This document shows positions 1-64,000 of a stretch of 64,000 bases of DNA, piece by piece. The translations under genes and the position numbers were made by a program. The stretch lies in sequence record LC667451.1. One strand, written 5' to 3'. Each line of letters starts with the position of its first letter. Within the stretch, counting starts at the first letter, position 1. The notes below the pieces were generated by a model. It was not told the DNA's origin and ran no database searches. It saw nothing but the letters and a program-made list of their open reading frames with translations.

Positions 1-313
1 CGTACGCGGTGTTCACTTCCGGCACGAGGTCGGAGATGTTCACGGCGTTGCCCAGCGAATACACCGTGTTGCGTGCGCCCGGAATCGTTGCCAGATCCAC
101 GCGGTTGTAGCCCACGACCACCGAGCCGGTATAGCCCGAGCCCGCTTGGGCCGTCACTGTCGTCGACGTATTCGGATTCGGGTTCGTGCCCGTTGCCGCC
201 GTCGGCAGTCCGAATTCGATCAGTGAGAGCGTGAGCGCGCTGTTGTTATCGTGGTTGATCTGATCCAGAAGGATCTGATTTGGAGCTTTGGTAAAGTCAA
301 GTTGCCATGCCAT
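1..313 (-). CDS. Virion baseplate/fibre-associated protein (jumbo-phage DUF7941-like), 5' part only; runs off window edge
   Basis: Manual translation from ATG 313: MAWQLDFTKAPNQILLDQINHDNN...GYTGSVVVGYNRVDL; same pattern as the neighbouring ORF. Confidence 0.6.
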   Translation of the reverse strand, partial: MAWQLDFTKAPNQILLDQINHDNNSALTLSLIEFGLPTAATGTNPNPNTSTTVTAQAGSGYTGSVVVGYNRVDLATIPGARNTVYSLGNAVNISDLVPEVNTAY

Positions 314-386
314 TTGAGATACCTTCCAGATGGTTGAAGATGGTAACGAAATTAGATTCGCATAAGATGCGGCTATTTTTTACTGC

Positions 387-926
387 TCACACACTCATCT
401 GGACGTACACTAAACCAGTCAAATGCGTGTTCACGATTACCTCACTCAGGGGAATATCCTGACCGGGCAATCGGACCTGAAACTCGTAAGTAGAGTCGGT
501 CCAAGCGAGGGAAATGTCTCCCAGTGCATGCAGCACATAGGTGTCCTGTTCCTCGCTATAGGTCACATCTTCCACCTCTTCTGGGACCAGGTCGAGTCCC
601 AACGCCGCGTTAATCGCTGCGAGTGATCCGTGAATCGAGAACGGCAACGAATCGATCACAACCTGCTTGACAAACCCAACGGGCAGCAGTCCTAACACAC
701 TCAACGGAAGTCGAGTGTAATGGATGTCCTCTGCCTGGGTGTAATGCGTACCTGATACAGGGGCAATGCTCACCACGGAATTTCGGCCCTGATCATCCGT
801 GTAATCCCTGGGTAGGCCATACATGAAATCAACGCCTTCCTGTACAGGGGTATCAGGATTTTTTTCGTTGATCAAGGCCGTCAAGCGATCGTTACTCAAT
901 CCACCGTAAGGCTTAGGAAGTGCCAT
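387..926 (-). CDS. Virion baseplate-associated protein (DUF7941-like)
   Basis: LxxLINxxN...GRNS...HYTRLPL pattern typical of this jumbo-phage structural family; within the structural module. Confidence 0.6.
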   Translation of the reverse strand: MALPKPYGGLSNDRLTALINEKNPDTPVQEGVDFMYGLPRDYTDDQGRNSVVSIAPVSGTHYTQAEDIHYTRLPLSVLGLLPVGFVKQVVIDSLPFSIHGSLAAINAALGLDLVPEEVEDVTYSEEQDTYVLHALGDISLAWTDSTYEFQVRLPGQDIPLSEVIVNTHLTGLVYVQMSV

Positions 927-981
927 GGTGCGTGTCCAGTGGGTGAATAATTAATCATAGAATTGGCGTAAAAAGTTACGG

Positions 982-1010
982 CATAGGGGAGGAGCCGAAG
1001 CCCCTCCCTC
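982..1010. terminator. Intergenic hairpin with CATA flank
   Basis: GGGAGGAGC-CGAA-GCCCCTCCC (one mismatch). Confidence 0.6.
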
Positions 1011-1012
1011 TG

Positions 1013-1285
1013 TCAATTCGCTAGGGTGCGATACCCTTGATAACCGCGATCACGATCGAAGCAGTGAAAAGACGGACAGTATTCGATCACACCACCTCGA
1101 CGCAAGTCATCTTTCAACAACTTGGCAAAGTCCTCTATCGAGACCAGTGGTGCCGGTTTCGGTAGATAAGGTAGGATGAACGAAATAGTTCCTGCAGTCG
1201 CAGCAACCAGTACGTAGGCAATTGTTGCCAACACTAATGCGCGGCCCAGCTTCTGCCGCCACCCTTCCGTACCAGCTGTAGTCAT
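1013..1285 (-). CDS. Small membrane protein (90 aa)
   Basis: ATG at 1285 just downstream of the previous stop; one hydrophobic helix LVLATIAYVLVAATAGTISFIL. The ORF-track start at 1423 overlaps the upstream gene. Confidence 0.6.
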   Translation of the reverse strand: MTTAGTEGWRQKLGRALVLATIAYVLVAATAGTISFILPYLPKPAPLVSIEDFAKLLKDDLRRGGVIEYCPSFHCFDRDRGYQGYRTLAN

Positions 1286-1295
1286 GGCTTTCCCC

Positions 1296-2678
1296 TTAAC
1301 TTGATGAGCTCGTTGCGCTCTGGCTTTGCCCCTGGAGTTGACTTTTTGTGAAGATGGACAGCGCAGTACGCGTAATGTGGCGCGCCACGGTAAGGCCCGG
1401 TGCGGCCATTTGCACCGTGTCATGCTTTTTCAAGATGACACCCTGTTTCTGCTGGATGGTGTCATCCGACAGATACAGAATACTGCACAACATCCCCGGC
1501 ACAATGAGTGAGGGTTCGGAGTGTTCCCACACCAAGCCCATCAGCCCACCGTTACGGGCAGCCAATGCCGAATACTCCAAGTATGGATTGCCGGTCAACC
1601 GATTTGGAGAAATGGGCACGTTGTTCAAACCATTCGGTCGGGGCACGGACACGAATTCACTATTGGACGCTCCACGCGCCGCGAGTGTCTTGTTGTTCTT
1701 CGTGGTCGTGAAGCCTTCCATGATCTTGGACGCGTCAGCAAAGCGCAGACCGTTACCGAACGTCAACTGCTTACTGTCGGAACTGTCTTTGGTCTTCACT
1801 TGTCCGGTAGCGAGAATCACCAGGTTCGAACCCGACACCCGGTAGGTTCGATCCAGATTCGGATACTTCGATTCTGGAATGACGATAATCGTACAGGTCG
1901 ACGCAGCGTCGTTATAACGCGTCGGATCGTAACAGGGGTAGATGTGCCAGATCCCGTCTTGCAGATAGTAGCCCATCCCTGCCCCATACACACCCCCGCA
2001 CTTCTCGTGGATGTACTTGGGTACCCCAATCAACTTCATCGGTGGAATGACGATGTGATCGCGCACCGTCTTGTTATCTGCGTCCACCATCTGCACGCCT
2101 TGCACGGCCTGTTGATTGTTGATGATGATGTCGGATGACTGCTGCGTGAGAATGCCTTTGATGGCATCTTCCACTGTCATTGCTCGCAGGATATTTCCGT
2201 AGCTCTTCATGCGCACCTGCTCAAGCGCCTTGTCGACCAACTGGAAATCCACTTCCATCAACGACATGCGATCCATGTCGTCTTCCGAGACCACATTGCG
2301 ACCGTTACCCGCAATGGTCAGATCACCTTTGTCGACCAGATGCGCGGTGAAGCGCTCTTGCTGCAACGTCTTGCTGGTGTCATCGTTATCGCCCGTCTCC
2401 ATCAACGGCTGCTTGATGATGGTGATGTCGATATTGGTCTGGTTCGGATAAATCTGGTAAGCGTACTTACCGGCTGGGACCAGCAAGCGCACCATGATCT
2501 CGTCGCTGTAGTTCGACTCGTAGTCGCCATTGACGTCGTACTGCACGAGCTTCAGCGGGCTGAGATCCACGTTCAGGTCGTTCAGGTGGATAATCGCGGA
2601 GTACGCGAAGTGCACCGGATTGGGACTGGCAGTGACGGCCAGCACTTCCTGATACAGTCCGGATTGTTCGAGTTCCAT
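1296..2678 (-). CDS. Virion structural protein (phiKZ gp101-like position; possible baseplate hub)
   Basis: 460-aa ORF in a tightly packed structural operon; synteny. Confidence 0.65.
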   Translation of the reverse strand: MELEQSGLYQEVLAVTASPNPVHFAYSAIIHLNDLNVDLSPLKLVQYDVNGDYESNYSDEIMVRLLVPAGKYAYQIYPNQTNIDITIIKQPLMETGDNDDTSKTLQQERFTAHLVDKGDLTIAGNGRNVVSEDDMDRMSLMEVDFQLVDKALEQVRMKSYGNILRAMTVEDAIKGILTQQSSDIIINNQQAVQGVQMVDADNKTVRDHIVIPPMKLIGVPKYIHEKCGGVYGAGMGYYLQDGIWHIYPCYDPTRYNDAASTCTIIVIPESKYPNLDRTYRVSGSNLVILATGQVKTKDSSDSKQLTFGNGLRFADASKIMEGFTTTKNNKTLAARGASNSEFVSVPRPNGLNNVPISPNRLTGNPYLEYSALAARNGGLMGLVWEHSEPSLIVPGMLCSILYLSDDTIQQKQGVILKKHDTVQMAAPGLTVARHITRTALSIFTKSQLQGQSQSATSSSS

Positions 2679-2687
2679 ACGTCCTCC

Positions 2688-3425
2688 TTACTTCCACTTG
2701 GCTGCAAAGCCCGGAATCGATTGCTTGCTGCCACCTGGATTCAGGCTCTGCTTATCCGGCGCGCTCGTCGGACTCAGACCCATCTGGCCCGGCGTCTGAT
2801 TACCGGGCTTGGCCAAGAGCCCGCGGTTCAGTGACCCGGACTGCAGGCGCTGGGCGAATACGCTACCCATGCCTTCGCGATCCGGATACTGTTCGAGCAG
2901 CTTCTCTTCGTCGGTGCGAGTATCGAGCGCCGGTGCCACTTGCTTCGGCTGAAACAGCTGGCTTCGGCTGACCTTCAGCACGCTACCCAGACGTCGATGC
3001 AGCACGTCCTCCACGAACTCCTTGGTGAACTGGTACTTGGCATGGGCATAGACCACATTGGCGAATTCATCCAGATCCACCAGGTCTTGCAGCGGTGCGT
3101 CGCCCACATTCAGGCTATGCTCCAGATGCTTCTTCCAGCCATTCAGATGGTCGCTGATGTACTGATAGATCAGTTGCGTGTCATTACGATTCTTCACGTA
3201 GACATGCACGCCACTCTTCCAGTATTCCACCATCCGCTCGATGGTGATCATCCGGTCCACCAGTTCATTGGCCGTCTGCTGATCGCGTTCCGGGTCCCCA
3301 CTCATCGGGGTGCCGAAATGCTTGATGTGCTCCACCGAACGAGATTGGTTAAACGGAATCCGACACCAGAACAGCTTTTCAAAGATGTAGTAGTCGGTCG
3401 ACAGTTGCTCTTGAACCGCGGGCAT
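2688..3425 (-). CDS. Conserved chimallivirus protein (gp100-like position)
   Basis: 245-aa ORF in operon context. Confidence 0.6.
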   Translation of the reverse strand: MPAVQEQLSTDYYIFEKLFWCRIPFNQSRSVEHIKHFGTPMSGDPERDQQTANELVDRMITIERMVEYWKSGVHVYVKNRNDTQLIYQYISDHLNGWKKHLEHSLNVGDAPLQDLVDLDEFANVVYAHAKYQFTKEFVEDVLHRRLGSVLKVSRSQLFQPKQVAPALDTRTDEEKLLEQYPDREGMGSVFAQRLQSGSLNRGLLAKPGNQTPGQMGLSPTSAPDKQSLNPGGSKQSIPGFAAKWK

Positions 3426-3437
3426 GATAGTTCTCGC

Positions 3438-4808
3438 TTATATCGCCCGAACGACTGAGTTAATCAGCACCAGCACAATCGGCAGGTAGTAGAAGCGCTC
3501 GAGACCGCCCCAGGCATGGTAGGTATCGCACAGACGCAACAGCGCCTTGCGATTGACTGCCTTACCTTCGATGTAGTCCCGTGTGAGCAACTCCAGCTGA
3601 CTCTGGCCATTCGGGTAGTTGTTGTAAAAGGCTTCGGAGAAGACGTAGTAGTCGTCGCAGAGCACCGGATTAATCAACGGGGCTTTGCTAAACGTGCTCA
3701 GGCCTTCTTCGACACTCGGATCAATCAAATCTTGCAGCGTGCCCTTACGGGACGGCACCGGTGTCAACGCGATCGTGCCGTCGGCTGTCTTCACAGCAGG
3801 CAGGTGAGCGAAATCCACCGTGAGTTCCGGATCGATCGGATAGACCACGCGACGAATACCTGAGTAGTGAATCCCTTCAAGCATCGCGTTGCGGGTGAAC
3901 AGATTCGCCGGAACCAACCCAGCACGCTTGTTCACGAACTTCATCAGGTGGTCGTCACGATTGGCAATCGCATCCCAGATGGTGATCGACTTCATCACGT
4001 CATCATCGTCACAATTGAGAATGCGGTTCTCACGCACCAGGTACGTATCGAAAGTCGTGAAGAACTTCGACACGGCCTTCATGACGAAGTGGTCGTAGGT
4101 CGGCTCGGGTTGACCCGGCAAGACCAGCGTCTTGTACTCGTTCGATGAGAACATTCTGAAGTACATCGACACCATCTCGCCGTAGCGTTGGCCGAGCTCA
4201 TTCATGTCGTGCCAGTCCGCTTCTTGAATCAGCGGGTTCTGGCCATGAATCAGGAAGTCACGCAGGAAGTACAGATTCTGCACCGTCTTGCTGACGAGGT
4301 CGCTCATGCGCTCCCGTGTCGCTTCGTCGATCAGAATGTACTCAACATAGTAACAGGTGTCTTTGTAAATCGAGCGCTCTTCCGAGTGCGTCACCTGAAA
4401 CACGCCTGCCCGACCATCGAGCATCGTCGCCACGAACATGTCACCATTGTTCGGGATCACGAACGGATACATGTTCGCGTTACCGGTGACCAGCATGGTC
4501 TTTTGGGCGTCGTCTTGCGTGGCCTTCAGATCTTGCGTAACCTTCAGTTCGAGGTTCTGGATGCGCCGGTACTGCTGGTAGACGCCTTCCTTATCCAGCG
4601 ACTGACCAGTGAGTGCGTTGTCCTCATCGATCACCTGCGAGAACCAATCCACCGTCCAACTCATGCCCTCGATATTGGTCAAGAGCGATTGTTGCGGGAT
4701 CAGTTTCGTGTCGACCACCACCCCACGGTACGCAGGCTTGGAGATCTGGATGGTTGCCGGTTTCGGAGTCTCGATCGGCGAACCCTGTACTTCATTGAAA
4801 ACAGGCAT
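3438..4808 (-). CDS. Virion structural protein (gp99-like)
   Basis: 456-aa ORF; RBS-like AAGGAAGG upstream; synteny. Confidence 0.65.
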   Translation of the reverse strand: MPVFNEVQGSPIETPKPATIQISKPAYRGVVVDTKLIPQQSLLTNIEGMSWTVDWFSQVIDEDNALTGQSLDKEGVYQQYRRIQNLELKVTQDLKATQDDAQKTMLVTGNANMYPFVIPNNGDMFVATMLDGRAGVFQVTHSEERSIYKDTCYYVEYILIDEATRERMSDLVSKTVQNLYFLRDFLIHGQNPLIQEADWHDMNELGQRYGEMVSMYFRMFSSNEYKTLVLPGQPEPTYDHFVMKAVSKFFTTFDTYLVRENRILNCDDDDVMKSITIWDAIANRDDHLMKFVNKRAGLVPANLFTRNAMLEGIHYSGIRRVVYPIDPELTVDFAHLPAVKTADGTIALTPVPSRKGTLQDLIDPSVEEGLSTFSKAPLINPVLCDDYYVFSEAFYNNYPNGQSQLELLTRDYIEGKAVNRKALLRLCDTYHAWGGLERFYYLPIVLVLINSVVRAI

Positions 4809-4817
4809 AATCCTTCC

Positions 4818-6449
4818 TTAACAAGAGCAAGGGTCACTGCCATCAGCAGGCACCAGACCCGGCGGATAGTTCGTCACCTGATTCGGCACATTTGCCTTCG
4901 CGTTGTTCGCTTGCACAAAGAGTGTCTGTACGGTGTAGCCTACAGGCGAGCCAGACGTAGCGGACTTCACGCCATTGATCGCATCGATCGCCTTGTTCAG
5001 ACACTCACGCGACACCATGGTGTCGTTGACAATGCACGGCAACAGATCACGATCCTTAAGCGTCGGGTCCAGGGCGTCGAGCAATTTGATCAGACACTGT
5101 GCACACTGTCGCAATCGGTCCAACGCCTCGATCGGCAAGAGCCGCAGGTTCTTCACCAGACTGATACGGACGTGATAAGTCTGACGCAGGTCCATGTCGA
5201 ACGTGGTCGTCACATTCAGATTCGCATCGACCTTGATCTTATCCGGCGTTTGCAGCTTATTACCACGATAGAGGCTCACGTGGAAGATCGACTGCATCGG
5301 CGTTGTCATGTACGGCCATTCCCGCTCCAGGCAACAGCGCATGTCCGGGTCCAGCAACAGATCGCCCCCGAGGTTATCCCCCAGGTTAAACAAGGCGCGC
5401 GGATTCGCCGGATCGATCTGGATCAGCAGCGACACCAGTCGGAGGGTATCTGGCACCACGCTACTGGGAATGAACTCGTCGTAGCTCGGCACCTGATAAC
5501 CCTGGCGGCGCTGCAGATAGTACATCGGACCACCAGTCTCGAAATACGCAAACATCCTGGCCGATAGCGCATACTTACGCAAGGACTGTTCGATCTGATA
5601 GGCGGGTTGATCGGGTGGCTCAGCGTGGTACTTGATCATCTGGTTGTGGATCACCAGCGGATAGAACATCGCACACGCATTGGGCTTATCGTACTTGAAC
5701 TTGTACGAGAAACTAATGGTCCAGGTCGAACCATCGTCTTCCTTGCTACCTTCTTCAGGCACCCCTTCCCAGTCAAACCAACCGAGCACACGAATCTGCG
5801 ACTCGGCAATCCCCCAGCGACCGTTGTTACCCGCCTGGTTCGTCAAGAATCGTGCACGACTTGACATGTGCTGTTTGAAGTACGTGTCGAAGTCCTGACC
5901 ATAGCCTGCCACGTTTTCACGCAGCCGGTGGATCTCACGCATGATCACGAAGAACTCTTCGGGAATCAGGTAGTGGTAGTTGATCTGGTGAATGAACTGT
6001 TCACGGTTCATCGCCGTGCGGTTCTTGACGTCATCACGCCAGCGAATCGCCTGTTGCTTACTGCGTGCCCGATACTTGAAGTTCATCGTCACATCGCACG
6101 AGCCATAGGCCGGTTTGATGATGGCGCCCAAATGGGGGTCATGCCAGATTGACGGGTTCTCGGGACGGAAGATCGCGGTCGACAAAATGCGCTCTTCCTG
6201 ATACTGTTCGGTGACTTCGAGCGTCACCTGAGACGTAAACGGTAATTTGGTGGCTTCCGGAGTGCTCGTCGTGATTGACGAGCCGTTCTGCTGTCCCTTT
6301 TCGATGTCACCGGGATAGAAGATACGAATGTCCTTGGGCAACCCCGTACGCTGCATGATGTTCCGCGCAATGTCAAAAACCACCGGTCGCGTCACATTCT
6401 CGTAGGTCTCATGCAGATCGACCAATACTTTTGGCATCGGGAGCCTCAC
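4818..6449 (-). CDS. Virion structural protein (gp98-like)
   Basis: 543-aa ORF; synteny. Confidence 0.65.
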   Translation of the reverse strand: MRLPMPKVLVDLHETYENVTRPVVFDIARNIMQRTGLPKDIRIFYPGDIEKGQQNGSSITTSTPEATKLPFTSQVTLEVTEQYQEERILSTAIFRPENPSIWHDPHLGAIIKPAYGSCDVTMNFKYRARSKQQAIRWRDDVKNRTAMNREQFIHQINYHYLIPEEFFVIMREIHRLRENVAGYGQDFDTYFKQHMSSRARFLTNQAGNNGRWGIAESQIRVLGWFDWEGVPEEGSKEDDGSTWTISFSYKFKYDKPNACAMFYPLVIHNQMIKYHAEPPDQPAYQIEQSLRKYALSARMFAYFETGGPMYYLQRRQGYQVPSYDEFIPSSVVPDTLRLVSLLIQIDPANPRALFNLGDNLGGDLLLDPDMRCCLEREWPYMTTPMQSIFHVSLYRGNKLQTPDKIKVDANLNVTTTFDMDLRQTYHVRISLVKNLRLLPIEALDRLRQCAQCLIKLLDALDPTLKDRDLLPCIVNDTMVSRECLNKAIDAINGVKSATSGSPVGYTVQTLFVQANNAKANVPNQVTNYPPGLVPADGSDPCSC

Positions 6450-6480
6450 TGAATTTTCATCATAGGATCGGCCTCAAGGG

Positions 6481-6508
6481 CATAGGAGGGAACCCGAAGG
6501 TTCCCTCC
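6481..6508. terminator. Intergenic hairpin with CATA flank
   Basis: GGAGGGAACC-CGAA-GGTTCCCTCC. Confidence 0.7.
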
Positions 6509-6515
6509 CGAGGCG

Positions 6516-7883
6516 TTATGCTGCCTGCTTGCCTTGCTGCATTTCCTGCATGATCTTCTGTTCTTCGCCCTTGTCCTTCACTTCGTAGAGACCCACGTAG
6601 TTCTGGACCAGCATCAGAAGCGCACGCACGACGCCGATCACCTTCGTGTAGAAAGCGACCGCCGGTTGCTGCACCCAACGCGCGTACGTCGGGTTGAAGT
6701 TCAGCATCATCTTGATCTCGGCGATGAGCGCCGGACTTGCTTCAGCTGCTTCCTTCGAGAGTGCCTTCAGCGCTTCTTCCGAGGAGACCTCGATCTCCTT
6801 GCCAGCCTGACGCAACTTCTTCATTGCGCCGCCCGACTTGTTGAATCGAGCCACGGTCTGAATCATGTCCGAGGCATCCTTCAGGAGCTTCTCGTACACG
6901 GCCGGACCGTTGTGCTTGAAGGTGATCTCGTCGTCCTTCGGATCGTCACCGGCTTCCACCGACAGACCCGTGTTACGCAGCCGCTCGAGCGCGAGCAGCG
7001 GTTCCGGAGCCGCGCCGTCGAAAGTGGCGAACTTGAAGTACGTGCAGCCGAGGATCTCATGGCTGGAGCGCACCTTGAAGTCGCCTTCATTCGCTGAGAA
7101 CGGCATCGGGAACGGCAGACCCGTGGCGTTGTTCGAGCTCTTGATGACGGACACGAGACGGTTCATGGTCTCGTCGGTGTTCTCACCCGTCCAGTTGTCG
7201 ATCGTATCGGCGATGTCCTTGCCGAGCTTCGAAACGCGCTCCGGATTGGCCACGTACACCATCTCGACGGCCTTGTTGAACTTCTCGAACTCCTGGGCGA
7301 ACTCCGCAGCACTACGCTGAATACGCAGACCATTGGACAGATACGACAGGCCCGTGGTCAGTTCCATCTGGGCAGTCTGGCCGTAGCGCAGCTCACCCGT
7401 CCGGTTCTTCAGCTGACGCAACATCAGTTGCAGACGTGCGTAGATCGAGGGCAGCACGACGTGAACTTTCAGGAAGTTCTCGATGTGATCCCAGATCTTC
7501 TTCATGAAGGCCTTGATGGTCGCCCACAGCCGCTGCGCCGAATCCGTCCAGCCTTCCGTAGCGATCTCCTGACCCACTGCCAAGGGCGGACCCTTAAGCA
7601 GGTTCTCCGGCGCCATGCCCGTACCAGCCACGGCCATCTGCGCGCAGTTGTCGATCAGGTCGAGCTCCATCGACGTCGGCTGCTCGATGTTATCGGCGAT
7701 GACCGCCAGGTCCTCCAGGGCTTGCTTCAGGTCGACCAGACGTTCGACTTCGGAGAGACGATCGTCACAGGCCTGAGCCTCTTCGTTCGCGTCCCCGACA
7801 ATGATCAATTCTTCTTCCAGCGACACACGCTTGATCGAGCGTGCGTCCTCCGACGGGGGCGTCGGAGCAAAATGTTTACGCAT
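6516..7883 (-). CDS. Internal head (inner body/ejection) protein, phiKZ gp93-97 paralog family
   Basis: Acidic propeptide (SLEEE, ALEDLA, AQMAVAGT) ending in IATE/GW, then WxxIKxFxxKIW helix; S/A/G-x-E sites match phiKZ head-protease specificity. Confidence 0.75.
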   Translation of the reverse strand: MRKHFAPTPPSEDARSIKRVSLEEELIIVGDANEEAQACDDRLSEVERLVDLKQALEDLAVIADNIEQPTSMELDLIDNCAQMAVAGTGMAPENLLKGPPLAVGQEIATEGWTDSAQRLWATIKAFMKKIWDHIENFLKVHVVLPSIYARLQLMLRQLKNRTGELRYGQTAQMELTTGLSYLSNGLRIQRSAAEFAQEFEKFNKAVEMVYVANPERVSKLGKDIADTIDNWTGENTDETMNRLVSVIKSSNNATGLPFPMPFSANEGDFKVRSSHEILGCTYFKFATFDGAAPEPLLALERLRNTGLSVEAGDDPKDDEITFKHNGPAVYEKLLKDASDMIQTVARFNKSGGAMKKLRQAGKEIEVSSEEALKALSKEAAEASPALIAEIKMMLNFNPTYARWVQQPAVAFYTKVIGVVRALLMLVQNYVGLYEVKDKGEEQKIMQEMQQGKQAA

Positions 7884-7892
7884 GGCTTGTCC

Positions 7893-9200
7893 TTAACCCT
7901 GGAGACCGAACTGGACCAGCATCAGCGAAAAGCGGCAGGTCTTCACGATGTTCGCATAGAACGGCATCGCGGGATTCTGCGCCCAACGCGCGAACGTGGT
8001 ATTGAAGTTGACGGCGGCCTTGAAGTCGCGCATCTCTTCGCCGGACTCGTCGACCGTCTTTGCATCGAACGCAGCCGCGGCCTTCTGGGCAGCAGCCTTC
8101 AAACGATCGGCGACGCCCTTCAGTGCGGTCACGTGTTGCGTGTGGTAATTCTCGATGACAGCCAGCAGCGAATCGGCCGCGCCCAGCACCTGCATCGCAC
8201 CCGGACCCTTCGGATACTCGAAGCTACCCATCTGCGCCGCGTACACGCTTGGGCTGTCTTCGCCCTTTTCCAGCGTCACGCCGGAGTTGCGAATCAAATC
8301 CAGTGCCGCGTACGGATGGATGCCCTGTGAAGGACGATAGATCTTCGCCTGCAGCTTCCCGCCGCCGATAAAGGCAGCGCTCGAATACAGATCGTATTCG
8401 CCATCCTTGCCTTCGTGCGTCGCATGCGGCAAAGACTCGAAGTGAATCGCGCCCAGCTGCTTGACCATGGCCTGCACGGTCTGATCCGACGTTTCCGGCT
8501 GGAATGACGCCAGTGATTTCTCGACCGCTTCGCCAGCCCCCTGCACCATCTTCGGCAGGTCTTCGAAAATGAAGCGGGCCGTTTCTGCGGTCTGCTTCAT
8601 GGCCGACACCATCTCGCCCGTGCGGCGCAGCAGCTTGCCGTTGAAGTTGAACCAGGAAACGAATTCCTCCACCGAACTGGCCTGATGGATGACACCCGTG
8701 CGGCCCGACTTCATCATTTCCTGCATGCGCTTGATCTTGCCGCGCAGATCCTTCACCACCACGTTCATGCGGTAGAAGGCGACGATCTTTTCCCAGATGC
8801 GGGCGAGGAACTCGAGCAGGTTCTTCATCAGCATCTTGGCCTTTTGACCGATGCTTTCGAAGGCGATCGCCCCACCTTCCTGGAACGACTCCATGGCAGG
8901 CAGGAGCAGTTCCGGTTCGTTGGTTGTGCCTGCCACACCCATCTGACCCGAAGTCTGGATGAGTGCGATTTCCGAGGGCGATGCCTGACGGATGTTCTTG
9001 GCCAGTGAAGCCAGATCTTCCAAGGCGTCCGACACTTCCGTCAGTCGGTTCGCTTCATCCAGACCCGAGGCTACTGCCGAGGAATCACGGAAGGCCTGAT
9101 CGAGCACCAAGGCTTCTTCTTCGAGGGACAGGCTACGGTGTGCGGGCGCCATCTTCGGCACTTGCACCACGCGTACCGTCGATGCGAATGTTTTACGCAT
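7893..9200 (-). CDS. Internal head protein, paralog of 6516-7883
   Basis: Shares MRKxF start, SLEEE, ALEDLA, QMGVAGT and AME/AFE sites with its neighbour. Confidence 0.75.
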   Translation of the reverse strand: MRKTFASTVRVVQVPKMAPAHRSLSLEEEALVLDQAFRDSSAVASGLDEANRLTEVSDALEDLASLAKNIRQASPSEIALIQTSGQMGVAGTTNEPELLLPAMESFQEGGAIAFESIGQKAKMLMKNLLEFLARIWEKIVAFYRMNVVVKDLRGKIKRMQEMMKSGRTGVIHQASSVEEFVSWFNFNGKLLRRTGEMVSAMKQTAETARFIFEDLPKMVQGAGEAVEKSLASFQPETSDQTVQAMVKQLGAIHFESLPHATHEGKDGEYDLYSSAAFIGGGKLQAKIYRPSQGIHPYAALDLIRNSGVTLEKGEDSPSVYAAQMGSFEYPKGPGAMQVLGAADSLLAVIENYHTQHVTALKGVADRLKAAAQKAAAAFDAKTVDESGEEMRDFKAAVNFNTTFARWAQNPAMPFYANIVKTCRFSLMLVQFGLQG

Positions 9201-9224
9201 GTTCTTTACCCTAAGTTAGCAGTA

Positions 9225-9268
9225 ATAAGCCCCTCCCAGAGCCCTAGGACTCCAGGAGGGGAGCTTAT
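9225..9268. terminator. Intergenic hairpin
   Basis: ATAAGCCCCTCC...GGAGGGGAGCTTAT. Confidence 0.6.
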
Positions 9269-9281
9269 CACACGCGTGACG

Positions 9282-11570
9282 TTACACCGCAGCCGGAGCC
9301 TTGGCCGGAGCTTCACCACTCGCAGGCTTGGCGGCAGCCGGAGCTGCGCCGTACTGCTTGAGCGATGCGTCGACCCAGTTCAGTGCTGCATTGCCGGTAC
9401 GCAGAGCGTAGATGTTGAACTCCTTGAACGGCTCTTCCAGGGCCTTCTTCACGCCCAGGATAGCTTGCTTGGTGTTCTCCGGCGACGGACCGCTGGTGTC
9501 AGCGCTCTGGCCTTCTTGCGCAGCGAACTTCTTCGCCGTGGCAGCCAGTTCCTTGATCACGCCAGCCGCAGCACCAATACTGTTCTTGGCCGTCTTGATG
9601 ATAGCAGCCAGTTCAGCAACTTGCTTCGCGACCGTACCAGCTTGCGGCAGCGACAGAACCGGCAGCTTGCTCTGCACGTTGCCTGCACCTTGTGCTTCGT
9701 CCATACCTGCGGTCGATTCGCCCATGTTCGAATCGTTGCCGATCTTGAAGACGATTTCCTGATTGCCCGGCAACACGTCCGAAGCAAACACCTGGAAACC
9801 ATCTTCCGAGCCGCGCTGCTTCGCGATGCTCATGACCGCGTTGCCCCACGGCGAGGTGATCGTCATGCCGCCCAACGAGGCGCCATCTTGACCCTGACCC
9901 ATCTTGGCGGTGCTCGTCGCGAACGAAAGAACCTTCTCGTAGCCAGCGTACAGTGCCTTGGCCGTCTGACCCAGCTTGGCCAAACCGTTCACGTCAACCT
10001 TGCCACCGATTGCCAGTGCTTCGGCAACTTGTGCATTGTCGACTTCGCGGGCCGTCGGTTGACCTTGCGTCGACTGAGCTTGTTGAGCCAGCTTGTTCGC
10101 ACGGTTTTCCAGCTGCACAGCAGCGTTGGTCAGCTTCTCGCCGAGTTGCAGGAGGAATTGACCCGCGGCAACCAGTGCCTTCCAGATCTTGTCCCACACG
10201 GTCTTCAGCGCCTGGCCGATCGCTTCCATCGACAGTTGCGTCGAGGACATCTGCTTCGACACACCGCCGAACGATTCGAGCGACAGGACGTGCGGACGTT
10301 CCGCGACGGGGATGTCCAGACGGTTCAGATAGCCTTCGAATGCGTGACGGAAGATCGCGGCACCGCTGCGATTCAGGCCGCCCGTTTCCTGAGCGATCTT
10401 CAGCGTTTCGCGCAGATGTTCCAGCGCTTCGACGACTTCACGACCGGCTTCGACTTGTTCGCCGACTTCGTCGACGCTCTTTTCAGCGTCCGCGACTTCG
10501 AGCAGTTCACCTTCCAGACCGCCAGCAGCTTCGTCGAGTTGACCAGCTTCGGCTTCGACTTCCGTCGGCAGGCCTGCACCAGCTTCTTCGCCACCTGCGG
10601 GTTCCATCGGCTCAGCAGCGCGCATGCCGCGCCCTTCAGCACGAGCCACCAGCGCACGTGCGTTTTCGAGTTCGACCGGATCGATGTCGTCCACGCCACC
10701 AGCGTCGGGAGTAGCAGCCGGTTCGCCAGCGTCGACACCCGGCACTTCCGTACCAGCATCCGCGCCCAGATCGGCACCCGCTTCGCCCGTCGGCACTTCC
10801 GTTTCGCCGCCGCTCATCGCAGCTTCGCCACCTTGGCCGGGGATCGCACCTTCAGCGCCTTCAGCACCAGCAGCCATTTCAGCGGGGTCGCCTGCGACTT
10901 CCGGGGGCATCGTGCCTGCTTCGGCAGCACCAGCTTCGGCACCTGCGTCGATCGGGGGAACTTCAGCAGCCGGGGGTTCACCCGCACCTGCTTCCGCGCC
11001 GTCGACCGGCGGCACAGCGGCTTCGCCGCCTTCACCTGCTTCTGCTGCGGCAGCCGCTTCACCTTCCGGTGCGACGTCCGGTGCAGCCGGAGCTTCTTCT
11101 TGCTTGCGGATTTCTGCTTCCGCTTCGTCCGAAGACATGCCTGCGTCTTCGAGCGCGACCTTGATACGTGCACGTTGGATCGGCGAGAACTTCGCCTTCT
11201 TGCCGTGGCTTTCCAGCGCGCCAGCCGTGCCAGCGATCTTTGGCGGCTTGCCTTCGTCGCCCTTGGCGATGCTCTTCGTCGGGTCTTCACCGTTGGACAG
11301 CTGAGCCGGGACTTCGCCGTCTTGCTTCACAGCCGACGAACCGATGTCCTTCTTGTCAGCGGGTTCCTGGTCGCCCTTGTCCTTGCCTGCAACCGACAGC
11401 GTGGGATCTTCACCGTTGCTGATGTTGGCAGGCACTTCACCGTCTTTGGTCGGCTTCGGGATGCTCTTGTCGCCAGCGCCGATGGCAGCTGCGGCTTCTT
11501 TCGACAGACCGTCGGTGTTTTCCAGCGCGACCTTGGAACGGGCGCCGAAACCATTGCGAATGCTACGCAT
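9282..11570 (-). CDS. Internal head protein with long acidic low-complexity propeptide
   Basis: Several ALE sites, A/E/G/P-rich N-terminal half, LSME/AI site followed by the family helix (VWDKIWKAL). Confidence 0.7.
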   Translation of the reverse strand: MRSIRNGFGARSKVALENTDGLSKEAAAAIGAGDKSIPKPTKDGEVPANISNGEDPTLSVAGKDKGDQEPADKKDIGSSAVKQDGEVPAQLSNGEDPTKSIAKGDEGKPPKIAGTAGALESHGKKAKFSPIQRARIKVALEDAGMSSDEAEAEIRKQEEAPAAPDVAPEGEAAAAAEAGEGGEAAVPPVDGAEAGAGEPPAAEVPPIDAGAEAGAAEAGTMPPEVAGDPAEMAAGAEGAEGAIPGQGGEAAMSGGETEVPTGEAGADLGADAGTEVPGVDAGEPAATPDAGGVDDIDPVELENARALVARAEGRGMRAAEPMEPAGGEEAGAGLPTEVEAEAGQLDEAAGGLEGELLEVADAEKSVDEVGEQVEAGREVVEALEHLRETLKIAQETGGLNRSGAAIFRHAFEGYLNRLDIPVAERPHVLSLESFGGVSKQMSSTQLSMEAIGQALKTVWDKIWKALVAAGQFLLQLGEKLTNAAVQLENRANKLAQQAQSTQGQPTAREVDNAQVAEALAIGGKVDVNGLAKLGQTAKALYAGYEKVLSFATSTAKMGQGQDGASLGGMTITSPWGNAVMSIAKQRGSEDGFQVFASDVLPGNQEIVFKIGNDSNMGESTAGMDEAQGAGNVQSKLPVLSLPQAGTVAKQVAELAAIIKTAKNSIGAAAGVIKELAATAKKFAAQEGQSADTSGPSPENTKQAILGVKKALEEPFKEFNIYALRTGNAALNWVDASLKQYGAAPAAAKPASGEAPAKAPAAV

Positions 11571-11692
11571 TTTTGTGTTTCCCTATCGATAGGTTGAATC
11601 GGAGTGCACTTCCTTTACAGCAGAGTACCCGCGCGGTACATCCTTAATAACCCTGGGTTATGGTTACTATAGTATTTGCGCGGGCGCTCGCT

Positions 11693-12310
11693 TTAGGAAC
11701 GAATACCGAAAAGGATGTGGAGACTTTGCAGCAGATCTTCCAGGCCGTTGGGCTGTGCACACCATCCTTGCAGGACGTCGACCACGGTCGTGTTACGGCG
11801 CTGACGCACGTAACCATTGGTCGTGATGCCGAAGAACTCGGCCGCCGTGTCGCTGACCTTACCGCGGAGTTCACCGCTGTCGGAATAGTCGAGCAGGCTG
11901 TCCCACGTTTGAAGCGACATCTCACGACGACCCGTCATGATAAATCGCAGACAATCCTCGAGGAACTTGCGATGCAAATCGCCTACCGAGGGGCTTTCGA
12001 ACTGCTTGAGGTACCAGAAGTCGAACGACTGGCTACCGAAGGCACCCAGCGCGGTAATCATCACCAGTCGCTGGAAGTCGAAGCTCGAGGCCTTGTAGGT
12101 GTTACGCAGATACTTCGAGTACAGAGACTCGACGTTCTCGTTCACCATGATCTGGCCGGAGCTATTTTGGAAGAAGTTCAGACTCGGTTGGAGTTGACGG
12201 TACTGGGCCTCGAAAGGCGCAGGTGTCTTCTCGATCCGCGGAGCCAGGATCGAACCCAGGAACCCCCGCGGATAGATCGTGAACCCTTCATTGCTCACGA
12301 GATTAGCCAC
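11693..12310 (-). CDS. Virion structural protein (gp91/92-like position)
   Basis: 205-aa ORF overlapping the upstream stop; synteny. Confidence 0.6.
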   Translation of the reverse strand: MANLVSNEGFTIYPRGFLGSILAPRIEKTPAPFEAQYRQLQPSLNFFQNSSGQIMVNENVESLYSKYLRNTYKASSFDFQRLVMITALGAFGSQSFDFWYLKQFESPSVGDLHRKFLEDCLRFIMTGRREMSLQTWDSLLDYSDSGELRGKVSDTAAEFFGITTNGYVRQRRNTTVVDVLQGWCAQPNGLEDLLQSLHILFGIRS

Positions 12311-13199
12311 CGTACTTCTCCTCCATTTTCTTGATCTTGTACTGCAGATCCTTGGCGCGCCCTTCCAGATAGTCGATTTCCTTCTGGACCTTCGGGTTGG
12401 GTTTGCCGCCGTGCACCTGCTCGAGGTTCAGCTTACGCAGCTGCACGAGCTTGAGGGTTTCCTTCGCTTGTTTGTAGCGATCGGCTTGCCATTCGGCGAC
12501 CAGCAGGCCGATGCCGTACAGCGGCGACCAGGTGCCGATCAGATTCTGCTGAAGAGGATCGAGCTTCGTCTTGCCCATCGTTTCCGGCAGCGTCGTCTCG
12601 TTGTCTTCCGTGACGATGATGTCGGGCACTTCCGAGAGCTTCTTCTTGACTTCAGCCGGGTTCTCGGTCACGACGTTGAACGCCGCGCAGAACGACAGGA
12701 AGTTGTCCTCGATCCACTGCTTCTCAGCAGGCGTGATTGCATCACGGATCGTGGTGCCGCCTTCTTCGAACTCGGCCGTCTCACAGACGTACACGTAGTT
12801 CAGGAACTGGACCATGAAGCGCGAAACGAACTGGACGTTGGAGACGAACTGCAGCAGCTGCGTCTTCTTGTACGTCATGCCCGAGGCGATGATCTCGTCA
12901 CCCATCGACTGCTTGATGAGCTCTTCGACATCGTTCAGGTTCTGCACCATGATCGGCAGACCCCGGTCGAGCGTCACGATGATGTTGCCACCGTTGCTCT
13001 TCACGAGGCTCTTCCAGGTGTCGATGCGATCTTGCATCTCCTGGCTCTTGAAGGACCAGGACTTGAGGAACACCGCCGCTTGCCCGTACATCGGCTTGAG
13101 CGTTTCTTCGATTTCCGCCCGCGTCAGACGGCAATCCTCGATGATGCGATCGCGGCCGAACGACGGCAACAGGCGACGCAGGAATTCACTGATTTTCAT
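12303..13199 (-). CDS. Head protein (gp90-like)
   Basis: 298-aa ORF with strong codon bias; synteny. Confidence 0.65.
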   Translation of the reverse strand: MKISEFLRRLLPSFGRDRIIEDCRLTRAEIEETLKPMYGQAAVFLKSWSFKSQEMQDRIDTWKSLVKSNGGNIIVTLDRGLPIMVQNLNDVEELIKQSMGDEIIASGMTYKKTQLLQFVSNVQFVSRFMVQFLNYVYVCETAEFEEGGTTIRDAITPAEKQWIEDNFLSFCAAFNVVTENPAEVKKKLSEVPDIIVTEDNETTLPETMGKTKLDPLQQNLIGTWSPLYGIGLLVAEWQADRYKQAKETLKLVQLRKLNLEQVHGGKPNPKVQKEIDYLEGRAKDLQYKIKKMEEKYGG

Positions 13200-13256
13200 A
13201 ACTAACCTTGAAGGATTGCCTCCCCCTTAATCAGAGGGAGTGCCGACTGTGGGAGA

Positions 13257-14348
13257 TCAGAACGACGGTGCTTGACCGAGCTGATACGCCTTGAGGATTT
13301 CGCCGATGTCCGGACCGTCACCCTTTTGCGCTTGCTTGAGCGCCTTGAAGGGCAGGCTCGTCGCTTCGGGAATCGAGCGGTGATAGAACGTCACGCGATC
13401 CCATTGCGTATCGAGCACGGCGACGATCATCAGGCTCGTTTCCTTGAACAGCTTCTCGCGCACGCGGAAGTTCGAGAACTTCGCGTTCAGTTCGAGTTCG
13501 AGCTGCGCGATGGTGTTCGCCGAGCAGATCACCATGTTCGACGCGGTCGCTACCGACGGCGTACCCGACACGATGGTCGCGATCTGGTTGTTACGCTTGC
13601 GCTTGATGATGTTCGTGAACGTGCCGTCGGCGTCGTCCATGAGGTTCTTGCGGTGCGCGTCGATCAGATCCAGGCAGAGGATGAAATCCCGGAAGAACTC
13701 GATTCGGCCCGAGCGCCACGCATGGAAGCGCTCTTTCATCGTCGTGTCCTTGTTGCCAAGGCTAAGAATATGAACCAGGTTCTGTGTGGGAATGTCCATG
13801 GCGATCAGGCGCAGCGCCACGGGAATCACACCCTTATGGCCGTTGTCCGTGATTTCCACCGACAGCATCTTGCCGACGGACAGATTCGCCACCGTCTGGG
13901 CTTCCTTCAGGCCAGCCTGCGACAGACCAATGCTGCCTTCTTCAAGCGCTTGCTTGCCGAATGCGGGCAGCGCGTCCTTGTAGCTTTCCATCGACAGCAT
14001 GGCGATCGCGCCTGCGGCCTTATCGGCTGCCGCACCCCAGATCTGACCGTTCGTTGCACTGGTCAACGGGTCGCGATTCGGGTTGAACTTGTCCAGCTTG
14101 CCCATCACGTTCACGTTGCCGATGGTGGCCGAGAGCGCAATGGCTTGCAGGTAATAGCCCGCAAACATCGCCTGCAATGCCTGCATCGCATCGAAGGTTT
14201 CCGGCGCGTAGAGTACGTCCGCGTCGACCAAGCACAGCGGTTCGACACGAGCGGGTTTGCTGTACTCGATGAGTGAGTCAGCGCGCGTAGCGGCGATGAC
14301 CTCGGCTGCATGACGAATGGCGCCGATGCCGATATTGGCGATACTCAT
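13257..14348 (-). CDS. Head protein (gp89-like)
   Basis: 363-aa ORF with internal LSME/ALEE sites; divergent from the gp88/gp87-like pair as in phiKZ. Confidence 0.65.
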   Translation of the reverse strand: MSIANIGIGAIRHAAEVIAATRADSLIEYSKPARVEPLCLVDADVLYAPETFDAMQALQAMFAGYYLQAIALSATIGNVNVMGKLDKFNPNRDPLTSATNGQIWGAAADKAAGAIAMLSMESYKDALPAFGKQALEEGSIGLSQAGLKEAQTVANLSVGKMLSVEITDNGHKGVIPVALRLIAMDIPTQNLVHILSLGNKDTTMKERFHAWRSGRIEFFRDFILCLDLIDAHRKNLMDDADGTFTNIIKRKRNNQIATIVSGTPSVATASNMVICSANTIAQLELELNAKFSNFRVREKLFKETSLMIVAVLDTQWDRVTFYHRSIPEATSLPFKALKQAQKGDGPDIGEILKAYQLGQAPSF

Positions 14349-14380
14349 TGTAAATCCTTCTCAGTTTAAGGTTTCTTCAA

Positions 14381-15520
14381 ATGGCTGATCCATACAACAT
14401 TACAGTCGACGACATCCTGATGGCGTCCAATGATGGAACCTCCGTCTCCGATAAGGTCGACCAGATTCTCCAGATGGGACCAGCAGGCTCGTTCGACACA
14501 GCCATTGGTAATACCGCGTTTGGTTTAAACCATCGGCAACAACCTCCGGCAATTCTCAGCAATCGTGATCATTACGGCTACACGTTCTTTACGCGTCCCC
14601 GGATGAACATGACTGACGACAACCTCCGGACTCAGCGTCGCTTCGGCCCGTTGCTCTCGCAACTCGATTACAGCTGGCAACGCTTTACGCGCTGCACGCT
14701 CGATCCGGACCTCGCCTGGGCGGATTCTCCGGTGAGCTGCTCGCTCGTCGATCGTCAACAAGCCTTCATACCTATCCTTTCGAACAACCTCCTGTCAATG
14801 ACGGGCTGGCCTGATCTCGAAGCCATGACGTTCACTGCGCATGAAGGCATATACAAAGAATCCTTCAGCATCGTGGATAGCGTGGTCGATAGGTACGAGA
14901 CATACGATATAACCGCCAATTTCCGGAACCTGCCGGGTGATCCGATCACCTTGATGTTCCTGACGTGGCTGTATTACGAGTCGTATGTGTACCTGGGTGA
15001 GATCGTCCCTTACCCGGATATGCTCATCAATAACGAGATCGATTACCAGACGCGCATTTACCGTTTGGTGATGGATGCGGATAAACGTCGTGTGCAGGGC
15101 ATTGCGGCATGTGGTGCGGCTTTCCCGACGACCTGTCCGATCGGGGCGAAGTTTAACTTCGAGCACGACCAGCCGTTGAACAAGAACATGGATCAGATCA
15201 GCATCACGTTCCGCTGTGCGGGTGCCATGTACAACGACGACATCCTGATCGATGAGTTCAATCGGACCCAGGCCCTCTTTAACAGCAACATGAACCCGAA
15301 TAACTTCAGTGGTTCGGGACAGAGCACGACGAACTCAACGGGCTATCGCTTGCTGGCATTGAACGAGCTGGAGCTCTTTAACAATACGGGCTATCCGCGG
15401 ATTGATCCTGTGACGTACGAGTTGCAGTGGTGGGTCGATAGCTCGACTTATCAGCGCATGCTGCCCTTCCTCTCGTACCAACAAGGACTCATCACGCGAC
15501 TCGCTTCGCCGACAAGCTAA
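14381..15520 (+). CDS. Baseplate/tail-tube initiator-like virion protein (gp88-like)
   Basis: 379-aa ORF directly upstream of the large wedge gene; synteny. Confidence 0.6.
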   Translation: MADPYNITVDDILMASNDGTSVSDKVDQILQMGPAGSFDTAIGNTAFGLNHRQQPPAILSNRDHYGYTFFTRPRMNMTDDNLRTQRRFGPLLSQLDYSWQRFTRCTLDPDLAWADSPVSCSLVDRQQAFIPILSNNLLSMTGWPDLEAMTFTAHEGIYKESFSIVDSVVDRYETYDITANFRNLPGDPITLMFLTWLYYESYVYLGEIVPYPDMLINNEIDYQTRIYRLVMDADKRRVQGIAACGAAFPTTCPIGAKFNFEHDQPLNKNMDQISITFRCAGAMYNDDILIDEFNRTQALFNSNMNPNNFSGSGQSTTNSTGYRLLALNELELFNNTGYPRIDPVTYELQWWVDSSTYQRMLPFLSYQQGLITRLASPTS

Positions 15521-15532
15521 AGGAAAAGGAAG

Positions 15533-18451
15533 ATGGCTGCTACGATTAGCGAACTGTTGTCGAACATGACGCAGTATCAGTACAACCCTGCATTGATTCA
15601 GCAGGACGTCCTGGACCACCTCGAAGTGGTGACCAGTGGCGGGGTGAATGTCGTCGATCCGTCGAACCCATTTGTGTTCGGTCTGGAAGCGGCGACGGTG
15701 ATGACGGCTGGCTTCATGGCCAAGAACGAAACCAACACCCGCAAGCAGTATCCGCAGATGGCACAGACCCCGGAAGATCTGTATCTGCACATGTCAGACT
15801 GGGACTACATCAACCGCTTTGCGAAACCCTCATCGGCGAACTTCTCGTTTGCTTTCGATAAGGACGAACTGATCTCGAAGCTGGTAACGGACCCCACGAC
15901 CGGCGTGTCGCAGATCGTGATTCCGCGCAACACGGTCGTAGCCTGTGCGGGTGTGTACTTCAGTCTCCAGTATCCGATCGTGATTCGCCAGATGCAACAC
16001 GGCGGTTTGAACATCACGTACGATGCGAGCGAAACCTCACCCTTGCAAACGCTCACCACCAACCAGATCGACTGGGAAACGCGTGGGACGGGAGCAAACA
16101 ACTGGGTGTTCTTCACGGTACCGCTCTATCAGTTCGACATCATCAGCACCAAGCAGGCGGTGTCGCTGGCGACCAAGTGGCAAACGCAGGTCAACATCAC
16201 GGACCAGTATTACTACACCCGTGTATGGTCACAGAACGCCGACGGTACGTGGACGGAAATCGCGACGACGCATTCGATCGAAGTGTATGATCCGACCGTG
16301 CCGACAGCTGTGTTGCAGGTGATCAACAAGACGCTGACCATCACCATCCCGCAGATCTACATGAACTCGGGACAGATCGGCAGTTCGATCCGGGTGGATG
16401 TGTACGAGACCAAGGGTAGTCTCAGCATGAACTTGTCGTCCTACGCACCGAATCAGTTCTCGGCGCAGTGGCTGTATCTGGACAACAATGACGTGCTGCC
16501 GACCAACTTCTCGGCGCCGCTGAAGAACTTCAACCAGCTGGCGATCTGGTCGGATGACCAAACGCTCGACGGTGCCGATGCACTGGACTTTGCGACCTTG
16601 CGTTCGCGCGTGATGACGAACTCCACGGGCGCCCAGAACCTGCCGATCACCAACGTGCAGATTCAGGCAGCCCTCACCGAGATCGGTTACGACTTTGTCG
16701 AGAACATCGACAACATCACGAACCGGATGTTCCTGGCCACCCGTGCGATGCCGGACCCGACGAACCCGTCGTTGATTACGGCTGCGGCGGCCTCTATCGA
16801 AACCATCGCGACGACGCTTGCTGAAGCAGCGACGCTCGGGACAGTGATCGATAACGGTAGCTCACTCACCATCACGCCGGATACGCTCTACCAGATCCAG
16901 TCGGGAATCGTGTCCTTCGTGCCGGACGCGGCGAAGGCTGCACTGATGGCGTTGCCGCCGGATCAACGCGCGTTGGCTGTGACGAACGGTCAGTACTTCT
17001 ATTCGCCCTTCCACTACGTGCTCGACAACTCGTCGGCTGAGTTTGCGATGCGTCCGTACTACCTGGATGCCCCGCAGTGTATCACCACGCTCTTTGTGTC
17101 GGAGAATGACACGACGTTGCTGCAGGTGACCACGGCACCGAGCTACTCGATCACGAAGACAGCGAGCGGCTACAAGCTGACGATTACCTCGGCGTCTAAC
17201 GATGCCTGGAAGGCGTTGGCGGATAACGACGTGTTTGTGCAGCTGGCGTACATTCCGGAAGGGGAGAGCAGCTACGCTTACCTGATGGGTACGCTCGATG
17301 GCAAGAACTCGCAAGGCGAACGTCAGTACTCGTTTGACCTGTCGTCGACTTTCAATGTCGATTCGAACGACATGCTGGAACTCGAGAAGTTCCTCATGTT
17401 CACCGCGCAACCGCTGTCCACCTCCTGCAAGCTGACGCAGACCTTTGAGATTCTCTGGTCGGTCGAAGCCGTGATGGACGTACAGTGGAAACCGGGCGAA
17501 GTAGACAACGTGCTGGGTCGTTTCCTGTTGCCTGCCGACGTGGTCGGTGTGACGCATGAACAGATCCGTATCGAGTTCGGTCAGGCTCTCTCGGCGCTGT
17601 GGGCCAACAGCCGTACGGTCGTGGACCAGATCCAGTACAAGACCTGGTCCACCGATGTGCTCTCGTACTGGCAGGAAGACGTCTACGTGACCAACGCCCA
17701 GGGCCAGGCGATCTGGATCGAGAATGGCCAGCTGGTCGGACCGACGATCCTGCATCACGCGGGTGATCCGGTGATTGATCCAGGCACGGGTCAGCAAGTC
17801 TATCTGCATCGCGCAGGTGACGTGATGTACGACGTCGACGGTAATCAGATCCCGGTGGGTACGCAAGATGTGTTGCGGGCACTGGACCTGATGCTGCTGG
17901 AAGGTGTGTATGCTTTCGCCACGGATACGATTGCCACCGGCTATCGGACCGAATTGGTGGATACGGTACTCGCCTGGTTGACGGAAGACCTGGTGGCGTT
18001 CCAGGCCAAGCTGCTGGAGCAGACCAACATCTACTTCTATCCGAAGGCCACCACGGGCAACATCGACGTGATGATCAACGGCGGCTTGAAGACCACCATC
18101 GCAGCAGGCCAAAGCTTTAACGTTACGCTGTATGTTCCGGCATCCGTGTACGGGAACTCGGATCTTCAGAACCAGATCGTTAAGACCACCATCTCGACGA
18201 TCGCCACCACGTTGGACAACGATACCGTAGCGGACTCGGCACTGAAGGTCGCGCTGATGAAGGTCTACGGCGATGACGTCATCGACTGCGAAATCACGGG
18301 GCTGGGTGGTTCACCTAACATCTCAGTGCTGACCGTGCTCGACGCATCGAACAAGCTGTCGATCCGCAAGCGTCTGTACGCGCAACCGGATAACAGTCTG
18401 ATTGTTCAGGAAGACGTTACCGTCACGTTCGTGCAACACCAGTTGTCGTAA
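15533..18451 (+). CDS. Large baseplate wedge protein (gp87-like; T4 gp6/baseplate J-like)
   Basis: 972 aa; DP(S/T)NPF motif and the DALDFATLRSRV segment typical of J/gp6-type wedges; RBS AAGGA. Confidence 0.7.
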   Translation: MAATISELLSNMTQYQYNPALIQQDVLDHLEVVTSGGVNVVDPSNPFVFGLEAATVMTAGFMAKNETNTRKQYPQMAQTPEDLYLHMSDWDYINRFAKPSSANFSFAFDKDELISKLVTDPTTGVSQIVIPRNTVVACAGVYFSLQYPIVIRQMQHGGLNITYDASETSPLQTLTTNQIDWETRGTGANNWVFFTVPLYQFDIISTKQAVSLATKWQTQVNITDQYYYTRVWSQNADGTWTEIATTHSIEVYDPTVPTAVLQVINKTLTITIPQIYMNSGQIGSSIRVDVYETKGSLSMNLSSYAPNQFSAQWLYLDNNDVLPTNFSAPLKNFNQLAIWSDDQTLDGADALDFATLRSRVMTNSTGAQNLPITNVQIQAALTEIGYDFVENIDNITNRMFLATRAMPDPTNPSLITAAAASIETIATTLAEAATLGTVIDNGSSLTITPDTLYQIQSGIVSFVPDAAKAALMALPPDQRALAVTNGQYFYSPFHYVLDNSSAEFAMRPYYLDAPQCITTLFVSENDTTLLQVTTAPSYSITKTASGYKLTITSASNDAWKALADNDVFVQLAYIPEGESSYAYLMGTLDGKNSQGERQYSFDLSSTFNVDSNDMLELEKFLMFTAQPLSTSCKLTQTFEILWSVEAVMDVQWKPGEVDNVLGRFLLPADVVGVTHEQIRIEFGQALSALWANSRTVVDQIQYKTWSTDVLSYWQEDVYVTNAQGQAIWIENGQLVGPTILHHAGDPVIDPGTGQQVYLHRAGDVMYDVDGNQIPVGTQDVLRALDLMLLEGVYAFATDTIATGYRTELVDTVLAWLTEDLVAFQAKLLEQTNIYFYPKATTGNIDVMINGGLKTTIAAGQSFNVTLYVPASVYGNSDLQNQIVKTTISTIATTLDNDTVADSALKVALMKVYGDDVIDCEITGLGGSPNISVLTVLDASNKLSIRKRLYAQPDNSLIVQEDVTVTFVQHQLS

Positions 18452-18470
18452 CACCAAAAAATAAAAGAGT

Positions 18471-18500
18471 CATAAAGGGGAGGCTTCGGCCTCCCCTATG
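18471..18500. terminator. CATA-hairpin-TATG element
   Basis: AGGGGAGGC-TTCG-GCCTCCCCT. Confidence 0.75.
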
Positions 18501-18524
18501 TTTAATCTGCTACAGGAGCTCGCT

Positions 18525-19166
18525 ATGAGCAACATCAAGTGTTTTCTCATCGAACCTGCAATGCAGGCTGAGATGAAATTGCGTCGCTATACCTACGTGG
18601 GTCATGCTGAGACGAAATGTCCGAATAGCCGCCTGGGTTCGCACTCGGCAGCGACACCGTACGGTCATGCTCCGCTTGCCATCGGGACTTCTCCCCATGG
18701 GTCGCGCTACTGGGATCTGGCCGTTCATGAACCCGCCCACGATGACACTCGTTGGCCAACGCACTGCGGCTGCGGCTACGCTTTCCTGCCAACCGACGAA
18801 TGGCAACTGTTCTACCGCGCACTCTACAAGCGCGTGGATGGCGAGCCGGGTCTGTGGTCCACCGATGACGCACCGGTCGGCGCGATGTGGTACGATCTAC
18901 AGGACGAGCGTGAAGACCGTGCCTTTGTCGGACCGGACGGCAAACGCCTCTTTGTCAAGACACCAGGTGGTGACTGGTGCATCGACTGGCGTGCCCGCAA
19001 CTGTACGCTGCCGCTCGATAACGAGCATCGCTGCTGGGTGCGACACGGTGTACCGCCGCTTGTCACGGTGGACAAGAACGGTTTGACCTGTGCGGCGGGT
19101 GCAGGCTCAATCGTCTGTGGTGACTACCACGGTTTCCTACGCAACGGCTACTTGGAGGGCTGTTAA
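18525..19166 (+). CDS. Cys/His-rich protein with a DUF6527-like C-terminal domain
   Basis: AGGAG RBS before ATG 18525; CGCG motif; GAMW...GPDG...PGGDWCID...C...HRCW...GSI...YHGFLRNG. Confidence 0.55.
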   Translation: MSNIKCFLIEPAMQAEMKLRRYTYVGHAETKCPNSRLGSHSAATPYGHAPLAIGTSPHGSRYWDLAVHEPAHDDTRWPTHCGCGYAFLPTDEWQLFYRALYKRVDGEPGLWSTDDAPVGAMWYDLQDEREDRAFVGPDGKRLFVKTPGGDWCIDWRARNCTLPLDNEHRCWVRHGVPPLVTVDKNGLTCAAGAGSIVCGDYHGFLRNGYLEGC

Positions 19167-19480
19167 TGAGTGAAATGCAACTCGGGGATCTTACCCCGAT
19201 GCGTGATCAGGAACTGACGGTCGAGTTTGTGAAGTACGTGCCGCAGCAATTGGTGCAGGGTGTACTCTATGTGTCGGAGGAATTCGGCACAGCGATTCAT
19301 CTGTGTGCCTGCGGCTGGTGCAAGCAGAAGACCGTCACGCCGTTCCACATCGGCGATAGGGGGTGGAAGTACACACGCAGTCCCGAAGACCGTGTAACCC
19401 TGTCTCCGTCGATTGGCAACTACCAAATGCCTTGTAAGTCACACTACTGGGTGAAGGACAACAAGATCATTTGGATCTAA
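19166..19480 (+). CDS. DUF6527 family protein (putative Zn-binding)
   Basis: LYVSEEFGTAIHLCACG...VTP...W...TLSPSIGN...CKSHYW matches the DUF6527 pattern; TAATG coupling. Confidence 0.75.
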   Translation: MSEMQLGDLTPMRDQELTVEFVKYVPQQLVQGVLYVSEEFGTAIHLCACGWCKQKTVTPFHIGDRGWKYTRSPEDRVTLSPSIGNYQMPCKSHYWVKDNKIIWI

Positions 19481-19484
19481 GCGT

Positions 19485-19515
19485 CATAGAGCCGGGGTCA
19501 CCCCCGGCTCTTATG
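19485..19515. terminator. Bidirectional hairpin between convergent genes
   Basis: GAGCCGGGG-TCAC-CCCCGGCTC with CATA/TATG flanks. Confidence 0.75.
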
Positions 19516-19521
19516 CCCTTC

Positions 19522-21036
19522 TTACTTGAAGAGGTCCTTGGCTTTCGCTGCCAGGTGACGATTGCGCATCTTCTCGGCTTGCTTGGCGAGTTCCTGAATG
19601 ACTTCCGGTGCATGGGACTCACGCGCCGAGCCTTGCAGGTCCCGATAGATCGCAACAGCCAGACGATAGGCAAAGCCCGTCACCCGTGCTGCCATCGTTT
19701 CCACAATCGAGCGATAGGCATTCATGCGGTTGGCAATCAGCGAGAGATCCCGCACGTCTTGCCGCACGGCATCGAGCGCTTCACGCATCGGCTGCGCCAT
19801 GGAGTGATCCGGCATGCCTGGCGCGCCATCGGTAATGACGTTGCCAATCTTCGTCTCGATGATGTCGAGATACTTCTCGATCGTCAACAGACGAATGCCG
19901 ATATTACGCCCCGACTCAATCAGCTTCTTGGTCGGGCCCTGAGCCAATGCATCCGCCATGCGGGTGAACACTTGCTCAAAGGAGAGGTGAACTTGTGGAT
20001 CACCTTGCGAGGCTTCCATGTAGACGTGGTTGTAGTTATCCGCCACGTCTTGCAGCGTTTGCTGGCGACCTTGCCAGTTCAGTTCGATCCGTTGCAGCAG
20101 GATCTCGAGCGAGCGACCCTGCACGAGCTGATCACCCAGTTGGGTCGAACCCTGACTGGCGACGATACCGTTGAGCACGTTGGTCTTTTGCATCATGACC
20201 GAAAGTGCTTGCTGGACGAGGCCAACCAGGTCTTCAGTCATCATGGTCCAGGGACCTTGTTCGATGATGTCGTGGAAGATCGGATTACGGCCTTCCATAA
20301 ACTGCCGCACTTCATCGGTGGCTTCGGTGTCGTACAGGTAGTGGGCTACCAGCTTATCGAAGTCACTGACGTGCTGCGTTTCGCCGTGCTGGTCCTTCAG
20401 GTCAACGCCCTTGGTCACTTCGGCCTGGACCAGCTTAGCCAGGGTACCGAGATCTCGCAGGTCCTGTTGAATCTCTTCGGAGCGATACTCCTGCTGTTGC
20501 GCGACTTGCTCGACTTCCTTGACGATTTGGTCGTTGGACTTATTCATCAAGTGCTCGTTGGCATCACGGGAGCCCACAATCCACAGCGCAAAGCGACGCA
20601 ACAATTCGCGCAGCTTCTTGATGAGGTGTTGGAAGACTTCCTTGATCTTGCCGAGCACAGACTCCATCGCAGGCTTGTAGCGCGTGGCTGTAGGCTGCTT
20701 GGTGTACCAGTTAAGTGAGCGGCCGCCATCGAACTCAGCATCCAGGCGCATTGCTTCTTGGGCAATGGCCTGACTCATCCCGCCGAGTTTCTTCAAGTCG
20801 GCGAGCACGTAGCCCAGGTCTTCGATACGGTTCGCTTCTTGCGCGATCACTTGCAGGTCATCTTTCAGTTCGGGCACTTCACCCGGAATGACTTCCTTAA
20901 AGAGATCGTGCGCTTGGACCTCGGGCATCTGGTGGACGTCCGGGTAGCTCTTAACCGGTACAGTCTGATCGACTTCGTTCGCGTCAATGTCAGGCTCAAC
21001 TCCGTGGTTCAAACCCCACTCGTTAAGCCCCGACAT
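19522..21036 (-). CDS. Internal head protein (gp86-like), paralog family
   Basis: Acidic N-terminus, PAME/SV site followed by KIKEVFQHLIKKLRELL helix. Confidence 0.65.
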   Translation of the reverse strand: MSGLNEWGLNHGVEPDIDANEVDQTVPVKSYPDVHQMPEVQAHDLFKEVIPGEVPELKDDLQVIAQEANRIEDLGYVLADLKKLGGMSQAIAQEAMRLDAEFDGGRSLNWYTKQPTATRYKPAMESVLGKIKEVFQHLIKKLRELLRRFALWIVGSRDANEHLMNKSNDQIVKEVEQVAQQQEYRSEEIQQDLRDLGTLAKLVQAEVTKGVDLKDQHGETQHVSDFDKLVAHYLYDTEATDEVRQFMEGRNPIFHDIIEQGPWTMMTEDLVGLVQQALSVMMQKTNVLNGIVASQGSTQLGDQLVQGRSLEILLQRIELNWQGRQQTLQDVADNYNHVYMEASQGDPQVHLSFEQVFTRMADALAQGPTKKLIESGRNIGIRLLTIEKYLDIIETKIGNVITDGAPGMPDHSMAQPMREALDAVRQDVRDLSLIANRMNAYRSIVETMAARVTGFAYRLAVAIYRDLQGSARESHAPEVIQELAKQAEKMRNRHLAAKAKDLFK

Positions 21037-21490
21037 CCGCTGCCTCCGTGGTCTTCACCACGCAGAGCGCTTCACGCACGAGCGCGAAGATCGCGTCCTT
21101 GTGATCGTTGCAGAAGCAATGCATTTCTTCGGCCAGGTACAGCGTGGCGCCGACGACCGAGTCGACGAAGCCGAGCGTGGGCGGTGCGAAGAACTGCGCG
21201 CCGGGGTAAGCCGCCGAGTAACGCAGCAGCCAGAAGGTACGCACGACTTCACGGCAGTAGCGCGTGTCGAATACGACTTCTTCGTTGAAGCGGGCGATCA
21301 GGTCGGTGAGCGTCAGGCCGACTTGGGCGGTGAAGTAGTTCTCGGGCGAAACTTCGAGTTGCAGCGAAGGCAGCGAGAGCTTCGAGGCCAGCGCGATGCC
21401 GATACCGGTGGCGAGGATACGGCCACGCAGCGAGGGGTCGGTCACGACACGGTCAGCGACGCGCGAGAATTCCAGGTACTTGATGTCCAT
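21023..21490 (-). CDS. Virion protein (gp85-like)
   Basis: 155-aa ORF overlapping the next gene; synteny. Confidence 0.55.
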   Translation of the reverse strand: MDIKYLEFSRVADRVVTDPSLRGRILATGIGIALASKLSLPSLQLEVSPENYFTAQVGLTLTDLIARFNEEVVFDTRYCREVVRTFWLLRYSAAYPGAQFFAPPTLGFVDSVVGATLYLAEEMHCFCNDHKDAIFALVREALCVVKTTEAADVGA

Positions 21491-21515
21491 TTGTTTTCAG
21501 TCCGACGAGAGGGGG

Positions 21516-22832
21516 TTAGTACAACGTCTTCAGTTCTGCTGACTTGACGAACAGATCGTTCGCCACCAGCTGTTCGAGTTCGCGCGCGAGCTTCTCTTGC
21601 GCAAAGCGATCCCGGCGTTCCGAGGACAGGAAGTTGAACACAGCACTGATCAGCGTGAAGCGATCCTTCACCGTGAGGAGCAGGCGATCGATCACCACCA
21701 GGTCGGCCTTGATGCGCTCGACCAACTCCTTCGAGATGTCCCGATCCTTGAGCTGTTGCACGAGCTGGTCGCGAATACGCGACAGACGCACGCCAGGACG
21801 GTCGTAGGACTCGTGGCCGGGGCTGTCGAACAGGATGAGACCCATCCACACGAAGAACGGCACGATCGCCGCAGCGGGCGCTACAATGGCCAGCAGCACC
21901 GAACCGAGCATCATGATGACCTTCAGGATTTCCATCGCGATAAACATGCCGCCCGAGCGCACCGAGATGTCGCCGAAGGCACGATGGACTTTGTCCAGCG
22001 CCGTGATGAGGTCACGCTGCGCGCCGTGGCGAGCTGCGAACTGGTCGGCGAGCTGTTCCCAGTTGTTCTGGTCGTAGACGCTCGTGCCGATTTCCGACGG
22101 CGCCATCTTCGCCACTTCTTGCAGGATCTTGACCGTGGCCATCATGCCACCATTGCCGTCGGCCAGCTTCTTCAGTTCTTCTGCGTCGATCTTCAGCGCG
22201 TTGGCCGCAGTCGTCAGAATGACCATGCGTTCGTTCGGATCGTGGCTTTCTTCCAGACCACGCGCGACGCCCGCCAGCACCTGGTTGGTCGTGACTGAGT
22301 GGATCAGATACTCGAAGCCCGTGAAGAGATGGCCCACTTCATGCAGCGTGATCGCCGAGAGTTCACCAGGGGTGAACTCTGAACCACCGAAGCGACCACC
22401 GACCCATGACTTGGGCATGTTCAGCACGCACTTGATCTCGCTGAAGGCGCCGGTGACTTTACTGGTCACCAGGTTCACGGTACCGCGAATCAGCCCGTCC
22501 TCGGCCTTCTTGATCATCTTGAGGGCCGTCGTGTGCTGGAAGTACTCGCGCCAGACGTTGGAGAGCAGCGGGTTGTTCTTGTCCAGGATCGGCGGCATGC
22601 AGTACGCACCGCCTTCTTCCATGGTGAACTCGATCTGAATGCCCGTGCGATCGAAGATGGCCTGCGCAATGTTTTTGGCGGCATCCGATTCCGGCATCTG
22701 ACGCTGGCCGACCTTCTTCAGCTCTTCGAAGAGCCCGGAAAGCTGTTCATGGAAGGAATTGTCCTGGAAATCGATCATCTCCAGAGCAAGACCTACTGAC
22801 ATGAACGGGGAGAGTTGGTGTTGACTCTTCAT
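21516..22832 (-). CDS. Virion protein (gp84-like) with a zinc-metallopeptidase motif and hydrophobic C-terminal segment
   Basis: HEVGH (HExxH) at 22329-22343, downstream EQLADQFA, and a long hydrophobic stretch. Confidence 0.65.
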   Translation of the reverse strand: MKSQHQLSPFMSVGLALEMIDFQDNSFHEQLSGLFEELKKVGQRQMPESDAAKNIAQAIFDRTGIQIEFTMEEGGAYCMPPILDKNNPLLSNVWREYFQHTTALKMIKKAEDGLIRGTVNLVTSKVTGAFSEIKCVLNMPKSWVGGRFGGSEFTPGELSAITLHEVGHLFTGFEYLIHSVTTNQVLAGVARGLEESHDPNERMVILTTAANALKIDAEELKKLADGNGGMMATVKILQEVAKMAPSEIGTSVYDQNNWEQLADQFAARHGAQRDLITALDKVHRAFGDISVRSGGMFIAMEILKVIMMLGSVLLAIVAPAAAIVPFFVWMGLILFDSPGHESYDRPGVRLSRIRDQLVQQLKDRDISKELVERIKADLVVIDRLLLTVKDRFTLISAVFNFLSSERRDRFAQEKLARELEQLVANDLFVKSAELKTLY

Positions 22833-22924
22833 CGTTGTCCCTAGGGTGATTTCATCAATATCAGAAAATACCGAAGGCGGCCATCTTCTGACGCGAATGT
22901 CATAGAAATGACGCTGGAGAACGA

Positions 22925-23242
22925 ATGATTCAATTAGTGCTTGGCTATATCAGGACGCACCTGACGTACGACATGATCAATGCGTGTCTGGAGCTTGCGG
23001 GGGCAACGCTTCGATCCATCGATTGCATCAAGCTGTATCGAGCCAAGCGTTTCCAAGGAGGCTCGCTCTGGACCGCCCTGTTCTTCTTTTTGTGGGGTCT
23101 GTTTAACATCGTTTATTATCCGTCATTTAACCAGACCTACAGCTGGGCGGCTGCCATTGCGCTGACAGTTGTGAATGGTCTCTGGATTTCGATGGCGGTG
23201 TTTTACAATCGTCGTTATAGCAAACAACAGGTTAAAGCATGA
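22925..23242 (+). CDS. Small multi-pass membrane protein (PQ-loop/SemiSWEET-like)
   Basis: About three hydrophobic helices; FFFLWGLFNIVYYP...Q motif; ATGA overlap with the polymerase gene. Confidence 0.5.
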   Translation: MIQLVLGYIRTHLTYDMINACLELAGATLRSIDCIKLYRAKRFQGGSLWTALFFFLWGLFNIVYYPSFNQTYSWAAAIALTVVNGLWISMAVFYNRRYSKQQVKA

Positions 23243-25194
23243 GCGAAGTGAAAAATGTAGCTGCGGCTGACAAACCCATTGGGTACGAATGCCGGTTCGC
23301 CGTGTATTGTCCTCCGCCTCCGGGCTCGGACGATGACTACCATCTGGTCAAGGAAGTCGCGCACTACGCGGATGGCCGCAAAGAACCGCGCACTCGACTG
23401 GTGAAGAACTATCCTCGGCCGTTCTGGGTGACCAAGAAAGGTTGCCGGAATCACGAGCAGAAGAAGGAATGGGAAGAGCTCAATAAGCTCGACAAGTTCG
23501 AAGCTACCCAGTCCAAGCTGAACGATGCGATCAAGAAGGCGCTGGACATGCGCTGGTTCCAAGGGGACCCGCGTCAACTCTCGCGTTCACCCTTCCTGTA
23601 TGGCTCGGACATTCTGTCGACGGCCGTCATGAAGAAGACGTATCAGAAGAAGTGGCCCAATCTGCAAACACCGTACACGGTGGCCTGCTTCGATACGGAA
23701 AAGGACGTCGTCTACGGTACCGAAGAGATCAACATGGCGACGCTCTCATTCGGCAAGAAGGTCTTCACGGCAGTGCAGAAGGCATTCGTCGAAGGGCTAT
23801 CGGATGTGCAGGATCGAGCGCACGCCACCTTCAAGAAGTATCTGTCAGCGATTGACATGAAGGACAAGAAGGACAACCCGATCGTGGTCGACGTGATCGA
23901 GAAACGTGGGCTGGAGTGGGAACTGGTGGTGGTCGAGTCGGAAATCGATGTCATCGTCGAATGCATGAAGAAAGCGCACGAATGGAAGCCCGACTTCGTC
24001 GCGATCTGGAACATCGACTTCGACATGCAGATGATGATCAAGGCCTGCGAGAAAGCTGGCTACGATCCTGCTCACCTCTTTAGCGATCCATCGATGCCGC
24101 ATGACTGGCGTCACTTTAAGTACAAGCAAGGCCCGAAGCAGAAGAAGACGGCCTCCGGCAAGATCACGCCGATTAAGCCTGCAGATCAATGGCACACGGT
24201 TTATACGCCAGCGAGCTTCTACTTCATCGACGCGATGTGTGTGTACCGGAAGATCCGGATTGCCAAGGGGGAAGAGCCGTCGTATGCGCTGGACGCCATC
24301 CTGGACAAGATCTTGGGTGCGCGTAAGCTCAAGTTCAAGGAAGCCGAGCAGTACACCAAGCTCGAGTGGCACCAGTACATGCAGCAGAACTTCAAGCTCG
24401 AATACATCGTCTACAACGTCTTTGACTGTGTATCGATGGAGATGCTGGACGAGACCACGCTAGACTTAGCGGTGGCGTTACCAGGTGGATCGGGTTGCTC
24501 AGACTTCGGCAACTTCAAGTCACAGCCGCGTCGTACCGTGGACGATCTGCATTACTTCGCCATGGACGAGAAGGGGCTGGTCATCGGTAGTACGTCTGAT
24601 GAGATGGCGTCCGACCTGGATCAGCTGACGCTTGGTCTGGAGAACTGGATCGTCACACTGCCTGCTCACCTGGTGGCGGACAACGGTTTGCAGTTGATCG
24701 AAGAGTATCCGTTGTTGCGCACCAATATCCGGGTGCACGTGGCGGACTTGGACGTCTCGGCATCGTACCCGAACGGTGAGGTGGTCTTTAACATCGGTAA
24801 GTGTACGACCAAGAAGGAGCTCTGTAGCGTCGAGGGTGTCTCCGAACAGTTGCAGCGCGCTCAGGGTATCAATCTGTCGGGAGGCCACACGAACGCGGTT
24901 GAGTTCTGTGTGGATATGTACAAGCTTCCACACATGGACACCTGGCTGCGTGAGTTCAACATGGCGCGCGGGATTCCGCTGGTACAAGATGCGACCCAGG
25001 AAGAACTGGACTTCATCTCGTCTCTGCTGCGCTCGGGTGAAGGTTCACCGACGACACCGGTTCGTCTGCAGATGACCACGGGCGTGACCATGACGATGGG
25101 TGGTGAACATCGTCCGATCAACGAGAACGGTTGGATCGACATGACGGACGCTGATAGCGAATCCGATCAGGCCATTGTTGCCATGGAGGAGTAA
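23239..25194 (+). CDS. Split family B DNA polymerase, exonuclease-containing subunit (gp82-like)
   Basis: ExoI FDTE, ExoII WNIDFD, ExoIII YNVFD, and PolB motif A DVSASYP (24751-24771); no motif B/C in this ORF. Confidence 0.85.
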   Translation: MSEVKNVAAADKPIGYECRFAVYCPPPPGSDDDYHLVKEVAHYADGRKEPRTRLVKNYPRPFWVTKKGCRNHEQKKEWEELNKLDKFEATQSKLNDAIKKALDMRWFQGDPRQLSRSPFLYGSDILSTAVMKKTYQKKWPNLQTPYTVACFDTEKDVVYGTEEINMATLSFGKKVFTAVQKAFVEGLSDVQDRAHATFKKYLSAIDMKDKKDNPIVVDVIEKRGLEWELVVVESEIDVIVECMKKAHEWKPDFVAIWNIDFDMQMMIKACEKAGYDPAHLFSDPSMPHDWRHFKYKQGPKQKKTASGKITPIKPADQWHTVYTPASFYFIDAMCVYRKIRIAKGEEPSYALDAILDKILGARKLKFKEAEQYTKLEWHQYMQQNFKLEYIVYNVFDCVSMEMLDETTLDLAVALPGGSGCSDFGNFKSQPRRTVDDLHYFAMDEKGLVIGSTSDEMASDLDQLTLGLENWIVTLPAHLVADNGLQLIEEYPLLRTNIRVHVADLDVSASYPNGEVVFNIGKCTTKKELCSVEGVSEQLQRAQGINLSGGHTNAVEFCVDMYKLPHMDTWLREFNMARGIPLVQDATQEELDFISSLLRSGEGSPTTPVRLQMTTGVTMTMGGEHRPINENGWIDMTDADSESDQAIVAMEE

Positions 25195-25436
25195 TGCTGC
25201 ACGAGACTTACTTCAACACCAGTCCAACTGATCCGGTGAAGTTGGAGCCGGGCAACAAGCATCGGAAGATCAACTTCGATCTGTGTACGGCAATTGATCT
25301 GACCAAGATGAGTATTGTCTTGGATGATCTGGTGGCCGCAGGCATGCATCCCAACCTGGCTCACTTGTATAAGATCCAGGCCGATGCGCTCTTGCAGCAG
25401 TTGCGTTCTGAGAACAACCGTATCCACGGTCTCTGA
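25194..25436 (+). CDS. Hypothetical protein
   Basis: 80 aa; TAATG coupling to the polymerase gene; followed by a terminator. Confidence 0.6.
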   Translation: MLHETYFNTSPTDPVKLEPGNKHRKINFDLCTAIDLTKMSIVLDDLVAAGMHPNLAHLYKIQADALLQQLRSENNRIHGL

Positions 25437-25440
25437 GGAC

Positions 25441-25489
25441 AAAAAAAAAAGAGGTCATAACGAGCGAGCCCTAGGGCTCGCTCTATGAC
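25441..25489. terminator. Bidirectional terminator between convergent genes
   Basis: A-tract, then GTCATA, GAGCGAGCCC-TA-GGGCTCGCTC, TATGAC. Confidence 0.8.
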
Positions 25490-25490
25490 G

Positions 25491-26141
25491 TTACTTGGCT
25501 TTCCAGGGCAAACGGTCTTCCCACTTCAAGCGCAGTACGCGAGCGTAGCGATCCGCCAGCTGACGAGTGCGACCAACGCTCAATTCCAATACTTCGGCCA
25601 TCTTGACGTACGTGATGCCGCGCGCATGGAGCTCGACGACTAGCTTGCTCACCAACATGGCCATGTCGTGCGTGACACGGTTCATCTTGTCCAGGTCGTC
25701 TGCATATCGCAGACGCTCAGACGAGCCAAACATCCATGCGCGTTCATCATCCGTGAGCACGTTGGAAAGCGTACTCAGGGCAGCCGCCTTGCGCATGTGG
25801 GCGTCTAGCCTGACGATGTAGGGCCGACGCATTTCGTTCAACGCATGCTGACTGCCCAGACGAATGGCTCGCGTTTCCAACTCTTCGAACTTGACACGGG
25901 TGAATTCCGAGACATGGTAGAGGTAGTCTTCGCGGTTGTCTTCGTCTCGTGCTTCCCAGGCCGCGTCGAACTCGTCGACCCACGCCTTCACGTGATCAAA
26001 CATCCCGCGTGAACCACCCACCATGTCCATCAGTTCCTCACCGCGCGCCTTCGAGAGCTTATTCCAGAGCACTCCCACGTCCATGGAGATGTCGAAGAGA
26101 ATTTCCTGCTGGCGCTGCAAGTCCTGTAGTGTATTTGCCAC
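25491..26141 (-). CDS. Hypothetical protein with C-terminal helix-turn-helix
   Basis: GITYVKMAEVLELSVGRTRQL resembles an HTH; RBS-like GGAG. Confidence 0.55.
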   Translation of the reverse strand: MANTLQDLQRQQEILFDISMDVGVLWNKLSKARGEELMDMVGGSRGMFDHVKAWVDEFDAAWEARDEDNREDYLYHVSEFTRVKFEELETRAIRLGSQHALNEMRRPYIVRLDAHMRKAAALSTLSNVLTDDERAWMFGSSERLRYADDLDKMNRVTHDMAMLVSKLVVELHARGITYVKMAEVLELSVGRTRQLADRYARVLRLKWEDRLPWKAK

Positions 26142-26155
26142 GGCAATCTCCTTGG

Positions 26156-26713
26156 TTATTCTGCCATGACCAGACGGAACGCTGTCACCTCAACTTCTTC
26201 ATCGAGGATCTCGCGTTCCAGATCGGCCGGGTCGATTGCGCCCGGATGGAACTTGTGGATCGTGTGCACACGACGCTGACCGTCGGACCAGTTGTTCTCC
26301 TCCCAGTCCCAGACAATCACCGAAGTCGAGTAGCCGTAGCCGTACGCATGGCGGACCTCGTATTCCTGGTCCTTGAACTTCAGTGTCGCGACGGCCACCG
26401 GGATCTTCTTCAGTAGGCCGAGCGGACCTTCCTTGCGGTCGTACACCAGCGTCGGGTCTTTCAGCAGATTGCAGAAGCGCTTGATCTCGCTTTCCTTAGC
26501 ATCGCGATCCGCTTTAGTGGGGAACCACCAGGCGTAGATATGTGACTCGCCTGACACCGGATCGGTTTCGTTGGGATGGCCGAAACGACCAATGAACATC
26601 TTGTTCTTGGCTGCTGCACCCCAGACGCGCAGCATGAACCATTCGCTATCGCGACGGCGGATGATTTGCTTGACTTGCTTGCGTGCGATCTTGAAAACTT
26701 CTGCTTCACTCAT
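26156..26713 (-). CDS. Hypothetical early protein
   Basis: 185-aa ORF; GAGGAG RBS. Confidence 0.65.
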   Translation of the reverse strand: MSEAEVFKIARKQVKQIIRRRDSEWFMLRVWGAAAKNKMFIGRFGHPNETDPVSGESHIYAWWFPTKADRDAKESEIKRFCNLLKDPTLVYDRKEGPLGLLKKIPVAVATLKFKDQEYEVRHAYGYGYSTSVIVWDWEENNWSDGQRRVHTIHKFHPGAIDPADLEREILDEEVEVTAFRLVMAE

Positions 26714-26731
26714 TTCTACTCTCCTCGTACC

Positions 26732-27064
26732 TTAACGAATAATTTCCAGACCTTCCCACCGAATGATGCGTCCTGTGTAGTCCGTTCTAAAATAACCTAC
26801 GACCGTGATTGGGTCGATCTGCATGCCTTCGAGCAGCGTTTCCTTCGCTTCGCAACGCATGACCAACTTCCAGCCCTCCGTAACCATGCTGAGCTCTTTG
26901 ACTTCAGTCTCGATACGCGATGCGCCAACCATGTAGTCGTAGTTGATCAGGTGTTTCATGTCGCGCACCCAAAGATCCACCCACATGGTACCGCCCAATG
27001 CTGAGAGATTCTCTTTCAGCCAGACTTGCAGGTCATTAAAGCCTTTGACTTCATTCGGGTTCAT
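26732..27064 (-). CDS. Hypothetical early protein
   Basis: 110-aa ORF; GAGGAG RBS. Confidence 0.65.
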   Translation of the reverse strand: MNPNEVKGFNDLQVWLKENLSALGGTMWVDLWVRDMKHLINYDYMVGASRIETEVKELSMVTEGWKLVMRCEAKETLLEGMQIDPITVVGYFRTDYTGRIIRWEGLEIIR

Positions 27065-27084
27065 GCGTACTCTCCTCGTCGAAG

Positions 27085-27108
27085 GCCCTCCGGAAGGAGG
27101 GCGCTATG
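27085..27108. terminator. Hairpin with TATG flank
   Basis: GCCCTCC-GGAA-GGAGGGC. Confidence 0.55.
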
Positions 27109-27111
27109 CTC

Positions 27112-27738
27112 TTACTTGATGCCGTTGTGGCGGGCGAATTCGTCAAACGTCCAGGTCGTATTGGCTTGCGTGCCAATACGTTCCTTGTAGACAGTTAGCC
27201 ACATGTCCTGGAACGGCTTGCCTTTGTCCTTCGCTTCCTGAAGGAGCGCCTTGTGACGCTCATTGGCGTTACGCCACACGGCGCCATCGTCCGAGTAGTC
27301 GTACCACCAGTTATGGCTCTCCAGGCGCGCACGAAACGCCATGAGCTCCTTTTGTTCAGGCGTCATGATGGCTTCGTAATCCGCTTTCAGCTTCTGGATC
27401 TTCTCCTGCGTCTTATCGCGCTCGTTACGGATCGCCTGATCCACGGCCGTGCTGATCAGACTGCGGATGGAGTCTTCCTTCACGCGACGGAAGGTATCCA
27501 GACCGCGCAATGCTTGTGACATCGCCCGGCTGAACAGGCGGTCTTCCGCCTTGGTCTGCTGGATGAAGTCACCGTAGTTATTCGTGGTGTGTGCCCAGAC
27601 GTGCTGGTACAGATCTTCCATGAAGTCTTCGAACGACTCCGTGGGCTTGAATGCTTCACGACGAATCGGAGTACCGAATTCACGCGGCAGATTCCTGTTG
27701 GGATTCGGGGTACGCTTTTCGTTTTGCATGATGATCAA
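27112..27738 (-). CDS. Hypothetical early protein (HNWWYDYSDD motif)
   Basis: 208-aa ORF directly below the promoter motif at 27793. Confidence 0.65.
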   Translation of the reverse strand: MIIMQNEKRTPNPNRNLPREFGTPIRREAFKPTESFEDFMEDLYQHVWAHTTNNYGDFIQQTKAEDRLFSRAMSQALRGLDTFRRVKEDSIRSLISTAVDQAIRNERDKTQEKIQKLKADYEAIMTPEQKELMAFRARLESHNWWYDYSDDGAVWRNANERHKALLQEAKDKGKPFQDMWLTVYKERIGTQANTTWTFDEFARHNGIK

Positions 27739-27786
27739 CTCGTAGACATTAAAGGGATTTGTTCTTGGAGTTCTACTCCATGTAAC

Positions 27787-27815
27787 AGTCCGGTAATATA
27801 GATCCGAAATAAAAT
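27787..27815 (-). promoter_or_regulatory. Early promoter (TATATTAC)
   Basis: Minus strand TTTATTTCGGATCTATATTACC; matches the phiKZ early TATTAC element. Confidence 0.65.
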
Positions 27816-27826
27816 AGAATCGACGT

Positions 27827-27852
27827 CATAGAGCGGAGCCGAAGCCCCGCTC
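27827..27852. terminator. Hairpin after endolysin
   Basis: CATA then GAGCGGAGC-CGAA-GCCCCGCTC. Confidence 0.65.
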
Positions 27853-27856
27853 AGAC

Positions 27857-28708
27857 TTACCCGTAGATCGGGAAGAGTTGATTGAACGCATTGGCCAGCC
27901 GCGTATGGTACGGCGGGTTGCTGTTCGCTTCGTTGCTGCCGTTGTACTGACGGGCGAAGTTCAACCAGTCCTTGTTCTGCAGCAGCTTCTGCATCTGACC
28001 ACCCGAGGTGATCTTGATGAAGTTCACGAACGCTTCGAGTTGCTTGTCTTCCGAGACACGCATGTCAGTGACAAAGCTGTCGACGTCCTTGTAGCCCGCC
28101 CAGTCGTAGTGGAAACCCATGATCTGGAACAGACCCCAGGAACACGCACCCATGGCCGCTTTCGGATTCAGGGCGAAGGCACGATTGAAGCGGCTGTACT
28201 CACCTGCACCGCCCGCATAACCACCCGGCGTCGCGTTGATGATGTCGCCATTGCCTTTGGCTACCCAGGTATTGATCTGGGCTTGCTGCACACCGAGAGC
28301 CAACAGCTGCTTCAGGAAGATGTGGCGTTCGAACAGGATGATGCAACGGCCATCCGGCAAGAAACCTGAACCCGACGTCTCCACCGTACACACTGTGCGA
28401 ATCGTCGAGGTGAGGATACCGAGTTGCTGCGCCGCTGCGACATAGTCGTGCGATTGCAGATACTTGGCGACGATGAACGCATCCAGCAATCCTTGCGTAG
28501 CTGTGTCGTATTGGCCCGTCGACGGAATCCCGCTTTTCATCTGGAACTGCTGGAGGACCGCAATCGACTTGGGACCGAAGTTACCATCGGGCACCAGAGA
28601 CGGACTGGGATTGACTTTCTCATTCAGAGCCTTCTGGAGACCCTTCGTGTATTCTGCATCGAACTGTGGCGTGATCGCACTACCCAATGCTGCTGTTTGG
28701 CCAGCCAT
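27857..28708 (-). CDS. Modular endolysin: peptidoglycan-binding domain plus DUF3380-type N-acetylmuramidase
   Basis: N-terminal LQKAL...DGNFGP...FQ...G.YD.AT PG-binding motif; VETSG, ILFERHIF, SWGLFQIMGF, FARQYNG catalytic-domain motifs. Confidence 0.9.
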   Translation of the reverse strand: MAGQTAALGSAITPQFDAEYTKGLQKALNEKVNPSPSLVPDGNFGPKSIAVLQQFQMKSGIPSTGQYDTATQGLLDAFIVAKYLQSHDYVAAAQQLGILTSTIRTVCTVETSGSGFLPDGRCIILFERHIFLKQLLALGVQQAQINTWVAKGNGDIINATPGGYAGGAGEYSRFNRAFALNPKAAMGACSWGLFQIMGFHYDWAGYKDVDSFVTDMRVSEDKQLEAFVNFIKITSGGQMQKLLQNKDWLNFARQYNGSNEANSNPPYHTRLANAFNQLFPIYG

Positions 28709-28815
28709 AACTACTCCTTAACGTAATAGAGCCCCCGAGGCAGTGGAACCCGCTATAGGATTCCACTAGCCACGAGGACTCAGCACCCGTTAAGGTGAGA
28801 CAGTAATGCTACGGC

Positions 28816-30153
28816 TTACTGCTTGCTGGCGAAGTGATCGACGATCGCCTTCTGGTGATGCGGTGCCAGACGTTCGATGAACGCGATCACGCTATGCACT
28901 GCGTGACGTTCGAATTCACCGATGTCAGCGATGATGCTTTGCACCAGGCCCAGTGCTTCTTCCGAGACGGGCTCGGGTTCAGCCGGGGTTTCCGGTTCCA
29001 CGTCACCACCCGACGGTTGTGCCGGATCTGCCGGTTGATCACCGCCAGTAGCATCGCCACCAGTCGAGGGATCTGCGACCACCGGCGTCGAAGGGTCCGC
29101 TACCACCGGGGTATCCGGGGTCGCGGTCGAAGCAGCGTCACCGCCGCTTGCTTCGCCGCCAGCTGCATCAGCCGGAGTCCCGGCATCCGGTGCGCTGGGT
29201 GCAACCGGGTCCGTCGGTGCATCGACTTCACCTGCAGCTTGATCAGCCGTGGGGTCGGTCGTTTCACCCGCTGCCGATTCGACGACCGGCTGTGCGTTGT
29301 CGACATTGCTCGAGTCCGTCGGAGTAACCGGGTCAGCCGGAACTTCCGGCGTCACAGCATCCACCGGTGCGTCGGCTGCAGGTTGTCCTGCGTCTGCCAC
29401 TTCAGGAGCCGTATCGACCACCGGATCGGCCGAGGGTACAACCGTACCCGAATCGACAGGAGCGGTGTTGTCCACAGCCGGTGCAGCAGGTTGGTCACCC
29501 GTTTGATCTGCTGCGGGATCTGCCGGAGCCACGACGTCTGCGTCGGTGGGTTGATCGACGACGGGGTCTGCGACGACCGCGGGTGCTTGCGGATCGACAG
29601 TGACGTCACCCGTCGTGCCTTCAGCCGTTGCATCGCCAGCGTCGGTTCCCGAAACGGGTTGCGTTTCTTGTCCAGCATCGACTGCCGTGGTATCCGGCGT
29701 TGCCGATACGTCAGCGACCGGTTGCGTGTCCGTTCCAGCGGCCGCAGGATCTTCTTCCACGACCGGTGCGACAGTGCCGCTATCCGCATCTCCAGTAACT
29801 GCGGGAGCGTCGGCGGGCTGTACTGCGGGTTCTGCATCTTGCGTTGCATCGCCCGTTGCCGGAGCGACGTCCGTCGTGCCATTGGCTTGTGCGTTGATTG
29901 CTGCCGCCGCTGCCGCCGCGCGCGCGGCTGCTTCGACGACGGTAATGCCGCCCGGTTGGATCAGGCCGTGGCTGTCGATGTCCTCGCCTTCTTGCAGCGT
30001 GTACTGCTGCACTGCGCCGGTTGCGTCGAGGTACTGCACGGTGATCGTGGTCGTTGCAGCAGGTTGGCTCGATGCTGCGGAAGCATCGGCCGGAGGGGTG
30101 TCTGCGCCCGCTTCCGCTTGCGGGTCTTGAGGTTGCGCTTGCACGTCCGACAT
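28816..30153 (-). CDS. Acidic low-complexity (D/A/P/T/V-rich) protein
   Basis: 445 aa; AGGAG RBS; long repetitive acidic core with short ordered-looking ends. Confidence 0.7.
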   Translation of the reverse strand: MSDVQAQPQDPQAEAGADTPPADASAASSQPAATTTITVQYLDATGAVQQYTLQEGEDIDSHGLIQPGGITVVEAAARAAAAAAAINAQANGTTDVAPATGDATQDAEPAVQPADAPAVTGDADSGTVAPVVEEDPAAAGTDTQPVADVSATPDTTAVDAGQETQPVSGTDAGDATAEGTTGDVTVDPQAPAVVADPVVDQPTDADVVAPADPAADQTGDQPAAPAVDNTAPVDSGTVVPSADPVVDTAPEVADAGQPAADAPVDAVTPEVPADPVTPTDSSNVDNAQPVVESAAGETTDPTADQAAGEVDAPTDPVAPSAPDAGTPADAAGGEASGGDAASTATPDTPVVADPSTPVVADPSTGGDATGGDQPADPAQPSGGDVEPETPAEPEPVSEEALGLVQSIIADIGEFERHAVHSVIAFIERLAPHHQKAIVDHFASKQ

Positions 30154-30254
30154 GCTAAACTTCTCCTGGTTTCAATAGTTGGAAGCACTCATGTGCTCCA
30201 TAAAATTGGGGGTCCCCAAGTTTATTTTCCCTACTGAAACCAGGGGCCTACAAC

Positions 30255-30920
30255 TTACTTGTTGTAGAAGTTCAGCAGCTTCTGACGACCGGCTTCGGTG
30301 ATACCGAATTCGAGCGTCTTGCCGAACTCGACCTGCTTGATCGCGGCGTTGCGACCCGCCGGATTGGCCGTGATCTTGATCAGATTCAGCAGACGCTGGA
30401 AGCCCTTGATGTCGTCCTTGGGCAGCGTAATGTGCTCCATGCCGCGGAACACCGCCGACTCATGGAACACGCCGTCCTTGTGCTCGTGGAAGGTCGCGAG
30501 GATGGCCTTCCAGACGATGTAGAAGTCGTCGGTCAGCGTGTTGATCGCGCGAGTCAGCGCACGATACAGTTGCACTTGCGCACGGACGATGTCGCGTTGT
30601 TCTTGCAGCTTCTTCGGTGCCATCTGGTCCATGTAGGCGGCGATCTGGTCGATCACCATGGTGCCCGAAGGCGTGGCTTCCAGACGAGCCTTCTGCAGGG
30701 CCGAGGTGAGTTCCGACACGGTCGGGGCGGCGGGCTTGACCGGCGTCGGTTCAGCGACGACCGGTGCTTCGGGCGCAGCAGCAGGCGTGACACCCGTGCT
30801 GGTCAGCGTACCCGAGGCGCCGATGTCGGCGGCACCCGGTGCCGGAGCCGTGGTCTTCACGATGCCGAGGATACCGTTGGCTTGTTGTTCGCTGTTCGGT
30901 TGTTGGTTTTCCGTGGTCAT
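30255..30920 (-). CDS. Conserved chimallivirus protein
   Basis: 221 aa; AGGAG RBS; A/P-rich N-terminus, helical C-terminal domain. Confidence 0.65.
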   Translation of the reverse strand: MTTENQQPNSEQQANGILGIVKTTAPAPGAADIGASGTLTSTGVTPAAAPEAPVVAEPTPVKPAAPTVSELTSALQKARLEATPSGTMVIDQIAAYMDQMAPKKLQEQRDIVRAQVQLYRALTRAINTLTDDFYIVWKAILATFHEHKDGVFHESAVFRGMEHITLPKDDIKGFQRLLNLIKITANPAGRNAAIKQVEFGKTLEFGITEAGRQKLLNFYNK

Positions 30921-31017
30921 TGCTTGTTCTCCTGGGGAGGGGTTTGCTTCGGGACGATCTTCACCGCCACCGGTACTTTGCGGTTGACTACCGCTTGAAA
31001 AGGATTCGAGTTATTCA

Positions 31018-31347
31018 TCAGAGCTCACCAAATTTGGCCATGCCTCCGAAGTGCTCTGAGGCACAGAAGCCACAGACCCGACCCTTACCGCCGATCCAAT
31101 TATCGCAATCAAAGGTAAGGTACCCGCACTGTGCGCAGGCGACACGATCTTCATTCGCTAGTAGATCTTCACTAACGATACCAGCAGCACCCGAGTTCGT
31201 CGTGCCAGCGAGCACAGATGCACTTGCGTTTCCCGCGGGTTCAGCCGCGTTGACAAGTCCTGGTGCAGAATGAACCAACCGGAGATGGGCAGCCTTCGCA
31301 GGTTCCACTTCGGGCAGTTCCAATTGCTCTTGGTTGGTTTCGGACAT
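31018..31347 (-). CDS. Hypothetical protein with C-terminal Zn finger
   Basis: CAQC...C...CGFC. Confidence 0.55.
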   Translation of the reverse strand: MSETNQEQLELPEVEPAKAAHLRLVHSAPGLVNAAEPAGNASASVLAGTTNSGAAGIVSEDLLANEDRVACAQCGYLTFDCDNWIGGKGRVCGFCASEHFGGMAKFGEL

Positions 31348-31350
31348 GGT

Positions 31351-32724
31351 TTACTGAATGGCAGTGCGGTAGTCCATGTGAGCGAGCGCCAGCTGCGTGC
31401 CGTGCATCTTCTTCATGAACAACAGCATGAACTTGGACCCGTACTCCGAGACCGCGGACGAGAGGGCCGTCGGATTGAAGGCCAGACGCGGGCCCACACA
31501 GACAGCGCAATAGTCCGTCTTCTCCAGACGGCAGAACATCGGCGAGCGGATCATGACCTTCTGACCCAGATAGTTACCAAAGGATTCCTCGGTGAGCGTA
31601 TCGTGGCCTTCGCCCGTGACCACGCTAAAGCCCATGTACTTGGACTTCTTGCTGTCATCGAGCACCACCGGTACACCGAGGTTCGTGCCGCAGTCTGCTT
31701 GCGTGACCATCATGTTCGAGGACGCCCGCAGCAACCACTTCACGGCTTCACCGCCGAGCATCGTTTCCGCACCCCGATTGTACGAGCCCGCGCGCAGCGT
31801 GTCGTTCATGATCGGGAACTTCTCGATGTCCCAGCCTTCGGACAGGGAGTTCTGGATCAGGTCCACATCAATGCCATCCCCCAGACCCGCTTCAGCGCCA
31901 GTCATCAGGAAGAGCTTACGACGCACGACCTTACGACCCTTCGCGTCGATGAGGAAGCCTTCGCCTTCATCCCCTTTCAGATACTCAGAATCATACTTGA
32001 TCAGTTCGGCGTCAATTTTAGCAATGACGGCCGGATCATGCAGACGATCCTTGTACTTCTCGAGCAACGCGGCTTTCAATTCCGCGATCCCTGGCGGTGC
32101 CGTCATGACCTTGCGTGTGGCAGCCGGAACCCAGAGTTGCGTGAAGCCTGCCAGGTAGAAAGCCGCATCGGCCATCACCAGGTATTCCTTCACGTAGATC
32201 GGCGCTTCTTCCGGATTGCTGATCTCCGTGACCGGGGCTTGAGCGTGCCAGGTCTGAAGCGGTGCGCCAACGTGATCGCTCGGACTGGGGTCATCCTGCA
32301 AGCGCGGGATGATCATCTTCTCGATGTCGTCCGGCGAGACCCGACCCGACTGATAGCGGATCTTGGCGTCGAACGGATAGGCGAACATCACCCAGTTGAA
32401 GAAGTACTGACCGTAGGACGTGATCAGGTCTTGTTGCTCGTGATCGCCGTAGTTCGGAATGTCGCCCGGATGGAGCAGGAACTTGTCCTTGTGATTAAAC
32501 GGCTCAATACCTGGTTCGCAGTCTTCCAGCAGGATCAACTCACTGGTCTTCTCCGGATTGACGAAAAAGTAACCGCTCGGGGTCTGGACGATCCGATACG
32601 GGTAGGGGTCCTTCTTCCAGTCATCCGGACCTTCATGGATCTTGGAGAATGCTGAGATCACCCAGGCCCGGCGGCGAAACTCATGTGCCTTGCACGCGGC
32701 AAGGAAAAAGTCGTGTTTCTTCAT
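31351..32724 (-). CDS. Virion RNA polymerase beta' C-terminal subunit (gp80-like)
   Basis: DCGT...RSPMFC...YCAVCVG zinc-site pattern of beta'; 457 aa; synteny. Confidence 0.8.
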   Translation of the reverse strand: MKKHDFFLAACKAHEFRRRAWVISAFSKIHEGPDDWKKDPYPYRIVQTPSGYFFVNPEKTSELILLEDCEPGIEPFNHKDKFLLHPGDIPNYGDHEQQDLITSYGQYFFNWVMFAYPFDAKIRYQSGRVSPDDIEKMIIPRLQDDPSPSDHVGAPLQTWHAQAPVTEISNPEEAPIYVKEYLVMADAAFYLAGFTQLWVPAATRKVMTAPPGIAELKAALLEKYKDRLHDPAVIAKIDAELIKYDSEYLKGDEGEGFLIDAKGRKVVRRKLFLMTGAEAGLGDGIDVDLIQNSLSEGWDIEKFPIMNDTLRAGSYNRGAETMLGGEAVKWLLRASSNMMVTQADCGTNLGVPVVLDDSKKSKYMGFSVVTGEGHDTLTEESFGNYLGQKVMIRSPMFCRLEKTDYCAVCVGPRLAFNPTALSSAVSEYGSKFMLLFMKKMHGTQLALAHMDYRTAIQ

Positions 32725-32727
32725 GGC

Positions 32728-33585
32728 TTAACCCAGCGTGGACTCGTAAGCAGCGAACCGCACGAGGTTGTCGTTGAGAGCGATGTCGATCTTGGTGATC
32801 ACATCCACATCGGAGACGAGATCCTCCAGATGCTGCTTGATGATCTGCGTCGGTTGACCAAAGCCGTCGCCCGAATAGAACGCCATGCCCAAGAGGTTCT
32901 GTGCCGCGAGCACTGGGTCCATGCCTTCGAACTCACGACCAATCAGATTGGTGTAGAGCACAAATGGATAGCCTGCGTCAATGCCCTTGTGAACAAGACC
33001 AGCAATAGCCAGTTCGGGATCGAGCAGGAAGTGCATGAAGCGGTTGAACTTGGCGATGCGCTCCTCGCGGAACTCGCGCTCTTGATCGTCTTCTTCCGTG
33101 GTACCGAACTCCATCGATTCCGCGCGCTCTTTGATCTTGTCGATCAGGGCTTGCGAAACATATTCGAGGTCGACCAGGTAGTGTTCGGCTTCGTTAGTGC
33201 CGACCAGTGCTACGAGCTCGCTGAAGAGTTCTTCAGGGCTGTGCTCTTGGCCGACAATCCGCAGAATATCAGGGACGTGATCCGAAGCGTTTTGCAGATC
33301 CACCAACGCATCGATGAATTCTGTGCGTACGGCGATGGAAGCATCTTCCATTACGCGGATTGCGTGCTGCTGCAAGATGTTGTCAGCGAGTGAACGCGTG
33401 AGATCCATGATGCCACCCAACGTGTCCCCTTCATCGGACTCGTCGTTGATCATCAGCAGCTGTTCAAAGCCGGGGGTGTAATCCGGCAACCCGATGCGAT
33501 CGAAAGCGTCGTGCGCCTTCTCGATGAGGTCGACATTCTCCGGTGTCGTCGCCTCCACCAGATAGTCGCGAAGAATATCGAGCAT
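32728..33585 (-). CDS. Conserved protein (gp79-like position)
   Basis: Likely start ATG 33585 (MLDILRDYL); the track start at 33723 adds an atypical AT-rich extension. Confidence 0.6.
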   Translation of the reverse strand: MLDILRDYLVEATTPENVDLIEKAHDAFDRIGLPDYTPGFEQLLMINDESDEGDTLGGIMDLTRSLADNILQQHAIRVMEDASIAVRTEFIDALVDLQNASDHVPDILRIVGQEHSPEELFSELVALVGTNEAEHYLVDLEYVSQALIDKIKERAESMEFGTTEEDDQEREFREERIAKFNRFMHFLLDPELAIAGLVHKGIDAGYPFVLYTNLIGREFEGMDPVLAAQNLLGMAFYSGDGFGQPTQIIKQHLEDLVSDVDVITKIDIALNDNLVRFAAYESTLG

Positions 33586-33790
33586 GAATGAGTCCCAGTA
33601 TAAAACACGTAAGAAATTACTTGCGGAAGCAATGCTGTAGCCAACATGCACGCATTTTTTACGTGCTCGTGCATCGGAAGCTACAGTCCTCAATGGGTTT
33701 CGAGCCACGTTGGGATCGTTCAATTGAGGATAGTCAGATGATTGAGCTATCCGATAGCACCTTTCTAATTAGAGTAATTTGGGGTTAAGC

Positions 33791-34363
33791 ATGACTCAGA
33801 AAAGCGCCGGGCGCCAGATGCGCGACAAGATCAAGAACGACTTCAAGGACGAATTCGCCAAGAATACGAACTGGAGCGACCTGCAAGCCCGCCATCAAGA
33901 ATGCGCCGGACTCATTGCGATGCACCTGGGTGTGGCCCGTGTGCTCGAGCAGCCCGAGATCCTCGCCGAGATCCAACCGGCTGAGCAGACACTGCTGGTG
34001 CAGAACATCAATCTGCTCACCAAGGACTTGAAAGAGCGCATCGAGGAGCTCAACAAGATCTATTCGACGCACAGCGACAAGACCGGCGCGGCGACCGAAG
34101 AAAACATCATGCTCTCGTTCGAGATCATGGAAAAGTACACGATGTGGCTCACCCTCGTGCAGTCCAACGTGCAACCGACGGTCGCGCACATTCTCGAAAT
34201 CACCAGCGTGATCGAGAAGCGCGTGCTGCTCAAGCAAGCCGAGCAAGACCCGGCTGCCACGACCGATGTCGAGTTCAAGGAACAGACGCGTTCGCAGGCT
34301 ACGGGCGTCGCCATCGATTCGGTCATCGCTACGGCAGACCACACGAATCCGCAACCGGAGTAA
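33791..34363 (+). CDS. Conserved helical protein (gp78-like position)
   Basis: ATG 33791 (MTQKSAGRQ); strong codon bias. Confidence 0.6.
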   Translation: MTQKSAGRQMRDKIKNDFKDEFAKNTNWSDLQARHQECAGLIAMHLGVARVLEQPEILAEIQPAEQTLLVQNINLLTKDLKERIEELNKIYSTHSDKTGAATEENIMLSFEIMEKYTMWLTLVQSNVQPTVAHILEITSVIEKRVLLKQAEQDPAATTDVEFKEQTRSQATGVAIDSVIATADHTNPQPE

Positions 34364-34369
34364 GGGAAG

Positions 34370-36031
34370 ATGGAAGGTCAAGAGAACAACAACGTACATA
34401 ACCCGGCAGCCACCACGGCCGCCAGTGTGCCGCCGGAACTGCGCGCGCCGTCGACGGCAGTCGAGCCTGCTGTGGAGCCGAGTTCGAATCTGCAACCGGC
34501 ACCTCCTGCGCCGGAGGCAGGACTGACGCACACGCTGCCGAGCTCGGACCTGCTGGAAGATCCGGTGCACGAGGACGGTTATCCGACCCATGAGTCGGAA
34601 ATCCAACCTGCGCAGGAACTGCCCGAAGACGAACTGGTGCGTCGTAAACCGCTGCCGGATTCGACCACGGTGTTCCAGGAATCGCCGGTGTTCATTCCGC
34701 TCACGGGGGAATGGAATCCGGACGGCATCACGCTGGCGGTACCGGGTGCCTCGGAACAGGAAATGACGGCTGCCATCGCTGCCATGCCCAATACCGACAT
34801 CGGTGCGACCAAGCAAGGACGTGAATGGATCACGGTCGCGCAAGAAGGCTACCGCATGGCCACGCCTCGCCAGATGCTCTCGGAAACGGGCGATCGGGAA
34901 GGCTCGAAGTGGGAGCAGACGGTCAAGTCCGAACGGGGTCCGCTGGGTGCGTCGCGCCCGCCGCGCAATCAAGACCCGAGCGTCAAGCTGCGCGGTGAAG
35001 ATGCCGTGTTGGCGGTGCGTCAGGCGATTGGTCTCGGCGGTGTGATCCGGATTCCCCTGTGGCATTCGGGCTTTCACATCACGCTGAAGACGCCGAGCGA
35101 TTCGGCTATCCTCGAACTGGAACGGCGTCTGACGGAAGAGAAGGTGCTGCTCGGCCGTATGACCAACGGCATGCTGTTCTCGAATACGTCGGTGTTCATT
35201 GCGAACTACCTGGTGGAGTTTGCGCTTCAGCACATGTTCGCCACCACGCTCAAGGACAAGACCGACATCGCGTCCAAGATCGTCTCGCACGACATCCAGC
35301 ATCTGGCTTGGGGTCTGGCTGTTGCGATCTGGCCGACGGGCTTCCAGTACGTGCGCTCGGTGCTGGGTGAAACGGACGCCCAGAACAAGGTGCTGCGCGA
35401 CAAGATCGCCATCGCCAAGCTGCAGTGGACCGACACCACGCAACTGTCCAAGTGGCAGATCAACCACATGGCCAGCGTGATGCCCAACACGATGACGGAC
35501 GACTCGATCAAGAAGTACCGCGAGGAGTTCCTGAATCAGACGCCGCGTACGGTGCAACTGAGCGATAGCCTGTCGGTGACGCTGAAGGTGCCGACGCTGG
35601 CCGAGCACATCACCAACGGCCAGAAGTGGGTGAACGGCATCGTCGTCATGACCGATCGCGTGTTCGGCATGGAACAGGATCTGGACGATCGCAACAAGTA
35701 CATCTTCGAGCAGGGGATGGCGACTTACATGCGTCAGTACGGCCACTGGATCGAATCGATTCAGGTGAACGGGCTGGAGATCGACGATCCGGAAACGATC
35801 GACGACACCATCTCGATGCTTTCGGCTGACGATGCGATTCGCGAGAAGTTCATCGACTTCACGGTCAAGTACATCGAAGACACCACGGTCTCCATGATCG
35901 CTGTGCCGACGGTGGCCGCGAGCGAAGAACAGAAGTATCCGCGTTGGCCGCACCTCTTGCCGATCGACGCGATGGCGACGTTTTTTACCCTGCTCGGCCA
36001 GAAAGTCTCGCAGATTCGGGACCGCACGTAG
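34370..36031 (+). CDS. Conserved protein (gp77-like); possible baseplate-hub/tail assembly chaperone
   Basis: 553 aa; LKVPTL...and terminal LLPIDAMATFF motifs reminiscent of T4 gp26-type chaperones. Confidence 0.55.
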   Translation: MEGQENNNVHNPAATTAASVPPELRAPSTAVEPAVEPSSNLQPAPPAPEAGLTHTLPSSDLLEDPVHEDGYPTHESEIQPAQELPEDELVRRKPLPDSTTVFQESPVFIPLTGEWNPDGITLAVPGASEQEMTAAIAAMPNTDIGATKQGREWITVAQEGYRMATPRQMLSETGDREGSKWEQTVKSERGPLGASRPPRNQDPSVKLRGEDAVLAVRQAIGLGGVIRIPLWHSGFHITLKTPSDSAILELERRLTEEKVLLGRMTNGMLFSNTSVFIANYLVEFALQHMFATTLKDKTDIASKIVSHDIQHLAWGLAVAIWPTGFQYVRSVLGETDAQNKVLRDKIAIAKLQWTDTTQLSKWQINHMASVMPNTMTDDSIKKYREEFLNQTPRTVQLSDSLSVTLKVPTLAEHITNGQKWVNGIVVMTDRVFGMEQDLDDRNKYIFEQGMATYMRQYGHWIESIQVNGLEIDDPETIDDTISMLSADDAIREKFIDFTVKYIEDTTVSMIAVPTVAASEEQKYPRWPHLLPIDAMATFFTLLGQKVSQIRDRT

Positions 36032-36513
36032 CCCAGCCGCGCCACCTCGGTCACCCCTTCTTTGGCAAGAACGACAAAGGCGAAGACCTCGTCGATGTCG
36101 TAGCCGTGCTTTCGAAACTCATCGAGAGCACGCCCAAGATTGTGGCGACCGATGTGCGGCTGTTGTTACTGCATCGATACGAGACAGACTTTGGGATCTT
36201 CAATCATGATCTCGCCGATGATGAACTTGATCCCTTAGCCCTTATCCGCATGCATCCCAGGGAGGATGCCTATACGGGTAGTTTTCTGGCTGAGCGGCTT
36301 CGTCAATACAACACACGCCATGTGTACGAAGTCACGAAGATGCCGTTCGATAGGTTTTTAGAACTGCCTCGCCACATGGTGATGGACATCCTCGAGTATG
36401 CGGACCAGGAATTGCGCACGCGTACGAAGATCATGCAGGATGAAGCGAATGACGCGGACGCACGGGTGCGGGCCATGAATCAGCAAAACCACCCCATGCG
36501 ACCGCCTGTGTAA
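35944..36513 (+). CDS. Conserved small protein (gp76-like); start uncertain (TTG 35944, GTG 36106, or -1 frameshift fusion)
   Basis: C-terminal FDRFLELPRHMVMDIL resembles T4 gp51/GT-type chaperone ends; overlaps the upstream ORF in the -1 frame. Confidence 0.55.
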   Translation: MAAPLADRRDGDVFYPARPESLADSGPHVAQPRHLGHPFFGKNDKGEDLVDVVAVLSKLIESTPKIVATDVRLLLLHRYETDFGIFNHDLADDELDPLALIRMHPREDAYTGSFLAERLRQYNTRHVYEVTKMPFDRFLELPRHMVMDILEYADQELRTRTKIMQDEANDADARVRAMNQQNHPMRPPV

Positions 36514-36526
36514 TAGGGAGTCGTCA

Positions 36527-36979
36527 ATGATCATTTTCGATGAGCCCCGTAACTTGCTGGTGCAGGAAGCGCAAACCTTGGTGAATCCGGTCAATACCGA
36601 AGGCGTCATGGGTGCAGGCCTGGCTCTAGCATTTCGGGATTCGTACAAGGGTTTGTTTGAGGAATATCGCGAAGCATGTCTGACCGACGTGTTCAGCAAG
36701 CGTGGCTTCTTCGTCTTTGACGTTGACGACACCCGTAAGATCCTTTGTCTGCCGACAAAACGTAGCTGGCGTCATCCCTCTCGGCTGGAGTGGATTGAGG
36801 AAGGCCTCTGGTATCTGGCAAACGAATACGAGTCTTATGGAATCACGTCGTTAGCGATTCCAGAGATAGGGTGTGGACGCGGTCAGCTTTCTTGGGCTGA
36901 AGTGCGACCGCTCGTCTATCAGTATCTGGACCCGATCGTGTTGCCTGTGGGGATCTGCCTGAATCCTTTCGGACACTAA
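36527..36979 (+). CDS. Macrodomain ADP-ribosylhydrolase (DarG/Poa1p-like)
   Basis: TLVNPVNTEGVMGAGLA, LPTKRSWRHPSRLEWIEEGL, IPEIGCGRGQLSW. Confidence 0.85.
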   Translation: MIIFDEPRNLLVQEAQTLVNPVNTEGVMGAGLALAFRDSYKGLFEEYREACLTDVFSKRGFFVFDVDDTRKILCLPTKRSWRHPSRLEWIEEGLWYLANEYESYGITSLAIPEIGCGRGQLSWAEVRPLVYQYLDPIVLPVGICLNPFGH

Positions 36980-36995
36980 CCGCACGAGACCAACG

Positions 36996-37448
36996 ATGAT
37001 CGTCTACGAAGAACCATGCGCCATACTGCGTGCAGGAGAACAGACGCTTCTCACGCCCATCAACATTGACGCTGCAGGCGGCGGGGGCTTGCCCACAGCG
37101 TTTCGATATGCGTACCCTGACCTGTTTCCGGCGTATAGTCGGGCAGTACAGAAGCACGTGTTCGAGAATGATGGTCTCTTTGTTTTTGATGCTACGCTTG
37201 AGCGAAAGATCTTGTGTGTGCCCACACGGCAGCACCGGAGCATTCCGATTCAGGAGCGGCTTGATTACCTGGAGGAAAGTCTGATGGTGGTGGCAACCAC
37301 GTACCAGAAGTACGGTATCACTTCGTTGGCGATCGATGAATTCGGCAGCTCAGAGCTCGCCTGGGAAGATGTGGAGCCACTCATTTACCGCTGCCTGGGA
37401 CCCATCGACCTGAAGGTCGGTATCTACAGACAACCGGTTCACGCTTAA
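36996..37448 (+). CDS. Degenerate macrodomain paralog
   Basis: Colinear with the previous gene but with NPVN>TPIN, PTK>PTR and loss of the GCGxG loop. Confidence 0.75.
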   Translation: MIVYEEPCAILRAGEQTLLTPINIDAAGGGGLPTAFRYAYPDLFPAYSRAVQKHVFENDGLFVFDATLERKILCVPTRQHRSIPIQERLDYLEESLMVVATTYQKYGITSLAIDEFGSSELAWEDVEPLIYRCLGPIDLKVGIYRQPVHA

Positions 37449-37471
37449 CCGTTCGCGCCGGGAGACCAACC

Positions 37472-37675
37472 ATGCGACGTTTGATTCAGCGGTACCGTAA
37501 GTGGCGAGAAGCTGCTTACGAGCGCGCCCGAATGGCTCGGGTGGAAGAAGAGTTGCGCATTCAGCGGGAGTTGGAGTATCTGAATACGCGACAGGCATCG
37601 GCGGGGAAAACCCTCACGGTTAGCACCCCGGAACTGATGGGACAAAGCATCAACAGTCTCAACCAGCGGCTCTAA
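37472..37675 (+). CDS. Small hypothetical protein
   Basis: 67 aa; GGAG RBS; followed by a terminator. Confidence 0.55.
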   Translation: MRRLIQRYRKWREAAYERARMARVEEELRIQRELEYLNTRQASAGKTLTVSTPELMGQSINSLNQRL

Positions 37676-37679
37676 TGCC

Positions 37680-37730
37680 AAAAAAAAAAAGACGGTCATA
37701 AGGCGAGGACCCGAAGGTCCTCGCTCTATG
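37680..37730. terminator. Bidirectional terminator between convergent genes
   Basis: A-tract, CATA, GCGAGGACC-CGAA-GGTCCTCGC, TATG. Confidence 0.8.
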
Positions 37731-37764
37731 CCGTCAAAGGGGTAAAGCGCGAAACTGCTTTCAA

Positions 37765-38391
37765 TCAGCGACCGATACGAGCCAGCACTTGCTTGGCCAG
37801 ATCTGCCACGATCGAATCCGGGGGAATCACTTCACCGAGCGCGAAGCCCTTATTGGCCAGCGTGGTGAAGACTACCTCGCTAAACGGTTGGGTCGGATCA
37901 ATGCGGTTCGTCTCCGGATCGATACGACGCTTGTACTCCTCCAGCACCTCGAACACCAACAACTCCGTCTGGTTGCTTCGCGTACCAGCGTAGCGACCCA
38001 GGAAGGCCATCCAGTAAGCTTCGTGAAACGAGAAGGGGGTACGACGGCTCGGGGACCAGCGCATCATGACATCGCCTTCGATTCGCCAGAACGGTCGGTG
38101 TTTATGGCGACCATTGCCGGTGACCGTCATCTGGCCGTAGTGTATCGCTTCGATGCGATACGATTCCATGGCCGACAAACCACGCTGACCCAGAAGCGTA
38201 TCGAACATGCGCGGCGTAGCTAACGCTTCGTTACGCAAGATCAACTCGATACCCAGCAGAACCGAGTACGGATGTTTGACGCTCAGGTAGATCTCCTCGA
38301 AATACTTGTTAAGGTGTTCCGAGACGAACTCATAACCGGCTTCCGCGTCCTTATGGGTCTGGTTCTGATCCAGTCGAATGAACAGGTCCAT
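37765..38391 (-). CDS. Hypothetical protein
   Basis: 208-aa ORF coupled to the upstream stop. Confidence 0.6.
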   Translation of the reverse strand: MDLFIRLDQNQTHKDAEAGYEFVSEHLNKYFEEIYLSVKHPYSVLLGIELILRNEALATPRMFDTLLGQRGLSAMESYRIEAIHYGQMTVTGNGRHKHRPFWRIEGDVMMRWSPSRRTPFSFHEAYWMAFLGRYAGTRSNQTELLVFEVLEEYKRRIDPETNRIDPTQPFSEVVFTTLANKGFALGEVIPPDSIVADLAKQVLARIGR

Positions 38392-38930
38392 TACGACACC
38401 GCCTTCAGACGCTGGATGGCGTCCGTTGCCAGCGATACGATGGTCTTGCCCTCGAGCGTATTCACCGTGTACTCGCTGGTGTGGTAAAACTGGCTGTCGT
38501 CCTCACGCGTCTTCTGCCAGAGCGCATCATCCAGGACGCGCAAGGCGCGTGCGTCCGAGTCACCCCCTGCCTGGATGTGCAGATAAGCCGCCCAGACCAT
38601 GTCCCCCAGATTGACAGTCAGGCCATTCCAGCGCGCAGTCGACGCCAATTCCACTTTGCGGCCGATCGTGGTGCCACGCCAGACCTTCGTGTTCGCATCG
38701 ACCACATCGAGCGCGCGATCCAGCGGATTGAACGAACCGCCAGGGCGGAATTCGTCGGAGATGATCAGCTGGTAGAACGCATCATCTTCGAAGAAGCGAT
38801 TGCTGCGCACGCGTTCGATCTGATGCACGATCTGGATCGGGCCGCGATGTTCGTTGTAGGTCGCATCGAAGAAGCCACCGAGCAGCATCTCGATGTTGTT
38901 AGCGATCGCGGCGAGTTTCAGCAGTTTCAT
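38391..38930 (-). CDS. Hypothetical protein
   Basis: 179-aa ORF; ATGA overlap. Confidence 0.6.
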   Translation of the reverse strand: MKLLKLAAIANNIEMLLGGFFDATYNEHRGPIQIVHQIERVRSNRFFEDDAFYQLIISDEFRPGGSFNPLDRALDVVDANTKVWRGTTIGRKVELASTARWNGLTVNLGDMVWAAYLHIQAGGDSDARALRVLDDALWQKTREDDSQFYHTSEYTVNTLEGKTIVSLATDAIQRLKAVS

Positions 38931-39355
38931 TTCAGGTCCTTGTTTTCTTCAGGGTCAGCAATAAAGTCGGCGTACAGCAGGGAGGCATCTGCTTCGGGGT
39001 TGTTCCCGTAGAGACGATCGAAGAGTCCGCGCTCATTCAACGTCAGAAAGCAAAGGCCCGTTGTGGGGGCTTCAGAGGTGTTAGGTTGGATCGCTGCGCA
39101 TTCCCACAGGTAGCCTCGGGCCCACTCCTCGGAGCCGCCTACGCGGGCTATACCAGGCACCAGCGTGTTCTGCATGCGCACGTCTGAAGTGCGCCAACCA
39201 CCGGCCGCCATCACAGCGACCGATTCGATAAAGAGTTTGAGCTTCTTGCGCAGCGGATTGCTGGACGCCTTACGCTCCAAGAGCTTGACGAACTCATTGG
39301 GGTCCGTCACGGTGATCTTCTTATCTTCTTTGTAGTGGAGGTTGGGTAGCGACAT
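38927..39355 (-). CDS. Hypothetical protein
   Basis: 142-aa ORF; AAGGA RBS. Confidence 0.6.
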   Translation of the reverse strand: MSLPNLHYKEDKKITVTDPNEFVKLLERKASSNPLRKKLKLFIESVAVMAAGGWRTSDVRMQNTLVPGIARVGGSEEWARGYLWECAAIQPNTSEAPTTGLCFLTLNERGLFDRLYGNNPEADASLLYADFIADPEENKDLK

Positions 39356-39383
39356 TGTAACGTCCTTGTAAGAATCGAAGGGG

Positions 39384-39412
39384 CATAGGGCCAGGAGTTT
39401 CCCCCTGGCCCC
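39384..39412. terminator. Hairpin after helicase
   Basis: CATA then GGGCCAGG...CCTGGCCC. Confidence 0.6.
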
Positions 39413-39434
39413 GTTCCCTGATTGCCTGTTGTTG

Positions 39435-40994
39435 TTAGATCAGTATCCCGATCTGATCGCTGCGATAGCCGATCATCAATGGTTCCAGCAGCTTCTTGCG
39501 ATGCTCATGGTACTCGATGTGCTTCGGGAAGTCTTGGCAGCTTAACCATACGAAGATGGGAGCACGCCCGTCATCCAGTTTGCGCAGACGACCCAGACCC
39601 TGCACGTTCGACTGTGAAGACTTGACAGCCGTGGTGAGAATCGTGGTCGTCAATCCGGGGACGTCAACAGCTGTACCCGCGGACATGAGGGTCGTACACC
39701 GGATGTCTGGCAACATCAGGTTTTCGTACGGGTCCTCTTCGACGTACCGCATCACCGTCTTATCAGGATAGTTGCGCTTGAACCACTCAGTCGCATGCGT
39801 ACACATGGCGATCGACGCGAAGAACAAGACGCACTTGTCTCCAGGGCGATAGAAATCGCTCTTCAGATAAGTCCCACGCATCAACATGTTGATCATCTGC
39901 ATGTAGTTCTCGGTCATCCGAGCAGACTTCATGATCGACTGTTCCAACACATTGTGCGAGTACGAAGACCGACCACGCGCGGTGATACGGATCTTCGTTG
40001 GATCGGAGAAGCTATAGAAAACGGCACGACCAGTGATGTACTTGTCGTAAGGCAAACCTTGAAAGCGGTCCTTCCCAGGATACGCGATGTCGGCCATCCG
40101 TTTCTTGAAATCATCGTCCGGAATCAGCGTGGCTGAAAGCGAGACAGACTCTTCGACGTGCGTGATGCAGTCGAACTTGAAGTTCAGGAGGAAGTCCTGG
40201 TGCACCTCGTCGATGATCCGAGTCCGTGCCTTCAAGTGCTGAAAGAGTTGCCAAGGATAGCAGGCGTAGCCCAACTCCAAGGTCTCTTCACGCTTCTGCT
40301 CGTACAGCTTCAGCCAGTTCTGCGCTGTCTTGTTACTGATGATGACCCACTGGTAGGACGGGGTGAGCTCCGTCGCAGCCAGTTCCAGCAAGCCCATCAG
40401 TTCCTCGGAGCCCTGAGCGACGATCACGTCGTCGATTTCAAGCTCGAAGGTTTTCCGTAAGTCGATCAGCCATTTCTCAATGTACATGGGTCGAATTACC
40501 AGCACGCCAATCCCGCGCTTGTTGGTTTGCGACTTCATGGTACAGAACGACTTACCTTTACCCGTCTGAAGATCAACGAACTTCGAGATAGGTGTCGGAG
40601 CATCGAGATACGCAATCACCGGTTCCTGGTAATCACGCACTGTCCACTCCGGCTTGATACGCATGAACACTTCCGGCGTGGGCTGAAGAGGGTGCTCGAT
40701 CCACTCCACCAACTCGCCTTTGAGCATTCGCAACTCAAGATGAGCCTTGAAGTCCTTTAGCAAGTTGATGTGGAATCGAAACTCCTCGACGGGTTCACCT
40801 GGGCCACGGCGACATGACACCAGGAAGGCCTTGTCCTTATCCGGCACCTTGCGGAACCGGTTCGTACCAGGCACTTTCTCCCATTTCTCGGGTACGTATC
40901 TCCAGGCAAACCCCCCAACAATCGCGCGTGCGCGATCGGTCATCCACGTACACGCGAAGTTGTGGGAAAAGACTTCTATTCGTAACTCTGCCAT
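39435..40994 (-). CDS. Superfamily 2 DExH helicase (gp75-like)
   Basis: Walker A QTGKGKS, Walker B IIDEVH, motif III SAT, motif VI QGLGRLR. Confidence 0.9.
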   Translation of the reverse strand: MAELRIEVFSHNFACTWMTDRARAIVGGFAWRYVPEKWEKVPGTNRFRKVPDKDKAFLVSCRRGPGEPVEEFRFHINLLKDFKAHLELRMLKGELVEWIEHPLQPTPEVFMRIKPEWTVRDYQEPVIAYLDAPTPISKFVDLQTGKGKSFCTMKSQTNKRGIGVLVIRPMYIEKWLIDLRKTFELEIDDVIVAQGSEELMGLLELAATELTPSYQWVIISNKTAQNWLKLYEQKREETLELGYACYPWQLFQHLKARTRIIDEVHQDFLLNFKFDCITHVEESVSLSATLIPDDDFKKRMADIAYPGKDRFQGLPYDKYITGRAVFYSFSDPTKIRITARGRSSYSHNVLEQSIMKSARMTENYMQMINMLMRGTYLKSDFYRPGDKCVLFFASIAMCTHATEWFKRNYPDKTVMRYVEEDPYENLMLPDIRCTTLMSAGTAVDVPGLTTTILTTAVKSSQSNVQGLGRLRKLDDGRAPIFVWLSCQDFPKHIEYHEHRKKLLEPLMIGYRSDQIGILI

Positions 40995-41016
40995 TCGACA
41001 TTACCCCGTAAGACCT

Positions 41017-43062
41017 TCACACCCCAGTGCCGAGCACCTCCTGCGGCAGAAGGATTGCGTCCATGGGATGGTCCGGTCGATTCTTCTTCGTGTAGCTTTC
41101 CGGGGAGATGAAGACATCGTAATGGCCTTCGTACGCCATCGTTGCCGACAGCGAACGACGATCCATCGTCATGTCCATCACACCCAGGCCGCGATCCGTC
41201 CACGGCTTGGGCAGTCGATAGTCATCATTTTCAGCACTGATGATCATCGCCCCATACAGTACAACCTCAACCACGGCCAAATTCACCGTCAGCTTGTCGT
41301 TCACGAGGTTATACAACTCCACGAGGAACGCATCAACCGAGGCCGCCATCTTGTCCCGCTCTTCCATCTGCTTCTTGCTCGACTCCAGCATGGATGCGAT
41401 GTCTTTCGAGTGATCGCTCATGTTGAAGTGAATCAGCGGCAGCGTCATCACAGGTTCCGTAAAGTCCCAACCCGCCATGTCGATGACGTAGTCGTTGTTG
41501 GCATTGAAATCCCAACCGACCTTACGGATGTGGCGCAGCATCGTGTACGTCATCGATGCCAGTCGACGGTTCTGGAAAGTCTTCACCCGTTCAGGCGGAT
41601 ACTCCACATTGCCGTCCTTCACAATCACCGCGACTTCCCGCATTTCCGAGACTTGCCGGATATTCAGGTCATCGACGTTGTGGTTGGCCATGACGTCTGT
41701 GATGTTCGGCGCATAGATCGCCGGAATCACGAGCTTCACGTCCTTGCCTTTCAGGCGATCCGCTAACAGGTACGACATCCCGTCGTTCGAGATCCGGAAG
41801 AGCTTGCGCTCCTCGGGCGTTAGCGTAATCGGCTCGACCGCCGCCGAGCTATCCAAGTGCTTGACTGACAGCACCGACTGCGAGGACTTCTGCGCCATGC
41901 TCGTACAGCACATGTGGCCGATATTGGTTCGATCGTCCAGCACCGAGAGGCTCAGTTCGCCGAAACACGTCGAACACACGCCATACGGGTCCGGATGCGC
42001 ACAATGAATCACCGAGCGCAGCTTCACATACTTGCCGATCAGTTCGGTTTCGTGGCCGGTGATCGTCTTGAGCTTGCCAGTTGCCTCGTCCAGATAGTGC
42101 TTGCCTTGCAGCAGCGGTAGGTCGCCTGCGAAGGAGATGTCGCCTTCGTCGTTGAACTCCACCCCTCGCACTTGCCAGCTGAGGTATTCCTTCGTTCCGC
42201 AATCGGTATCCTGATGCAGGTTGCGCAGGGTCTGACACATCAACTGCAGACGCCGTGAGAAATACTCGGCTTCTTGCAGCGGCGACTTCGAGAACTGCAG
42301 TGCCTTCGCAGCGGACCGCGACTCGATCACCGAATCGTACAGCGTTCGGATACCCTCGACGTAACCAGGGATGATCGGGAAACGGAACTGATTCGAGTTG
42401 ATGTCGGTCAGATAGCCGCGTGGTCCGATGGACTGCTGTACCTGGTTCTGGTTCACCAGCTTCGAACGCAGCGCCAAGCTCACCGGATTGCGCGGCAGAT
42501 CGATACCGTTGCCCAACACCTCGTCGATGATCGCGTAGGCTTCCTTGATCATGCGCGCGCCTTCGTCCGGTGACTTGTGGATCGCCGGTGCGACTGCTTC
42601 CTTCATCGCAATGATCTTCGGATGGTCCAGCACTTCCAGCCAATCGAGAATATCCATCGATGCGACGTACTCTTCGCAACGTGTGGACATTTCGTTGTAG
42701 ATCTTGTTGGTCAGCGCATAGACCTTCGACGCCAGGACATCGCGTGTCACCTGGTGACGATACGCCTCATACACCGACCACATACAGTTGCCCAGCAGGT
42801 CCAAGTGCGTCCCGGAACCCAGCCGTTTCTTGCCCAGAATCGTGCGCACGTGGTGCTTCTTCAGCAGAGGCGTGTTCGGGTACTGCCTGTGGAAATCCCA
42901 GGCGTAACTCGAATACACGGTCTCACGCCAATTGGTTTCCACTTCCTCGTTATCGTCGAAGATCAAGGTGAACGTGCCTGTGAGCACATCCCACATGTCT
43001 TCTGACGGAATGTCGAGGAGTTTGCGCGCCCGAATCCGCACTTGCTGCGTTTTCATGAGCAT
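41017..43062 (-). CDS. Non-virion RNA polymerase beta' C-terminal subunit (gp74-like)
   Basis: DCGT, LRSVIHC...GVCSTCFG zinc site, SQSVLSVKH; synteny. Confidence 0.88.
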   Translation of the reverse strand: MLMKTQQVRIRARKLLDIPSEDMWDVLTGTFTLIFDDNEEVETNWRETVYSSYAWDFHRQYPNTPLLKKHHVRTILGKKRLGSGTHLDLLGNCMWSVYEAYRHQVTRDVLASKVYALTNKIYNEMSTRCEEYVASMDILDWLEVLDHPKIIAMKEAVAPAIHKSPDEGARMIKEAYAIIDEVLGNGIDLPRNPVSLALRSKLVNQNQVQQSIGPRGYLTDINSNQFRFPIIPGYVEGIRTLYDSVIESRSAAKALQFSKSPLQEAEYFSRRLQLMCQTLRNLHQDTDCGTKEYLSWQVRGVEFNDEGDISFAGDLPLLQGKHYLDEATGKLKTITGHETELIGKYVKLRSVIHCAHPDPYGVCSTCFGELSLSVLDDRTNIGHMCCTSMAQKSSQSVLSVKHLDSSAAVEPITLTPEERKLFRISNDGMSYLLADRLKGKDVKLVIPAIYAPNITDVMANHNVDDLNIRQVSEMREVAVIVKDGNVEYPPERVKTFQNRRLASMTYTMLRHIRKVGWDFNANNDYVIDMAGWDFTEPVMTLPLIHFNMSDHSKDIASMLESSKKQMEERDKMAASVDAFLVELYNLVNDKLTVNLAVVEVVLYGAMIISAENDDYRLPKPWTDRGLGVMDMTMDRRSLSATMAYEGHYDVFISPESYTKKNRPDHPMDAILLPQEVLGTGV

Positions 43063-43114
43063 AGTGCTCTCCTTGTTTCATCAGGGGATACCCGCCAGTA
43101 TCCCCTGTCCGGCG

Positions 43115-45310
43115 CTAGGCCATCTTCTGTTTCGGGAAGTACTGATCGTTGGCTGGCTCGTAGACAAACTTCCAGCCTCCGCACTGGGCGACATGTCGGA
43201 CCAATTGCAGCGGCTTGGAGCCACCGAGCGGAACGACATTGCGATCGACCACGGAATGCAACGCCGTGGGCTTCTCGGCACGTAGCAACGTTTCCAGGAT
43301 ATGCTTGTGCGTGAACGGGTTGTTGTTCCGGTCGAGGATGTCGGCCATGATCTTCGGACCCGCGTACGACACACCGATGCGAACTTCTGCTTCCCCCCAC
43401 GCCCGGATGGCTTGTGTGCGGGTCGGTGCTGCATACTTGTCGGCGTTGGTAACTTGCGAGAGCACGCCAAAGTGCTGCAGCTTCCCGGACGATACAGCTG
43501 TCCAGTCGTCTGCGATCTTCTCGAGGATGATGATGTACACCGAGCCAATCCGCACGTTGTTCTTCGTGACAGACCGTACGCCCGAGTTGCCTATGTACGT
43601 CACCGGACCCCACACCGGCGGATACTTCTCCTGGATCTCCCGCACCATCGGGATATACGCAGGATCGTTTTCCGGCGGCATGAACAGATAGAGTCCATTC
43701 CTGCAGCTGTGGATGACGCTGGCCAGATGTTCCGCCCGAGATCGGGTGTACTGTCCGGTTCGGAACCAGCTTGCCTGGAGCGGTGAACAGATCTGATAGA
43801 AGCCGAGCAGATACTCCCACACCTCGTCCATGAGTTGGGGATTCTCGTTTTCCAGCTGGGCCAGCATCTTCGTCAAGCGCCATTCCGGCTCATCACGATC
43901 GATGCGCAACATACCCACGATCCGCTTCATCACATCGCGACCCGCCGCATTAATAAACGGCTCGTACAGACGACCGTAGTTCATGCGGTTCACCGTCGAT
44001 TCACCCGACACGATGATGTCAGCGCGATTGCCTTCTTCATCCACCGGCATTTCATGCGGTTCGCAGATCTTGCAGATCACGCCCTTGCCGCCGAAGCAGT
44101 CCGTCAGCTTAAAGCCGATGGTCGGGGTGATTTCGTACTCGATCACGAATTCCACACGCCAATCGTCCAACGGCGCTTGGCGATACAGCTTCTTGATGGA
44201 CTCGCTCGGCGACTGGCTGTTCTTGCCGACCACACTGATGGCCTCCACCACCAGTCGATGGAACTCCGGCGTCAAACGCGGTGCTACACCCGGATGCTTG
44301 CTCTTCAGGCGGTTGTACGTCTGCAGGATTTCCTGATAGAACTCGCGCCGAGCGCGATCATAACGCAGCGGTTGCTCATCCATGCCTTCAGGAATCGCCG
44401 AACCTTGGCTGTTCAGGTCGTGATGCACCCGAATATCCACCACCTTGCCGCCTGTGGGCACATACGTCGCCTTGTCGAACATGAAATCCGGCTGACGCAA
44501 CGCCGCACCGCTTTGCTCCACCACGGCCAGACTTTCGTCATAGCTACGCAGCATCATGAGCAGGCCATCTTCACGCACGATGTCGCCGATGTCCGGGAAC
44601 GCCTTGTATTTCTTGTGGTCGCCATAGAGGTTGAGCGGGAACCGCTTCGAACCCCATTCGACTACGCGCGTTTCGTACGTCTTGAACGTAAACCGGTCCA
44701 GAACGTCGCGGGAAATCACGATACCGTCTTCAGCCACGCCCGGAATGGACATGTACGCAACGTTGCATTGCGCGCCGTACTTGTAACCGCCATCGGGAGT
44801 GACCGCGGGCGAATCGAGGAAAATCTCGCCCTCCGGAATTTCCATGTCCTTGACGAGCTTGGCTCGGCCGGACCGAGGTACATACGGGAAGCCAAAGTAC
44901 TGGTGCTGAGAGCAGTACTTCGGGAGATTGATCATGCCAATCTCTTTGTTATCGCTGCGCTCGTAGATCACGATCTGCTGAGGATTTTGTTCCCCATGCT
45001 CGATGATCGAATCCATGCCATACGACGTTCGATACCGATCGATGACAGCGCGCACCTGGCCCGTATGGGGCATCTTCACGTTCCAGGTATATTTGCCAAA
45101 CTCCCGCTCCATGCCGGTCTGACAGAAGCGCTCGGTCGATCCCTTAATCACCAGGGTCTGACCGATGTGGCTGGAGAACATCTGCTCACGCGATGCAGAG
45201 TTCGCACCTTTCCAGGGATTCAGGCCGCACACACCCAACAGTTGCCGCAACAGTTGGTTCGGTTCCGGAATCGGCTGGTAGACACGCCTCTCAGCTGATT
45301 GAACACTCAT
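43115..45310 (-). CDS. Non-virion RNA polymerase beta C-terminal subunit (gp71-73-like), uninterrupted
   Basis: SASREQMFSSH, EDGIVIS, GFKLTDCFGGKGV, RMNYGRLYE, WGEAE; likely start ATG 45310 behind GAGG. Confidence 0.92.
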   Translation of the reverse strand: MSVQSAERRVYQPIPEPNQLLRQLLGVCGLNPWKGANSASREQMFSSHIGQTLVIKGSTERFCQTGMEREFGKYTWNVKMPHTGQVRAVIDRYRTSYGMDSIIEHGEQNPQQIVIYERSDNKEIGMINLPKYCSQHQYFGFPYVPRSGRAKLVKDMEIPEGEIFLDSPAVTPDGGYKYGAQCNVAYMSIPGVAEDGIVISRDVLDRFTFKTYETRVVEWGSKRFPLNLYGDHKKYKAFPDIGDIVREDGLLMMLRSYDESLAVVEQSGAALRQPDFMFDKATYVPTGGKVVDIRVHHDLNSQGSAIPEGMDEQPLRYDRARREFYQEILQTYNRLKSKHPGVAPRLTPEFHRLVVEAISVVGKNSQSPSESIKKLYRQAPLDDWRVEFVIEYEITPTIGFKLTDCFGGKGVICKICEPHEMPVDEEGNRADIIVSGESTVNRMNYGRLYEPFINAAGRDVMKRIVGMLRIDRDEPEWRLTKMLAQLENENPQLMDEVWEYLLGFYQICSPLQASWFRTGQYTRSRAEHLASVIHSCRNGLYLFMPPENDPAYIPMVREIQEKYPPVWGPVTYIGNSGVRSVTKNNVRIGSVYIIILEKIADDWTAVSSGKLQHFGVLSQVTNADKYAAPTRTQAIRAWGEAEVRIGVSYAGPKIMADILDRNNNPFTHKHILETLLRAEKPTALHSVVDRNVVPLGGSKPLQLVRHVAQCGGWKFVYEPANDQYFPKQKMA

Positions 45311-45417
45311 CGTTCTTTCCTCGTTGTAACGACTACTTTTATTGTCCCACATCACTGCCACTAATTCACTCTTTCGAATGAACTCGCAGAAATCATCTGA
45401 GACACTCCGTACTACCT

Positions 45418-45440
45418 ATGTTAGTAATATGTGATTGAAT
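45418..45440 (-). promoter_or_regulatory. Early promoter for nvRNAP beta
   Basis: Minus strand ATTCAATCACATATTACTAACAT. Confidence 0.7.
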
Positions 45441-45458
45441 TCTTTTTAGGCGGAATCG

Positions 45459-45797
45459 ATGGATATTAACAAGCTTTCGGTTGGATTGGACAACTTGGAT
45501 TACTACAGTGATGGTTTCCGCAATCTGCTGGAGGATCACTACTCCTGGTTGAAGACACAGTCGAGCACCAAGACTGTACCCATTGACGCTTATCTGGCGG
45601 TGCGCTACGAGTTTGACTTCTATGGGCTCTTGCAGAATCAGAACGTACCCACAGAGTTGCACTGGATCGTCATGCGTCTGACAGGTTACACTTCACCCGA
45701 TCAGATGACACGCGATCTTCAGTCTTACGTCTTGCCCGATCCCTCGGTGATCAGTCGCTTGTATTCGACGTATAGCGCAAAGACTGGCGTGAGCTAG
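45459..45797 (+). CDS. Conserved small protein (gp70-like), antisense to the early block
   Basis: 112 aa; YEFDFYGLL...HWIVMRL; possibly baseplate-wedge-like. Confidence 0.6.
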   Translation: MDINKLSVGLDNLDYYSDGFRNLLEDHYSWLKTQSSTKTVPIDAYLAVRYEFDFYGLLQNQNVPTELHWIVMRLTGYTSPDQMTRDLQSYVLPDPSVISRLYSTYSAKTGVS

Positions 45798-45823
45798 GCT
45801 CACTATACATGACGTGGATGAAT

Positions 45824-45863
45824 AAAAAAAAAGAAGGAGGGGCGCTAAGCCTCTCCTTCTATG
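45824..45863. terminator. Bidirectional terminator
   Basis: A-tract, AGAAGGAGGGGC...GCCTCTCCTTCT, TATG. Confidence 0.75.
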
Positions 45864-45889
45864 CCGTACTCTGACTGTCCTAGCTCAGA

Positions 45890-47167
45890 TTACAGACGGT
45901 ACTGTTGCGACTGCTGACCCCAGCTGTTGCCGCCCTGGTTACCCCAGCCGCCACCGCCACCGCCCCATGCGCCACCGCCCCAGGACTGCTGGACCGGTGC
46001 CGACGGGTTGGACAGCGAGGCACGTTGCGGTGCTTGCTGCCAGGACTGGCCGGGATTCCAGCCATGCGAACCGCCCCAACCCACGGCTTGTTGCAGTGCC
46101 GGTTTCGACCGCACGAGCGATTCGAAGTCGGTACCACCACCAGGGCCGCGCGAAACGGGTGCCGGGCTCGAAGCCGGTTGCGGTGCCGTCTGACCCCAGC
46201 TAACCTGGGCACGCGCGGGTTCCGGCGGCTTCACCGTGCCAAAGCTCACACCAGGCGTCTGGTTCTTCGACTGACCTTCGGCTTCCGTACCGGCGACCGA
46301 ACCTTCGTTACCCGCTTGCATCGGCGTGGAACGAATCTCGGGCAGCAGTTCGTCGAGGTTGTCGAGTTGTTCGCTCCAGCCCGATTCGATCGTCAGGTTA
46401 TCCGGCAGCACGCCTTCGAAACGGCTGAGCAGATCGTTCAGCGGCGCCGCCACCGCGCGCACGGAAAGCATCAGGGCTTCGATGGACGGTGCAATCGTGC
46501 TATTCGAGCCACGGTTGTACACGCCCGCGATGTCCTGTTCCGGCAGGATGTAGTCGAGCAGGCCCGCCAGTGCTTCACGGTCCTTCACGCGCAGCTTCAC
46601 GCCATGCAGTTCGCCGTCCGACTTCTTCAGATCGTTGTAGAACGGGAAATGCACCACACCTACACGCGAATAGCGTTTGTCGCCGACCGTGCCGCCACGT
46701 TTGATGAACATCGAGACGAACAGCTTCTGGTGTGCAGCGGCCGGAAGCGAGTCCATGATCTTCTTCAGCGCGATCAGCGTCTTCTCGTCCGCGTTCTTGA
46801 CTTTCGACAGGAACTCGGACTGTTCGGGCGTGAGCTTGTGCTGTTCAGCCTGGCTGGTGCCCAGCGTGAGCAGCATCGTGACGATCGAGCCGATCACCAC
46901 GTTCAGGCGCGCATTGATTGCCAGGCGAAAGCGCTCGAACACTTCCGATTCGCCCCGCATCACGTTTTCCACCAGCGGATGGAAGGCGATCTTCGTGTCC
47001 GGGTTCGGCGCACGTTGATGTTCCGGCGTGGGCAACACCAGACGGCGACCCTTGAGCGTCATCGGCTTGGGGTCCTTGCTCGTAGCGACCGATACACAAC
47101 CATCGCTCGTGACGATCAGGCCTGCCGCGCCCAGAATCGACTCGTAGAAATCCAACATTTTACTCAT
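45890..47167 (-). CDS. picA: PicA/Imp1-like phage-nucleus protein import factor (gp69-like)
   Basis: LDFYESIL...GRRLVLPT N-terminus as recalled for this family; position between gp68-like and gp70-like genes. Confidence 0.7.
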   Translation of the reverse strand: MSKMLDFYESILGAAGLIVTSDGCVSVATSKDPKPMTLKGRRLVLPTPEHQRAPNPDTKIAFHPLVENVMRGESEVFERFRLAINARLNVVIGSIVTMLLTLGTSQAEQHKLTPEQSEFLSKVKNADEKTLIALKKIMDSLPAAAHQKLFVSMFIKRGGTVGDKRYSRVGVVHFPFYNDLKKSDGELHGVKLRVKDREALAGLLDYILPEQDIAGVYNRGSNSTIAPSIEALMLSVRAVAAPLNDLLSRFEGVLPDNLTIESGWSEQLDNLDELLPEIRSTPMQAGNEGSVAGTEAEGQSKNQTPGVSFGTVKPPEPARAQVSWGQTAPQPASSPAPVSRGPGGGTDFESLVRSKPALQQAVGWGGSHGWNPGQSWQQAPQRASLSNPSAPVQQSWGGGAWGGGGGGWGNQGGNSWGQQSQQYRL

Positions 47168-47204
47168 TATTTTCTCCTACCCCAGTCGCCTGGGGCGTCT
47201 GATG

Positions 47205-48719
47205 TTACAGTTTCCAATCACCACTGAAACCTTGCGTCCCGTGGAACGAACCGCTCGGATCGACGTTGTTCGGGCTCAATGCCGCCGTGAAGAGGCTATC
47301 GAAGTCCGATGCGAGTTGCAGCGAGCGCTGGTCGTTGTTGGTCACGACCGGCACCAGCAACGCATCGCAAAAGCTCGGCAACACGAAGGTCTCGAATTCA
47401 CCACCATTCATCGAGACTTCGATGATCGATTCGCCGAGCAAGTCGATCTGCAGATTGAACAGATAGTCGATCTGGTTGTCGAACGACAGGTCGTTGAGCA
47501 CCTCGTGGACCACCCGCCACTTAAAGCGCTCGATGAACTGCGTCATGTCGATCGTCGTGCCTGCCATCGCCGGGAAGTCCAGCATCTGCGAGACGACTAC
47601 CTCGCCTTGCCGGAACTCATTGCGATTGGACATGTGCACGATGATCTTCGCGATCGCATTGTCCACCATGATCGCCGGGATCGAGTGACCCAGGATCGTT
47701 GCCACCTGCGTGTACTGGTTCGACGCTTGCCAACCCACTTCCGTCGACTGGTTGTGGAAGAAGCCCGAATGGCCGTACGGGTTCATCGCCGATGCTTGAC
47801 CTTGCATGGTCAGGATGGCGATGTCGTCGTCCAGCGCATGCGGATCGAGACGCGTCAAATCGCGCAGCGTGAATACGTTGCCTTGTGAGCCACGCAGTCG
47901 ATTCATCGCTGCCATGAACGCATCTTGCGAGACCGATTGTTCGGCTGCCGTACCTCGTGCCTGACTGAGGATTTGATCCTCGGACTGACCCATGGCGTCG
48001 ATCTTCATCGCCGTCTTGTAGTTCTCGAACAAGCTCGCGGCGTACGCGGTGGTATTGGCATTGGCTCGCCACGATTTCTGCGGCATGCCCGTGATGAGCG
48101 TGCGCGTGTCGTTCATGTCGAGATTCTGCTGACCCAGGCCGATGCGTGTCATCGTCGAGTATACGTCTGCCGGACGCATGCGGTACTCTTTCTCGGGCTG
48201 GTGAATGCCGTCGAAGTGGTTGTCCACGATGATGTGCGCATTGTCCGCCACGTTGTAATACTCGCGATTGCCCACGCCGGTGCGCGCCACGAGTCGGCGC
48301 AGGCTCATCGTCGAATTCACGTAAAAGCCCATGTCCGGGTCGACGGTGCCTTGCAGGCTCGGATCGAAGTACTCCGAGTAGCCGGTGATGATCTGCGTGA
48401 TTTCGACACCTGCCGGTCCGATATGGTCAAGCAACAGCATGAAGCGCAAACGACGTGTGCCCCAGCCGTGTGCAATGCCGACTTCCTTCTCGTACGTGGC
48501 GCTCGGCAAGATGAAACGGTTGGCGATCCCTGCCAGGTTCGCAGCCGTCACACTTTGCGCGGGGTCGATGCGCTCGTGCACCATCATCTCGACATCGGGT
48601 GTCACGACCGTTTCGTACGGTCGACGATATTGCGGTGCGTTACCGTTCGTTTCGATCATGACGAGTTGGCGAACCCGGAACTTGTCGCCCATCCCGACAC
48701 CATTGAAGTTGTGCTGCAT
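47205..48719 (-). CDS. nvRNAP promoter-specificity (sigma-like) subunit (gp68-like)
   Basis: LVMIET...PQYRRPY, I.HGW..RRLRFML; 504 aa; synteny. Confidence 0.78.
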   Translation of the reverse strand: MQHNFNGVGMGDKFRVRQLVMIETNGNAPQYRRPYETVVTPDVEMMVHERIDPAQSVTAANLAGIANRFILPSATYEKEVGIAHGWGTRRLRFMLLLDHIGPAGVEITQIITGYSEYFDPSLQGTVDPDMGFYVNSTMSLRRLVARTGVGNREYYNVADNAHIIVDNHFDGIHQPEKEYRMRPADVYSTMTRIGLGQQNLDMNDTRTLITGMPQKSWRANANTTAYAASLFENYKTAMKIDAMGQSEDQILSQARGTAAEQSVSQDAFMAAMNRLRGSQGNVFTLRDLTRLDPHALDDDIAILTMQGQASAMNPYGHSGFFHNQSTEVGWQASNQYTQVATILGHSIPAIMVDNAIAKIIVHMSNRNEFRQGEVVVSQMLDFPAMAGTTIDMTQFIERFKWRVVHEVLNDLSFDNQIDYLFNLQIDLLGESIIEVSMNGGEFETFVLPSFCDALLVPVVTNNDQRSLQLASDFDSLFTAALSPNNVDPSGSFHGTQGFSGDWKL

Positions 48720-48743
48720 CTTAACGCTCCTTGTTTCGTTTGC

Positions 48744-50318
48744 TTAAACAGCTGCTTGATTACGTGCCACAGCGATCGCCAGATCCGCCATCTTTACCCG
48801 GATGTCGTACGGCACCGGATAGCGACGATCGTTGTTGCGGAGGAATTTATCCTCTCCTTCCAGAGGTGTGAGCCATTTTTGTGGCACCGTCACGCGCCAC
48901 TCGTGCTCACGGAACTGCTTGGTGACCGTGTCGATACTGATGACGGCCACGTTCTTTTCCTTCTGTGACTTCTGCTTGCCCGCCTGCCGACGCGAGTGCG
49001 GATACAGTTCCTCCAACTGTGCCAGCCGGTCAGCCGGAATACGCGACTGCGGAATCACCCCCGTCAGCTGCAATTCCTGCGAGTTGTTCTGTGCGACGGC
49101 CGTCATCAGTGCTGCCAGCACATAGTGCTTCTGATGCCAGAGAATCGCCTGTGCCACACCCATCGCTTCGAGCACCGTCTTCTTCGACAGATACGGGAAG
49201 CTACGCGGGCTGACTGCGGTGGCCAGAGTCCATTGCACCAGGGTCAACTGCGGTTCCCAGATGTGTTCGGTATTCAGCTGTCGCACCGAATCCAACGACT
49301 CGTCCAACAGCTTCAGGTTATCCGCAATCGACGGGTCTACGCGCAACGCCAGCTTTCGCGTGTCGCTGATGTAGTGCTCGACGATGGCGATGTCACCCGC
49401 CGGGATTTCCTGCTTGACCTTGTAGCCTTCGAGCTTGGACAGGTTGTTTTCGCTGTCGCCGCTTTGGGACTCCGGGATCTTGGGCTTGACCATGCCCATG
49501 AAACTGTTGTCATGACCCTTGACTTTCTGGCCGATGTAGCGATAGATGAACGCCACCAGACTGAAGTCCGGATCAGTTCCGCTGATGTCGCCGATGGTCA
49601 GACGACGGATCACCACGAGTGCCAGCACCCAGGTCGAGAAGTCTTCGGTGGACAGGCCATCGAGAATCGCCGAGTCGAATTCCTTCGCTTGCGGCAGGGA
49701 GAGTTCCACCCAGCGACGCAGCCGTTCCATCGGCGGGCACTTGCCTTCCTCGAAGATGTACGATTGCGCCAGCAATTCGAACGCTTTGTACTCCTTCCAG
49801 TTTGTGCCGTGTTCCTTTTCCGTACGGAACACATACTCGCCCCAGACCAACAACATCGGACGCAGTACGATCGAGAGAACCACAAGTTGCTTGTAGTCTT
49901 CGCGCAGATACGTCCGATCTCGCGTGCCGATTGCCGCGTGGGATTCGGTAAACTGGTCCTTCAGATCCGCAGGCAGCTTGATGTCCGACTGGAAATCCAT
50001 CCAGTGACGAACATCGTCCAGCGGATGCATCGCTTCGAGTTCCGCCACCAGCGGCAGCAACGCGCGCGCGAGGTCCTCGGTCTCCCACACTTCGTCGAAG
50101 GTCACGTGAATACGACGATAGACCTCGAAGATGGCATCCTGTTGTTCGGGAGTGCGCTTATCCCAGAAACCATTGATCTGGTGGAAGATGTCCAGACCCG
50201 GTGCGATCGAGGCTTTGTCGATCAGCTTGATATTCCACTTGAGCTCAAGGCCCTTGTGTTGGATGATGGCGACGGTTTGATCCGCCAGGTGTCCTTCGCG
50301 ATCGGTTATGACCTTCAT
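48744..50318 (-). CDS. Conserved chimallivirus core protein (gp67-like; possible import specificity factor)
   Basis: 524 aa; synteny; early promoter motif directly upstream. Confidence 0.6.
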   Translation of the reverse strand: MKVITDREGHLADQTVAIIQHKGLELKWNIKLIDKASIAPGLDIFHQINGFWDKRTPEQQDAIFEVYRRIHVTFDEVWETEDLARALLPLVAELEAMHPLDDVRHWMDFQSDIKLPADLKDQFTESHAAIGTRDRTYLREDYKQLVVLSIVLRPMLLVWGEYVFRTEKEHGTNWKEYKAFELLAQSYIFEEGKCPPMERLRRWVELSLPQAKEFDSAILDGLSTEDFSTWVLALVVIRRLTIGDISGTDPDFSLVAFIYRYIGQKVKGHDNSFMGMVKPKIPESQSGDSENNLSKLEGYKVKQEIPAGDIAIVEHYISDTRKLALRVDPSIADNLKLLDESLDSVRQLNTEHIWEPQLTLVQWTLATAVSPRSFPYLSKKTVLEAMGVAQAILWHQKHYVLAALMTAVAQNNSQELQLTGVIPQSRIPADRLAQLEELYPHSRRQAGKQKSQKEKNVAVISIDTVTKQFREHEWRVTVPQKWLTPLEGEDKFLRNNDRRYPVPYDIRVKMADLAIAVARNQAAV

Positions 50319-50366
50319 TGTAATCTCTCTGTAGTAAGAGTTTGAACGACCATTCTAATCCTGCTC

Positions 50367-50390
50367 ATGTTAGTAATATAGGTTTTCAGC
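50367..50390 (-). promoter_or_regulatory. Early promoter for the gp67-gp68-picA-like operon
   Basis: Minus strand GAAAACCTATATTACTAACAT. Confidence 0.7.
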
Positions 50391-50524
50391 AGGTTTGAAT
50401 CCACGGGGGATTCCGGGTATTCTAATCGAGGATGAAGGAGCACCCTCTCAGACCAGGCCTACCCAAGCCCAGTCTGAGAGGTGTGTCCTATGTGCTAACT
50501 TGTGCTACGTGCGCGAGGCCGTTC

Positions 50525-51271
50525 TTAGAACGGGAGATCCTCGCTGCCGTCGTCGACGCTGGCGCGACGATCGTTGTACGAACTGCCACCACCGGAACCA
50601 CCACCACCGCCGCGGTTATAGCCACCACCACCGCCTTGGCCGCCGCGGTTGTAACCGCCGCCACCACCGCCGTCACGCGGCTTTTCTTCCGGCTCGACCC
50701 AGTGCGAGACTTGCATGTTGCCGAGCATTTCGGTGAGCAGCGTGAAATACGCATTCGCTGCGACGACCGACGCTTCTGCTGCCGAGTACGTTTCGCCCGT
50801 ACCGTGCTTGAGCATGTGGAAGTCCGACAGCTGGAAGTTGAACTTGATGCGCGGGCGATCCTTCGCCATCACGCCCATCCACACCACGCCTTCCTTGTCC
50901 TTGCCGACGAACAATTCGGACTGCACCACCGGCTTGTCGCTGCGCTTGCCGCCGGGGAAGATGAAGTTCTTGTTCTCGATCGAGTTCTTGAACTCGTCCT
51001 TGCCGTCGGTACCCGGCACGAATGCGATCGCCTTGGCCAGCAGGTTCAGGAACGCGAAGAACGCAGGCGTGTCCATGTTCGCGCTGATCTTACCGTAGTT
51101 CGTGTCACGGTCGCTTTCGACGTTCGTATACACGGTGATACGCGGGTTGTTGGAGAACAGACCCCATTGCAGCGACGCGTACTTGCCGTCCTGGTTCTTC
51201 GCCGACATGTTCAACTTCTTGTTGTCGAGAGGGGTCTTCTTTCGCGGTTGCGGTTTGAAATCGCCTGCCAT
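50525..51271 (-). CDS. Putative single-stranded DNA-binding protein
   Basis: Beta-rich core, Gly-rich YNRGG linker and acidic terminal DDGSEDLPF typical of SSB C-tails. Confidence 0.6.
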   Translation of the reverse strand: MAGDFKPQPRKKTPLDNKKLNMSAKNQDGKYASLQWGLFSNNPRITVYTNVESDRDTNYGKISANMDTPAFFAFLNLLAKAIAFVPGTDGKDEFKNSIENKNFIFPGGKRSDKPVVQSELFVGKDKEGVVWMGVMAKDRPRIKFNFQLSDFHMLKHGTGETYSAAEASVVAANAYFTLLTEMLGNMQVSHWVEPEEKPRDGGGGGGYNRGGQGGGGGYNRGGGGGSGGGSSYNDRRASVDDGSEDLPF

Positions 51272-51330
51272 GATGCTTGCTTCCTGTGGTTTGTTTTATG
51301 GTACTCAGACCATAGGCTGGGTGAATAAAT

Positions 51331-52179
51331 TTAGACGAGAATTTCCTCGAGGAGTTTCTTGATCTCGGGGTCCTTCAGGTAACCGATGTTTTGCCGGATC
51401 TTATCCGTCGTGGTCACTTGCGTCCAGTTGTACTTCTGGGCCAACTCGATCACCGCCTTTTTAATCCTGATGTTCATCGGGAAAAAGGTACGTGCATCCC
51501 CAAACACCTGGAGAAAGTCTTCACGAAACGGAATCATCGAGAGTTCCCGTCCGCCCTGATACTTGGTGTACCACTGCGAACGCTTCTTGATGGCCCCGGT
51601 GTTGGACTCCACCAGATCGAGGCTCGGGAAGGCCTTGTAAGACAGCAGATCGTAGGCAAAATGCGTGAAGATCAGCGTCTTGGCTTGCTGCTGCGGGAAC
51701 AACTTCAGGGCGAATACCCGGACGTCTTCCCCGCCTTGCTGCTCCAGACTCTTGAGCAGCGACTGGAGTGTCTGGCGCTTAAGCTCCATGTACTCCATCT
51801 GCTTATCCGTTCGCTCGCCCCGTAGCTTCGCATGCGGATACTTCTGTTGCATGTTGGCGTAGTTGCTCACGTAGAAGACGACTTTACAGCGGTCGTGAGT
51901 AATTTCTTTCACGATCCGTTTGATCTGCTCCATCTCATCGCGGATAGCTTCGTCGATCTGTAGCGGTGTGACACCTCCTGCGGCTTCTTTGTGGAGCGCC
52001 CCCATGAAGTTACGAAACAGGGTACGCAGATTAACCCAAAATTCACCGTAGTCCAGCAACGGCGCTTTCCTGATTGGAATCTCGGGATGAATCCCGGTCG
52101 CGCCTTCCAGCGCGAGCGAAGTTGCAACGGACAGCGGATACTGGCCTACCTCACGCTCGGCGATTGCTTGGCTATACAT
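51331..52179 (-). CDS. Conserved protein, possibly 5'-3' exonuclease/RNase H-like
   Basis: WVNLRTLFRN, LIFTHFAYDLL, ESNTG, LQVFGD; next to the SbcD-like gene. Confidence 0.5.
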   Translation of the reverse strand: MYSQAIAEREVGQYPLSVATSLALEGATGIHPEIPIRKAPLLDYGEFWVNLRTLFRNFMGALHKEAAGGVTPLQIDEAIRDEMEQIKRIVKEITHDRCKVVFYVSNYANMQQKYPHAKLRGERTDKQMEYMELKRQTLQSLLKSLEQQGGEDVRVFALKLFPQQQAKTLIFTHFAYDLLSYKAFPSLDLVESNTGAIKKRSQWYTKYQGGRELSMIPFREDFLQVFGDARTFFPMNIRIKKAVIELAQKYNWTQVTTTDKIRQNIGYLKDPEIKKLLEEILV

Positions 52180-52218
52180 GGCCCCTCCAAAAAGATAGTA
52201 TTTAACCGGTCTCTAGGA

Positions 52219-52230
52219 GTGATATATCAC
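52219..52230. promoter_or_regulatory. Palindromic early-promoter-like site
   Basis: Perfect palindrome GTGATATATCAC upstream of 51331-52179. Confidence 0.45.
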
Positions 52231-52239
52231 CGAGATCCG

Positions 52240-53367
52240 TTAGAGCACCTCAGGCATGATCTCCTGTGCCATGGCCAGGATGTCGCTCGACGCGCCTGAG
52301 TTGATAAGACGGTCCGTGAGTAACGACGTCACGTTGTCCCGCGTGATAGTAATCGGGATATACGAAATCTCATCATCCACCATCGTTTCCGCAGCTTCAG
52401 TTTCTCCATCGTCAATCGGCTTCTTATCCCACGTAAACCACGGCCATTTGCGAATCAACAGATCCATGTTCGAGAAGATCGGATTGTCATACGTGGCTTG
52501 CACCCGTACGAACGAATCTTCGGGCAGGCCTTCGACCTGCTTGGCGATCTCCGCCAACGTATCTTCCACCGTCATCGTTTCACACTTCACGGTCACAAAG
52601 CGCAGTGCGGCTTCGTTTTCCACAAACACCACATCGGATTCGGCCCCGCGCCGATAGGCGCGGACATGCCCCTTCGGACCTTCCTCGCCATGGGACAGTC
52701 GGTCAAACGAACCCTGCGCGATAATACGATCGTAGCGCGAGTGGATATGGACGTGACCAATGAAGATCAAATGCTTAACAATCTTCAGGTACTCTTCCGA
52801 ACTATGCTTCTGGGCTTTCACCACAGGGGGCAGTTGATACTCGAACTGGCCGTGCATGAATGCGTAATCGACTTGTGTGAGCCCTTTGGCTCGTAACAGG
52901 TCGTGAACTTGGCTGAGTGTGGTTTCGGTGGAATTCGTCCACTCATCGGGCACGAAGAGACACCACATATCGTGGCGCTCTTCGTACTCGATGGATAGAC
53001 TTTTCACGTATTTGAGATCGGCGCCAATGCCTGTTACTTGATTCAGTGACTGAAAGATCTTCGACTGTTTCCAGTCGTGAGATGGAGTGCCCTCAAGGAC
53101 GCGCAGCAGAATGTCGTGCTTCTTGCACAACCTCAGCATGTACGTCACCCACACTTTAATTTCAGTCACTACATCATCGGGTAAAGCCAGGTGTGTATCA
53201 AACACATCCCCAGCCAACACGATCATGTCTAGCTCGGCGGTCTCGGCGTTATCCGGAAAAGCAGCACGGAGGTTCTTGATGATACGCTCCGTGGGATTGC
53301 GCGCGTGACCTAAATGAATATCGCTTACGACTGCGATCTTGAGGTTAGAGGAGTTCCCAGTCGTCAT
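52240..53367 (-). CDS. SbcD/Mre11-like metallophosphoesterase nuclease
   Basis: SDIHLG, AGDVFD, GTPSHD, MHGQF, GHVH motifs. Confidence 0.88.
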   Translation of the reverse strand: MTTGNSSNLKIAVVSDIHLGHARNPTERIIKNLRAAFPDNAETAELDMIVLAGDVFDTHLALPDDVVTEIKVWVTYMLRLCKKHDILLRVLEGTPSHDWKQSKIFQSLNQVTGIGADLKYVKSLSIEYEERHDMWCLFVPDEWTNSTETTLSQVHDLLRAKGLTQVDYAFMHGQFEYQLPPVVKAQKHSSEEYLKIVKHLIFIGHVHIHSRYDRIIAQGSFDRLSHGEEGPKGHVRAYRRGAESDVVFVENEAALRFVTVKCETMTVEDTLAEIAKQVEGLPEDSFVRVQATYDNPIFSNMDLLIRKWPWFTWDKKPIDDGETEAAETMVDDEISYIPITITRDNVTSLLTDRLINSGASSDILAMAQEIMPEVL

Positions 53368-53995
53368 TGCTTGCCACTTGAGGGGTAGTTGTGCTCAGAG
53401 CATTGGGCTCGGGAGTAACTTCTTCCGTCTCGTAGAGTGGTTTCAAACCATAACGCTTAAAGATGGCATTCCAGCGATCGATGTTGACTTTCACCGACGG
53501 TGGGATATTCCCCATAAGCATAGCGCGTTGGCGCAGATGCGAGGCCAGGTACATGCTGCCATCACGGGGAGACACACGGCTCTTTAGTTCCGCGTTCCGA
53601 ATCACGTTCAGGATATTGCCGCCGGGAAGCTTGCTGCGTTCCTTAAGCAAAGCACGAATGCCTGCCCGGTCGAATCGAGGCGGCACAGTAAAGAGCACCT
53701 CGCCTTTCGTGTTGATCACGTCCACTTCGCGGTAGTCATTGCCCGCGAAGGCCGACCACATCCCGAAGCTCAATTCCGGGTAGAATTTGTTTTGTCCTTC
53801 GTGGAAGAACGGGAGCCAAAGACCCACGAAAATGCGTTCCGGCATACGCTTGCGATCCGAAACCGCAACGCTGTCCAACGACTCACGAATGGCATGGATT
53901 TCCTCCTTCATCCGGGACTCGCCCGAGATGGTATCCAGATTACGGGTCATCCAATCAGCATGTGACTGGATCATCCTCTGCTTCGGTTCGCTCAT
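53345..53995 (-). CDS. Conserved chimallivirus protein
   Basis: 216 aa; overlaps neighbours; core block. Confidence 0.6.
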   Translation of the reverse strand: MSEPKQRMIQSHADWMTRNLDTISGESRMKEEIHAIRESLDSVAVSDRKRMPERIFVGLWLPFFHEGQNKFYPELSFGMWSAFAGNDYREVDVINTKGEVLFTVPPRFDRAGIRALLKERSKLPGGNILNVIRNAELKSRVSPRDGSMYLASHLRQRAMLMGNIPPSVKVNIDRWNAIFKRYGLKPLYETEEVTPEPNALSTTTPQVASNDDWELL

Positions 53996-54429
53996 GAGAC
54001 TCCCTGCGAATTACTGGGCAGTACCCCATTGTTGATGATGCCCATCACGCGCTTAAAGGTGGAGTTGTTGACCTCGACTTGCGAGCCCAGGGAATACTCT
54101 TGTCCACCGTCGTTGATGGCCGCCATGATGGTGAGTGTCACAGCATTGGTTGGATTGACCGTTGGATCGTCATTCGCCGAGACTTCGACCACGGCAGTAT
54201 CGAAGTAGCGCGAGAAGTACGACTCGAGCATGGCGCGTAACTGAATGCACAGCTGAGGGATGTTGCTCCCGTACTGTTGCAGGATATTTTGCAGGTTGGT
54301 CACACTACCCTTGTAGAGATAGGTCTGGATCTTGTCGGACTCGAAGAAATATGACAACAACAAATCCAGCTTCTCAGGCACGGTCGTGAGCCAGCCACGG
54401 TCGCTGATACTTGGAACCACAGCACCCAT
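53992..54429 (-). CDS. Conserved chimallivirus protein (possibly gp25-like fold)
   Basis: 145 aa; core block. Confidence 0.55.
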   Translation of the reverse strand: MGAVVPSISDRGWLTTVPEKLDLLLSYFFESDKIQTYLYKGSVTNLQNILQQYGSNIPQLCIQLRAMLESYFSRYFDTAVVEVSANDDPTVNPTNAVTLTIMAAINDGGQEYSLGSQVEVNNSTFKRVMGIINNGVLPSNSQGVS

Positions 54430-54506
54430 GATTTCTCTTTTGGCAGTTGATTATTGACATACAATCAAACAGACAAAAGAAAAAAAGAAAGCACGGGGGA
54501 TAAAAA

Positions 54507-54537
54507 CCCCCTCAACCTCCCGAAGGAAGCTGAGGGG
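54507..54537 (-). terminator. Hairpin
   Basis: Imperfect CCCCTCA..TCC-CGAA-GGA..TGAGGGG; U-tract on the minus strand. Confidence 0.55.
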
Positions 54538-54544
54538 CAAAGCA

Positions 54545-55207
54545 CTACAGCTTGTTGGCGTAAACCGACATCGGATCTTCGCCACCCGTCTCGAGACCAT
54601 CGGCAATCAACGCTGCCATGTTGTCCCAGTTCCTCATCATCATGTTTTGCTCCTGGACGAAGAGGGGGCGATCATCATCAACCATATCGGTGAAGTGGAA
54701 CTCGACGTGGAAGTCACCTTCCTCGTGTTCGTTGCCTTCCTCATCCTTGTACTTCACGATAGGCGTCTGAATCATCCCTTCGGTGACCAGCTGATAGTCG
54801 TAATGCGTCCAGCCAATCTTGCCTGGATACATGTCGACATACGTGTCACTATAACCATCAGTGCGCTGGTCGATATACAACTGTCTCGCCACGGGATTCG
54901 CCACGAGGAGCCGTTGCATCGACAGAGGCGCCTGTTGAAAGCTCGCCATCTCCCAAATGCTCTTGATCTCGTCACGTTGCCACATGTGCGAAATGGTCCG
55001 CACGGCCGCCTTCGCCCGCTGAAATGCTTCGGACGAACCGAAGCGTTCCCACGCACTACGCGCCGTTTCCATGAATCCGCCTACCATGCTGCCCAGTCCG
55101 CCGCCAACATTTTCGAACTGGTTCTGCAGGTAGCTCATGGTACCGGGATGCGGCTCATGGTAGATGAGGGCATCGAAGGTTTCCGCACCACCCGTAATGA
55201 CTCTCAC
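54545..55207 (-). CDS. Conserved chimallivirus core protein downstream of beta'
   Basis: 220 aa; GAGG RBS; synteny. Confidence 0.65.
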   Translation of the reverse strand: MRVITGGAETFDALIYHEPHPGTMSYLQNQFENVGGGLGSMVGGFMETARSAWERFGSSEAFQRAKAAVRTISHMWQRDEIKSIWEMASFQQAPLSMQRLLVANPVARQLYIDQRTDGYSDTYVDMYPGKIGWTHYDYQLVTEGMIQTPIVKYKDEEGNEHEEGDFHVEFHFTDMVDDDRPLFVQEQNMMMRNWDNMAALIADGLETGGEDPMSVYANKL

Positions 55208-55221
55208 TTTTCCCTCCTCTA

Positions 55222-56709
55222 TTACGCGGGTTCGGCCAAGGCCATCATGCGTTGTAGCTTAACCTGATCGAACTCCAGATCCGTATCGTGGACGAAGTTC
55301 GCCGTGGTGGCAATCACCGGCTTGGGTTGTGCCAGATTGCTCGACACCTTACGCGGCGAGTCCAGACCGAATGCGCTCATGAAGGGCGCGAGACCACGCA
55401 ATTCCTGCGTCGTGTGCGTATCCAAGCATGGCGTGAAATTCAACTGATCGCCATCGAAGTCAGCGTTCAAGCCCTTGACGTCCAGAATACTGATGGACAC
55501 CGTCGGGATCTCGACAACCGTCTTCACCTTGGTAATGTACACAAGCTGCGCCGAACCACGCTCGAGTGACGGATTCCGCTGCATGATCGTCGGAATACCC
55601 TTAACGCCATTGCTGGTGCTAAGCGGACTCTCGACAATCAATTCCTGGAATAACTGATCCAACAACTCGTTGTAGATCGATGCGTGCTTGTTCAGGAACG
55701 CGATTCCCTCGTTTGGCGTAAAGCCGCGCCGCATCAACTTATTCATCAAGTGGATACGGAACACCGACAGGCCAATACCCCACGGGATGTGGATTTCCTC
55801 GTTATCGTGGGCATCCGTCAACGACGAGATCACCGCACGGAACGAGAAATGTGAACGAGATCCGAACACGTGCTTGCGGAAGATACCTTGCTTCTTCGCC
55901 AGCGTCGTCTTGTACAGCCCCTCGTAGAACTCCGCGAGTTGGCTGATGGTTTTCACCGTCCGGTTCTCTTTCACCCGCACCGTATGCGAGGTCAGAGAGG
56001 AATCAATACCCGCCATCATGCGAATCGCATCCACCGCACCGGTGATAATGGGGTCCACATACGTGCCGACGTTACTCTCTTCGATGACGAGGAGGGCCCG
56101 GTTCGGCAAGGGCAGGTATTCGCTGAACACACAGTCGCGCTGCTGGTTGATCGCCGCCATCAACTCCAAATGCTCGGCGCTCTTGCGATACTCCTTCAGA
56201 TCCATGAGCATGGCCATGATCTGGTCGAACTTTTCCACGAAGTTATTCAGACCTCGTGGGCAGTTCATTTCCTCGAGTCGATACACGACCTGAGGCTTAC
56301 GCACCGGCGGTGCATAATTCGTATCGCAAATCCAGCGGATGATTTCGTAGCCACTGCGCGTGAAACGCTTCTTAAGCATCATCCAGACGATCGGATTGAT
56401 CAGCGCAGCCACTCCTTTTGGCCGTCTGATCCACACAATCGGTTCGAGGTCACGCTCCACATGGGAACGAACCTCAGTGCCACACACACCGCACACAACG
56501 CCGACGTTATATCCGCCGACGATTTCACCACATTCGCACGATGGCAGATTGCTCAGCAAATCGCCCGAATACGTGGTATAGATCAGTCGGTTGAATTCCT
56601 TTCGATCTTGCTCAGACGACTCCGCGATGTCGTTGATGATCTTAGGATCGCGCGTTTGGTGCTGATAAAACAACTCATTGAAATTGATCAAACTGAGTCT
56701 GACGCCCAC
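55222..56709 (-). CDS. Non-virion RNA polymerase beta' catalytic subunit (gp55-56.1-like), uninterrupted
   Basis: NADFDGD active site (55447-55467), CECG...CGVC zinc finger, FRKHVFGSR, QRNPSL. Confidence 0.93.
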   Translation of the reverse strand: MGVRLSLINFNELFYQHQTRDPKIINDIAESSEQDRKEFNRLIYTTYSGDLLSNLPSCECGEIVGGYNVGVVCGVCGTEVRSHVERDLEPIVWIRRPKGVAALINPIVWMMLKKRFTRSGYEIIRWICDTNYAPPVRKPQVVYRLEEMNCPRGLNNFVEKFDQIMAMLMDLKEYRKSAEHLELMAAINQQRDCVFSEYLPLPNRALLVIEESNVGTYVDPIITGAVDAIRMMAGIDSSLTSHTVRVKENRTVKTISQLAEFYEGLYKTTLAKKQGIFRKHVFGSRSHFSFRAVISSLTDAHDNEEIHIPWGIGLSVFRIHLMNKLMRRGFTPNEGIAFLNKHASIYNELLDQLFQELIVESPLSTSNGVKGIPTIMQRNPSLERGSAQLVYITKVKTVVEIPTVSISILDVKGLNADFDGDQLNFTPCLDTHTTQELRGLAPFMSAFGLDSPRKVSSNLAQPKPVIATTANFVHDTDLEFDQVKLQRMMALAEPA

Positions 56710-56788
56710 TCGCTTCTCCTTGTTTCTTGTTCCATGGTGTCGGAATATCGCTTCGAAGTCGATACTCCAATAGATACTGCACCCATGT

Positions 56789-56824
56789 AAAAAGAAAAAA
56801 AGAGGGGACCCGAAGGCCCCCTCT
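56789..56824 (-). terminator. Intrinsic terminator after chimallin
   Basis: AGAGGGGACC-CGAA-GGCCCCCTCT followed by a U-tract on the minus strand. Confidence 0.8.
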
Positions 56825-56873
56825 CGTACCGCACTAAGCGGAGCTTACATCCGTACTACTGACTTCGAGCAGC

Positions 56874-58799
56874 TTACCAGCGGCTGCCGAAGTTCGAACG
56901 CCAGCCGCCGCCTTGCGAGGCGCCGCCACCGAAGCCCGAGGAGAACAGGCCGGTAGCGCCCGGAGCCATGAGCAGGCCGTTGGCGAACTGCGCCGTCGCA
57001 CGCTCTTGACCAGCGATGTCGCCGAACGGGTACTGGGCACGCAGTTGCAGGCCGGTATCCAGGCAGCCCTTCGCGAGAGCTTCCATGAAGTCACCTGCCA
57101 GCGTTGCGCGGCGCGAGAAGCCCGTGAACGTTGCGTCGCCCACCAGCGCCTGGATGATAGCCTTGCGGCGTGCCAGACGTTGTGCTGCCGGGATCTGCAG
57201 ATTCACGAACGAATCGCTCCAGTCCTTGATAACCGACGGGTCCTTCTCGCCGATCATGTTCGCGACTGCCAGGTAGTCGATGTTGCGGATGTCGCACTTG
57301 CGACCGTTGCTGTCGACGTACCAGCCGTTGTGGATACGCGTCTGGTTGTCGAATGCGACGCGGCCCGAACCCTGGTAGTTCTTGCCGAAGTTGCCGTTCG
57401 TCAGATGCTGCGCGGCTTCGATGATGAACGCATTGGCGCGGCTGTTGCCTTCCGCGGCTGCTGCGAACACCGAGTTCGACCACGTCGACGGACCGCATTC
57501 CGGCACGTCGATGGACATGAGCAGACCCGGACGCACGAATGCTTGCAGGATCTTGTTCAGCGTGCCTTGCTGCGCGAAGCTGTCCGACTTCGTGTCGATA
57601 CGCGCGCCGATGCCGTTCGGGTTGCCTTCCGGATTCGCTTCGATACCGATTGCACCGATGTCGTGCATGTCGATGCCTTGCGAGTACGGACGCGGTGCGA
57701 AGCCACGAGCCCACGCATTGCCGTCACGCAGCATCATGGCCTGCACGAGCGCGAACAGCTGCGCCGGAACGGTCATGAGCTCGACGCATTCGAGGTGCGT
57801 CATGATGAAGTGCGTCACGTACAGCGGGCTGAACTGCTGTTGTTGCTGGCCCCAGTTGCCGTACGGGTTGCCTTGCGGGTTCACCGGGTCCCAGACCAGG
57901 TCCAGGAAGCCGCCGACCACCGACACCTTCGTTGCGCGCGCGTCCGCGTTGGCGCCCGTACCTTGCTGAGCCGCCGTAGCGATCAGTTCGATGAGGACGT
58001 CGGTACGGATCGGTTCGCCGACCGGGTCGACCAACTGGTCGTGGTTGAACTGCACGCGTGCCGTCAGGTTCGAGTCCTTCGCTGCGCCAGCCAGGTTCAG
58101 ATCGTGGAAGTCCGAGCGACCGCGGTCGAGTTCGTGCGCGTCGGCGAACAGCGAGTTCGCAGCCAGCTGGTACACGAGCGGTTCGTCCGCCATGTTGAAG
58201 TCACGCGGCACGACCGTTGCTTCTGCGTCGACCAGGCGCGCGCCAGGGAAGGTGCGCGACACGGCGTCGGCTGCGACTTCACGGAACTTGTCGTCCCACA
58301 CTTCGCAGTCGAGACGCATGATTTCGACGTTCTGGCCGTTGATCTGCTCGTACTTCGGCGGGAACGGCTCGCCCGAACCGGCGACGATCAGGGTGTGGTA
58401 CGCCACGCCCAGGTCCTGGCTATTGCGGTCGAACATGGCGACGATCAGCGCCGAGCGTGCGATTGCCGGGTTGTTGTTCATGTCGAGCGGGATGAGCTTG
58501 ATCTCGAAGGACGGGTTCGCGCCCTTGTAGATTTCGGCCAGCGCCTTCTCGAGCTTGACCAGCACTTCCGAGGCCGGGTTACGGCCCATGGGAGCGTTGG
58601 CCAGGCGGCCCATGCTGCGGAAGCTGAAGCCTGCCGGAGCGTCTTGTTGCGGAGTGCTCATGTTACCTCGTCCTTGTTGGGATTGCTGCTTTTCGTTACC
58701 GCGCGATGCGGAGAAACCGGCGCCCGTCGACTGCGTGCTGCCTTGGCCTGCGTTCGACGATTGGCCGTTCTGGTTGTTGTCGGGCGTTTCGATTGCCAT
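56874..58799 (-). CDS. chmA: Chimallin, major phage-nucleus shell protein
   Basis: 641 aa directly upstream of nvRNAP beta'; AYHTLIVA, YLAVAN, G-rich C-terminus; strong codon bias; own early promoter and terminator. Confidence 0.85.
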   Translation of the reverse strand: MAIETPDNNQNGQSSNAGQGSTQSTGAGFSASRGNEKQQSQQGRGNMSTPQQDAPAGFSFRSMGRLANAPMGRNPASEVLVKLEKALAEIYKGANPSFEIKLIPLDMNNNPAIARSALIVAMFDRNSQDLGVAYHTLIVAGSGEPFPPKYEQINGQNVEIMRLDCEVWDDKFREVAADAVSRTFPGARLVDAEATVVPRDFNMADEPLVYQLAANSLFADAHELDRGRSDFHDLNLAGAAKDSNLTARVQFNHDQLVDPVGEPIRTDVLIELIATAAQQGTGANADARATKVSVVGGFLDLVWDPVNPQGNPYGNWGQQQQQFSPLYVTHFIMTHLECVELMTVPAQLFALVQAMMLRDGNAWARGFAPRPYSQGIDMHDIGAIGIEANPEGNPNGIGARIDTKSDSFAQQGTLNKILQAFVRPGLLMSIDVPECGPSTWSNSVFAAAAEGNSRANAFIIEAAQHLTNGNFGKNYQGSGRVAFDNQTRIHNGWYVDSNGRKCDIRNIDYLAVANMIGEKDPSVIKDWSDSFVNLQIPAAQRLARRKAIIQALVGDATFTGFSRRATLAGDFMEALAKGCLDTGLQLRAQYPFGDIAGQERATAQFANGLLMAPGATGLFSSGFGGGASQGGGWRSNFGSRW

Positions 58800-58875
58800 A
58801 GTGCTATTCCTTGTTTCGGTATTATGTTTAACACACTCGAGTGTGTACTAGAATGAGCGGATCTCGGTTCCAGCA

Positions 58876-58900
58876 CAAGTTAGTGATATGTGCCTGTATT
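58876..58900 (-). promoter_or_regulatory. Early promoter for chimallin
   Basis: Minus strand ATACAGGCACATATCACTAACTTG. Confidence 0.65.
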
Positions 58901-58916
58901 TCTTTTGAATCAGCTA

Positions 58917-59531
58917 CTAGCTTACGTAGCTTCCTTTCCAGCCCTTATGATGCTTCCGGCGTCCTGCAAAGACATCGTACATTCCGGTTGCTGAGAGCCC
59001 GTGCTTCTGACAGAACTCAAATAGGTTAGTCCCCTGATGCTCAGTCCCGTCTGGAGCAACCATGACAAACGTTTTAGCAATAGCCTGCGCTTGTCGTGCA
59101 TGTCCTGGGTCTGTCAACTTGGTTTTGCCTACTTTGGCTTCCGAACTTTTACGATAACGATCGGAGGTGTCTTTTGTCTGGCCAATCATCTCGTCACCGC
59201 GCCTGCGGTATCCGTTGATGTGTCGACCATTCTCAAAACGTTCCTTATGATTCTGCTCGACCGTAATAAAACGACAGCTTTCTTCGGTATAGTTTCCCAC
59301 GTCTCCGACACGACCCAAGACATGTTGACCTTTCCGACGCCCAATACTAGACGGTTCGGTAAGACCAGCATTAACAACTTTGTCAAGGTATTGTGAAAAC
59401 GTTAATACCGAATCGAGATCACGTGCGCGAGCAGCCTGAAGATGAAGTGAGTACTTCGTAAACCATTCTTCGGCTTGTTCGGCAGGAAATCCCTTCTCTA
59501 CAACTACAGCTATCTTTTCTTGCAGATGCAC
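58917..59531 (-). mobile_element. Free-standing HNH-like homing endonuclease gene with C-terminal NUMOD1-like HTH
   Basis: RVGDVGNYTEESCRFITVEQN beta-beta-alpha-metal-like motif; FEFCQKHGLSATGMYDVFAGRRKHHKGW tail; visibly AT-richer than flanks. Confidence 0.7.
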
Positions 59532-59556
59532 GATTACACCCTATCCTCAACTATGA

Positions 59557-59582
59557 CAAGTTGGTGATATATGGCTGAAAAC
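59557..59582 (-). promoter_or_regulatory. Early promoter for the HNH gene
   Basis: Minus strand TTTCAGCCATATATCACCAACTTG; near copy of the chimallin promoter. Confidence 0.6.
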
Positions 59583-59628
59583 ATTCACATTTTCACTAGC
59601 TTGTGCTGACGCAGCATCAAACCTCGCT

Positions 59629-59670
59629 CATAGGGGGGTCCTCTATCCGGTGGGTAAGACCGGATAGAGG
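59629..59670. terminator. Perfect 11-bp hairpin upstream of the HNH promoter
   Basis: CCTCTATCCGG-9 nt-CCGGATAGAGG with CATA flank. Confidence 0.65.
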
Positions 59671-59745
59671 TAAAGACAACGGCAAAGCTGTCTCTATAAC
59701 ATACGCATATTCCGCGTAAGTTTTTACTGGGGTACTACATGTGCG

Positions 59746-60276
59746 TTAGTGCAGCTGGCGACGTTGCTTGCGCGGCAGGCGAGCTTGTTCGCGAATGCGG
59801 CGTTCTTCCAGCTGCTCCGGCGTGTAGGCCAGGTTCGTGGTGAAGCGATCGTACGGAACGACCAGATTCACGAACACGGTACCTTCGTCATTGCGTGTGA
59901 CGCGCAGATTGCCGGTGGTGATGCCGTGATACCACTGATGCTCGTTCAGGCGCGCGATCGAGAGGTCGTTGTCGAATTCCTTCTTCTCGGCAATGATCAA
60001 CTCGTAACGCACCAGCGCCCAGTCGACTTGACGGAACGTCGTCGGATACGGACGTTGTGACAGGAAACGCATGAAGTACTGTTGCTTCTGGAAGTTCAGA
60101 TACGCTTCCTGTTGCGCAGCACGCTGCATCGCTTCCGTGACTTGTTCCGGCGTTTGCTCCGGATTCGCAGCCAGCCCTTCAGCCGTGACCTGTGCGAGTT
60201 CTTCTTCGCTCATCACGTCGTCCAGCGTCGGCACCTTCGTGCGTACGGTTACTTCTTCTTGCAGTTGTTCTTCCAT
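59746..60276 (-). CDS. Hypothetical protein with basic C-terminus
   Basis: Likely ATG 60276 (TAATG overlap); ends RLPRKQRRQLH. Confidence 0.65.
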   Translation of the reverse strand: MEEQLQEEVTVRTKVPTLDDVMSEEELAQVTAEGLAANPEQTPEQVTEAMQRAAQQEAYLNFQKQQYFMRFLSQRPYPTTFRQVDWALVRYELIIAEKKEFDNDLSIARLNEHQWYHGITTGNLRVTRNDEGTVFVNLVVPYDRFTTNLAYTPEQLEERRIREQARLPRKQRRQLH

Positions 60277-60761
60277 TAAGTCCACCGATCACGTTTTCTG
60301 TTCTTGGGTAATGCCGGACGACGCGAGCTCTTTCCAGGGTTGTTCACCTTAAAAACGGGCATAGCGTATTCGACTTCTGCCAAGCTGGGGAGCTTAGCGT
60401 CACTTCTCATGGGATGAGTTAGGCCAGTTATTTTTTCCTGGATTTCCCGTTCACTCATCCCACGATTCTGGAGTTCGCCGCGCAATTCCTCGGGCGAAGC
60501 AATCACGATAAGCGGAAGTTGGGCAGCCCGAATCTTCTCGATCACGTGAGGTGCATGCAAGGAGTGTCCCACGTACAGAATTGGCAGATCCCGCCAAGCG
60601 CCCTTGTGCTGCGCAGTCAACTCCATCACCGGCGTGCCATCAGGCAGCTTTAGTGTAATGGATTCGCCAGTTTGATCAATCGGTTCAGTGAGGGGCTTAG
60701 TCATTTCCCGCAAGGAATCGATAATCTCCTCGGTACTCCCTCTGAGTTCGCCTATTCCCAC
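60276..60761 (-). CDS. Hypothetical protein with basic C-terminus
   Basis: Ends RRPALPKNRKRDRWT; start uncertain. Confidence 0.6.
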   Translation of the reverse strand: MGIGELRGSTEEIIDSLREMTKPLTEPIDQTGESITLKLPDGTPVMELTAQHKGAWRDLPILYVGHSLHAPHVIEKIRAAQLPLIVIASPEELRGELQNRGMSEREIQEKITGLTHPMRSDAKLPSLAEVEYAMPVFKVNNPGKSSRRPALPKNRKRDRWT

Positions 60762-61075
60762 CAGTTCCTCCGCTTGTATTGGGAAGCCGTTTGTGCACCG
60801 TGCTTCTTCTTTTTCTTGGCACGACGCTCTTCACGATTACGGGGATCGATCATCGGCCCGTGATTCATGTTGGTGTACGTCCTGGTACCGGTATCCTCGC
60901 CGATGTTCCCGTACAGGGTGACGGTACTGGTATCGCTGCCCGCATGCGCAACCGCTGCTTGCAGTGCTGCAATTTGCATCAGGGTACGCATAGGGCTACG
61001 TCGACCACTACCTGGGGAATAGTGACCGATGGTGCCGACATTCACGTGCGGCTTAGTGCGTTCGAATTTGGGCAT
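60752..61075 (-). CDS. Small protein (107 aa) with an EF-Tu N-terminal peptide and a basic C-terminus
   Basis: ATG 61075 in TGATG overlap; MPKFERTKPHVNVGTIGH...; no GTPase P-loop. Confidence 0.8.
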   Translation of the reverse strand: MPKFERTKPHVNVGTIGHYSPGSGRRSPMRTLMQIAALQAAVAHAGSDTSTVTLYGNIGEDTGTRTYTNMNHGPMIDPRNREERRAKKKKKHGAQTASQYKRRNWWE

Positions 61076-61341
61076 CACCAAGGTCCGATCAGGAAGAGGC
61101 AGGCGAGCGGGATAGCCAACACCAGGTAAATGAGACAGACCCAGGCTTCCTGTTTGCGCTTCTTCGGATTCGTGTGGCGGGTCTCGAAGCGATTATCCAC
61201 TTCGTAGTGACCAAAGCTAACGCGCCGTGTTTCGGTAATCAGCGTCGTTTCACGGAAACCTTCGAAATACATCATGAAGTAAAACGCGCTGCCGAAATAG
61301 AGGAGAAAGGCGAGTGTTCTCGCCAAACCGAGCCAAGGCAT
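61075..61341 (-). CDS. Small two-helix membrane protein (88 aa)
   Basis: ATG 61341 in TGATG overlap; hydrophobic N- and C-terminal segments. Confidence 0.65.
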   Translation of the reverse strand: MPWLGLARTLAFLLYFGSAFYFMMYFEGFRETTLITETRRVSFGHYEVDNRFETRHTNPKKRKQEAWVCLIYLVLAIPLACLFLIGPW

Positions 61342-61613
61342 CAGGATTCCTTCGGTGTGGGGTTGGCACAAGACTTACAGGTCATGCGGCGCTTGTAGCC
61401 CAGGAAGTGATGACGGCAATGCAGGCAGATGCATTCGTACATGCCGTTCTCGTGCGGAAAGTCTTCCGGCCAGTTACGGGCAAACGAGCCCGGATGCTGG
61501 CGATTGAATGCCGCCACAATGGCGCTATCCAGTTTGCTACGGTCTGCCTGTAGGCCTGCTACGGTAGCAGAGGCTTTAGCCGCCTCGGGGCTCGGTCCGA
61601 TCTCTTGACTCAT
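61341..61613 (-). CDS. Small Zn-finger protein
   Basis: NWPEDF.HENG.Y.CIC.HC...F.G.KRR..C.SC. Confidence 0.65.
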   Translation of the reverse strand: MSQEIGPSPEAAKASATVAGLQADRSKLDSAIVAAFNRQHPGSFARNWPEDFPHENGMYECICLHCRHHFLGYKRRMTCKSCANPTPKES

Positions 61614-61834
61614 GCTGCTTCTCGTTCTTGGTATCGTTCTAGTGTTGCTTCCGCTTCTTCCAGTTCAGCCCGAATGGCAGCGACACGAATGCGCGCTTCT
61701 TCGACTGTCCAGGCTTCCGCACCCCGTTGGGCCTCATTCACGATCCGGGACAGGTTGTGCTGAATGGCGCGCACGCCTTTCTCGCGATCCTGTTTCCATG
61801 ATGGTGCCCAGCTTTTGGTTGGTCTCTTCGCCAC
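61610..61834 (-). CDS. Small hypothetical protein
   Basis: 74 aa; GAGG RBS; ATGA overlap. Confidence 0.6.
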   Translation of the reverse strand: MAKRPTKSWAPSWKQDREKGVRAIQHNLSRIVNEAQRGAEAWTVEEARIRVAAIRAELEEAEATLERYQEREAA

Positions 61835-61845
61835 AACCCCACCTC

Positions 61846-62235
61846 TTACAGCGGCGCTTGTTTCTTCAGATAGTCAACGACCCGTTGCAGGGCTGTCGGC
61901 ACCCCACGATCACGCGCTGCCGGATTGCGCATCACCACCACCATGTAGGGCAAGAGCTTGTCACCCAGATCACTATCCGCGATGTCGCAGGTATAGATCG
62001 AGGTGTTCGCATCGGGCGTACCCGACACGATGTCACGTGCGACAGCGTAAGCCCGTGCAATATACGGCAGCGTGGCGCGGTCTTCCGGACCAATCAGACT
62101 GGACTGCGAACGAATGAGCGAAGCCCAGCCGCCGAGAATACCAACGCTCAGGACCAGATTGCCGCGATCATCTGCTGCGCGTTCTTGATCGAAATTCATT
62201 TCTTTCTCCGACGTTCTTTCTTGGGAGTATTCCAC
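61846..62235 (-). CDS. Hypothetical protein
   Basis: 129 aa; start uncertain (internal ATG likely). Confidence 0.55.
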   Translation of the reverse strand: MEYSQERTSEKEMNFDQERAADDRGNLVLSVGILGGWASLIRSQSSLIGPEDRATLPYIARAYAVARDIVSGTPDANTSIYTCDIADSDLGDKLLPYMVVVMRNPAARDRGVPTALQRVVDYLKKQAPL

Positions 62236-62444
62236 CAGTCACGTTGGCGACTGTACTTGGTATCAAAGATGTTGGGCTTCGGTACCGGTTCGGTTTCAGC
62301 ACAGACGTAAGAACTGTTGCGCAGGGTTTCCACAATCGCAGTGCTAACCGTGGTGCCCGGTGTCACAATGACCGTAACATTGGTCACTCGAGCCGACTCT
62401 TGCGCAATGATCCGTGCGTCCATATCGCCTACGATAGCGATCAT
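62196..62444 (-). CDS. Small protein with basic C-terminus
   Basis: Ends KYSRQRDWWNTPKKERRRKK; ATGA overlap. Confidence 0.6.
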   Translation of the reverse strand: MIAIVGDMDARIIAQESARVTNVTVIVTPGTTVSTAIVETLRNSSYVCAETEPVPKPNIFDTKYSRQRDWWNTPKKERRRKK

Positions 62445-62617
62445 TCCACAATCCCTTCAAAGATCCAGCGTCGCATGGCGCCTTGCTCGGCTGCGCGGCG
62501 CTGGAGAGCACCTTTCTGATAACCACTGACGGATTGGGAATTCCCTTTCGCCGTGGCATTTCGAATTCTGACACGATTCTTGATCGTCGTGCGTTTGACA
62601 ACATTCACCCCGAACAT
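62441..62617 (-). CDS. Small basic protein (58 aa), absent from the ORF track
   Basis: Manual translation MFGVNVVKRTTIKNRVRIRNAT...RRWIFEGIVE; GAGG RBS; ATGA overlap with the next gene. Confidence 0.6.
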   Translation of the reverse strand: MFGVNVVKRTTIKNRVRIRNATAKGNSQSVSGYQKGALQRRAAEQGAMRRWIFEGIVE

Positions 62618-62625
62618 CGCAGACC

Positions 62626-62811
62626 TCAGTGTGTACTAATGTAGAAGATCAACCAAGCCACGACTGAGATCAGGCTACCCATCACCAGGAAGCCAGCGGC
62701 CGCGATGCTTTGAAAAGGCACCCGCTCAGGACTCAGCAAGACCGAGAGTGGGATACCCACGCAAATCACCGTAATCCAAATCGGAATCCAGTACGCGTGA
62801 AACGAAATCAT
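62626..62811 (-). CDS. Small membrane protein
   Basis: 61 aa, two hydrophobic helices; GAGG RBS. Confidence 0.6.
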   Translation of the reverse strand: MISFHAYWIPIWITVICVGIPLSVLLSPERVPFQSIAAAGFLVMGSLISVVAWLIFYISTH

Positions 62812-62853
62812 GCCGGCCTCATCGTATGCTTATTTGACTAACAGGACGTTTCT

Positions 62854-63987
62854 ATGCACGGCCTTTTTAATTTGCTACCTGGTGTGAATGTTCCCACCAT
62901 GTACGCGGCGAACTGGCACTATGCCAGAGACGGTCTCAGGCACAACCTGAAGAAGGTCGTGGAGTTTTACCGCTACCATTCGATGGCGGTGGAGAGCGAA
63001 CACTTCCTGATCCGTCTACTGCAGTCGATCGCTGTGGGAAAACACACGGAGCTCCACCGGTACTACGACATAATGGACTCACTGTCATTGAATCTCGGCA
63101 TGGCGTTAAAAATGACTTCGCCTATTTCGCGGGGTCATCCGTTTAAGGGCGTGTTCTATCACGGCTGTACCGAAGTTCTGATCGCTGAAAACGCGGACTT
63201 CGATGTGGAAGCTGTGGACAAGAACTGGGAGAACGTACAAGCGATTCGTGTGCTGCGTCATCCGCGCAGCGATCTGATGCTGAACCTCCCGGATGGTAAG
63301 AAGACAGGGACGGAAACGGGCATTGCCGTGATCGCGATTAATATCCCGATGCTGGCTGTGCAATACCGGGCGTTTCGCTTACGTGAAGATGCGTATAGTG
63401 AACGCACGGGTGAACCCGGTCGAACGATCCAGCAGTTTGTGCACATGCACGTACTGCCGAACATGCTCTACAGTCACTTCGACTACGTCATGTTCAACCG
63501 GATCTACAATCTGGAGCGCGGGATTCCGATGGGTGAGGGCAAGGCGCATCCGTTCTATATCACGGACTTCTCCCTGAAGTTGAATGCGGTACAGGCCACC
63601 ATCCTGGCGAACCTGCAGGCTGTGGGGCAAGACTTCACAGGGATTTTGCGCAGCATTCCTGCGGTCACCAAGGAAAGCCTGAACGAGGTGATGACCGTCC
63701 CTGACATGGCACAGACGATTCAAGTGGTCTGGGCGCTGGCGCTGTCACGCTTTCCGGCAATTCAGCTGATGGTGGATCTGTCTGAGGGTGGTAACCAGGC
63801 GGGGGCAAACGTCCGTAACCAACAGCAACTCAATCTGTTGGTGCAGTCAATTCGGATGTATAAGACAGGCACGTATTTCTCGAGTGTGTTGCAGGGTGAA
63901 GATCTCAAGCTGGTCAACGGCGAGATCGACGACCTGATCGAGAAGATTCAAGAAGTGGGTGGCACATCCATGGTCACACCGGCATAA
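62854..63987 (+). CDS. Conserved virion structural protein (gp52-like position)
   Basis: 377 aa; AGGA RBS; divergent from the early cluster. Confidence 0.6.
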   Translation: MHGLFNLLPGVNVPTMYAANWHYARDGLRHNLKKVVEFYRYHSMAVESEHFLIRLLQSIAVGKHTELHRYYDIMDSLSLNLGMALKMTSPISRGHPFKGVFYHGCTEVLIAENADFDVEAVDKNWENVQAIRVLRHPRSDLMLNLPDGKKTGTETGIAVIAINIPMLAVQYRAFRLREDAYSERTGEPGRTIQQFVHMHVLPNMLYSHFDYVMFNRIYNLERGIPMGEGKAHPFYITDFSLKLNAVQATILANLQAVGQDFTGILRSIPAVTKESLNEVMTVPDMAQTIQVVWALALSRFPAIQLMVDLSEGGNQAGANVRNQQQLNLLVQSIRMYKTGTYFSSVLQGEDLKLVNGEIDDLIEKIQEVGGTSMVTPA

Positions 63988-64000
63988 AGCGGAGCCTGCC

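Follow-up and report, generated by a model that had tools for sequence, protein, structure and literature searches.

Results

The gp386 locus of phage FLC9

The window analysed here, a stretch of 64,000 nucleotides of record LC667451.1, comprises the last 64 kb of the 321,833-bp genome of Burkholderia phage FLC9, which infects B. glumae, and carries the small gene gp386 together with its neighbours (Table 1). The presence of a chimallin gene, coding for the shell protein of the phage nucleus, identifies FLC9 as a nucleus-forming jumbo phage, and PF25677 was matched on the syntenic chimallin genes of its relatives. In keeping with the initial annotation, the start ATG of gp386 shares a base with the TGA stop codon of the preceding gene (TGATG), and the coordinates of the reading frame were confirmed.

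Table 1. Genes and protein segments at the gp386 locus; positions are those of the window.
Feature	Position	Strand	Description
Chimallin	56874..58799	-	Phage nucleus shell protein, 641 aa; phrog_4795, E 1e-99
FLC9_gp385	60276..60761	-	Downstream of gp386, overlaps its stop codon; no family assignment
FLC9_gp386 CDS (BDD79905.1)	60752..61075	-	107 aa plus stop; annotated 'hypothetical protein'
gp386 C-terminal block, residues 62-107	60755..60892	-	Conserved; Arg/Lys-rich helix 81-92; terminal Trp-Trp-Glu
gp386 Ala-rich helix, residues 28-43	60947..60994	-	AlphaFold2, low confidence; columns variable
gp386 EF-Tu-identical codons 3-18	61022..61069	-	EF-Tu N-terminal tail and strand beta-1
FLC9_gp387	61075..61341	-	Upstream, translationally coupled to gp386; two hydrophobic segments, small membrane protein
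FLC9_gp388	61341..61613	-	Small, Cys-rich, zinc-ribbon-like; phrog_8931/10481, function unknown; conserved neighbour

The same array of small same-strand genes is present in every relative for which enough flanking DNA was available. A divergent DNA polymerase gene and a 377-aa gene on the opposite strand are followed by the array, in which gp386 lies two genes before chimallin; the membrane protein gp387 occurs in most relatives and is missing from some. Scans for sigma-70 promoters and terminators around the locus gave results at or below shuffle expectation, and no tRNA genes were found in the window. A GNAT acetyltransferase encoded directly upstream in locus L005 was considered as a conserved partner and rejected, as tblastn detected none in the other family loci or in the window.

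The gp386 protein is strongly basic, with a pI of 10.6 and a net charge of +11, and residues 61-107 alone carry a net charge of +8, consistent with the basic tail described in the initial annotation. An AlphaFold2 model built from a 14-sequence alignment is mostly coil (pLDDT 57, pTM 0.19), including the region of the EF-Tu peptide, and the helix at residues 28-43 is the sole structured element predicted in the variable middle, where it occupies the place at which helix alpha-1 follows the P-loop in EF-Tu. Such a low-confidence model does not permit inference from fold, and we describe gp386, with low confidence, as a largely disordered protein with two predicted helices, and nothing further on its structure. 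The tail is probably nucleic-acid-binding, and we presume a resemblance to the RNA-binding peptides of lambda N-type antiterminators, in which a short Arg/Lys-rich helix has aromatic residues nearby.

An EF-Tu N-terminus that stops at the P-loop

Residues 3-18 of gp386 are identical to residues 4-19 of E. coli EF-Tu (phmmer against the PDB, best E 7e-6), as had been noticed in the initial annotation, and the identity was established against the E. coli protein as well as the tuf genes of at least 120 species, including metagenome-assembled genomes of Burkholderiaceae/Burkholderiales. A profile of the gp386 family searched against the PDB matched EF-Tu chains only (E 1.7e-8). The copied segment comprises the N-terminal tail and strand beta-1 of EF-Tu, placed at the start of the protein, and its distance from the initiator Met, 2-4 residues, equals that seen in genuine EF-Tu genes (loci L017-L035 and L089).

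The identity ends at His18, where the P-loop begins in EF-Tu, and this boundary is the one that had been proposed. The residues past His18 do not form the motif, so that the P-loop (G1 motif) that follows strand beta-1 is absent from gp386, as are the further G motifs, the rest of a GTPase domain and domains 2 and 3; a Pfam search of gp386 did not match GTP_EFTU (PF00009). Comparison of the family profile with an EF-Tu profile by hhalign gave a probability of 98.5%, with the signal coming from the first ~27 positions, and the PDB match of the family profile likewise spans only positions 1-27 to 1-45. Matches of the middle of gp386 to two giant surface proteins (P0015 and P0017) involved Ig-like/LapA-type repeats and were set aside, the similarity being judged compositional.

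The peptide is the most constrained part of a conserved family

We define a gp386-like family by three features, all of them shown by gp386: an EF-Tu peptide located 2-4 residues after the Met, a conserved C-terminal block with Trp-Trp-Glu at its end, and a place upstream of chimallin in the small-gene array. The family was assembled from 13 metagenomic homologues found in a large protein search (81-108 aa, several of them from contigs 310-327 kb long), eight IMG/VR loci and P0018, a more divergent member recovered by a representative search. Together they amount to 19 distinct proteins, all from one clade of FLC9-like nucleus-forming jumbo phages and all from one common genome position.

The peptide starts 2 or 4 residues past the Met in all 19 proteins, and 8-10 of its 16 columns are invariant. 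K3, F4, R6, K8, P9, H10, G14 and T15 are found in 19/19 members, E5, T7, V13, I16 and H18 in 18/19, N12 in 17/19, and V11 and G17 in 14/19. The first glycine of the P-loop is replaced by Ala in five of the 19, and the P0014 lineage shows relaxed conservation over the strand portion of the peptide. In the C-terminal block the invariant columns include G73, P74, M75, D77, R79, R81, E83, R84, R85, K89, K91, W105, W106 and E107, while residues 19-61 are variable and mostly deleted in the P0014 lineage.

Within the family the codons for the peptide differ at most third positions. Pooled Nei-Gojobori estimates for the peptide were pS 0.70 and pN 0.06, corresponding to a dN/dS of ~0.03, compared with 0.21 in the variable middle and 0.12 in the C-terminal block; the ratio is thus below 1 along the whole gene, and the peptide is its most constrained part. 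The complete proteins are 47-66% identical to FLC9 gp386, whereas chimallin is 73-92% identical in the same genomes, which means that gp386 evolves faster than chimallin and has nevertheless kept its first 18 residues nearly unchanged.

The exact 48-mer that encodes the peptide has no match in 185,579 species genomes. We also searched with a degenerate pattern, in which the 16 residues of gp386 were back-translated with third positions set for GC-rich codon use. At least 120 GC-rich tuf genes were listed in this way, none of the matches listed being from Burkholderia sensu stricto, and the closest of them differs from gp386 by four synonymous changes. A codon comparison of the kind proposed in the initial annotation for host tuf, made here with these tuf genes and within the family, reveals synonymous differences, with the peptide itself kept. 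Near-identity to tuf DNA and a lack of homologues retaining the peptide had been named as arguments against its maintenance, and neither was seen. Absence of the 48-mer from species genomes, along with retention of the peptide by the homologues, marks it as an old and selected feature. The earlier proposal that the peptide is held at the free N-terminus by selection at the protein level is borne out: related phages keep the EF-Tu copy by selection on the protein.

A close relative, at locus L163 (chimallin 81% identical), has a different arrangement. There, one ORF of 176 aa (P0016) joins the zinc-ribbon protein to a gp386-type tail, with 58% identity to gp388 and 48% identity to the C-terminal two-thirds of gp386, and no EF-Tu-like peptide was found at this locus in any frame. 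The fusion links gp388 with gp386 in function; it also shows that the tail stands as a separate unit, that the EF-Tu peptide is replaceable and that, in some settings, it is dispensable. Since the more distant locus L003 (chimallin 73%) retains the peptide, the L163 state is probably derived.

Small proteins with an EF-Tu start occur in unrelated phages

The initial annotation had suggested a search for phage ORFs in which the EF-Tu N-terminus is fused to non-GTPase sequence. Besides the homologues described above, tblastn and IMG/VR scans revealed at least four further phage lineages with small ORFs in which the N-terminus of EF-Tu comes first and is followed by a basic tail or a nuclease. 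The first consists of proteins of 126-239 aa in Vibrio phages 207E48.1 (p0029), 1.244.A (NVP1244A_125)/1.255.O and 150E35-1 (P0089), of which 207E48.1 and 1.244.A are annotated as Ackermannviridae. Vibrio phages henriette 12B8 (VPDG_00052) and 2.058.O/3.058.O encode a protein of 59 aa, located in henriette in an early region of nucleotide metabolism, and the 59-aa ORF27 in the nin region of Haemophilus phage Aaphi23 is phrog_27465 (positions 1-59, E 6e-46). The remaining examples come from metagenomic viral contigs and comprise 67-82-aa proteins (L028, L030, L033, L034, L036, L037) and a 179-aa fusion to the YbcO nuclease (L031/L032/L038).

In each of these lineages the EF-Tu part is the best-conserved segment and the members differ synonymously, while across the wider class the P-loop may be intact or degenerate to varying extents, and the C-terminus is basic, in many cases with aromatic residues. 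Several members carry substitutions at the His10 position that are absent from the real EF-Tu genes sampled here, which argues that these proteins are not fresh captures either. An overlap of the start with the stop codon of the preceding gene is seen in FLC9, henriette, Aaphi23 and 207E48.1, and it follows that only coding sequence has been retained in these four lineages and no tuf leader or 5' UTR. The wider-class ORFs are named only automatically, for example as 'elongation factor Tu GTP binding domain protein' or 'P-loop containing NTP hydrolase', and names like the first of these or 'P-loop NTPase' are misleading for phage ORFs of 59-240 aa.

Matches labelled as phage from Moraxella phage Mcat7, Salmonella, Acinetobacter, Listeria and Staphylococcus covered only the conserved EF-Tu N-terminus and were rejected as host tuf. 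When translated, the Mcat7 match proved to be a full-length host tuf inside a prophage record, and the Salmonella matches fall in annotated translation elongation factor Tu genes. Many IMG/VR provirus contigs terminate in host tuf, indicating that temperate phages often adjoin this gene, and the tuf start could have been acquired through imprecise excision; this bears on origin only.

Discussion

The start of EF-Tu has been kept, and kept as a protein sequence, by a family of nucleus-forming jumbo phages, in a protein with no P-loop and no GTPase domain. We believe that gp386 is a candidate molecular mimic and that it probably works as one. The evidence consists of the identity itself, its fixed N-terminal position, purifying selection that is strongest in the peptide, loss of the P-loop, a conserved Arg/Lys/Trp-containing tail, synteny and translational coupling, and the recurrence of this architecture in several unrelated phage lineages. 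Our leading suggestion, offered tentatively, is that gp386 mimics the EF-Tu tail and has as its target the translation apparatus or a factor recognizing the EF-Tu N-terminus.

On this suggestion, the first ~20 residues would have originated as the 5' end of bacterial tuf, retained since then as a free N-terminal copy. The N-terminal tail of EF-Tu reportedly docks on domain 2 in the GTP form via Arg7 and is said to be needed for aminoacyl-tRNA binding. The peptide may accordingly be pictured as a short-linear-motif mimic that would offer, in trans, the segment that docks on EF-Tu's own domain 2, while the basic tail might tether gp386 to RNA (tRNA or rRNA) or to another acidic surface. EF-Tu, the ternary complex, the ribosome or a reader of the EF-Tu N-terminus would be the possible targets, and gp386 would act during expression of the small-gene array next to chimallin. 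With a domain-2-docking segment combined with an RNA-tethering tail, gp386 would most likely act in the translation apparatus or on a reader of the EF-Tu N-terminus. The most constrained residues of gp386 precede strand beta-1. EF-Tu is among the most abundant proteins of the cell and is the most abundant translation factor; competition in trans would consequently need high expression or high affinity.

gp386 shares with bacterial EF-Tu the N-terminal tail, strand beta-1 and the spacing from the Met, but is 107 aa long compared with ~395 aa and has no P-loop, G motifs or domains 2 and 3. Proteins of the phrog_27465 type, together with L031/L036, resemble gp386 in that an EF-Tu start is followed by a basic, Trp-containing stretch, in their coupled start and in their location in an accessory-gene region. 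Unlike gp386, the phrog_27465 type keeps the P-loop and helix alpha-1 (Pfam GTP_EFTU positions 1-31 to 1-51), and it belongs to temperate lambdoid phages, with some members fused to YbcO, whereas gp386 belongs to a nucleus-forming jumbo phage. Residues 3-22 of gp386 match positions 5-24 of phrog_27465 (E 4.7e-5) and the match does not extend over all 59 positions, so the tails are not alignable. The small EF-Tu-like proteins of Vibrio phages have in common with gp386 a peptide that is the best-conserved part, a variable middle and a basic C-terminal tail; they differ in coming from other phage families, in a variably degenerate P-loop and in their length of 59 to 239 aa, and no similarity to gp386 was detectable outside the EF-Tu part.

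Considering these lineages together, it is possible, at somewhat lower confidence than we attach to the reading of gp386 itself, that phages of many kinds (jumbo nucleus-forming phages, Ackermannviridae, lambdoid temperate phages and gut phages) have repeatedly captured the tuf start and use it as a portable mimic at the N-terminus, to which RNA-binding tails or nucleases are attached. Such proteins would then represent an undescribed class of small takeover or counter-defence proteins, and would point to a cellular reader of the EF-Tu N-terminus.

The mimic might instead be directed at immunity. In this alternative, put forward in the initial annotation and regarded by us as unlikely, the EF-Tu-like N-terminus would serve as a decoy or pseudosubstrate that occupies a defence protein, toxin or modifying enzyme and thereby shields EF-Tu or averts an abortive response. 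Phage defence has repeatedly converged on EF-Tu, as illustrated by Lit with the T4 Gol peptide, the caspase-like protease of type IV Thoeris and Avs7, and the interbacterial toxin TreTu also centres on it; that EF-Tu is central to the outcome of infection provides a rationale for a phage look-alike. The neighbouring P-loop is modified at D21 by TreTu, acting on folded GTP-bound EF-Tu, and EftM is reported to methylate Lys5 of the tail (PMC6401129). The strong selection on the peptide would also be in line with a decoy, as would the location of gp386 among small accessory genes and the comparable settings of its analogues in Aaphi23 and henriette. On the other hand, the four host or bacterial proteins Lit, type IV Thoeris, Avs7 and TreTu each act on parts of EF-Tu other than residues 1-18: Lit and the type IV Thoeris protease cleave in the switch-I loop (R45/R59 or G59-I60), and Avs7 binds domains II-III and incorporates EF-Tu in its complex. 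In the literature we found no defence system, toxin or enzyme that recognizes residues 1-18, which leaves the decoy without a target. Stoichiometric competition against a protein that makes up 6-10% of the proteome is a further difficulty, and fusion of the same module to a nuclease would not be expected of a decoy.

An equally doubtful explanation dispenses with mimicry and regards the EF-Tu start as a portable N-terminal tag that favours early elongation, N-terminal processing, stability or solubility, with the tail as the sole functional part. EF-Tu is among the most highly synthesized proteins, the module is joined to varied C-terminal parts (basic tails and the YbcO nuclease), the tail at L163 is paired with a different N-terminal part, and the peptide region is predicted as coil. 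In view of the YbcO-fused module in other phages, a generic portable tag fits as well as a mimic. A mere tag would, however, hardly be expected to show the invariant columns and the dN/dS of the peptide while the rest of the protein changes freely; the same residues are kept in at least five phage lineages with differing hosts and codon usage, and the untranslated leader of tuf has not been retained.

Some observations within and around the family count against a mimic. They are the locus without the peptide (L163), the relaxed strand in the P0014 lineage and the Ala at the P-loop glycine in a minority of members.

More improbable still is that gp386 is a shrunken pseudo-GTPase, the remnant of the first ~120 residues of the G domain, that has kept surfaces for EF-Ts or for the region of the sarcin-ricin loop. 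Other lineages do retain the P-loop and helix alpha-1, and in Vibrio phage 150E35-1 the P-loop of P0089 is kept and the remainder of the protein finds a switch-I-like motif in order (P 0.009). For gp386, phmmer also aligned residues 3-70 to trypsin-nicked EF-Tu, and hhalign placed later motifs of the family opposite the switch-II helix and the 110-117 motif of EF-Tu in the correct order. Against this, a profile lacking the first 18 residues gave as its best result a non-significant stretch of 7-8 residues opposite EF-Tu 110-117 (P 0.16-0.23), and neither the narrow span of the PDB profile match nor the Pfam result points to a larger remnant. We accordingly treat homology of the middle and tail to EF-Tu as a hint and do not adopt it. 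The statement in the initial annotation that the rest of the protein is unrelated to EF-Tu thus holds statistically, but takes no account of these weak, ordered resemblances to later G-domain motifs. That the whole class derives from longer N-terminal fragments of the G domain is plausible, and for gp386 it is unproven.

Two further ideas can be put aside as highly improbable. Recent neutral capture of tuf, a remnant of an integration site (attP) or a chance match would gain some credit from the proviruses that end in tuf, which make capture plausible for the origin of the class but not for its persistence; neutral capture is refuted by the conservation of a syntenic family in which the peptide has saturated synonymous sites yet hardly any amino acid replacements, and by the absence of the 48-mer, while an attP remnant would be out of place in a nucleus-forming jumbo phage with no integrase among the gene calls around the locus, and E-values of 1e-5 to 1e-8 against EF-Tu speak against chance. 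The elf18-type epitope, sensed in plants by the receptor EFR, consists of the first 18 residues of mature EF-Tu with an acetylated N-terminus; in gp386, 16 residues are identical to EF-Tu and those ahead of them differ, being Met-Pro in FLC9. Modulation of plant immunity, which the initial annotation had raised because the peptide covers most of this epitope, would suit a phage of the rice pathogen B. glumae, but is made unlikely by the analogues in phages of marine Vibrio and oral Aggregatibacter (listed as Actinobacillus actinomycetemcomitans) and by the absence of a secretion or export signal from gp386, and the lysing host cell itself releases far more genuine EF-Tu.

Molecular mimicry by means of captured fragments of host genes is a known viral strategy. 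In agreement with the initial annotation, for which the function of such a protein was undescribed, our literature searches found no report of phage-encoded N-terminal fragments of EF-Tu, and to our knowledge a peptide copy of the EF-Tu N-terminus in a jumbo-phage family, with parallels in unrelated phages, has not been described before.

The N-terminal tail of EF-Tu is universally conserved and its function is poorly defined, and EF-Tu itself has lately been recognized as central to immunity against phages. The fact that the peptide is under the strongest constraint in gp386, together with the existence of similar proteins in unrelated phages, suggests that something in the infected cell reads the EF-Tu tail, and we anticipate that the gp386 peptide may constitute a natural probe for finding this reader. 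If the reader belongs to the translation machinery, gp386 would take over the host in a new way; should it prove to be a defence protein or a toxin, gp386 would exemplify a new principle of counter-defence, in which an essential host protein is mimicked at the level of a peptide.

Genes associated with gp386

A fusion in an FLC9-like relative (locus L163) ties gp386, the FLC9 protein that begins with an EF-Tu-like peptide, to the nearby gp388. Here a single ORF joins a gp388-like zinc-ribbon protein to the C-terminal two-thirds of a gp386-like protein, and this fusion is a Rosetta-stone link between FLC9 gp388 and gp386; the EF-Tu-like peptide itself is absent throughout the L163 locus. Of the genes neighbouring gp386, gp388 is the one kept most constantly across relatives; it has four cysteines arranged as two pairs, together with conserved histidine and tyrosine residues. 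Only in L005, among the relatives, does a GNAT acetyltransferase gene lie beside the gp386 homologue, immediately upstream and overlapping it, at the place where the membrane-protein and zinc-ribbon genes would be.

Features discussed in the text, with their locations and matches
Feature	Location	Strand	Match or remark
gp388	window 61341-61613	(-)	phrog_8931 and phrog_10481 (both function unknown)
GNAT acetyltransferase, 154 aa	L005:9570-10034		PF00583, E 1.6e-16
Fusion ORF, 176 aa	L163:6001-6531		contig of Logan SRR25024142; in synteny with window 60752-61613
HNH endonuclease, FLC9_gp383	window 58917-59531	(-)	phrog_2081, E 5e-12
gp386 residues 38-80	window 60835-60964	(-)	phmmer likeness to surface-protein repeat
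EF-Tu N-terminus–YbcO fusion, 179 aa	L031:2989-3525		also in L032 and L038
P0089, 239 aa	L166:1-717		Vibrio phage 150E35-1

Between gp384 and the chimallin gene lies FLC9_gp383, which is probably an inserted, free-standing homing endonuclease, since relatives L002, L003 and L006 have no gene at that position. A repeat present 7-11 times in the giant surface proteins P0015 (DUF7507/CHU_C domains) and P0017 (LapA/Calx-beta) is similar to the central part of gp386, with phmmer E-values down to 3e-13, a likeness that is probably compositional.

EF-Tu sequences beyond FLC9

Host tuf was located at the end of, or within, many predicted IMG/VR provirus contigs (L017, L019-L026, L029, L035), and prophages therefore frequently adjoin this gene; in L021, an E. 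coli-like tuf reading frame is closed after 176 aa. In the L031 protein the EF-Tu N-terminus, whose P-loop carries an insertion, is followed by a Trp/Arg-rich linker and then by the putative nuclease domain YbcO (PF07102, E 3e-44). P0089 begins with the EF-Tu N-terminus and P-loop, carries a switch-I-like motif some 110 residues later (hhalign P 0.009) and ends in a basic tail common to 207E48.1 p0029; it may represent an intermediate stage of a shrinking G-domain fragment.
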